Of a DNA stretch of 64,000 bases, positions 1 through 64,000 are shown piece after piece. Positions within the stretch are counted from its first letter, which is position 1; every line of letters begins with the position of its first letter. A model generated the notes under the pieces. The model was not told the origin of the DNA. It searched no databases and was given only the letters and a program-made list of their open reading frames with translations. This DNA is from Eledone cirrhosa (taxonomy: Eukaryota), in assembly GCA_964016885.1 (NCBI GenBank), contig CAXHJY010001128.1:7117-71116 (forward strand), written 5' to 3'. The position numbers and the translations under genes are program-made.

Positions 1-23385: not shown

Positions 23386-23523
23386 CGTAATATCGAATCT
23401 ACGAGATTTTGATATTATTTATTTTGTGAACAATACCTTAACATCTGTACGAGTAGCTGGTTTGAAAAGAAACAGCTGAGAGAATTCTGACTGGATATGG
23501 CTGGTTTAAATGTTAAAGGGTCA
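23386..23523 (-). mobile_element. Partial copy of the TTAA-type MITE found at 29.15 and 29.5 kb
   Basis: Aligns to ~29584-29729; ends TTTAAATGTTAAAGGGTCAA. Confidence 0.7.
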
Positions 23524-23599
23524 ATCAACTACTGGCCTGAAATCTGTAGGTTTCTTTGAAATCAATATCAAAATGAATAAAAGAAAGTTTCATCTTTAC

Positions 23600-23633
<34 letters not shown>

Positions 23634-23767
23634 AACACATACACACACGTCTAGTTAAGAAATTTGCTTCTCATTTAGGTAGATTTGGGTCCATCGCGTC
23701 TTGGGCAAGTGTCTTCTATTATAGTCTTTTTCTGACCAACGCCTTGTGAGTGTATTTTAAACTGTTT

Positions 23768-23880
23768 ATCATCATCATTGTTTGTATGTCCTCTTTTCCA
23801 TGCTTGCATGGGTCGGACGGATCCTTCTCAGCACAGCATCTCTCCACTTGTCATGTTCCTCCGTGATCTCTTCCATCTTA
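23768..23880 (-). mobile_element. RTE 3' end fragment
   Basis: Reverse complement ..GATGCTGTGCTGAGAAGGATCCGTCCGACCCATGCAAGCATGGAAAAGAGGAC..GATGAT. Confidence 0.75.
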
Positions 23881-24169
23881 GTGATTTGCTTCCATCATAA
23901 TCTTTTGTAAGAACCTTTGTTACATTATACTTTAAACACTAGCTTAATAATGAAAAAGTAAATTATATTGCTGGATTACTTTAAACATTATTTGAAAATC
24001 ATGCAGTGTTTCATTAGAAATATTGTCACAAAAGGGTTAAAAACAAGTGAGGTAGCTGGCTGTAGAATTGTCTCCAAATATTATCTAATCTATGTTTTCA
24101 TGGAAAAATGTAACCTGATAAAAGCACCCAGTTCATACTGTAGGGCAGTAATGTTGGTTCCATGATACA

Positions 24170-24427
24170 GTCTGCACTGTAATGCAGTAGTGCTGGTGCC
24201 ATGAAAAAAATCTCCCAGTTCACCATGTAAAGTGGTAGTGCCAGAGACAACAAATTTTCCCAGTACATGCTGTAAAGTGATTTGCATTAGGAAGGGCACC
24301 CAGTTGTAGAAACCAAGTCAGAAACAGAGCATACAAACAAGATTTGGTCACCTGATCAGTCTAGCCTCAATATGTGAATACTCGTCTAATCCATGTAAAC
24401 ATAGACATTTGATGTTTGATGATGATG
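24170..24427 (+). mobile_element. Dispersed short repeat sharing the RTE family B 3'UTR (GTAAAGTGG..TTAGGAAGGGCATCCAG..GTAGAAACC..(GAT)n); other copies at ~28495-28726(+), 28770-28960(+), 34610-34800(-), 41255-41390(+), 44860-45040(-), 49303-49420(-)
   Basis: The motif matches 54425-54480 and recurs at the listed positions, usually with the CCCATGC..GCATGG end and a TGA tail. Confidence 0.7.
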
Positions 24428-24472
24428 CTAACTGTTGTTAGTAACTATTTCACATCTACTGTATACAGTATA

Positions 24473-24519
24473 GGCTAAGAATCCCATATCTAAAAAATGC
24501 TTCGGACTAGAAGTATTTT

Positions 24520-24559
<40 letters not shown>

Positions 24560-24650
24560 GGGATGTTTGTATTGAACATCTATAAAATAGGACAGCTTGG
24601 GGATAGAACCCAAGCCTGAACACAATGCCCCTTTACATTTCAGTGTGTCT
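24473..24650 (+). mobile_element. Possible Tc1/mariner (pogo/Tigger-like) left end
   Basis: TA|CAG..TCCCATATCT..AAATGCTTCGGACTAGAAGT..TTGGGGATAGAACCCAAG resembles Tigger-type terminal sequence from memory; no right end found. Confidence 0.4.
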
Positions 24651-24670
24651 GTGTAATATACATACATACA

Positions 24671-27580
24671 TAGTCGTAGGCAAGCGTCTTAGCTATAAGC
24701 TATTCTGGGTAGGTAAGGATGATGGGTTAGAGGGAGTAGGCATTTTCCTGGCTGAGAAATGGATCAATAAGACAATAGAGGTAGTTCGAGTTAGTAATCG
24801 AATAATTAAGCTTAGATTAGTTGTAGGTAGGAGACTACTGACAATCATCTCGGTCTATGCTCCCCAAGCAGGCCTAGGCAAAGATGAGAAAGACTGCTTT
24901 TATGAGCAACTTTTGCAAACAACCACAATGACAGAGGACGGAGACATCGTTATGCTAGCAGGAGACTCCAATGGTCATGTTGGACAGCTCCAGGATGGTT
25001 ACACTGGGGTACATGGTGGGCACGGTTACGGTTCAAGAAATGAAGAAGGAGCGAGACTTCTTGAATTTTGTGATGCAAGTACATTGACTATTTGCAACAC
25101 AAACTTCCAGAAACCTGCCAACCACCTAATAACATACAAATCTGGTGAGCACATAAGCCAGATTGACTTCCTGCTAGTTAGGCAGTGGGACAGGCAGATA
25201 GTGTCTAATACCAAGGCATACCCTGGGGAAGAATGTACCCCACAGCATAGGTTAGTTGTTAGTGATATCTCAGTAAGCAAGAGATGGAATGAGACATATA
25301 GGAAGGTGTGGAGAAGAAAGGTCTGGAAGCTAAAAGACCTTTCACTAAAATTCAAATTTAGGAAAGCCCTTCAAGATGTATATGACGAAAAAGAAGACGA
25401 TTTAGAGACGTATGACATAGATAATAACTGGAAGTTCTTACGTGACAACTTGCTGAAGGCTACTGATGAAACCTGTGGCTGGAGCAGAGCTCCAACCAGA
25501 CAGAGAGTGACCTGGTGGTGGAACAGCAGTGTAGATAAGGCTATTAGAGACAAAAGACTAGCATGGAAGGCTTGGAATAAGGGTGGGAGTAGGGAAGAAT
25601 ATACAGCCACTAAGAGAGAAGCTAGACGTCAGGTGTACTTAGCACGCAGGGAGGCAGAGAGTAGGAGGTTTGCCAATGTTCTGCGACGGGAAGATCAGAG
25701 GCGTGCGGTGTTCCACATTGCAAGGCAGTGTGTCAATGCAAATCAGGATGTTGTTGGTGATAAATGTGTCCGGGATGATGCCGGTGTACTTAGTGTCACG
25801 AATGACCAGAAAAAGGAGGCCTGGAAATGTCATTATGAGAGACTGATGAATGTGGAGAACGAATGGGAGAGAGAGAAATTACCCTTGGTAGATCCGACAG
25901 AGGGACCAGCTATTGAGATTGACGAATATAGGGTCCAAGAGGCGATTAGGGAAATGAAAAATGGTAAGGCTGCCGGACCATCGGGAATAGTTGCTGAGAT
26001 GCTGAAGGCATCAGGGGACGTAGGCACTAAACTGGTTGCACGCATAATCAATCAGGCTATATATGGTGGTGTCATACCCAAAGACTGGTGCAGCAGTATT
26101 CTCATAAATTGCTACAAAGGTAAAGGGGATGCTTTGGAGAGGAGCAATTATAGGGGTATAAAACTGATAGATCAGGTTATGAAAGTGGCAGAAAGGATTT
26201 TAGCACAGCTAATTAGAGAAAGGGTCAAACTAGATGAGATGCAGTTTGGTTTTGTGCCTGGGAAGAGTACAACAGATGCCCTCTTCTTGGTGAGACAAAT
26301 GCAAGAGAGGTTCTTAGAGAAGAATAAGCCACTATACTTAGCCTTTGTTGACCTAGAGAAGGCCTTTGATAGGGTACCCCGATCTGTCATCTGGTGGTCC
26401 CTAAGGAAGCTGGGTGTTGAGGAATGGCTTGTAAGGACAGTGCAAACTTTGTACAGAGGTACTCTCAGTAAAGTCAGGGTAGGAATGGAGTTTAGTGAGG
26501 AATTCCAGATACAAGTAGGAGTACATCAGGGTTCGGTCCTCAGCCCGCTCTTGTTCATTATAGTCCTCCAAGCCATAACAGAGGAGTTTAAGACTGGCTG
26601 TCCATGGGAACTTCTCTATGCTGACGATCTGGCTCTTATGGCAGAATCAGTAGAGGAGCTAGAGAATAAATTCCGGCTATGGAAACAGCAGTTGGAAGCA
26701 AGAGGACTGAGAGTAAATCTAGCTAAGACAAAAGTGTTGATGAGTAGAAAAGAGGACAAAACCCTGATTCCGTCAGGGAAATGGCCATGTTCGATATGCA
26801 GAAAAGGAACTGGCATAAATTCTATAAAATGGTCCTGGGTACACAAGAGATGTAGCGGGATAGCAGGCAAACTAACAGGTAGGGAGAAATATGTATGCAG
26901 TAGATGTACAGGGAAATTAGACAGTAGAAGTCGCACTGATAGACACATTTTTCAAATGCGAGAGGGCGCTATAGAAGTGGTGGATAGCTTCCGGTACCTA
27001 GGAGATCAGATTAGCATGGGAGGAGGGTGTTCCGGGCATAGTATCTAGAATAAGGACGGGTTGGAAGAAGTTTAGGGAGCTGCTTCCTCTGTTGACGAAG
27101 AAGGGTTTCTCCCTGCGTACGAAAGGCCGGTTGTATGATGCCTGTGTGAGGAGCGCGATGCTGCATGGTAGTGAGACATGGGCAGCTACCGCAGAAGATA
27201 TGCGACGGCTGGAGAGAAATGAGGCAAGCATGCTCCGTTGGATGTGCAGTGTAAATGTGCGTGAACGACCCAGCATAAATGTGTTGAGAGAGAAACTGTG
27301 TCTGAGAGGGATAGAATGTAGTGTACGGGAGAGGAGACTGAGGTGGTATGGACATGTGATGCGCATGGAGGATGACCGATGGGTGAAGAAGTGCCAGGAA
27401 ATGCCAGTTGAAGGAAGACGTGGTAGAGGTAGACCACGAAAAACATGGGCGGAGGTGGTGAGAACAGACCTCAGATCATTGAAGCTCACGGTGGAGATGA
27501 CGAGGGACCGTGACGAGTGGAGAGATGCTGTGCTGAATAAGACCCGTCCCACCCTTGCAAGCAGGGAAAAGCGGACGTAA
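24671..27580 (+). pseudogene. APE endonuclease-reverse transcriptase ORF of the RTE LINE (frameshifted)
   Basis: Two abutting ORFs (807 aa + 162 aa) give a colinear RTE ORF; the first ~15 codons of the called ORF are flanking DNA. Confidence 0.9.
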
Positions 27581-27604
27581 AATGATGATGATGATGATGA
27601 TGAT
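24671..27604 (+). mobile_element. RTE-clade LINE (family A), 5'-truncated within the APE endonuclease; RT intact up to a single frameshift near 27040; (GAT)n tail
   Basis: ORF 24625-27048: YKLFW.G..GVG, SVYAPQ, AGDSNGHVG, QIDF, QHRLV (APE); KGKGD..NYRGIKL, QFGF, FVDLEKAFD, GVHQGSVLSPLLF, LLYADDLAL, FRYLG (RT). C-terminus continues in 27092-27580; tail at 27583-27604. Confidence 0.96.
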
Positions 27605-27790
27605 ATATAATAATAATACTATTTATAGTTATGTATATAGATAGTATAAACAACTATAAACAGGAAGGTCAGTAATTTCTTATTACCTTATTACCAGTAG
27701 GAGAAATAGCTCAATGTATGAACATCAGTTGTTATACAGAGCAGGAAAATAAATCAATTATACAATTATCAAAGTTGTGTTCAAATCATT

Positions 27791-27846
27791 TAATAGCTGA
27801 CAATCGTTTCTTCCAAACTCTCGTTTGGAGTCATCGGAGCATTATC
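27791..27846 (-). ncRNA. Type I hammerhead ribozyme motif (degenerate), likely from a Penelope-like pseudo-LTR
   Basis: Minus strand: UAAU-GCU CCGAUGA CUCCAAAC-GAGA-GUUUGGAA GAAAC-GAUU-GUC AGC-U-AUUA. Stems I-III and the GUC site are present; U4>C in the core and a mismatch at the first stem II pair. Confidence 0.65.
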
Positions 27847-29147
27847 AATGTTTGCACATATAATTAACCTCCTATTCAACTGAACAATAATATAGATACA
27901 TATAAATTGATGTGAGCAACAGTTTTGTATTTACAGGGTGGAATGGATGTATGTGACATATATTTTATGATAATTGTACAAACATTCAAGTTCAAATTAA
28001 AACATTCAATTAAACATTCAAGTTCAAATTCAAGTTATTCACTTCTGGAAATTAACGATTGGAAAATTTAACGGTTGATCAAATATAGTATATGAATATG
28101 AATACATTAAGACTAATTTGCAATCCATTGCTCTAACTAACTTAAAACATTCAATATAAACATTAACTAACATTTTATTCAACATATGTCATGGAAAAGT
28201 CTGCAAAAACTGTTTCTCAACACATACAAATTCGAACACTATCCGCATACAGCATCCACCATAGATTCTAATACATTAACATATTTGCTTAAAGTGCATT
28301 ATTTATTCATCTATATAGAAGTTGGGAGGGTCACGAATGGAACACATTTGATCATAGGTCTGAGTGAATGAGTGTTTAACCCATTTAGAAATCTTTAACC
28401 AGCAACACATTTATTTACAAAACACTTGATGTTAAATTTCATAACAATGTAGGATAGAGTGGGCACTTTAATCTTGTCAAGGACTTTACAACCTCTCTAG
28501 TGCTGGTGTCATGATAAAATGCATGCAGCAAACTCTGTAAAACGGTTGGTTTTAGGAAGGACATCTAACTTTAAAAGCATGCCAAAATCTGAAATGTACA
28601 ATTCCCTAACTCATCTAGTCCCCTAACTCATCTAGGAGGTTAGTGACTTTGAATATGAACTGTCTTGGGCTGTAATAACCTGTCTGACCCATGCTAGCAT
28701 AGAAAATGGATGCAAAAATGATGATTAAAACCTTTTTTTATTCTATGTTTACCTGTTGAGTATGACAACTTCTAGTGCTGATATGTTAAAATGCATCCGG
28801 TACACATTGTAAAGTATTAGTGTTGGTGCTATTATAAAACAACCTCAGGCCACTCAGTAATTGCCATTAGAAAGGGCATCCAGCTGTAGAAACCATGCTA
28901 AATATGAACTGTAACAATCCATCCAACCCATGCCAGTATAGAAGAGACACAAACTGATAATGTAACACACATAAGCTGTAATACAGATTTTGGAACAGGA
29001 TATTTTGTTTGCCATAGATTGAATATTCATCATTAAATACATTTTTGTAATTGATTGATTGGTGAGAATTATTTATGACAACAGCTGGAGAATTCTTGTA
29101 AGATTACTTTATAATTTCTGTCATCAAGTACTATGGTGACAAAAGGT

Positions 29148-29358
29148 TCAACCCTTTAGCATTTAAACCAGCTGTATCCGGCCAGAATTCTCTTGCCCCT
29201 TTCTGTTCAAAACAGCTGTAACCAGCCACTCATACTGATATTAAGGTATTGTTCTCAAAATAAATATCAAAATCTCAGATTTGATATTATGTGAGGTAAA
29301 GCCTTTACTGTGAAAATATAATAGTAAATATAGAGTAATGTAAATGCTAAAGGGTTAA
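29148..29358 (+). mobile_element. piggyBac-like MITE with TIR CCCTTTAGCATTTA and (T)TAA flanks
   Basis: TCAA|CCCTTTAGCATTTA...TAAATGCTAAAGGG|TTAA. Confidence 0.8.
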
Positions 29359-29519
29359 AGGAGGGGGTGTTAGGCTCACCATTGTAAGATTGTGAGTGGG
29401 CAAAGTCACATATCTCGCATTGCTCCAGTCCATTCAACTGGAAAAAAAAAAGGAATTGTATATGTATTTCAAAGGACCAGCCATATATCACACTGCCATG
29501 CTGAATCTTCCATAGAACT

Positions 29520-29730
29520 ACATTACTCTATATATACTACTGTATTTTTATAGTAAAGGCTTTACCTTACATAACTATCCCACATAATATCGAATCTATG
29601 AGATTTTGATATTATCTATTTTGAGAACAATACCTTAACATCAGTATCAGTAGTTGGTTACGGCCGTTTTGAACAGAAAGGGTTGAGAGAACTCTGGTCG
29701 GATACAGCCAGTTTAAATGCTAAAGGGTTA
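29520..29730 (-). mobile_element. Second, inverted copy of the same MITE
   Basis: Reverse complement aligns to 29151-29340; ends TTTAAATGCTAAAGGGTTA. Confidence 0.78.
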
Positions 29731-30713
29731 GAGGTACACGTGTCTGTGAAATATTCGGTCACTTGCATTTCATGAGCAAATTCTGTTGTTCAAACCGATG
29801 GAGGTCCAACACATTACTATTGATATAAGCCAGCTAAACCTTTATGGGTGTGAGCTGTAAAGTTTACATTTTATTATATATATTTTCACTGTTTCAATGT
29901 TGTTTTTATCTATTCTAATATTTAACTTGTTCAGTCTAAATCCTCTTTCTAACTTCTATTTTTATTAGTTTTCTTCTTTTTAAAAAATTCCTAACCACTT
30001 AAATGCTGTTGTTACTGTTTCTTTCTGGATTAAATCTGTTTATAAGTCTTAAGCAGGTAATTAGCTTATAGAGTACTGACACTCTCATTTCTTGTCTTTC
30101 GTTGTAATCAGAATAGTAGTAGTAGTAGTAGTAGTAGTAATAATAATAATAATTAATAATGATTTCTTTATTTTTATTTATTTTTTTTTTTTTTATTTAT
30201 AATAATAATAGAAATATTAATCCATTTCAATCTCCTCTCTCAGAACTACACCACCCACATTCCAACCATATTATTTCTCTCCTACTAAATATGTAGATTA
30301 TAGTGATCACTTCACAGTATATTTTTTATTTACTCAGTTGGTTGGCATTCTTTCAGCTTACTGGCTGGCAACTTTGGCAGTTTATTAACATTTTTTTGTG
30401 TGTGTATATATGAATGTGTGTGGGTGGGAGGGGGTGTTGAATTATGTCTGTGGGTGTACACATAGACATATATCTTTTTTCTTATTTTTATTTAGCTAGC
30501 CTCCAAGACTGGTTGGAGGGAGGAAGTTTATCTCCCAGCCAGAGACCTAACCCAAATGCCTGCAACACAGCGGATACCCCCAATGCCACCCGAGGAAGAT
30601 GATGGTTAAATTAAACTACAAATTAAGTCTACCACCCATGTAGGCCAAGGCAGGGTTTGAACTCAGACTGCAAGGAGCTGGAACAATTACTGCAGGGCAT
30701 TGTGTCTAAAACT

Positions 30714-30901
30714 TAGGGCGGTGAATTGGCAGTATCAGTAGAGGGTTGGACGCCATGCTTTCTAGCATAGTTACGTCCCTTTACAGTCAAATCTTTAGAG
30801 TTCAAATCCGGCCGAGGTTAACTTTGCCTTTCATCCTTACGGGGTTGATAAAATAAAGTACTGGATAATTGCTGGCCTTGTGCCTAAAGTAGAAACAATT
30901 A
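30714..30901 (+). mobile_element. tRNA-derived SINE nested in an opposite-strand SINE, with 11-bp TSD TGTCTAAAACT
   Basis: A-box-like GGCGGTGAATTGGCAG, B-box GAGTTCAAATCC, central GCCTTTCATCCTT.CGGGGTTGATAAAA. TSD at 30703-30713 and 30902-30912. The host SINE head lies on the minus strand at ~30640-30702 and ~30913-30937. Confidence 0.85.
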
Positions 30902-31360
30902 TGTCTAAAACTCACAATTTTACCAATCCATTGCCCTGGACTGGTAGTTTATTTGGAATTTGAATACAGACCATGAAGAGTTGTAACAAAACAAAAAAAA
31001 AAAAAACGACAAAGCATTTATCTGTTGCTCCAATGATTCCACCAATCTTTATGAACTGATGTAGCAAAATATGAAATAATGAACATATTTATCAAGATTT
31101 TGATTCTGTTAAACCAGTGATTCTCAAATGAGAGGCACTTAGCTCTCAAGGGAGGAATTTTAGCCAAGGGAGTAGGAAAGAATAGCATATGTTGTGTGTA
31201 TATATAGCAAATGAAATATTAATATGGCCCAACTATTAGGGCGATCACAAATTTACATTTCACAAAACACTGCTGCTTCAGACTTTTGGAGACTATACAA
31301 TTATGTGGCGGCGGTTGATGTTTTGAATTTGAAGAACATTTTATTAATATCAACTTCTTC

Positions 31361-31606
31361 ATTAACCCTTTTGTTATCATATTTCTCGTGAAATACTTTG
31401 TCTATGATTTTTGAATAATTTTTGAAAATTAGGAAGAATTTAGAGGGATTTAATAATTAACTAATTTTCTCGTTTTTAACTTGGTAATTTAACAAAGGTC
31501 TTTACATAAATTATGATAGGTTTTTAGATATATATTAACATTTTGAAATAGTTTTGTTTCTTCGAACCTGCAGTGGTGTCGAGTAGTTTAATATCAAATG
31601 GGTTAA
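31361..31606 (+). mobile_element. Second TTAA-type MITE family (TTAACCCTTT..GGGTTAA); further copies/fragments at ~33655-33906, 45926-46173, 44685-44820(-), 45183-45343(-), 23890-24040(-), 47246-47400
   Basis: Shared internal motifs (ATCATATTTC..GAAATA, AAGCTGGTGTT..AACAT) and CCC/GGG termini within TTAA. Confidence 0.7.
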
Positions 31607-32055
31607 ATAATTGAAATACAGTGTGTTTTATTAGAAATATGGTCATGGAAAGGTTAAAGAATTGAAGTTCTTGAAGAACTTAATTGACCTATTTTACCTA
31701 AGATGAACAGCTCTTAACAAGTTGTTCAGTGTAATGTACTGAAAAAATTCTTAACAAAGTCCTTCATCTCTGTATATCTTGAACCATTAATTGCTAATCA
31801 GTGTGTGTTGAAGCATCATTTCAATATTTTAATGTTAAGGATATCAATTACAATATAACAATACAATATGAAAAGATGTGACCTTATTGTTTTAATGGAC
31901 TGTGCATAAACCACTTCATTAGTAATCACCGGACTACTTTACACCATTCACTACCCATATCAATTTGTTTCTCTTCTAAACAATTCCTGCTAATTTTCAA
32001 CTAAAGTTCATTTTAATCTATAGTTTATAGATTTTTTTTTACCTTTCACTCCTCA

Positions 32056-32281
32056 TAATAATAATAATTGTTTCTACTTTAGGCACAAGGCCAGCAATTT
32101 GAAGGGGAAGGGAAAGTTGATTAAATTGACTGCAGTACTTACTGGTGCTATATTTTATCAACCCCTTTAAGGATGAAAGGCTAACCTCAGCAGGATTTGA
32201 ACTCAGAACGCAATGGGCCATAACTCTGTTGCTAAGCATGCTGTCTGGCGCTCTACGAACTCTGCCAATCCACCGTCCTTA
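32056..32281 (-). mobile_element. Full-length tRNA-derived SINE with (ATT)n tail; related copies at ~36731-36920(+), 38590-38780(+), 41490-41640(-), 43275-43420(-), 44161-44410(-), 45040-45183(+)
   Basis: Reverse complement: GGACGGTGGATTGGCAGAG..CTGAGTTCAAATCC..GCCTTTCATCCTT..TTGATAAAA..GCTGGCCTTGTGCCTAAAGTAGAAACAATTATTATT. Confidence 0.88.
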
Positions 32282-32645
32282 TTAATGATAATAATAATAA
32301 TAATTTCTTTTATTGACCACAAGACCCCAGGACATTGGGGACAATACAAGGACAAAGGCAACATAACATAAAGTAAGGTTTACATCAAGTAAACGAAGGG
32401 ACATCACTGAAGTGAAATCAGTAGGAATAACAATAAAAGAAATTAATAATAAATATACAAAAGATAAAATAAAAACAATAACGAGGATCAATAAGGGCAA
32501 ATCCCCAATAGTAGGTTAATCCCAGGGAAAAACTCGACACAAAGCCCTAGATTACTGCTTTCTCCCGATTTCCTTTCTCCTAGTTAGATCAAGCTTGTTC
32601 ACATATGTCAATCTCGTTGCTCCCATCCATCTTTCATAAAACACA
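32282..32645 (-). mobile_element. Probable LINE (L1/Tx1-like) 3' end
   Basis: Minus strand ends ..TGTGGTCAATAAAAGAAATTATTATTATT (AATAAA + microsatellite tail) after a pyrimidine-rich UTR; clade assignment is inference. Confidence 0.45.
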
Positions 32646-32653
32646 CAATAATA

Positions 32654-33565
32654 TCTATATATATAAAACTGAGGATGTCTGTGTGTGTGTGTGTGTGTTT
32701 GAATCCCTAACCCTCGAGAAGCACCCAACCGACTGTTTTCAAACTTTACACATGTAATACTTATGTTTCAGGGAGTGTTCTGAGCAAAAAAAAAATTTCA
32801 AATTTTCAATGCCCTAGGGACCACATTTGGCGATTTAGCAATCTCTCTCTATAATTCTTAGTCTTTCTCTTTTTAGATACATACATACATATAACGTCGC
32901 GCCCTTATAATATCTGTCTGTATGTCTGGCTGTCTGCATTATGTCACTTCCCTGAGGATGTCTGCCTGTGTGTGTGTCTGTGAGTTTGAATCCCTAAAAC
33001 TAGAGAAGTACCCAACCGATTCTTTTCAAACTTTACACGTGTATTACTTATGTTTCAGGGAGTGTTGTGCACATAAAAAATTCAACTTTTTGATCTCCTA
33101 GGGTCCGCATTAGGTGAAAAACTGCGTTTTTAAAGCCTTTTAGGGGTCTTTTGAGGCGTTACGTCGGACCAATTTCCTTGAAATTGTAATTATGTATTAG
33201 TCAGTCTCTTCTTCATACCGTGAACAAAGAAAATCCAACTTTTTAATGACCCGGGGCTCGCATTAGGTGAAAAACTTCATTTTTTCAGCTTTTTGGAAGC
33301 GTTACTTCTAGCCGATTTTCCCGAAATTTCAAGGCATATTATGCACATAAAAAAATTTATTTTATGATCCCCTAGGTGAAAACCTGCATTTTTCCTGCTT
33401 CATCGAGGAAAATCTTAAAGATTATCCAGCCATCAGAGTATTCGGTTTATTTTATTTACATATTGTCCCAAGCATGCAGTTTTTCCACGATTAGGTCTGT
33501 TGGTGGCCCGCATCCCCCCCCCCCCCAAATACCTTATCCCATGCAACGCCGGGTACCACAGCTAG
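32654..33565 (+). mobile_element. Non-autonomous Helitron
   Basis: A|TCTATATATATAAAACTG start; subterminal hairpin CCCATGCAACGCCGGG; CTAG|T end; no TSD. Internal duplication 32669-32835 vs 32952-33115. Confidence 0.85.
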
Positions 33566-34879
33566 TAAATAATAATTTGCACCTGCTTGACAGCGTTCTA
33601 ATGAAGGAGCTTCTATACAGCTGCTTGACCTATTAGAAATGGCAACCAAATTTCCATACCCTTTCACTGCCATATTTTTTATGAAATACACTGTCTATGG
33701 TTTTTGAATCATTTGAAAAAAGAAACAAGAATATGAATTTATTTAGTTATATAACTTTCTTATTAAGCTGGTGTTTGGAACATAACTTAAAGGTTCTTGT
33801 ATAAAATTATGATTTGAAGGTTTTAGATAAATATAAACTCTTAAAAATTAAGTTTTATATTGTAGAACCAGAGCAGTTTCAGCGGTGTTGGTATTGATAG
33901 GGTTAAAAATGATAAAATAATATTGTTTCCGCTTGATACCACCTTCTAATGAAGGAGCCTCAATGTAATTGCTTGAGCTGCAATTTCTAGCAGTATTACT
34001 GATTAAAAGTAAAGTCATCATCTGGTTTCTAGTTTTTTTTTTCTCACTGTTTAATCTAGAGTGGAAGGAGGGTGAGAATGAAATTTACAGCTTGCACCCA
34101 TGCAGAGTAAGCTGGTCTCTATGAGGTTGCCTCTCATATGAGGTTTCTTAGGTGGTGTATCACAAAAAGCAACATAAATTGAAGCATCTTGTTAAAAAAT
34201 GCAATGTGCTGTTTGGTTCAGGAATCAAACCCATGATCTTATGATCATGGGTCTAACAGCCTAACTTTTAAGTGGATGAAATAAGAGATGCCTTGTAGTT
34301 GTTCTTGCTCTTTAAATTTGGCTCTGATCCTGTTTAGTAATTAAACATGTTGATGAGATGCAGATGTTATAGAATGGGATTTTCCCTTAATGAAGATAGT
34401 GTTGATTTTTTTTTTTTTTTTTTGTATCTGAAAGTCTGTTAGTCATTGTATATGTCCTGTATGTTGGTGTTTTATATCTGAAAGCCTCTATTAGTCATTG
34501 AGTATGTCAGGAAACTCCATTATGTTGTATGAGAGGAAGAGTGGCTAAGTTTAATTTTCCTTCCTATAAATGCACATGTGACTATGTATTAGTGTAACTG
34601 TGTATAGGCATCATCATATTACATCTGCTTTCCATGCAGGCATGGATTGGATGGTTGCAGTTCGAGACCAGATGGGATGCAGCAATCTGTGTTGCTCATA
34701 TGTTCCATATTTGGCATTGTTTCTATAACTGGACACCCTTCCTTACACCAACCACTTTACAGTGTGTGCTGAGTTCATTTTATCATGGCAACAATGCTAA
34801 AGAGGTTGTCATCCAGAGAGTAAGGTCCTCTTAAACCCCATATTGTCTGTTTGATTGCCAACACTGTAGCCTCTGGTGA

Positions 34880-35430
34880 CTCTACATTTAATTTTTCTGT
34901 CACAGTACTTGTACAGGTTATATTATGGCATATCACCAGTCAGCTTTGTCCAGTGTCATCTCCTTCATGAGGTTCAGTTTCTCAGGGTAAATCTCCATAA
35001 CTTTGTCTCATGTCTTCCTAGGTTTCCCTCTTGCGCAGGTTCCATCCATTTCAAGTGCCCAGCACTTTTTTTTTTATACAACTCTCGCTCTCCTTATGCA
35101 TCACATGATCATACCAATGCAATCACCTCTCTTGCATTCTACATTCAATTCCTCTTAAGCTCTGCTTTTCTTTCGACTTGTGCTTTATTGTTCATATACA
35201 CCAACATTACATATCCAGAGTAGCGTGCATGCTTCATTTCTTTTTAGCCTTTACAGAGCTTCTGCAGCATAGCAGTTTGAACACAAGCATCATGTATTCT
35301 ACCTTTCACTCTGAGAGAGAAGCATTTTGTGGCTAGCAGAGATAACTGCTCCCTGAAATTCTTATAACCTATTCTCACTCGGGCTATAACACTTTCAGTA
35401 CATCCACCTCCACCTAGATAGCAAAAGCTT
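34880..35430 (-). mobile_element. Old degenerate RTE LINE 3' fragment
   Basis: Colinear decayed similarity to 2763-3730 (GCTTTTGCTATCTAGGTGGAGGTGGATG..AAAGTG; ACCTAGGAAGACATG). Confidence 0.7.
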
Positions 35431-38400
35431 CAAGTATCCTTTACTATCATTCTGGGCTGACAAATACCTTGAGTGAATTTGGAAGAAGGAAATTGTACAA
35501 TCCACCATATGCATGTATTTGTGTGGGTATCTGTGCCTTTGCTGTGTGTCTTAGTCTTCATTTTATATTTGACATGGCTAGCAGTGACGTTTGTAAAGAA
35601 ATGTCTTGCGGCTTTTCACATTGCAAATCGGTACCTTTTGGTTTATTGCGTATTTTGACAATGATCTGCCCACCAGTAAAGATACTATAAATATTTGAAT
35701 TATCAAACCACATTAGAAAAACATTCTTTATAGTACAAAACTTAACTGTACCATATTGCATTAAAAATTAAAGTCTTTGCTCTAATACTGCAAATTTTCG
35801 CAATATGTAAAGATACTATAAACATTTGGATTAATAAACACTTTTTAAAGATATTTTCTACTAAATTATTACAGGTCGTTAAGACTTAAATACTAGATAT
35901 AGGATTATTATATGTAAACATATTACATATGGCTTCATATGCACATTTACCAAGTTTATTTCAAATAAATAAGCTCTCTACTGAAGCTAAAATGTCTGTA
36001 GAAATACAAAAAAAATGTATATTTTATTTTATTTCTATACGGACGTAAAATGATGATACTAAAACTTATCTCATGATAAATTCAAGAGAAATGTTTTAGT
36101 TATGCTTAAAATGGGGCTACATATCTAGATCCCCCTCTCTCTATATATATACATATTTTTATCTGTGTTTATCCCCCCCCCCCCCCCCCCCACGCGCACA
36201 GAGTTATGTTTGAATTTGCTGTATCAGTGGGTGAAGAAGCCATTTACAAAAGATAAGATTGTATGTTTTCATAGTCAATTAGTTTCTCTGCTATTTATAC
36301 ATTAAATATTATATATTTGTTTGGTGAATTGATGTTTCTAACCAACAAATCAAGTTAAACTAAACATCATTTTAGGCATTCCACTTCTGAAATAAAGAGC
36401 CAAATTGTGTTGTTATGACACCATTAGAGGGATGAGAGCAATTTGGGCAGGTAAACAAAATCAAAAGTTTGGTCATATCTTCAACCCATCTAGGAGGACA
36501 GTAGCGCCAACTAAGTACTGATTTAGTCTGTAATGACCTGTCCAACCCATGCCTAAATGGAAACTTGGACATAAAATGATGATGATTATTAGCACACAGC
36601 ACGAAATATCTTTAGAAATACTAATATTCCAGTTGAATATTTGATATTTTTTCAGACTTGACATTTTTTAATCATGTAAAATGAGTTAAATTTAATTAGA
36701 TAACACTTGTGGTTTAATTATACACTTGACTAGGATAGTGGATTGGCAGAATTGGTAGCGCGTGGGACAAAATGCTTCACAGTATGACCAAGGTCAACTT
36801 TGCCTTTCATTCCCCCAGGGTTGATAAAAAAAAGTACCAGTTAAGTACTGGAGTTGATATTATTTGCTTTTCACTTCCCCACAATTGTTGGCTTTGTTCC
36901 AGTGTTAGAAATCATTATCATACTCTTAATTTCATTAACTCTCTATCTTTATCCATGGTTAGGAATTTAGATAAACCTTTCTGGGTATACCCTTATTCAT
37001 TGGTGTACTTACTTTTTGATTGTCAGTTTTTGTTTTTGCGTGATACACGAAGACACCAACCAAGAAACATCTCTTTTATATTATGTATAAATTATATACA
37101 CACACACACACACACACACAAATGATATAATCATTTTGAATAAAAAAAAATTTCAGTGTTGTCATAGCTAACTTTACCACCCTCTTTTGCAGTGTGACAG
37201 ACGTTTTACACAATATACAACAACTTTAATGTAATAGATACTTGTAATAAGGGAACTGCAGAGATGATGAAAATATTAGATATATATTTTTGTTTTACTC
37301 TATGTCCACTCTTGTAACAGTTGTCATTTTTTTAGACTGTTTTTAGGTTGACTATTTCATAGATATTACTTTTGTGGGGCTGAAATTCATGCTACAATTC
37401 AAAATACCATAAGCAGAAGTTCAAATAGATAATAATCATCGTCCATTTTCCATAGAAGCAAGGGTTGAATGTGTCTTCACAGATCAGTCAGTACTGAAGT
37501 GGAGCCAGGGTGCCTGGGATATGGTCCTGCACTCTGAGTGCATTTTCTTGTGGTTTTAATACTAGGGAAGTTGTCATGTCTGACACAGCTGAAGAGTCCT
37601 CCTGACCCTTTGTTTGGAAGTGTACTTCCTATCACCAACCACTTCATAGTGTACTTGGTGTGTTTGTCTAGATCAATGGAGGTTGTCATGTCTATAGTAC
37701 AACTAAAGTTTTCCCACTAAAAATCAATGAATTACAGTAGCAATACCAATGTTTCTATGCATCAAAACAGTTCTTACTAACAAAACATAAATAGAACCAT
37801 ATAGAAAAATTCCTTTCTTCACCATTACATCTATATTCAAAATAATTCTGTGATTTGCAAATGTTTTCCCTGAAGAACTAGAGTTGACTTTTACACGAGA
37901 TACATAGAGAAATACAAATATTTTTCAGAAAAAGTAGGGGTTCAACTTTCATGTGAGTGTATATGGTACCTTTCCCTAACTAATTAGTAAAAAAAATTCT
38001 GTATCAGTCAGCTTTTTAGAATATTTGAGACTTAATATCATCAAGCTGAAGACATAGCTAAATGCTTGCAACAGTAAACTCCACTAAAGGCACTCAAGAC
38101 CCATATGAAGGTGTTAAATTGAGCAACATGTTAAGTCCACCACTCAAGTAGACTACATGCAGCAGGATTTGATCTTAGAGTACAGAGAGCCAGAACAAAT
38201 ATGGCCAATCTACTGCCCTGAATTGGTACTTTATTTCATCACTTTATTTCACTCTGAATTGGTACTTTATTTTTGAACTCAGTGCAGAAAGCTAGAGCAA
38301 ATACTGCATGGTATTTTGTTCTGTACACTAACAACTATGCCAATTTGTTGCCTGTTGAAACTGCATTAGTCATAAAGTAATCCTATGGTTGCGTGTGTTT

Positions 38401-38789
38401 GTGCGTTTTTGTTTTGTTCTTCAGTAGCTGATTGGCAGTCTGGCTTCAATATGTTCCATTGTAGTTTAAGTGGTGTTTACACAGTAGATGAATAATAAGG
38501 ATGTGTGAGTAGTATTTATTATAGATGCTTCATAACTGTCAGCCAAGCAATTGCAGTCATAGTAGAACAAATACTAATCAACCAAAGGTAGGGAATTGGT
38601 AGAGTTATTAGAACATTTGATTAAATGGCTCGGTCTTTGTTTTAGTTCTGTGTTTTGAGTTCAAATCCCATCAAAGTTAACTTTCTTTTCATCCTTTTGA
38701 GGTTGATAAAGTAATAGTAAAATACTGAGGTTGATATAATTGATTTTTTTTTTTCCCCTTCTCATAAATTACTGGCCTTATGGAACTTG

Positions 38790-38986
38790 TCAAATCAGTC
38801 CAAGGAAACAATGTTTCCATTGGTTTTTCCATTTTTGATACTATCTACTGACTGCAACTCCTGTCATATAGAGCAATGTGAAATAAGTGTCTTGCTCAAA
38901 GACATAAAGCATTGCTCGGTTCGGAAATTGAAATTGCAACCTTATGATTATGAAATCAATTTTCTAACCACTAAGCCATGTGCCTG
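38790..38986 (-). mobile_element. Second SINE family (tRNA head + CORE/V-like TTGAGCAAGACACTT..CACATTGCTC)
   Basis: Reverse complement AGGCACATGGCTTAGTGGTTAG..TTGAGCAAGACACTTATTTCACATTGCTC. Confidence 0.55.
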
Positions 38987-41197
38987 AAAACCATTGATTT
39001 TTCTGACAGGTATTATGACTGACTGACAGTATCAGCAATGGAATGACCAATGGAAACATAGTTTCTATGGTCGGTAAAAGAATCATCTTTTTTTTACTTT
39101 CGTCCTTCTTCGCCCACTTATTCCTGAGAGTCATGGAGGCAGAGTCCTCAAACACTCCTTCCAGCTGGTCCTTGTCAGAAACAACCATCCCCAGTTGATT
39201 CAACTGGATCCACAAGTGAGACCAGCCAAACTCAGATGTTTCCAACCATTTTGCTTGTAAGATCTGACCAGTGACCCCCCCCCCCCCCCTCCTGAGACAT
39301 TCTAACCACATTTCCTTGTCTTTTAATTTTTTATGACAATGGAAACTGGAGTGAATCTTGTGATGATAGGTAGATGGAGCTTGCTATGGTCAACATATCA
39401 GAAAGCAAAGGCTATATGGATGAGTGTTGAAGAAGTATTTATGGCGTGTTGTCAGATTTGCTGAGCTATATTAAATTTTGCTAATCTATATCTGGAGAAA
39501 TTTTATTTTAAGTGGTAGCATTCTTGTGACAATTAATTTTCTTTATACATTAAAAACATTATGCATAACAAAAAAGTACATAACCAGAAATCCCACACGT
39601 TATAAAATAGGATGGTTCAGGGTTTCAATATGTAAACTAAATGACTAATTCTGGTTTTTAAAAAAAAAAATCAATGGAGACAATCTAGAAAAAAATTACT
39701 GAATCTTCTCCCTCCCACACACACTATTATTTGGGACCCAAGAGTACTTTTAGCAAAAAAGAGGGTTGTATTATGTGAGTACACAATCCCAGAAATTTTT
39801 ACTGAGCTTAAAAATTCTCATTTCATATGGCAACATTGCAAATACACTGAGTGGGTGCTTCTACACATTATTTAACTACACAAGAAACTAAATATTCAAG
39901 AGAAATATATATGAGATTGAGATTTTAATAGAAAACATGGTACAAGTATTCCGGAGAGTGTATCATACTTAAGGATGAAATATTTATCTTTTGTTGGCTT
40001 AAAAAAAAAAGGGTTGTATTATATACAAATGCAGAACTACAGTAATTAAGAATTTAGAAGAATTTAGTAATAAAACTTTCTCATTAATAAGCTGGTATTT
40101 GTAACATTTCAACAAAGGTTTTCACATAAAATTGTGGAAGATTTTTAGATATAAACAGTTTAAAAGAGATTCTTTTGTTGATAGAACTAGATATTTAAGT
40201 GATTGTGCTAATATTGTTTCAGTCTACTTTCCAAAAAACATTGACTAACTGTATACCCAGTTCTGTCTCTTTGAAAGTGAGTGAAATGATTTAAAGAAAT
40301 GTTATTCCAATACTGGACATAGCATTATCTAATGTCCCTTTAAAAGTAGAATGAAGTGATTTTGAGTCTTGAGCTCAGCTGGTTCCAGTTAACAGTACCT
40401 GCAATGGTTATGTGCCCACCCTGATTTTGAAATGCTAAGGTAGTTTTGAGCTTGTGATGAGAAGAGATCATGATGGAGAATGAGGTTAGCAACTTTAACT
40501 CTGTTGATCAAAATTGCTACAGAAACGCTGAACAGATAACTATCCTGGGAGCAGGCCCGTGGCAAGGTTTTCAAGCATATAGAATGGAGATATCTCATGG
40601 CCCAGTGCTCCATGGGGGAGAAAAAGGAACTAAAGAAGAGTAGCTAAGATTTTGTGTACGTCATTCAATCCATAGTAACAGTAAAATGCTAATCTGTATT
40701 GATTATAACCAGACACTACTGCTTTGTGAGACAGATAAGATATCTTTGCATTTTCTGTATTTTTTTTAGCCATCAGTTATCAGTGTCATCATTTGTCAAC
40801 ACTACTTTCTTCTGTAGATAACATTTAGGCTACTATCAACTTGAATATCTTTGCTGTTCCTAAAATGATTTCTAATTTAGGCACAAGCCCAGCAAAGTTG
40901 ATTGTACTTGACTAGCACTTTAGTTCCTGTACTTGACTAGCACTTTAGTTTATTGTCACTGAAATGTTTTTGTTCATATCAGAAATTAGCAATCTGTATC
41001 AAGTTTTCTGTCAGCCCCCCTCTCGCTCTCTTTCTCTCTCTCTCTCTCTCTCTACTATAATGATCTCCAGAAAGACAGCTGGTGGGTGAGAGTTGTCCAT
41101 GTTCTTGTCTCTTCTGTGTTATCCATATTTCTCCCACATATTTTCATTGTAACCACATAGCTTAATTTATATATTATATTTACACACACACTGTATG

Positions 41198-41228
<31 letters not shown>

Positions 41229-42320
41229 GTGTGTGTGTGTATTCTGTTTAGAATAGGTACACCATATCCCTGCATGTTGTAAGAAGCAAATGAAGGGGTT
41301 AATGTCAAGAAGGGCACCCCACTGCAAAGCATTACCTTAAAAGTTCCCTCCAACCCGTGCCAGCATGGATTGGCATAAAAAGAATGTTGATTATATATAC
41401 ATATATCCACTATATAGCTTTGGTGGTGAAGAAACTAAATATTATTTATTCCATCTATAAAACAATGGGTTATCTACTAGTAGCAATAATAATTCTTTCT
41501 AATTTAAGCATAAGAGCAGCAGTTCTAGAAGAGAGTTAAGTTGAGTATTTGACTGCTAATTTATTTTATCAATCCTGGAAAGATGAAAGACAAAGTTGAA
41601 TGTAGGTGGATGTAAACTCAGTCAGAACAAATAGGGCATAGCATTTTATACTAATTTTCTTATTAGGTTGATATAAAAAGAATTATCTACTAATATATAT
41701 AATATGCTTGTGTAGTTGTCCATCACAAGAGATGACTGAGGAAGTAAAGGGTGATGACCAACTGAGAACGGAAGGGGTGGCAGCATCCAATATTCACTAC
41801 ATCTGTTTGTGTCTATATGTATAGCGAATTGGCTACACACATTGGCTGTTATGATTGTGTGTATGTGTTTGTATAAATTATATTTATATATATTTGTGTG
41901 TGTGTTTATTTAGAAAGATACATAGACAATAGAATTACAAACACGTGCAAATCAACACATACATATATATAAACAGACACACTTAGAAAAAATAATGATT
42001 ACATACACACACATGTATGTGATGACTGAGGAAGGAGGGGTGTGTGAGACACTATAGAAGTCCAGTGTTCTAAGATTTGTCACAGCTATGTAGTGATTTG
42101 GCTACATACATTGTGTGTTTGTATGTTTTATCACTAGTGTGAGTGAACGCGAAGGAACCAACAAACAAACTATGTATACATATTACAATTAGTCGTCATT
42201 TTTGACTGAATGGAACCAGCTAGTACATATATAATCCACAATAAGCTTTGTTGGTGAAGAAAATGAATATTATTCTATCTATAAAACTATGAACTAACAG
42301 TAATAGTAATGATTTCTAAT

Positions 42321-43797
42321 AGATATCGTTTTGAATTTTTGAAACTATTTAATTCTAACTTCACTTCTACTGTACCTTTTCTTTGAGTGCATCCAAAAAG
42401 AAACGTTTTGATACCTTATTTGTGAAATTTGGATGAATAATTTAGGAAATATGACAATTTGAATGGTCAGTGAATTGCTCGAAATCTTGCCTAATTAGGC
42501 CTAAATGAATAATTAGCCATATTTGTGATGTCGTATCTTTGAAACTGAGGTGATAAAATCATTTTCAAATTACACAAATACAAATTAATAGTGTCCATGA
42601 AAGAGCCTATTCCTTTTCTTAAGTTCTTGAAAATGAAAATTTTTGGGTAATTTTAAAAATATTTATGTAAAGCCTATTTTGTTGTGTGTAACAAACAGTC
42701 GATTTTGTGACACACACACATAAGCTTTTCATGTGTTTTCAGACCTAGCTAAATCCAGAAGTACAAGCCACAGGGATTGAGTTTTAGCACATTTGTAGTA
42801 GGTATAGAACTAAATAAGTCCTGAGATTTTGGGACATGAATAAAATTTTAATGGGCTATTAATAATGGCTATAAACAATTAAATTACAGTGATTAAAGGT
42901 TGTTGCAAGCTTTTCATGCATTTTCAGATATGGCTATATTGTGATCTGTTAATTGTAGGGGGCTCAGTTTTAATACACTGATATGGGCAATAAAACTGAA
43001 TACTCTATATAAGTTTAGAGCTTTACAATACATTTAATAGGTATCCCTGTAGAAGGGGTGATATGTATGGTTTGACCATGCAAAAACCCACTTTTTACTT
43101 GATGGTTTTCATGTCAAAATTCATTTTTTCTGTGGACAATTATGTATCATGGAAAGTTCTGAATGTGTACTCACATATCATGTCAGGTTGCGAATTCAAT
43201 ATGGCCATTGCTGAGGCTTAAAAGTTAACCAAAGTGTTACTAACAGTCCTGTTACAAAGTGTTAGTGATAATTACAATAATTGTTTCTACTTTTGGCACA
43301 AGGCCAGCAATTATCCCAGTGCATTACTGGTCCTTTATTTTATCGACCCCGTAAGAATGAAAGGCAAAGTTAACCTCGGCGGGATTTGAACTCAGACCGT
43401 AAAGGGGTGTAACTCTAACAATTAGTTTGTCCATTTCTTGAAATTCTGGCTCAAACTCGTTATTTGAAGTCTTGGATTCATGTTCTGTTTCAGCTCTTGC
43501 TGCTCAGGAATACACCATTTTGACAAGTAACATCAATATGCATTTTGAACATCCATGGTATTCCCTTTTTTATTGGTTTTGTGTTTTTGTGCCATCTTGT
43601 TGCCAGAATTGGCAATGGCTGTATTAAATTCAATCTTTCTTTCTTGTGTGGTATAAAAATCTTGAAGACAATTCTTTTCCAAGTTAAAATTAATAATAAA
43701 ATGTTCACTTTTATATTTCATAATGATTATCTGGCCAACCCCATCGATTTTTTATTTTTTTTATTTTTTTATTTTTTTTTTTTAAATCTCAAAATAA

Positions 43798-43831
<34 letters not shown>

Positions 43832-44160
43832 CCTTTTCATGACTGCATTATTTTCAACACAAATCCACCACATTGAACTAGAATTAATGCTACTATTCAG
43901 TAGTCAACAAAAAAAAAAACGGGTCAAATATTGTAAATAGGTGTAAATATGAGGGTGATTGAGGGCATCTGGGATATGTAAGTGTCAGATTTTGATCAAA
44001 AGTATTTGAGGAAAAAGTTCATATCTAGAATTTTCAAATGATATCTAATTGTCCACAGAAAAAATTGTATATTGACATGAAATTGATCAAGCAAAAAGTG
44101 GGTGTTTGCATGGTCAAACTGTGCACGACGCCCCTTCCACAGAACTCTACTGTGATACCT
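42321..44160. mobile_element. Probable DNA transposon remnant with 9-bp TSD; internal ~120-bp inverted repeats (43047-43170 / 44015-44142) and a nested SINE
   Basis: ATTTCTAAT|AGATATC...GATACCT|ATTTCTGAT. Removing it rejoins 42228-42320 with 44170-44330, colinear with the paralogue at 41400-41665. Confidence 0.6.
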
Positions 44161-47009
44161 ATTTCTGATTTAAGCATAAGGCCAGCAATTCTGGGAGAGG
44201 GATAAGTCAAGTATTTGACTGTTACCTTATTTTATCAATCCTGGAAAAATGAAATGCAAAGTTGAACTCAGATTTAAACACAGTCAGAACAAATATGGCG
44301 TAGCGTTTTATAATAATTTTCTCATTTAGGCACAAGGCTAGCAACTTTTATTTATGCAGGCATGGGCAGGGAGATAAGTTGATTAAAGCACCCAGTACTT
44401 GATTGATACTTTGCCTTTCATCCTTCTAGGGTTGATAAAATAAAGTTGACTTTAGTCGCATTTGAGTTCAAAGTACTGACAGTCAGAATGAATACCTACC
44501 CAACACCCATTTTGTCTAACACTATAATGAAACCTTTCATGGCACTTCCAAGGCTAACATCTGCTTTAGCAGGGGAAACTGGCCTTAAAGTACTTGCTGC
44601 ATCAATTCAGTTCAGTTCAAATTATGGAGATTGTTTTTGTTTTATACTCTGACTGTAATAAATTTATTTCGTTTATTTAATCTTTAACCCTTTTTATATT
44701 AAACTGCCTGAACTTGTCCTTGGACCTACAATACAAAATTGTTCATTTTAAAGTGTTTATATTTATCTAAAAATGTTCTATCATAATATATGTTCCAAAC
44801 AGCAGCTTAACAATATAATACCTGAGAATACCAACTCTGGTTTTATGATTCAAAACTTATCATCATCACCATTTGATGTCTATTTTCACATGGGTTTGAT
44901 GAGTTACCACCTTCTGAAGCTAGATGAACTGGATAACTGTTTAGCTCATCTGTTCCATTTTTAGCATGGTTTCTACAGCTTGATGCCTTTCCTTATACCA
45001 ACCACTTTACAGCATGCACTGTGAACATTTTATCATGGCAGTATTGGTAGAGGGTTGGATGCCATGCTTTGCAGCATAGTTACGGCCCTTTATGGTCTGA
45101 GTTCAAATCCCGCTGAGGTTAACTTTTACCTTTCAAAAGGACCAGTAATGACAGGTAAATGTGCCAAAAGTAGAAACAATTATTTCCATCATAATTTTAT
45201 GGAGTTATGTTTCAAGCACCAGCTTAATAATGCAAAAGTTAGTTATTTTACTAAATCCCTCCACATTCTTGATTATTTAAAAAAAATGATTTAAAAATGA
45301 TAGGCAGTGTCTTTCATTAGAAATCTGGTAACAAAAGGGTTTATACTATTTGTGTGATCCTCCAGTAGTAATTCTTCCTCCTCCACCCTGACTACATTGA
45401 TGTTGTCTAATCACATGTTTAACTCTTGTTATTTAGAATGATAAAATAAATACTAGATAGAGTACTGGGATTTAATATAATCAACACCAGCCCTTGAAAG
45501 TAGCTGCAGTCCAATGACTGAAGCCTGGAAAAGAAAAGTGTCCTGGACTAACGTAGCCAACATGTCTTTCTTTAAGATTGTAGTGTGTAGTTTGAAGGTG
45601 ATATTTTGCTGCTATTTCTAACAGGTTGAGGGACCATGTAGTCTCCTTCTTTATGTGAATGGTTGTAATGTATACCATTGTACTCCATACATATTTGAAA
45701 CTGAGTGATTTAAGTGAGTGGAGTAAGTATGATAATAAAATACTGTTTTCAAGATATGTCAGAAAGAAACAATAGCTATTTCACCAAGGAAGGATGGCCA
45801 GTGCCCATGACCCTTTTTATGGGTGTGAAGTATCCTCAAACCAGAAACTTGGCCCAAATGCTTGAAACAAAATGAACTCCACTAAAAGATGCCAAAATAC
45901 AGGTGATGTTAAATTGGGCAATAGATTGACCCTTTCGTTATCATATTTCTAATGAAACATGCAGCCTATAATTTTCAAATCATTTTGTAAACGATCAAGA
46001 ATTTTGAGGGCATTAGTAATATAACTAACTTTCTTATCTGGTGTCTAGAACATAGATTCTTACAAAGAATTATTATGGAAGATTTTTTTAGATAAATATA
46101 TCACTTTGAAATAAACAGATTTGTATCATAGATTCAGGGTCCATTTCAAGTGGTTTCATATCAAAAGGGTTAAGTCTGACATCCAAAATTATGCTTTTAT
46201 TTCTTCTTGCAAACAAGACACTCTGTCATGTCTTGCCAGCACCAAGTGACTGATGAATTATCTTATAGATGAGACAAAATAACAGAAATGTCCTGAACAT
46301 AATTTTGAACACATGTGAATGCAGCACAGCTGAATGGTTAGTGAGTTCACTTCACAATCATTAGGTTCTAGATTTGACCTCACTGTATGGCATTTTGGGC
46401 AGGTAACATTTATCATAGCCTCATATATATTTGAAAGTGGTTTCATGAACAATTAGATTACTCAGTATGCTGTGAAGAGTAAAAATATTTATATCAGATG
46501 GATAAGACTTGAGCAAAGGTCTTCTGTCAGTCAAATAGTGCCTCTATTCAAGTGATCCTCATTTGTAGCAGCATGTTATCAATTTCTGTGTATGTGTACT
46601 ATTGAAACTAACAAAGGAGCCTATAAACAGTTGTTCATTTTGCTAGAATTAGCAAACAACAAATCACCCTACAGTCTTACAAAGGAGGGACACATTTGAT
46701 AAGGATATAGTTGAAATATTATGTCTTGAATGAAAGATGAGATGGTTTTAGCTAGAATAGTTTTGATGTTAGGTTTGCTTGATCATAGCTGACCTGGGGC
46801 TAAACATCAACAACAACAATGGTAACCCACTTAAAGCCTGTGAAATGATGATTGTATGACATTTCACTCACATCAAACATTAACAATGAAGAGATGGACA
46901 GCAAAGAGTATTATATATTACTCTAATTAATAACTGCCATTTCCTGTATATAACTAAGGGAATATATAATAGTTGACATAGTTTCCAGACAGTGTTTCTA
47001 TATCTAGGA

Positions 47010-47180
47010 TTGGTGGTAGTTTGACTACTGTAATGTGTAGGTGATAAGTTTGACTGTTCTGTAGTGTATAGGTAGGAGTTTGACTGTTCTGTAGTGTATA
47101 GGTGGAATATTATAATGTAATGTACTGTAGTTGTAGTGGTAGTTTGATTGTTCTATAGGTGATAGTTTGACTAAGTACTG
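47010..47180. repeat. ~30-bp minisatellite (AGTTTGACTGTTCTGTAGTGTATAGGT), 4-5 degenerate units
   Basis: Direct reading. Confidence 0.7.
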
Positions 47181-47659
47181 TATGGAGAATGGTTAGAAAA
47201 TGTTTGATTAGTCGATGAGTTGTTACAAGCCATGTGTTATTCAGGTTTAACCTTTTTCTTACTATATTTCCAATGAAAAATATTTATGATTTTCAAATAG
47301 TTTCAAAAATATTTAGGAATATGGAGTGATTTAGAAACTTTCTCAATTTTAAGCTGGTGTTTAGCATGTAACAAAGGTTCTTACTTAAAATAATCAACTT
47401 AGTATCACAGGTTAGAATCATAAGGTTGTGGGTTTGATTCCTAGATTAGCCTATGAATTGTTTTTCAGCAAGATGCTTCATATTATGTTACTTTTCATTA
47501 AAACACCCAAGATATTACTCCTTTGAACATCTAATATTCTGACTTCCTTCATCCAGAAAAAGTGGGCCAAAGTAAATTTAATTATTCTCATTAAGTACTT
47601 GAACCAATTACAGTTTTAGTTTTTCTCCTGAGAAATCACCATCCAATATCTATTTATAC

Positions 47660-48270
47660 TACTTTAGATTATTTTCTTTGTAGGTTCTATTCAAAATAGG
47701 AGATATGTTAAATGGAGAGGGTGGATTAGACCTAGTAACCGTTGCTAAGAGTGAGATCTGTTTTGAAGAAATTTTCGGAACTGAGCGACATGCTAATGAG
47801 GAGAGAGGTATTGCTGAAACTGAAGAGAAAGGTGTATGTTGCATGTGGCAAGTGGAATGATTTATGGGAGTGGGACATGGGTGATGAATGTGAAACAGGA
47901 GAGAAGGTTGGTAAAAACAGAAATGAGAATGGGTTCACAGGATGAGCAGAGTTTCACTTAAAGAGAAGAAAACAGTGAATTGCAGAGGATGATAGGAATA
48001 TAGCTAGTGATGGTTGTTGTGAAGAGAAATGGAATGAGATAGTTTGGTCATGTGTTGAGGAAAGATGAAAATGATTGAGAGAAGTGATGAAAATGAATGT
48101 GGAAAGAAGTAGAGGAAGAATTCCAAGAAAGACAATTGGGGAAGTAGAAGGAAATGAAAGCCATGGTCGTAGTGAGAGTGGATGTACAAGATAGAGTAAA
48201 ACAGAAGCTTCTCATGGGGCCAAGAACACTAAACCCTGCTTTAGAAGGGAAGAAGGCTTTAAAACATTTG
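47660..48270 (+). mobile_element. Old RTE-like LINE 3' fragment
   Basis: FKIGDML..EGG..VTVA..VRSV.KKFSELS..L..REV.LKLK.KVYVAC; FGHVLR. Confidence 0.6.
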
Positions 48271-50104
48271 TATTATTCAAACTGATCATCTGTTTGTACT
48301 GGTTCAACCTGAATAAAAGCCATCTGGAATTTGAGCCTCTATTTCCTGTGTAGTTTTTTTTTGGTCAATGTAGATTGGCATTATCTTGTTTGAAGTCATT
48401 TTTCTAAATAAATTCATGGAATGTTACCAAGTTATCTCTTACACACAGACATATAGAATTTCATAATCACAATTACTACACATTTCATCATCATTAACTC
48501 TTAACATCTTATAATGGCTTAGCAAAAAATATCTAAAACTTTACGAGTGTACAGTGGTTGTGGAGTCAGGGATAACATTTTAGCTGGGGTTCATATGGCT
48601 AGAAATGGAGACAAGGACTAACATTCACCTGAGGCTGGGAATAGATACAGATAACATTGTAACTGGGGCTTCATGTGGTTGGAAATAGGGATAAGGATAA
48701 AATATAGCCAGGGCCTCGTGTGGCTGGATGTTGAGACGGATAATGTATAGCTGAGGTTCTGGGACTTGGTGGTAATTGATTAATAGATTAGATGGATCAT
48801 GTGTGCAATGAAGATGTTTCAGAATATTTTTGTTATAAAGTAAACAAGAAATTGATTGTAAACAAATGTCATATAAAGGAAATACAAGCATTATCAAAAG
48901 CCAACAACTGTTCAGGAGTAAAACAATTCAGGTGTTAAAGTAAGAAATAGCACATACTTTGAGTTTGTCTAGCTTAAGAAATCAGAAAAAACATATTTAT
49001 CTTCACATGAAATTGTGATATTTGTGTATTGTGTACTAAAACCTGCTTAATCTTGCTTTATTGACAGTAATTGACTTTAGTGTCAAAAATCAATTAGAGA
49101 AGTCAGTTACAGAATATCACAGTTAATGGCAAAGAAATTGTACTAAATGGGAGATATTTGGCATAAAAAAAATCTTTATAAGGTATTTAGGTATGAAATG
49201 TCTTTATAAAACTTAACAGAAACAGAAAGAGCTCAATGAGAGTGAAATATTTTGTCACTGGAAGATAAATTCTTTTAGTCACAAGACTATATATATAATA
49301 TATCATCATCGTTTGTCTATCTTCCATGCTATTACGGGTTAGATGGGTTTGTTCCATTAGAGGCAAGTTGGGTCGGGTAACCATATCTCGCTCATATAGG
49401 ACTGTTTCAGGCTGGATGCTTTACAGTTTTATGAGTACATTTTCTTTTTCTTATATAAAAAGATGTACTCATAAAACTGTCTCTCTTATCCATGATATTG
49501 AAACTCGGGTTGATACCATACTGAGAAAATCCTAAGGAATACAAATCATAGTGCTTTAGGTCTGTTTACAAAGAAAAATTGGCGGATTATATGATCAACA
49601 AACTTTCATTAATTGAATATATATATACACACACCTGTAAATAAGAAAGTTATTGCTCCAACCAGTTTACTCATCCTCAACAACTACCCCCCCCCCCCCC
49701 CTCTCTTACTCTTTCTAGCTATCTCTCTCTGTATGTATGTATGTATGTATGTATGTATGTATATATATATATATATATATATGTTTACACACACCTAAAT
49801 GTAAATATTCATAGAACAAAGTAACTATTGAATGCCCTATACATAAACAATACACTTAAAACAAAGCCAACAATAAACAAAACATCAAGTGGATAAGACC
49901 AGATACTTCCAAACTCGTAACTAATACATACATACACACACATATATATATATAGAGCCCTCTAGCTTTAGGTTGCTCAACTAAGACTCCATCCCAAGCG
50001 TAAGTTGCTTGTGTATTTTTTCTTATTTTTGATTACTTTAATTGGAACTACCTGTTGGTCGTTCTGTATTTTTGTTTAATATTCTCTGTCCCTTTCTCTT
50101 TCCT

Positions 50105-50149
<45 letters not shown>

Positions 50150-50869
50150 CATGTACGTATGTGTTTCAGGAAATGAGGCGTAAAGGTCTGACTTCACTAC
50201 AACTAGAAACCTTGCTCAGAATATAGACACCATAAACAGGGATAGAATTAGAAAACTACATAGATCTAATAATATTGGTAGCTTAGAACAAAGGTTCTCA
50301 ACCCATTTCGGCAAAACTTTTGCCCCTCGAAATCACGAGCCCCCCCCCCCCCCCCATTTTTCCATTTTTCAATATACTAAGTTATGTTAGAATCTTTAAA
50401 AAATACTTGTACAAATTAAATACAAAAAAGTTTGTCAAAAATAAAAGCAAGCTATTTCAAATTATATATTTAAAAAAAAAAAAAAATTTGATCCCAGTCG
50501 AAAAAGCTTTTTTTTTTTTTTTAAAATTATATATTTCACTGATAGCTGTTGTAATATTTTGAGTGGATAGACAATTCTACAATTCAAACTGTAAAGTCAA
50601 AATACAAAAAAGATGCAAAATATGAAGAATTTCTTACCTTTCTATGAAATCACAAACTCGGGGAAAATAGTACCTGGCAAAATAAAATACCTCGTAGCAA
50701 AATGAAATACTTAGCAACGAATGAATTGAGAAGCTTGGTGACAGTGAGAAATCCCTTATTTATATATATATATACATACAATCTTTGCTTTTCTCTTCGA
50801 TAATTCTAGCGTATTTTTCAAAACAAATCTTGTATTATTGTTTTATGCTTATTAAATTATGCCCAAAAT

Positions 50870-53800
50870 ATGGGGATCTTAACCTTCTCGCTAACTACCC
50901 AATATCCCTCCCACCCGCCCCCACGCACCACCATTATAACGTGGGCCAATCATAAGTCAGAGGCCTATGCTATCGCTTACCTGATTGCCTTTCATGATGG
51001 ATAGACTACGGAATTCTGGAGAGTTTGAAAAGAAAAAATTTGGACACTCAGTGACAATGCCAAAGATAAAGACAAATTCACCTCATGGACGAGAATGCAA
51101 GGACTCCTCCTCTTTGTTTCGGCCGCGGATGGCTAACATACCCCCCCCCCCCCCTGCACCCCACCGCTCCCACCCTCCAAACGCAATCCAAAACTTCAGA
51201 GTTGGTACCATGAATGTAGGCACCTTAAAGGGTCGCTCTAACGAGGTTGTAGAAATGCTTGAACGTAAGGAGGTCGATGTCTGTTGTATTCAAGAGACCA
51301 GGTGGAGGGGAGGGTCTGCTAGATTCATCGTGGGTAAAGAACGATGCTATAAGCTTTTCTGGGTGGGAAATGACAATGGGCTGGGTGGAGTAGGAATCAT
51401 GGTAGCAGAAAAGTGGGCAGATAAGATAATAGACGTAAATAGAGTGAACGACAGAATAATGAAAATAAGACTTGTCCTCAATAGAACTACTGTGACAGTA
51501 ATATCTGCGTACGCACCCCAATCCAGACTGCCCGGCACTATAAAAGACAGATTCTATGAGACACTGATGCTCACTACCTCCCAAATAACTGACAGTGACT
51601 ATATAATTATTGCTGGCGACCTAAATGGTCACGTTGGACAACATTGTGACAGCTATGATGGAATCCATGGAGGCTATGGGTTTGGTACTAGAAATGAGGA
51701 AGGCTCCAGAATCCTGGAATTCTGTGACGCAAATAACCTAACTATCTGTAACACTAACTTCAAAAAACGAGACAATCACTTGATCACCTATGGATCGGGG
51801 AACACACAAGCCAGGTAGATTATATCCTTACCAGGAGACGTGACAGAGTGTCTGTCGTAAACACTAAATCCCTCCCTCATGAAGAATGCACCTCTCAACA
51901 TACTCATAATTAGCGACCTCATAGTCAGGACAAGACGTATTCGACAACAGAAGAGGACTATCCTCAGGAGAAAATTATGGAAATTAAGGGAGCCCGCAGC
52001 CAGTAATAAATTTAAAAGCATATTACTTGATGCTTTTGATAGTAAGGAAGAGCAATTAGTCGTACAATATAGAGGAACAGTGGGAATTCCTGAAAGCTAT
52101 CCTGCTGAAGGCGACAGATGAAACCTATGGCTGGAGCAGGCCTATAGGCAGGAGGAGAGTAACTTGGTGGTGGAACATTAAGGTGGAGAGGTCAATCAAG
52201 GCCAAAAAGCAGGCTTGGAAAGCATGGCGAGATGGGGGAAGTAGAGAAGACTATCAAGTGGCCAGGAGGGAAGCTAGGAGACAAGTGTACTTCGCAAGAA
52301 GGGAAGCAGAGGAAAGAAAGTTCAAGCATGTTCTACAACGCGAGGACCAAAAACGTGAGGTGTTCAGGATTGCTAGGCAATGTGTCAAGGAAAGCAGTGA
52401 TATTGTCGGGGAGAAGTGTGTCCTTAATGATGATGGTGTACTTGCCATCACTGACACTGATAAGAAGGTAGCTTGGAAGTGTCACTACGAAAGGCTACTA
52501 AATGAGGAGAATAATTGGGAGAAAGACAGTCTCCCTCACATCAACCCAATAGAGGGACCAGCAGTGTAAGTTGAAGGTAGTATAATAAGTAAGGCGATCA
52601 AAGACATGAAGACGGGCAAGGCGGCCGGGCCTTCGGAAATAGTTGCCAAAATGCTGAAAGCATCTGGAACGGTGGGACACACTATGGTCACCCAGATAGT
52701 AAACCAAGTCATACAGAATGGGGTCGTTCTGAAGGACTGGCACAGCAGCATCATCATTAACTGCTACAAGGGTAAAGGTGAAGCCCTAGATAGGGGAAAC
52801 TATAGAGGCATTAAATTAATTGACCAGGTCATGAAGGTTGCAGAAAAAGTAATAGCGCAACTAATCAGAGAGCGAATTGATCTAGATGAAATGCAGTTCG
52901 GGTTTGTGTCAGGTAAAAGTACAACAGACGCTCTTTTCATTGTACGACAACTACAGGAGAAGTACCTAGCTAAAAGTAAATCCCTATACTTAGCTTTTGT
53001 TGACTTGGAGAAAGCCTTCGACAGAGTCCCCCGTTCCATTATCTGGTGGGCTCTTAGAAAACTAGGTGTTGATGAATGGCTTGTGAGAGCTATACAAGTC
53101 ATGTATAAAGAAACAGTCAGCAAGGTTAGAATTAACAAAGAATATAGTGAAGAGTTTAGCGTAAAAGTTGTTCATCAGGGCTCCGTCCTTAGCCCCCTAC
53201 TATTTATTATTGCCCTTCAGGCGATAACAGAGGAGTTCAAAACCGGCTGCCCATGGGAACTCCTATATGCAGATGATCTAATGCTCATAGCTGAATCAAT
53301 GGCTGAATTAGAGAAGAAATTCCAAACATGAAAGCATGGCCTAGAATCAAAAGGCCTTAAAGTTAACTTGTCTAAGACTAAAGTTCTAGTTTGTAGGAAG
53401 GAAAATAAGGCACCGGTCCCATCTGGGAAATGGCCATGCTCAGTGTGTAGGAAAGGAATAGGTAGAAACTCCATTTTATGTCCCAAATGCAAAGATGTAG
53501 TGGGATCACAGGTAAGCTAACTAAGAATATAGATTTTATATGTGGCTGGTGCTCTGGTGCAATAAGTAGCAACAAGTGCCCACAGAATACTAACTCATTC
53601 TATTGCACAGATGGTTCTATAGAAATAGTGGACAGCTTCCGTTACCTGGGTGACAAAATCAGCAGTGGGGGAGGGTGCTCTGAAAGTACAGTAGCTAGAG
53701 TCAGAACGGGATGGAAAAAGTTCAGAGAGCTTATACCACTATTGGTCGCTAAAGGGTTTCTCTAAAAATGAAAGGCAGGCTGTATGATGCCTGCATACGA

Positions 53801-54586
53801 ACAGCAATGTTACATGGCAGTGAGACCTGGGCATTGTGTGCAGAGGATATACGCAGACTGGAGAGAAACGAAGCTTGCATGCTCCGCTGGATGTGTAATA
53901 GTAATATACGTGAACGGCAAAGCATAAACGAACTAAGGGAGAAATTAGGAATAAGAGGGATCAGATGTTGTTTACTCGAGAGAAGACTACGTTGGTATGG
54001 TCACGTGATGCGCATGAAAGACGACAGCTGTATAAAAAAGTGCAGGGCAATAAAAATAGACGGTAGCCACGAAGTAGGCAGACCCAGAAAAACCTGGGAT
54101 GACTTGATAAATTCCGACCTCACACACTTACACCTCTCCAAGACAATGTCACTGGACCGAGATCCTTGGCGCTACACAGTAATAGAGAAGACGCGCCTTA
54201 CCTAAGTGCAAAGTGAAACCTACTACAGTCAGGAGGCACCTCTAACAAAATACACCCCCGTCCCACTACCCCCACCCCATCCACACCACCCCTTTCAATG
54301 TAAAGTTGTTGGTACCACAACATCCAGCCCGAAACAAATGAGGTCGTGTAGGTGTCAAGACAAAAAAACACAGTCCACGCTGTAATGTGGCCGTGTAGGT
54401 AACACGGTAAAAACCTCCCAGTCCACACTGTAAATGTGGTTGGTGTTAGGAAGGGCATCCAGCCGTAGAAAACCTGCCAGACAGTCCTATGCCTCAACCA
54501 CTCTTGCTTCAGGTGGGAAAACTCCCGTCCAAACCCATGCAAGCGTGGAATATGGACGTTAAACGATGATGATGATGATGATGATC
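50870..54586 (+). mobile_element. Near full-length but inactivated RTE LINE (family B) with ~360-nt 3'UTR and (GAT)n tail
   Basis: Complete APE N-terminus (VGTMNVGTL, VCCIQETRW, GDLNGHVG) and RT (QFGF, DLEKAFD, HQGSVLSPLLF, YADD), broken by frameshifts and stops (~51815, ~51905, ~52065, 52567, 53329, ~53490, ~53760). ORF ends at 54205; tail 54565-54586. The 5' boundary is uncertain. Confidence 0.93.
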
Positions 54587-54621
54587 TATACATTTATATA
54601 TATATATTTATATATATATGT

Positions 54622-54985
54622 ATATACGATATTAATAAATGGAAACTATATTTATAAAACCATATTTATTTCATTATACATATTTCAGGGATACCAAATT
54701 AAAATATGGTATGCCTTCATCAGACATAATACAATATATAAACAGTTTTATAAATAATTTTGACGTTCCCTATTAAATGCAACCATTATTTTTGGAAGCT
54801 GTCTGGATAGTGAAATGTTTATATTATTTTATTAGTTATATTGTTAAGCACAATTAGAAAAAGACGGAGCGAAAAAACGGAGAGAGAGAAGGAGAGAGAA
54901 AGAAGGTATTTGGTATCCCTGAAATATGTATAATGAAATAAATATGGTTTTATAAATATAGTTTCCATTTATTAATATCGTATAT
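54622..54985 (-). mobile_element. Miniature Penelope-like pseudo-LTR insertion with 78-bp inverted ends
   Basis: 54622-54699 is the reverse complement of 54908-54985. Both match the outer ends of the pseudo-LTRs at 57590 and 61725. Confidence 0.8.
54661..54738 (-). ncRNA. Type I hammerhead ribozyme
   Basis: UAUUAUGU CUGAUGA AGGCAUACCA-loop-UGGUAUCCCU GAAA UAUGU AUA| AUGAAAUA; core at 54723-54717 and 54686-54683. Confidence 0.8.
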
Positions 54986-55068
54986 CTACTCCAAAAACTT
55001 GTCGAGTGCTTTATATCAGTTATAAAATATTTACTTGTTGTATCCCAACAATTTTAAATAGAACTTTT

Positions 55069-55191
55069 GCATATATATGTATATATATATATATGTATTT
55101 ATATATATATTTATATATATATATATATGTATTTTTATATATATATTTATATATATATATATATGTATTTATATATATGTATTTATATATA

Positions 55192-55261
<70 letters not shown>

Positions 55262-55455
55262 GGAACAAGTAAGATTGGGTAATAGGAACAAGTAAGACCC
55301 CGACGGTTGAGCTCAAGCCGTCGGGGTCTTGTTCCTATTACCCACTCTACTACACTAAGTATTGAGTACTTTGGAGCGTTATGGTCCACCTGGTTCCTTA
55401 CTACATTTCCTTCGTTATATATTTATATATATATATATATATATATTTTTATATA

Positions 55456-55497
<42 letters not shown>
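55069..55497. repeat. (TA)n/TTTA microsatellites flanking a palindromic island (55260-55415)
   Basis: Direct reading. Confidence 0.9.
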
Positions 55498-56019
55498 GAT
55501 ATAAATACGGCTCCTTAATTGGAGAGCTATTTCTGTTGAAGGGAATTTGACTGCTATTTCTAGTTGTCGAAAACCTATTCACGCCACTGAAATGAAGCTG
55601 CTGTGATGTGTAGAGGCAACACGTGGTAGCGGATAGTTGAAGATTTGAACTCGCTGTGTGAGCATGGATCGCTGGACATTATTCTTCCTTGTTGACAATC
55701 CAATAATATCCACTTTCCGTGACTTACCATCTGATTAATTGGTGAAATATATTTCTTTAATGGGATATATACAGGGAAGATTAATCATACTTAAAGGTAT
55801 ATGTTTATTTGTACCCAACTAGCCATGCGTGGTTACACGCTTGTAAAAATTATCTCCTGTGATTATCCATGTATATATATGTTAATAAATTTCTAGTTAT
55901 TATAAAATGCTCGGACATATCTTTGACCTTATTTCCATGCGATATGGCGCACGCCGTTATGGCACGACACCCACAATTTCGATTTAGATTAAATTCATTT
56001 AATTTATCTTAATTTTGGA

Positions 56020-56069
56020 TATAGATATATATATATTTATATATATATATATTTATATATATATATATT

Positions 56070-56102
<33 letters not shown>

Positions 56103-56195
56103 ATATATTTATTTATATATATATATTTATTTATATATATATTTATATTTATATATATATATTTATATATATATATATTTATATATATATATATT

Positions 56196-56252
<57 letters not shown>

Positions 56253-56253
56253 T

Positions 56254-56284
<31 letters not shown>

Positions 56285-56331
56285 ATATTTATATATATTT
56301 ATATATATATATATTTATATTTATATATATT

Positions 56332-56362
<31 letters not shown>

Positions 56363-56451
56363 ATTTATATATTTATATATATATATTTATATATTTATAT
56401 ATATATTTATATATATATTTATATATATATTTATATATATATTTATATATA

Positions 56452-56496
<45 letters not shown>

Positions 56497-57590
56497 ATAT
56501 TTATATATATATATATTTATATATATATATATTTATATTTATATATATATTTATATATATATATATTTATATATATATATATTTATATATATATATATAT
56601 ATATTTATATATTTATATATATATATATATATATTTATATATTTATATATATATATATATATATTTATATATTTATATATATATATATATATATTTATAT
56701 ATTTATATTTATATATATTTATATATATATATATTTATATATATATTTATATATATATATATTTATATATATATATATTTATATATATATATTTATATAT
56801 ATTTATATATATATATATTTATATATATATATTTATATATATATATTTATATATATATATATTTATATATATATATTTATATATATATATATTTATATAT
56901 ATATATTTATATATATATTTATATATATATTTATATATATATTTATATATATTTATATATATATTTATATATATTTATATATATTTATATATATATATAT
57001 TTATATATATATTTATATATATATATATTTATATATATATTTATATATATATATATTTATATATATATATATTTATATATATATTTATATATATTTATAT
57101 ATATATATATTTATATATATATTTATATATATTTATATATATATATATTTATATATATATATATTTATATATATATTTATATATATTTATATATATATAT
57201 ATTTATATATATATTTATATATATATATATTTATATATATATTTATATATATATATATTTATATATATATTTATATATATATATATTTATATATATATTT
57301 ATATATATATATATTTATATATATATTTATATATATATATATTTATATATATATTTATATATATATATATTTATATATATATTTATATATATATATATTT
57401 ATATATATATTTATATATATATTTATATATATATATATTTATATATATATTTATATATATATTTATATATATATATATTTATATATATATTTATATATAT
57501 ATATATTTATATATATATATATATACATTTATATATTTATATATATATATATATACATTTATATATACATTTATATATATATATTTATAT
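56020..57590. repeat. (TA)n microsatellite with TTTA interruptions
   Basis: Direct reading; essentially only A>T interruptions. Confidence 0.97.
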
Positions 57591-57626
57591 ACAATATTAA
57601 ATAAATGGAAACTATATTTATAAAAC

Positions 57627-57705
57627 CATATCTATTTCATTATATATATTTCGGGGATATCATATTAACAATATGCTATGCCTTCCTCAGACAAAATACA
57701 ATATA
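57627..57705 (-). ncRNA. Type I hammerhead ribozyme in the 3' pseudo-LTR
   Basis: UAUUUUGU CUGAGGA AGGCAUAGCAUAUU-GUU-AAUAUGAUAUCCCC GAAA UAUAU AUA| AUGAAAUA; first stem II pair mismatched. Confidence 0.7.
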
Positions 57706-59137
57706 AACAGTTTTATAGATAGATAGATTCGACATACCGTTATAACACCGACTTGCATTTGAAGAGGTTAAGCTGGCAGTGAAAACATTTTACACAGAGA
57801 GAAAGAAAGATAGAAAAAAGAAAGAAAGACAGAAAACGAAGAAAAGGAAGAAAAAGAAGAAATGCATGGAACAAAATAGAGAGATGGAAAGATAGATAAA
57901 GAGAAGAACTTCATGTAAAGAAACAGAAAAAGATATATATATATATATAGAGAGAGAGAGAGGAAATAGAGATAGATACATATATATATAGAAAATTAGG
58001 TAGTGGGAGGTCATTTTGAGTAAATGTATCAATGATACATTTATTTATTTATTTATTTATTTAGCTCTAGTATTAATGTAAGGGAGATATATAGAGAGAG
58101 AAAAAAATATATAGAGAGAAAAAATAGCGAGAGAAAAAATTTAAAAATAGCCAGATATATTCGAGGCGTAAAAACCCTATATTTTAATGTATTAGTATTT
58201 ATAAAACTTCCACTATATTGTAAATATCAGTATTCCTGAATGAGACAAGTACCCATAGTGTGTGAAAATTAATTATCTTATGTTTAGTTTTTTAAAAAAA
58301 ATTCATATGTTTATGTAATAGCTATAAACATCCATGTGAATCCACATGAACAACTCTGCAAACTCTAAGTTCACGGAAAACATTCTCAATGTGGTATAAA
58401 AATTTGAGTATACATATATGTGTATTATTATTTCTGTCTTTACTCTAAAAGATTATCTATCAAGCAGAAATAGAAAGCAGATTTCAATATACTAATAAAA
58501 ATATATATCAGAAACAAAACTAAAAAAATAAATAAACAACAATAATAATAATAAGTAATAATAAAATAGAAAACTAACAAAATATTACGAAAGAATATTA
58601 CATATTAAAAATATTACATATTAAAAAAATATTACGTATTAAAAAATATTACGTATTAAAAAATTTAAAAAATTTACATATTAAAGATATTAAAAATAAA
58701 GATATTAAAAATAAAAATAAAAATAAAGAATATTATAAAATACTACAATAATAAAAAAATAAAAAATAAAAATAAAAATAAACCACAAAGATCAACCCTT
58801 CAAAATTAATTGACAATATATTGCCAAGTTCATTATAAGACAAAGCCAAAAATTATCTATCAAATCATATCTGGCAAAGATCATTTCAAAAAGTTTATGA
58901 TGTCCAATTAGGTCTACATGTGTTCTTATATTTAATATAGAAGTTTATCTAGTGTAAGGTTTATTCACAATATTTGGAGCATCAGCTTTTAGGGTAGCTT
59001 AATTTTTCATGAGGAATGTTTAAATAAAAATAAAATAAAAATAAACAATAAAAAGAATAAAAAGAAGGAATCAAAAATTTAGGAATCAAAAATTTATCGG
59101 CTAGTTTCCCATATAAATATAAATCAAACTAAATATA

Positions 59138-60788
59138 CTACATTTTAAATTTAAATTTATATTTAAACGTTGAGTTTAATCTATGTTTGCAACAACTGAA
59201 TAAATTTGTCCGTAGATTAAGGGAATTTTTAGATTTTAGTATAAAGAATATCTCCTCTGCGCAGAGGTCACATGTCTCAGAGGATGAATTAAAAGGAATC
59301 CCTCTTGAGACTATATTCCAAGCCGTCGAATATCTAACGTTATCTAGCTTAAGTTGCCATAGTACGCCTGATAGTGCCGTTGAAGATTTTTTACTTGGAT
59401 CTGTGAAAGAATTCTTGTGGTTATTATAGCAAAGTTTAAATTCCGTCGATGTGGAACCGACGTAGTTAAAAGAATTAGTCAGTATTAACATTACAATTGT
59501 ATACTATATTTTTAACTAAGCAGTTGTTATTTAACGGACATTTAGATCTATCTCTACAGTTACATTTGTTAACTTGTATATTATTTATGCTGTTATCACT
59601 AGGTTTTAAGTTCCTATTATTTATTCTATTGATATTTTGTGCTAAATTTTTGGTGGATGAGTAGGTTAATTTAATTGTATGTCTATTGAAAATTGAGTGA
59701 TATCTATGTGTTCTAGGGAAGCGATTATCAAGAGCTTTAAAAAATAGTTTAGCGATGTGGGTTTTAATGTTTAGTGAGAAAGGGGGGGCAAACCAAATTA
59801 TGTTCCTAGTTCTATTTCTTTTTGGCCTTTGGAATTATTGTAATGCTTTCTATTATAGTTGTTAAGGATGTTGCCGTAATTAAAAAAGTTGTTACTTTGT
59901 TTAGTTTGTCTATCATTATCTATGTACACAATCTTATCAGCATATCCTGCTCTAGCTAATGCTTCATTGTAGTATTGGGCTTTTTCGTCGAAAATCTTTC
60001 TATTCGACGAGATCCTAGAGATACGTTTTTGGACAGAGTTTACTATAGTGTTTTTGACAGATCTGGGGTGGTTAGAGTTAAAGTTTACATAGTTTAAGTT
60101 TTCATTCAACTTGTGAAAAGGATAGTGAAGACATGTGTTGAGATTTAATGTTATATCTAGGAAATTGACTATTCTATGGTTGTTTTCAATTTCTATTTTA
60201 AGATTAAAGTAATTAAAAAATTGTGTAATTTGTTTACATTTTCTATTTAGTTCAGAGTTATTATTATCAATAAGTAAAAGCATGTCGTCTCTATATAAAC
60301 CTCCGGTAGTACCGGGTATTTTCCTATGTAGCGAATTGATTAAAAATAAACCCACAAGGTCAGTTACCTGGGCTGAGTCGGATGATCCCATAGTAATGTC
60401 AAAATTGCTATCTCTATCTGCTCTGGTCCATAGTTGGTCATTAAATTCTATCAAAGTTTTCCTAGCCGATAATATAATATGCATTTCATTGCTAGTTAGG
60501 TCAGTATGTTTGAATGCGTAATTTAGTGCCTTATTTAGTAGATTAGGGGTAATAGAAGAATAATAGTTAGCTATATCAAGTTGAATAAACTTATTATTAT
60601 TGTTATATTTAATTTGCTTAAACCACTCAACGACTTCTCCAGTTCCCTTCCACAAGCTCAGGTTAGATAAACAATCCAAGTTCTTAATTTGCTGTATCAC
60701 CCTGTCAAGAATGTTTTTGCTTAATTTGCCCAGGTCCGATTTTGATGGTGCGATCAATCTAACTGGCAGGTCATTTTCAAAATTCCGC
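59138..60788 (-). pseudogene. Penelope-like RT + C-terminal GIY-YIG endonuclease (probably Nematis-type), two frameshifts (~59820, ~59480)
   Basis: RT: PVRLIAPSKSDLGKLSK, FIQLDIANYYSSI, FDITMGSSD.A, GLYRDD, VNFLDITL, YVNFNSNHP. Linker IIWFAPPFS..CNCR..CPL..CL. EN: NIVY..YVGST..FK..H..SF, CDLC..E, LN..CCKH. Clade label is from memory of motif patterns. Confidence 0.9.
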
Positions 60789-61613
60789 TTTTATTAGTAT
60801 ATTGAAATCTGGTCTATCTTTGCTTGATAGATAATCTTGTAGAGTAGAGACAGAAATAGTAATATTGACTCTATATACACATATATGTATACTTAAATTT
60901 TTATACCGCATTGAGAATACTTTCCGTGAACTTAGGGTTTGCAGAATTGATCATGTACATTCACATAGATGTTTGTAATTATCACATAAACATATGAATT
61001 TTTTAAAAAACTAAACATAAGATCATTAATTTTCACACACTGGATACATATCTCATTCAGGAATACTGATATTTGCAATGCAGAGGCTGGTTTTGTAAAT
61101 ACTAATACCTCTACATTAAAACAGAGGTTGGTACGCCTCGCCTGTGTCTGGATATTTTTGAATTTTCTCTATATTTTTTCTCTCCCTATATAACAGCTGG
61201 TTTTCCCTCCATATATTTCCCTTACATTAATACTAGAGCTAAATAAATAAATAAATAAATAAATGTATCATTAATACGTTATTCAACAGTCGTCCCACTA
61301 CCTAGCTTTCTATATATGTATCTATCTCTATTTCCTCTCTCTCTATATATATATATATATCTCTTTCTGTTTCTTTACATGAAGTTCTTCTCTTTATCTA
61401 TCTTTCCATCTCTCTATTTTGTTCCATGCATTTCTTCTTTTTCTTTTTCTTTTTCTTCGTTTTCTGTCTTTCTTTCCTTTTTTTCTCTCTTTTTTCTCTC
61501 TTTCTCTCTCTTTCTTTCTCTCTGTGTACAATTTTGTCACAACCAAATCAACCTTCTCAAATGCAAGTAGATGTTGTTACGGTATGTCGAATCTATTTAT
61601 CTATAAAACTGTT

Positions 61614-61691
61614 TATATTGTATTTTGTCTGAGGAAGGCATAGCATATTGTTAATGTTATCCCTGAAATATATATAATGAAATAAATATGG
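61614..61691 (+). ncRNA. Type I hammerhead ribozyme in the inverted pseudo-LTR
   Basis: Stem I 61621-61628/61677-61684; CUGAGGA 61629-61635; stem II 61636-61664; GAAA 61665-61668; predicted cleavage after 61676 (AUA). Confidence 0.8.
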
Positions 61692-61726
61692 TTTTATAAA
61701 TATACTTTCCATTTATTTAATATTGT

Positions 61727-62599
61727 ATATATATATATATAAAACTGTGGTTGTCTGTCTGTCTATCGATTTTTGGCACACATCTCCTCTTAGAATCTCT
61801 GACGGAATTGCACCGAAATTGCTATACTTGTACATTGAGCCCTAGCGAAGACATCGGAAAAAAAATATTTCAAATTGACCCACCCTATGTGACGAAATCG
61901 AATATAATGTATCGATTTTTGAGCGTAAGTTATCAGTTATTTCCCTTTGTTCTGTTTACATTGAGCGTCTTACGTAAAAAATTACGCTGGCTTTCTCAGC
62001 GTTTAAAATGACATTAACACAATACACGAACAGTTGTCGAGCCAGCAAAATATTGACCTGCAAAATTCATCAGTTCGAACACTAAGCTTCCGTTTTGCTT
62101 CATTTCCATTTAAAAGCATTTTAAAACAATATTTTTACTTGAAAACAAGTCTATTTAAAGACTCCGTAAAACAAGCAAATATTTCGTCGTTAGGCGTGCA
62201 GACACAGTCGTGCAGACACAGCCGTGCAGAGAGGTGATATAGGCGTGCAGACAGACAGTCGTGCAGAGAGGTGATATAGGCGTGCAGACAGACATAACTG
62301 ATAATTTGGTTACGCTAATGTTTTTCTCTGCGTTGCAGTGTTTACATTTTCGATCTTTGTTAATAAATAACCAGTGCAGTTTCTATCCCCATCATCCTCT
62401 TTTGTTATAACATTCGGGTTATCGTTATGTTTTCTTAACTTCATAAGGCATATTGTTGGTTGAGGGAATATTAATCAAAAACACCACATGCAAGTCTGCA
62501 CAGTAGACACTACAGTTTTTAAGCCAAGAAAGAAACTTAACATTGTAACTTTAACACAGCTACTGAGCGACCCCGAGCAACGCCGAGCTTTACTGCTAG
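61727..62599 (+). mobile_element. Non-autonomous Helitron inserted in (TA)n
   Basis: TATATATAAAACTG.. start like 32654; ends CCCGAGCAACGCCGAG..CTAG|T; internal GTGCAGA tandem repeats at 62191-62293. Confidence 0.8.

Positions 62600-64000
<1,401 letters not shown>

What the first reader, a model, noticed from the sequence alone, without database searches (positions are those of the whole stretch)
54661..61691. Family of three AT-rich hammerhead ribozymes with covarying stem II, an AUA cleavage triplet and a conserved C-C mismatch
Seen: copies at 54661-54738(-), 57627-57705(-) and 61614-61691(+) keep CUGANGA..GAAA..UA. Stem II pair 8 changes from C-G (54.7 kb) to G-U (61.6 kb) with both bases altered, while the loops diverge. 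All keep a C-C mismatch at pair 4. Stem III is only 2-3 bp and nearly palindromic (UAUAUAUA). Known: PLE pseudo-LTRs carry minimal type I hammerheads, often proposed to act as dimers. Inference: self-cleavage ~50 nt from the pseudo-LTR end processes the element RNA. The A-U closing pair of stem II and the long stem II are atypical.
Basis: partly seen in the sequence, partly recalled or inferred. Interest (0 to 1): 0.7.

Follow-up and report, generated by a model that had tools for sequence, protein, structure and literature searches.

The report
Hammerheads at Hydra-type Penelope element ends
The three motifs are real tail ends of a high-copy Penelope-like jumping gene, each folding on paper into a small hammerhead ribozyme predicted to cut only as a pair, a known arrangement with a few unusual letters.

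Summary
The three motifs are at the stated places. Two are the outward-facing ends of one 5'-truncated Penelope-like element whose protein carries Hydra-clade marks; the third ends a related short copy. Hammerheads near the 3' end, (TA)n targets and an inverted 5' partner are already published for that clade (PMC8557442). Reads from four runs show a high-copy family: no variant at 12 core positions, N7 free, 8 of 9 stem variants pair-neutral (p=0.04), and subfamily double changes at stem II pairs 2, 5 and 6 (thinly supported). A long stem II is common among relatives (10 of 28 hits). AUA and a direct A-U closing pair are rare in the clade, but AUA occurs in active natural hammerheads. Cleavage is untested, and all three copies keep the uncut motif. 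Side result: the two inverted arms appear to come from different master copies (15% versus 3% divergence). Earlier scan notes report similar head-to-head Penelope ends on other DNA. Verdict: new member of a known kind.

The parts
61602..61698 (+). Hammerhead copy c3 with extended stem I (core C3 at 61629, GAAA 61665-61668, predicted cut after 61676), near the outer end of the inverted arm
57619..57717 (-). Hammerhead copy c2 (C3 at 57690, predicted cut after 57641), sense to the ORF, at the element's 3' end; pairs 1 and 8 of stem II broken
54653..54752 (-). Hammerhead copy c1 (C3 at 54723, predicted cut after 54675) of a related subfamily; homology to c2/c3 limited to about 150-175 nt
54908..54985 (+). 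Inverted 78-nt partner arm of c1, 100% identical; holds only the 3' half of the hammerhead (starts in loop II)
54608..54907 (-). Short 5'-truncated copy (about 300 nt) ending in (TA)n
59138..60790 (-). 5'-truncated ORF: RT, linker with CxCX5C, GIY-YIG-type nuclease part with CxxC and CxH; three in-frame pieces (two frameshifts), no stop inside the aligned pieces
57576..59137 (-). Long low-complexity 3' untranslated region ending in the hammerhead and a 1.57-kb (TA)n-type array; 1,490 nt from nuclease match to core, against 78-495 nt in 19 related loci
60789..61741 (+). Inverted 5'-truncated arm, 84% identical to 58500-57576, joined head to head to the ORF with a 2-nt overlap and no (TA)n spacer

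Best explanation
These are the 3'-terminal hammerhead motifs of a high-copy Hydra-clade Penelope-like retroelement lineage, predicted to be weak ribozymes that would cut after AUA only when two copies pair through the 8-nt A/U palindrome of stem III. Shown: position at element ends, the clade marks of the protein, the core letters, and family variation that mostly keeps the pairs. Inferred: as a monomer stem III is 2 A-U pairs and the active fold is disfavoured; two copies (tandem or read-through transcripts of master elements, probably helped by the element's protein) form the active dimer and trim the element RNA from its co-transcript. Insertions are reverse-transcribed from RNA not cut at the 3' copy, since all three copies keep about 50 nt beyond the cut. 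The three copies here are passive genomic relics.
For: ORF 40-45% identical to P0001-P0004 over RT and linker (34-43% over the nuclease part), with CxCX5C, CxxC and CxH, the marks given for Hydra (PMC8557442 section 11). Its supplement lists sense hammerheads near the 3' end in 26 Hydra rows and one family, Penelope-13_HM, with a 966-nt inverted 5' copy and the motif on both strands. My descriptor finds 28 hits in 26 of 83 related loci against 2 hits in 20 shuffled sets. Family reads: no variant row at 12 core positions, N7 is G/T/A; 8 of 9 variants in paired positions other than pair 8 keep the pair, against 56% expected for transitions, p=0.042; loose-end consensuses read by eye give double changes at stem II pairs 2, 5 and 6 with C·C kept. 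The block differs 4/126 between the arms against 75/492 upstream (Fisher p=8e-5). The active dimer is 11.6-12.6 kcal/mol more stable than two active monomers, and c3's is 2.1 kcal/mol from the best fold. AUA is used by active natural hammerheads (PMC1636495). Minimal PLE hammerheads cut weakly and as multimers (PMC4209133).
Against: No cleavage data; no raw RNA reads were laid. Rfam showed no hit. The active fold is 4.6-12.0 kcal/mol above the MFE as monomer and 18.8 (c1) and 6.5 (c2) as dimer. Pair 8 is a purine-purine mismatch in a large subfamily and 11.1 is C (A·C) in 26% of X1 depth. Core invariance is not specific: 61686-61704 also has no variant row; 0 of 12 core against 17 of 85 other positions is about p=0.08 by hand. 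The double changes rest on few contigs (X4: 10 contigs, agreement 0.7, the 5' letters from fewer than half; X5: 1 contig). Variants count lineages, not independent events, only reads at least 80% alike to c3 were laid, and the stem I register tested was my own choice. HHR mutants did not affect insertion in vitro for an Anolis PLE.
Confidence: 0.7

Rival explanations
1. The fold is kept as a 3'-end recognition or RNA-pairing signal for the element's reverse transcriptase, and cleavage is vestigial or incidental.
For: All three copies keep the uncut motif; conservation runs evenly through the extended stem I and the last 40 nt, not only the core; suboptimal letters (AUA slowest of four triplets after transcription; A-U or A·C at 10.1-11.1); HHR mutants insert normally in vitro.
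Against: All 12 core letters invariant while N7 is free; the complete core is kept across relatives only about 40% alike in protein, which a pure binding site would not need.
Confidence: 0.17
2. The motif is an efficient monomeric hammerhead whose long stem II and bulged long stem I make a scaled-up tertiary contact.
For: Stem I extends to about 22 pairs with bulges and is conserved; the C·C mismatch is kept in 3 of 3 copies and in the subfamily loose ends.
Against: Stem III has 2 A-U pairs as monomer; loop II is the most variable part, which argues against a fixed loop contact; monomer active fold 4.6-12 kcal/mol above MFE.
Confidence: 0.08
3. The match is a chance core pattern in AT-rich repeat DNA, copied three times by descent.
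For: 82-nt pieces have unremarkable folding z-scores; no Rfam hit; two unrelated places match the loose pattern.
Against: Exact clade-typical position and strand, three closing stems, pair-neutral variation and double changes.
Confidence: 0.05

Closest known systems
Hammerheads of Hydra-clade Penelope-like elements (Craig et al. 2021, PMC8557442; e.g. Penelope-13_HM, Hydra-1_Obim)
   Same: Sense type I hammerhead near the 3' end; near-palindromic stem III; (TA)n targets; inverted 5'-truncated partner; protein linker CxCX5C with CxxC and CxH; H17 = A in 12 of 26 rows; Hydra-1_Obim has a 7-bp stem II closed by A-U after one extra base.
   Different: 16.2 is G in 26 of 26 published Hydra rows and 27 of 28 hits in relatives; here U15.2-A16.2 (AUA). 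All-A/U 8-nt palindrome; A-U directly after A9 (0 of 28 hits); internal C·C; 3' untranslated region about 1.5 kb. Different family from Hydra-1_Obim (by-eye comparison of protein and motif).
Minimal PLE hammerheads (Cervera and De la Pena 2014, PMC4209133)
   Same: Longer than usual helix II, small palindromic helix III, dimer-type, many dispersed single copies, some in opposite strands.
   Different: They report a highly conserved G10.1-C11.1 and an extra base after A9; here the best register is A-U, though the C-at-11.1 subfamily (c2) can take the G-C register. Helix I here is long, not 4-5 bp.
Poseidon PAc element of Anolis (Frangieh et al. 2024, PMC11167929)
   Same: Hammerhead inside the terminal repeat, upstream of the insertion end; genomic copies made from uncut RNA.
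   Different: There the ORF starts in stem II and cleavage was shown to be protein-assisted; here the motif lies 1.5 kb behind the ORF and nothing is tested.
AUA-cleaving viroid and satellite hammerheads: ELVd(+), sCYDV-RPV(+), cscRNA(-) (PMC1636495)
   Same: AUA before the cut.
   Different: Type III, stable 5-6 bp helix III, monomeric, in RNA replicons.

Membership tests
Hydra-clade PLE | Single ORF, RT followed by C-terminal GIY-YIG nuclease | tested here: met
   tblastn to P0001-P0004 in this order; Pfam itself gives no hit for the window pieces and only sub-cutoff RVT_1/GIY-YIG for P0001
Hydra-clade PLE | Linker CxCX5C; CxxC and CxH around the conserved E and N; no CCHH | tested here: met
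   CxCX5C, CxxC and CxH read in the translation; definition. Absence of CCHH judged by eye
Hydra-clade PLE | N-terminal RWK and DKT motifs | tested here: inconclusive
   This part is lost by 5' truncation; present in P0002-P0005
Hydra-clade PLE | Insertion into (TA)n | tested here: met
   3' ends at 57576, 61741 and 54608 run into (TA)n; the 78-nt arm at 54985 does not
Hydra-clade PLE | Phylogenetic placement with reference Hydra elements | not tested
   Tree holds no named references; the window groups with P0001 (100/99), both on long branches
Type I hammerhead ribozyme | Core CUGANGA, GAAA, UH with three stems, open end in stem I | tested here: met
Type I hammerhead ribozyme | G10.1-C11.1 closing pair of stem II | tested here: not met
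   A-U in c1 and c3, A·C (or shifted G-C) in c2; not strict in this clade: 13 of 28 hits in relatives have G·U or a mismatch there
Type I hammerhead ribozyme | Covarying stems across copies | tested here: inconclusive
   None valid among the three copies; pair-neutral variants p=0.042 and thinly supported double changes in reads
Type I hammerhead ribozyme | Self-cleavage leaving 2',3'-cyclic phosphate and 5'-OH | not testable with these tools
   No bench assay; the runs laid were contigs and DNA reads
Dimer-type minimal PLE hammerhead | Short palindromic stem III, stable only between two copies | tested here: met
   8 of 8 positions self-pair in all three; the centre variant gives G·U; dimer favoured by 11.6-12.6 kcal/mol
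Non-LTR retrozyme | Tandem short units each with a hammerhead, no ORF | tested here: not met
   Copies are dispersed or inverted and tied to a PLE ORF; definition

The most novel reading that the evidence does not exclude
The palindromic stem III is an RNA dimerisation site, like a retroviral kissing loop: it loads two element RNAs into one integration complex, each primes on one strand of the cut (TA)n target, and the two cDNAs join head to head. The 57.6-61.7-kb insertion would be its footprint, because its two arms come from different master copies, which the published self-priming model (PMC3846280) does not predict. This would give PLE hammerheads a job that needs no cleavage.
Probability: 0.17. 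Interest if true: 0.72.

Novelty: new member of a known kind. Interest (0 to 1): 0.25.

Why it matters
As a ribozyme it adds an AUA, all-A/U stem III variant to a clade already known to carry hammerheads: useful for ribozyme models (Rfam did not detect it) but not surprising. The more useful point is the open question of what PLE hammerheads do. A high-copy family with many subfamilies allows a simple genome-wide test: whether the two arms of inverted insertions come from the same or from different master copies.

Tried and rejected
Rfam scans: no hammerhead family among rows shown. Whole-window repeat search: swamped by microsatellites. No whole genome was available, so no genome-wide copy set or R-scape-type test. 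A family-specific DNA pattern found 0 matches in metagenome contigs; viral contigs gave no relative; no related locus resembles the block at DNA level (best E 0.09). Earlier-findings look-up by sequence: nothing. Pair 8 as covariation evidence: rejected. Shifted register (extra A, G10.1 with 11.1): possible for c2, but gives only 2 pairs before mismatches and fits the A37/U63 subfamily worse, so not preferred. Pile-up of ends at the cut site 61677: none among the loose-end rows shown (134 hidden), and contigs or DNA reads cannot show RNA ends. Zero depth beyond 61720 is not evidence of the element end (the tool skipped repeats from 61716). Runs with shares under 0.2 were not used as evidence. 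Post-insertion decay as the sole cause of the arm difference: rejected as unlikely (uneven divergence; no stop in 1,503 nt, P about 0.01-0.02 at 7-8%). Lunse et al. 2017 (PMC5785218) was not held; it may describe further variant PLE hammerheads that I could not compare.
Full report
Setting. The window is AT-rich animal-type DNA full of (TA)n arrays and RTE-like LINE pieces. No whole genome is held. The best protein relative of the ORF at 59-61 kb is named as an Argonauta hians protein (44%), so a cephalopod host is likely; this is inference.

Observation. The three cores are at 54723(-), 57690(-) and 61629(+). Pairing stem II from the base after A9 gives 10-11 positions with C·C at pair 4 in all three. 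The 82-nt pieces fold no better than shuffles; the 100-nt forms give z -3.5, -0.8 and -2.5. The MFE folds are not the active fold. Rfam shows no hammerhead.

Anatomy. An ORF on the minus strand, 60790 to 59138, matches P0001-P0004 in three in-frame pieces covering RT, linker and nuclease. It has CxCX5C, CxxC and CxH, the marks Craig et al. give for the Hydra clade (PMC8557442, section 11 read). It is cut at the 5' end and joined directly, with a 2-nt overlap, to an inverted copy of the element's last 950 nt (60789-61741 versus 58500-57576, 84%). So c2 is the sense 3' hammerhead and c3 its inverted partner; they cannot lie in one transcript. c1 ends a 300-nt truncated copy of another subfamily with its own 78-nt inverted arm (100% identical) holding the 3' half of the motif. 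The supplement of that paper (parts 1 and 2 read, plus one search; one figure page holds no text) lists Penelope-13_HM with a 966-nt inverted 5' copy and the motif on both strands: the same anatomy.

Family variation. I laid four of 23 listed runs on 61521-61800 (at least 80% alike, variants from 3%): 2,649, 441 and 44 contigs and 27,079 DNA reads. Summed depth over the hammerhead is hundreds of times that over 61521-61540 in X1, which shows many subfamilies sharing the end, but is no copy number. No variant row falls on the 12 core positions; N7 is G, T or A. The last stretch 61686-61704 is equally invariant, so this alone is weak (0 of 12 against 17 of 85, about p=0.08 by hand). Of 9 variants at other paired positions 8 keep the pair, against 56% expected (p=0.042; pair 8 left out, register mine, lineages not independent). 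The exception is 11.1 U to C (26% in X1). Loose-end consensuses, read by eye, give a subfamily with pair 2 A-U and pair 5 G-C (X4, 10 contigs, agreement 0.7, the 5' letters from fewer than half of them) and one with pair 6 C-G (X5, 1 contig), both keeping the C of pair 4 and the A of pair 1. Covariation is therefore likely, but not from the pair cited.

How unusual. Among 83 loci with related RT my descriptor found 28 hits (23 distinct) in 26 loci, against 2 hits in 20 shuffled sets (it missed c1 and gave one stray hit in the window). Stem II has 9-11 pairs in 10 of 28; the 10.1-11.1 position is G·U or mismatched in 13 of 28; A-U directly after A9 occurs in 0 of 28; 16.2 is G in 27 of 28 and in 26 of 26 published Hydra rows. 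So the long stem II is ordinary, and AUA with an all-A/U palindrome is a lineage variant. AUA is found in three natural active hammerheads and was the slowest of four triplets after transcription but second best during it (PMC1636495, abstract and passages). The tree (36 rows with long RT matches) pairs the window with P0001, both long branches, with no named references.

Mechanism. Nearest-neighbour energies favour the active dimer over two active monomers by 11.6-12.6 kcal/mol; c3's dimer is 2.1 from the best fold, c2's 6.5, c1's 18.8 (no tertiary terms). Cervera and De la Pena (PMC4209133, parts 1-2 of 4 read) saw no monomer and low multimer activity for a minimal PLE hammerhead. Frangieh et al. 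(PMC11167929, passages and second half of the main text) found protein-assisted cleavage, no need of it for insertion, and both DNA strands cut and extended. Here all three copies keep about 50 nt beyond the cut, so their templates were uncut at this copy (inferred from sequence). I commit to a weak, dimer-dependent ribozyme that trims master-element transcripts (0.7); a recognition or pairing role is the main rival.

Side result. The two arms differ at 75 of 492 sites in 60789-61300 and 15 of 81 in 61521-61601, but 4 of 126 in the terminal block. Of the 15, five have both alleles segregating in the family, two are c3 minority alleles and eight c2 alleles have no family row, whereas no c2 allele in the block lacks one (the Fisher test used 7 of 81, p=0.001). 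Decay after insertion would be even and would leave stops in the ORF (none in 1,503 nt). The arms thus likely derive from different masters. Arkhipova et al. (PMC3846280, passages) explain such inverted units by self-priming, which predicts identical arms, as in c1. A two-template event is about 55% likely here; sequential insertion, gene conversion or a mis-join remain open, and it is one locus. I found no paper proposing two templates (searches; library limited to open papers), nor one on this family. Lunse et al. 2017 was not held. Also seen: passages of PMC6765202, PMC6155905, PMC6431247, PMC11300833, and part 1 of 5 of 10.64898/2026.07.22.740005. Core numbering and the retroviral kissing-loop comparison are recalled.

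Earlier scan notes describe head-to-head Penelope ends and no visible role of the cut site in other genomes; they agree but are not independent evidence.

Verdict. Real feature, new member of a known kind, interest 0.25.

Noticed in passing
window 60789-61741(+) versus 58500-57576(-): The two inverted arms of one insertion differ by 15% upstream but 3% in the terminal block, so they likely come from different master copies.
   Followed up: partly
window 57720-59137: 3' untranslated region about 1.5 kb long and full of short low-complexity tandem tracts; 78-495 nt in 19 related loci.
   Followed up: partly
window 61727-61762 and 32651-32686: The flank beyond c3 resembles (89% over 36 nt) a repeat start at 32.65 kb followed by microsatellite; it recalls Helitron-type 5' ends (recalled, untested). 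Its first letters also match the 5' arm of the extended stem I.
   Followed up: no
window 61661-61710: Depth over the 3' half of the motif is 3-15 times that over the 5' half in all four runs: diverged subfamilies or many copies truncated within loop II, as the 78-nt arm is.
   Followed up: no
window 24607-27580, 50985-54205, 3327-3956, 22883-23418: Several RTE-like LINE copies (AP endonuclease plus RT); the one at 24.6 kb has an 813-aa open frame.
   Followed up: no
window 1-22000, 56019-57591, 62600-64000: Very long (TA)n-derived arrays, the first strongly G-skewed on one strand.
   Followed up: no
L080-L083: Hydra-type RT in contigs of genomes titled as bacterial MAGs, two with hammerheads; probably host DNA binned by mistake.
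   Followed up: no
L033:523(-): A minimal hammerhead with a 4-nt A/U stem III and AUA triplet, opposite to the Hydra-type ORF; probably from another PLE family.
   Followed up: no
L016, L023, L081: Short inverted terminal arms (98%, 87%, 96% identical) around Hydra-type ORFs; more cases for the arm-origin test.
   Followed up: no
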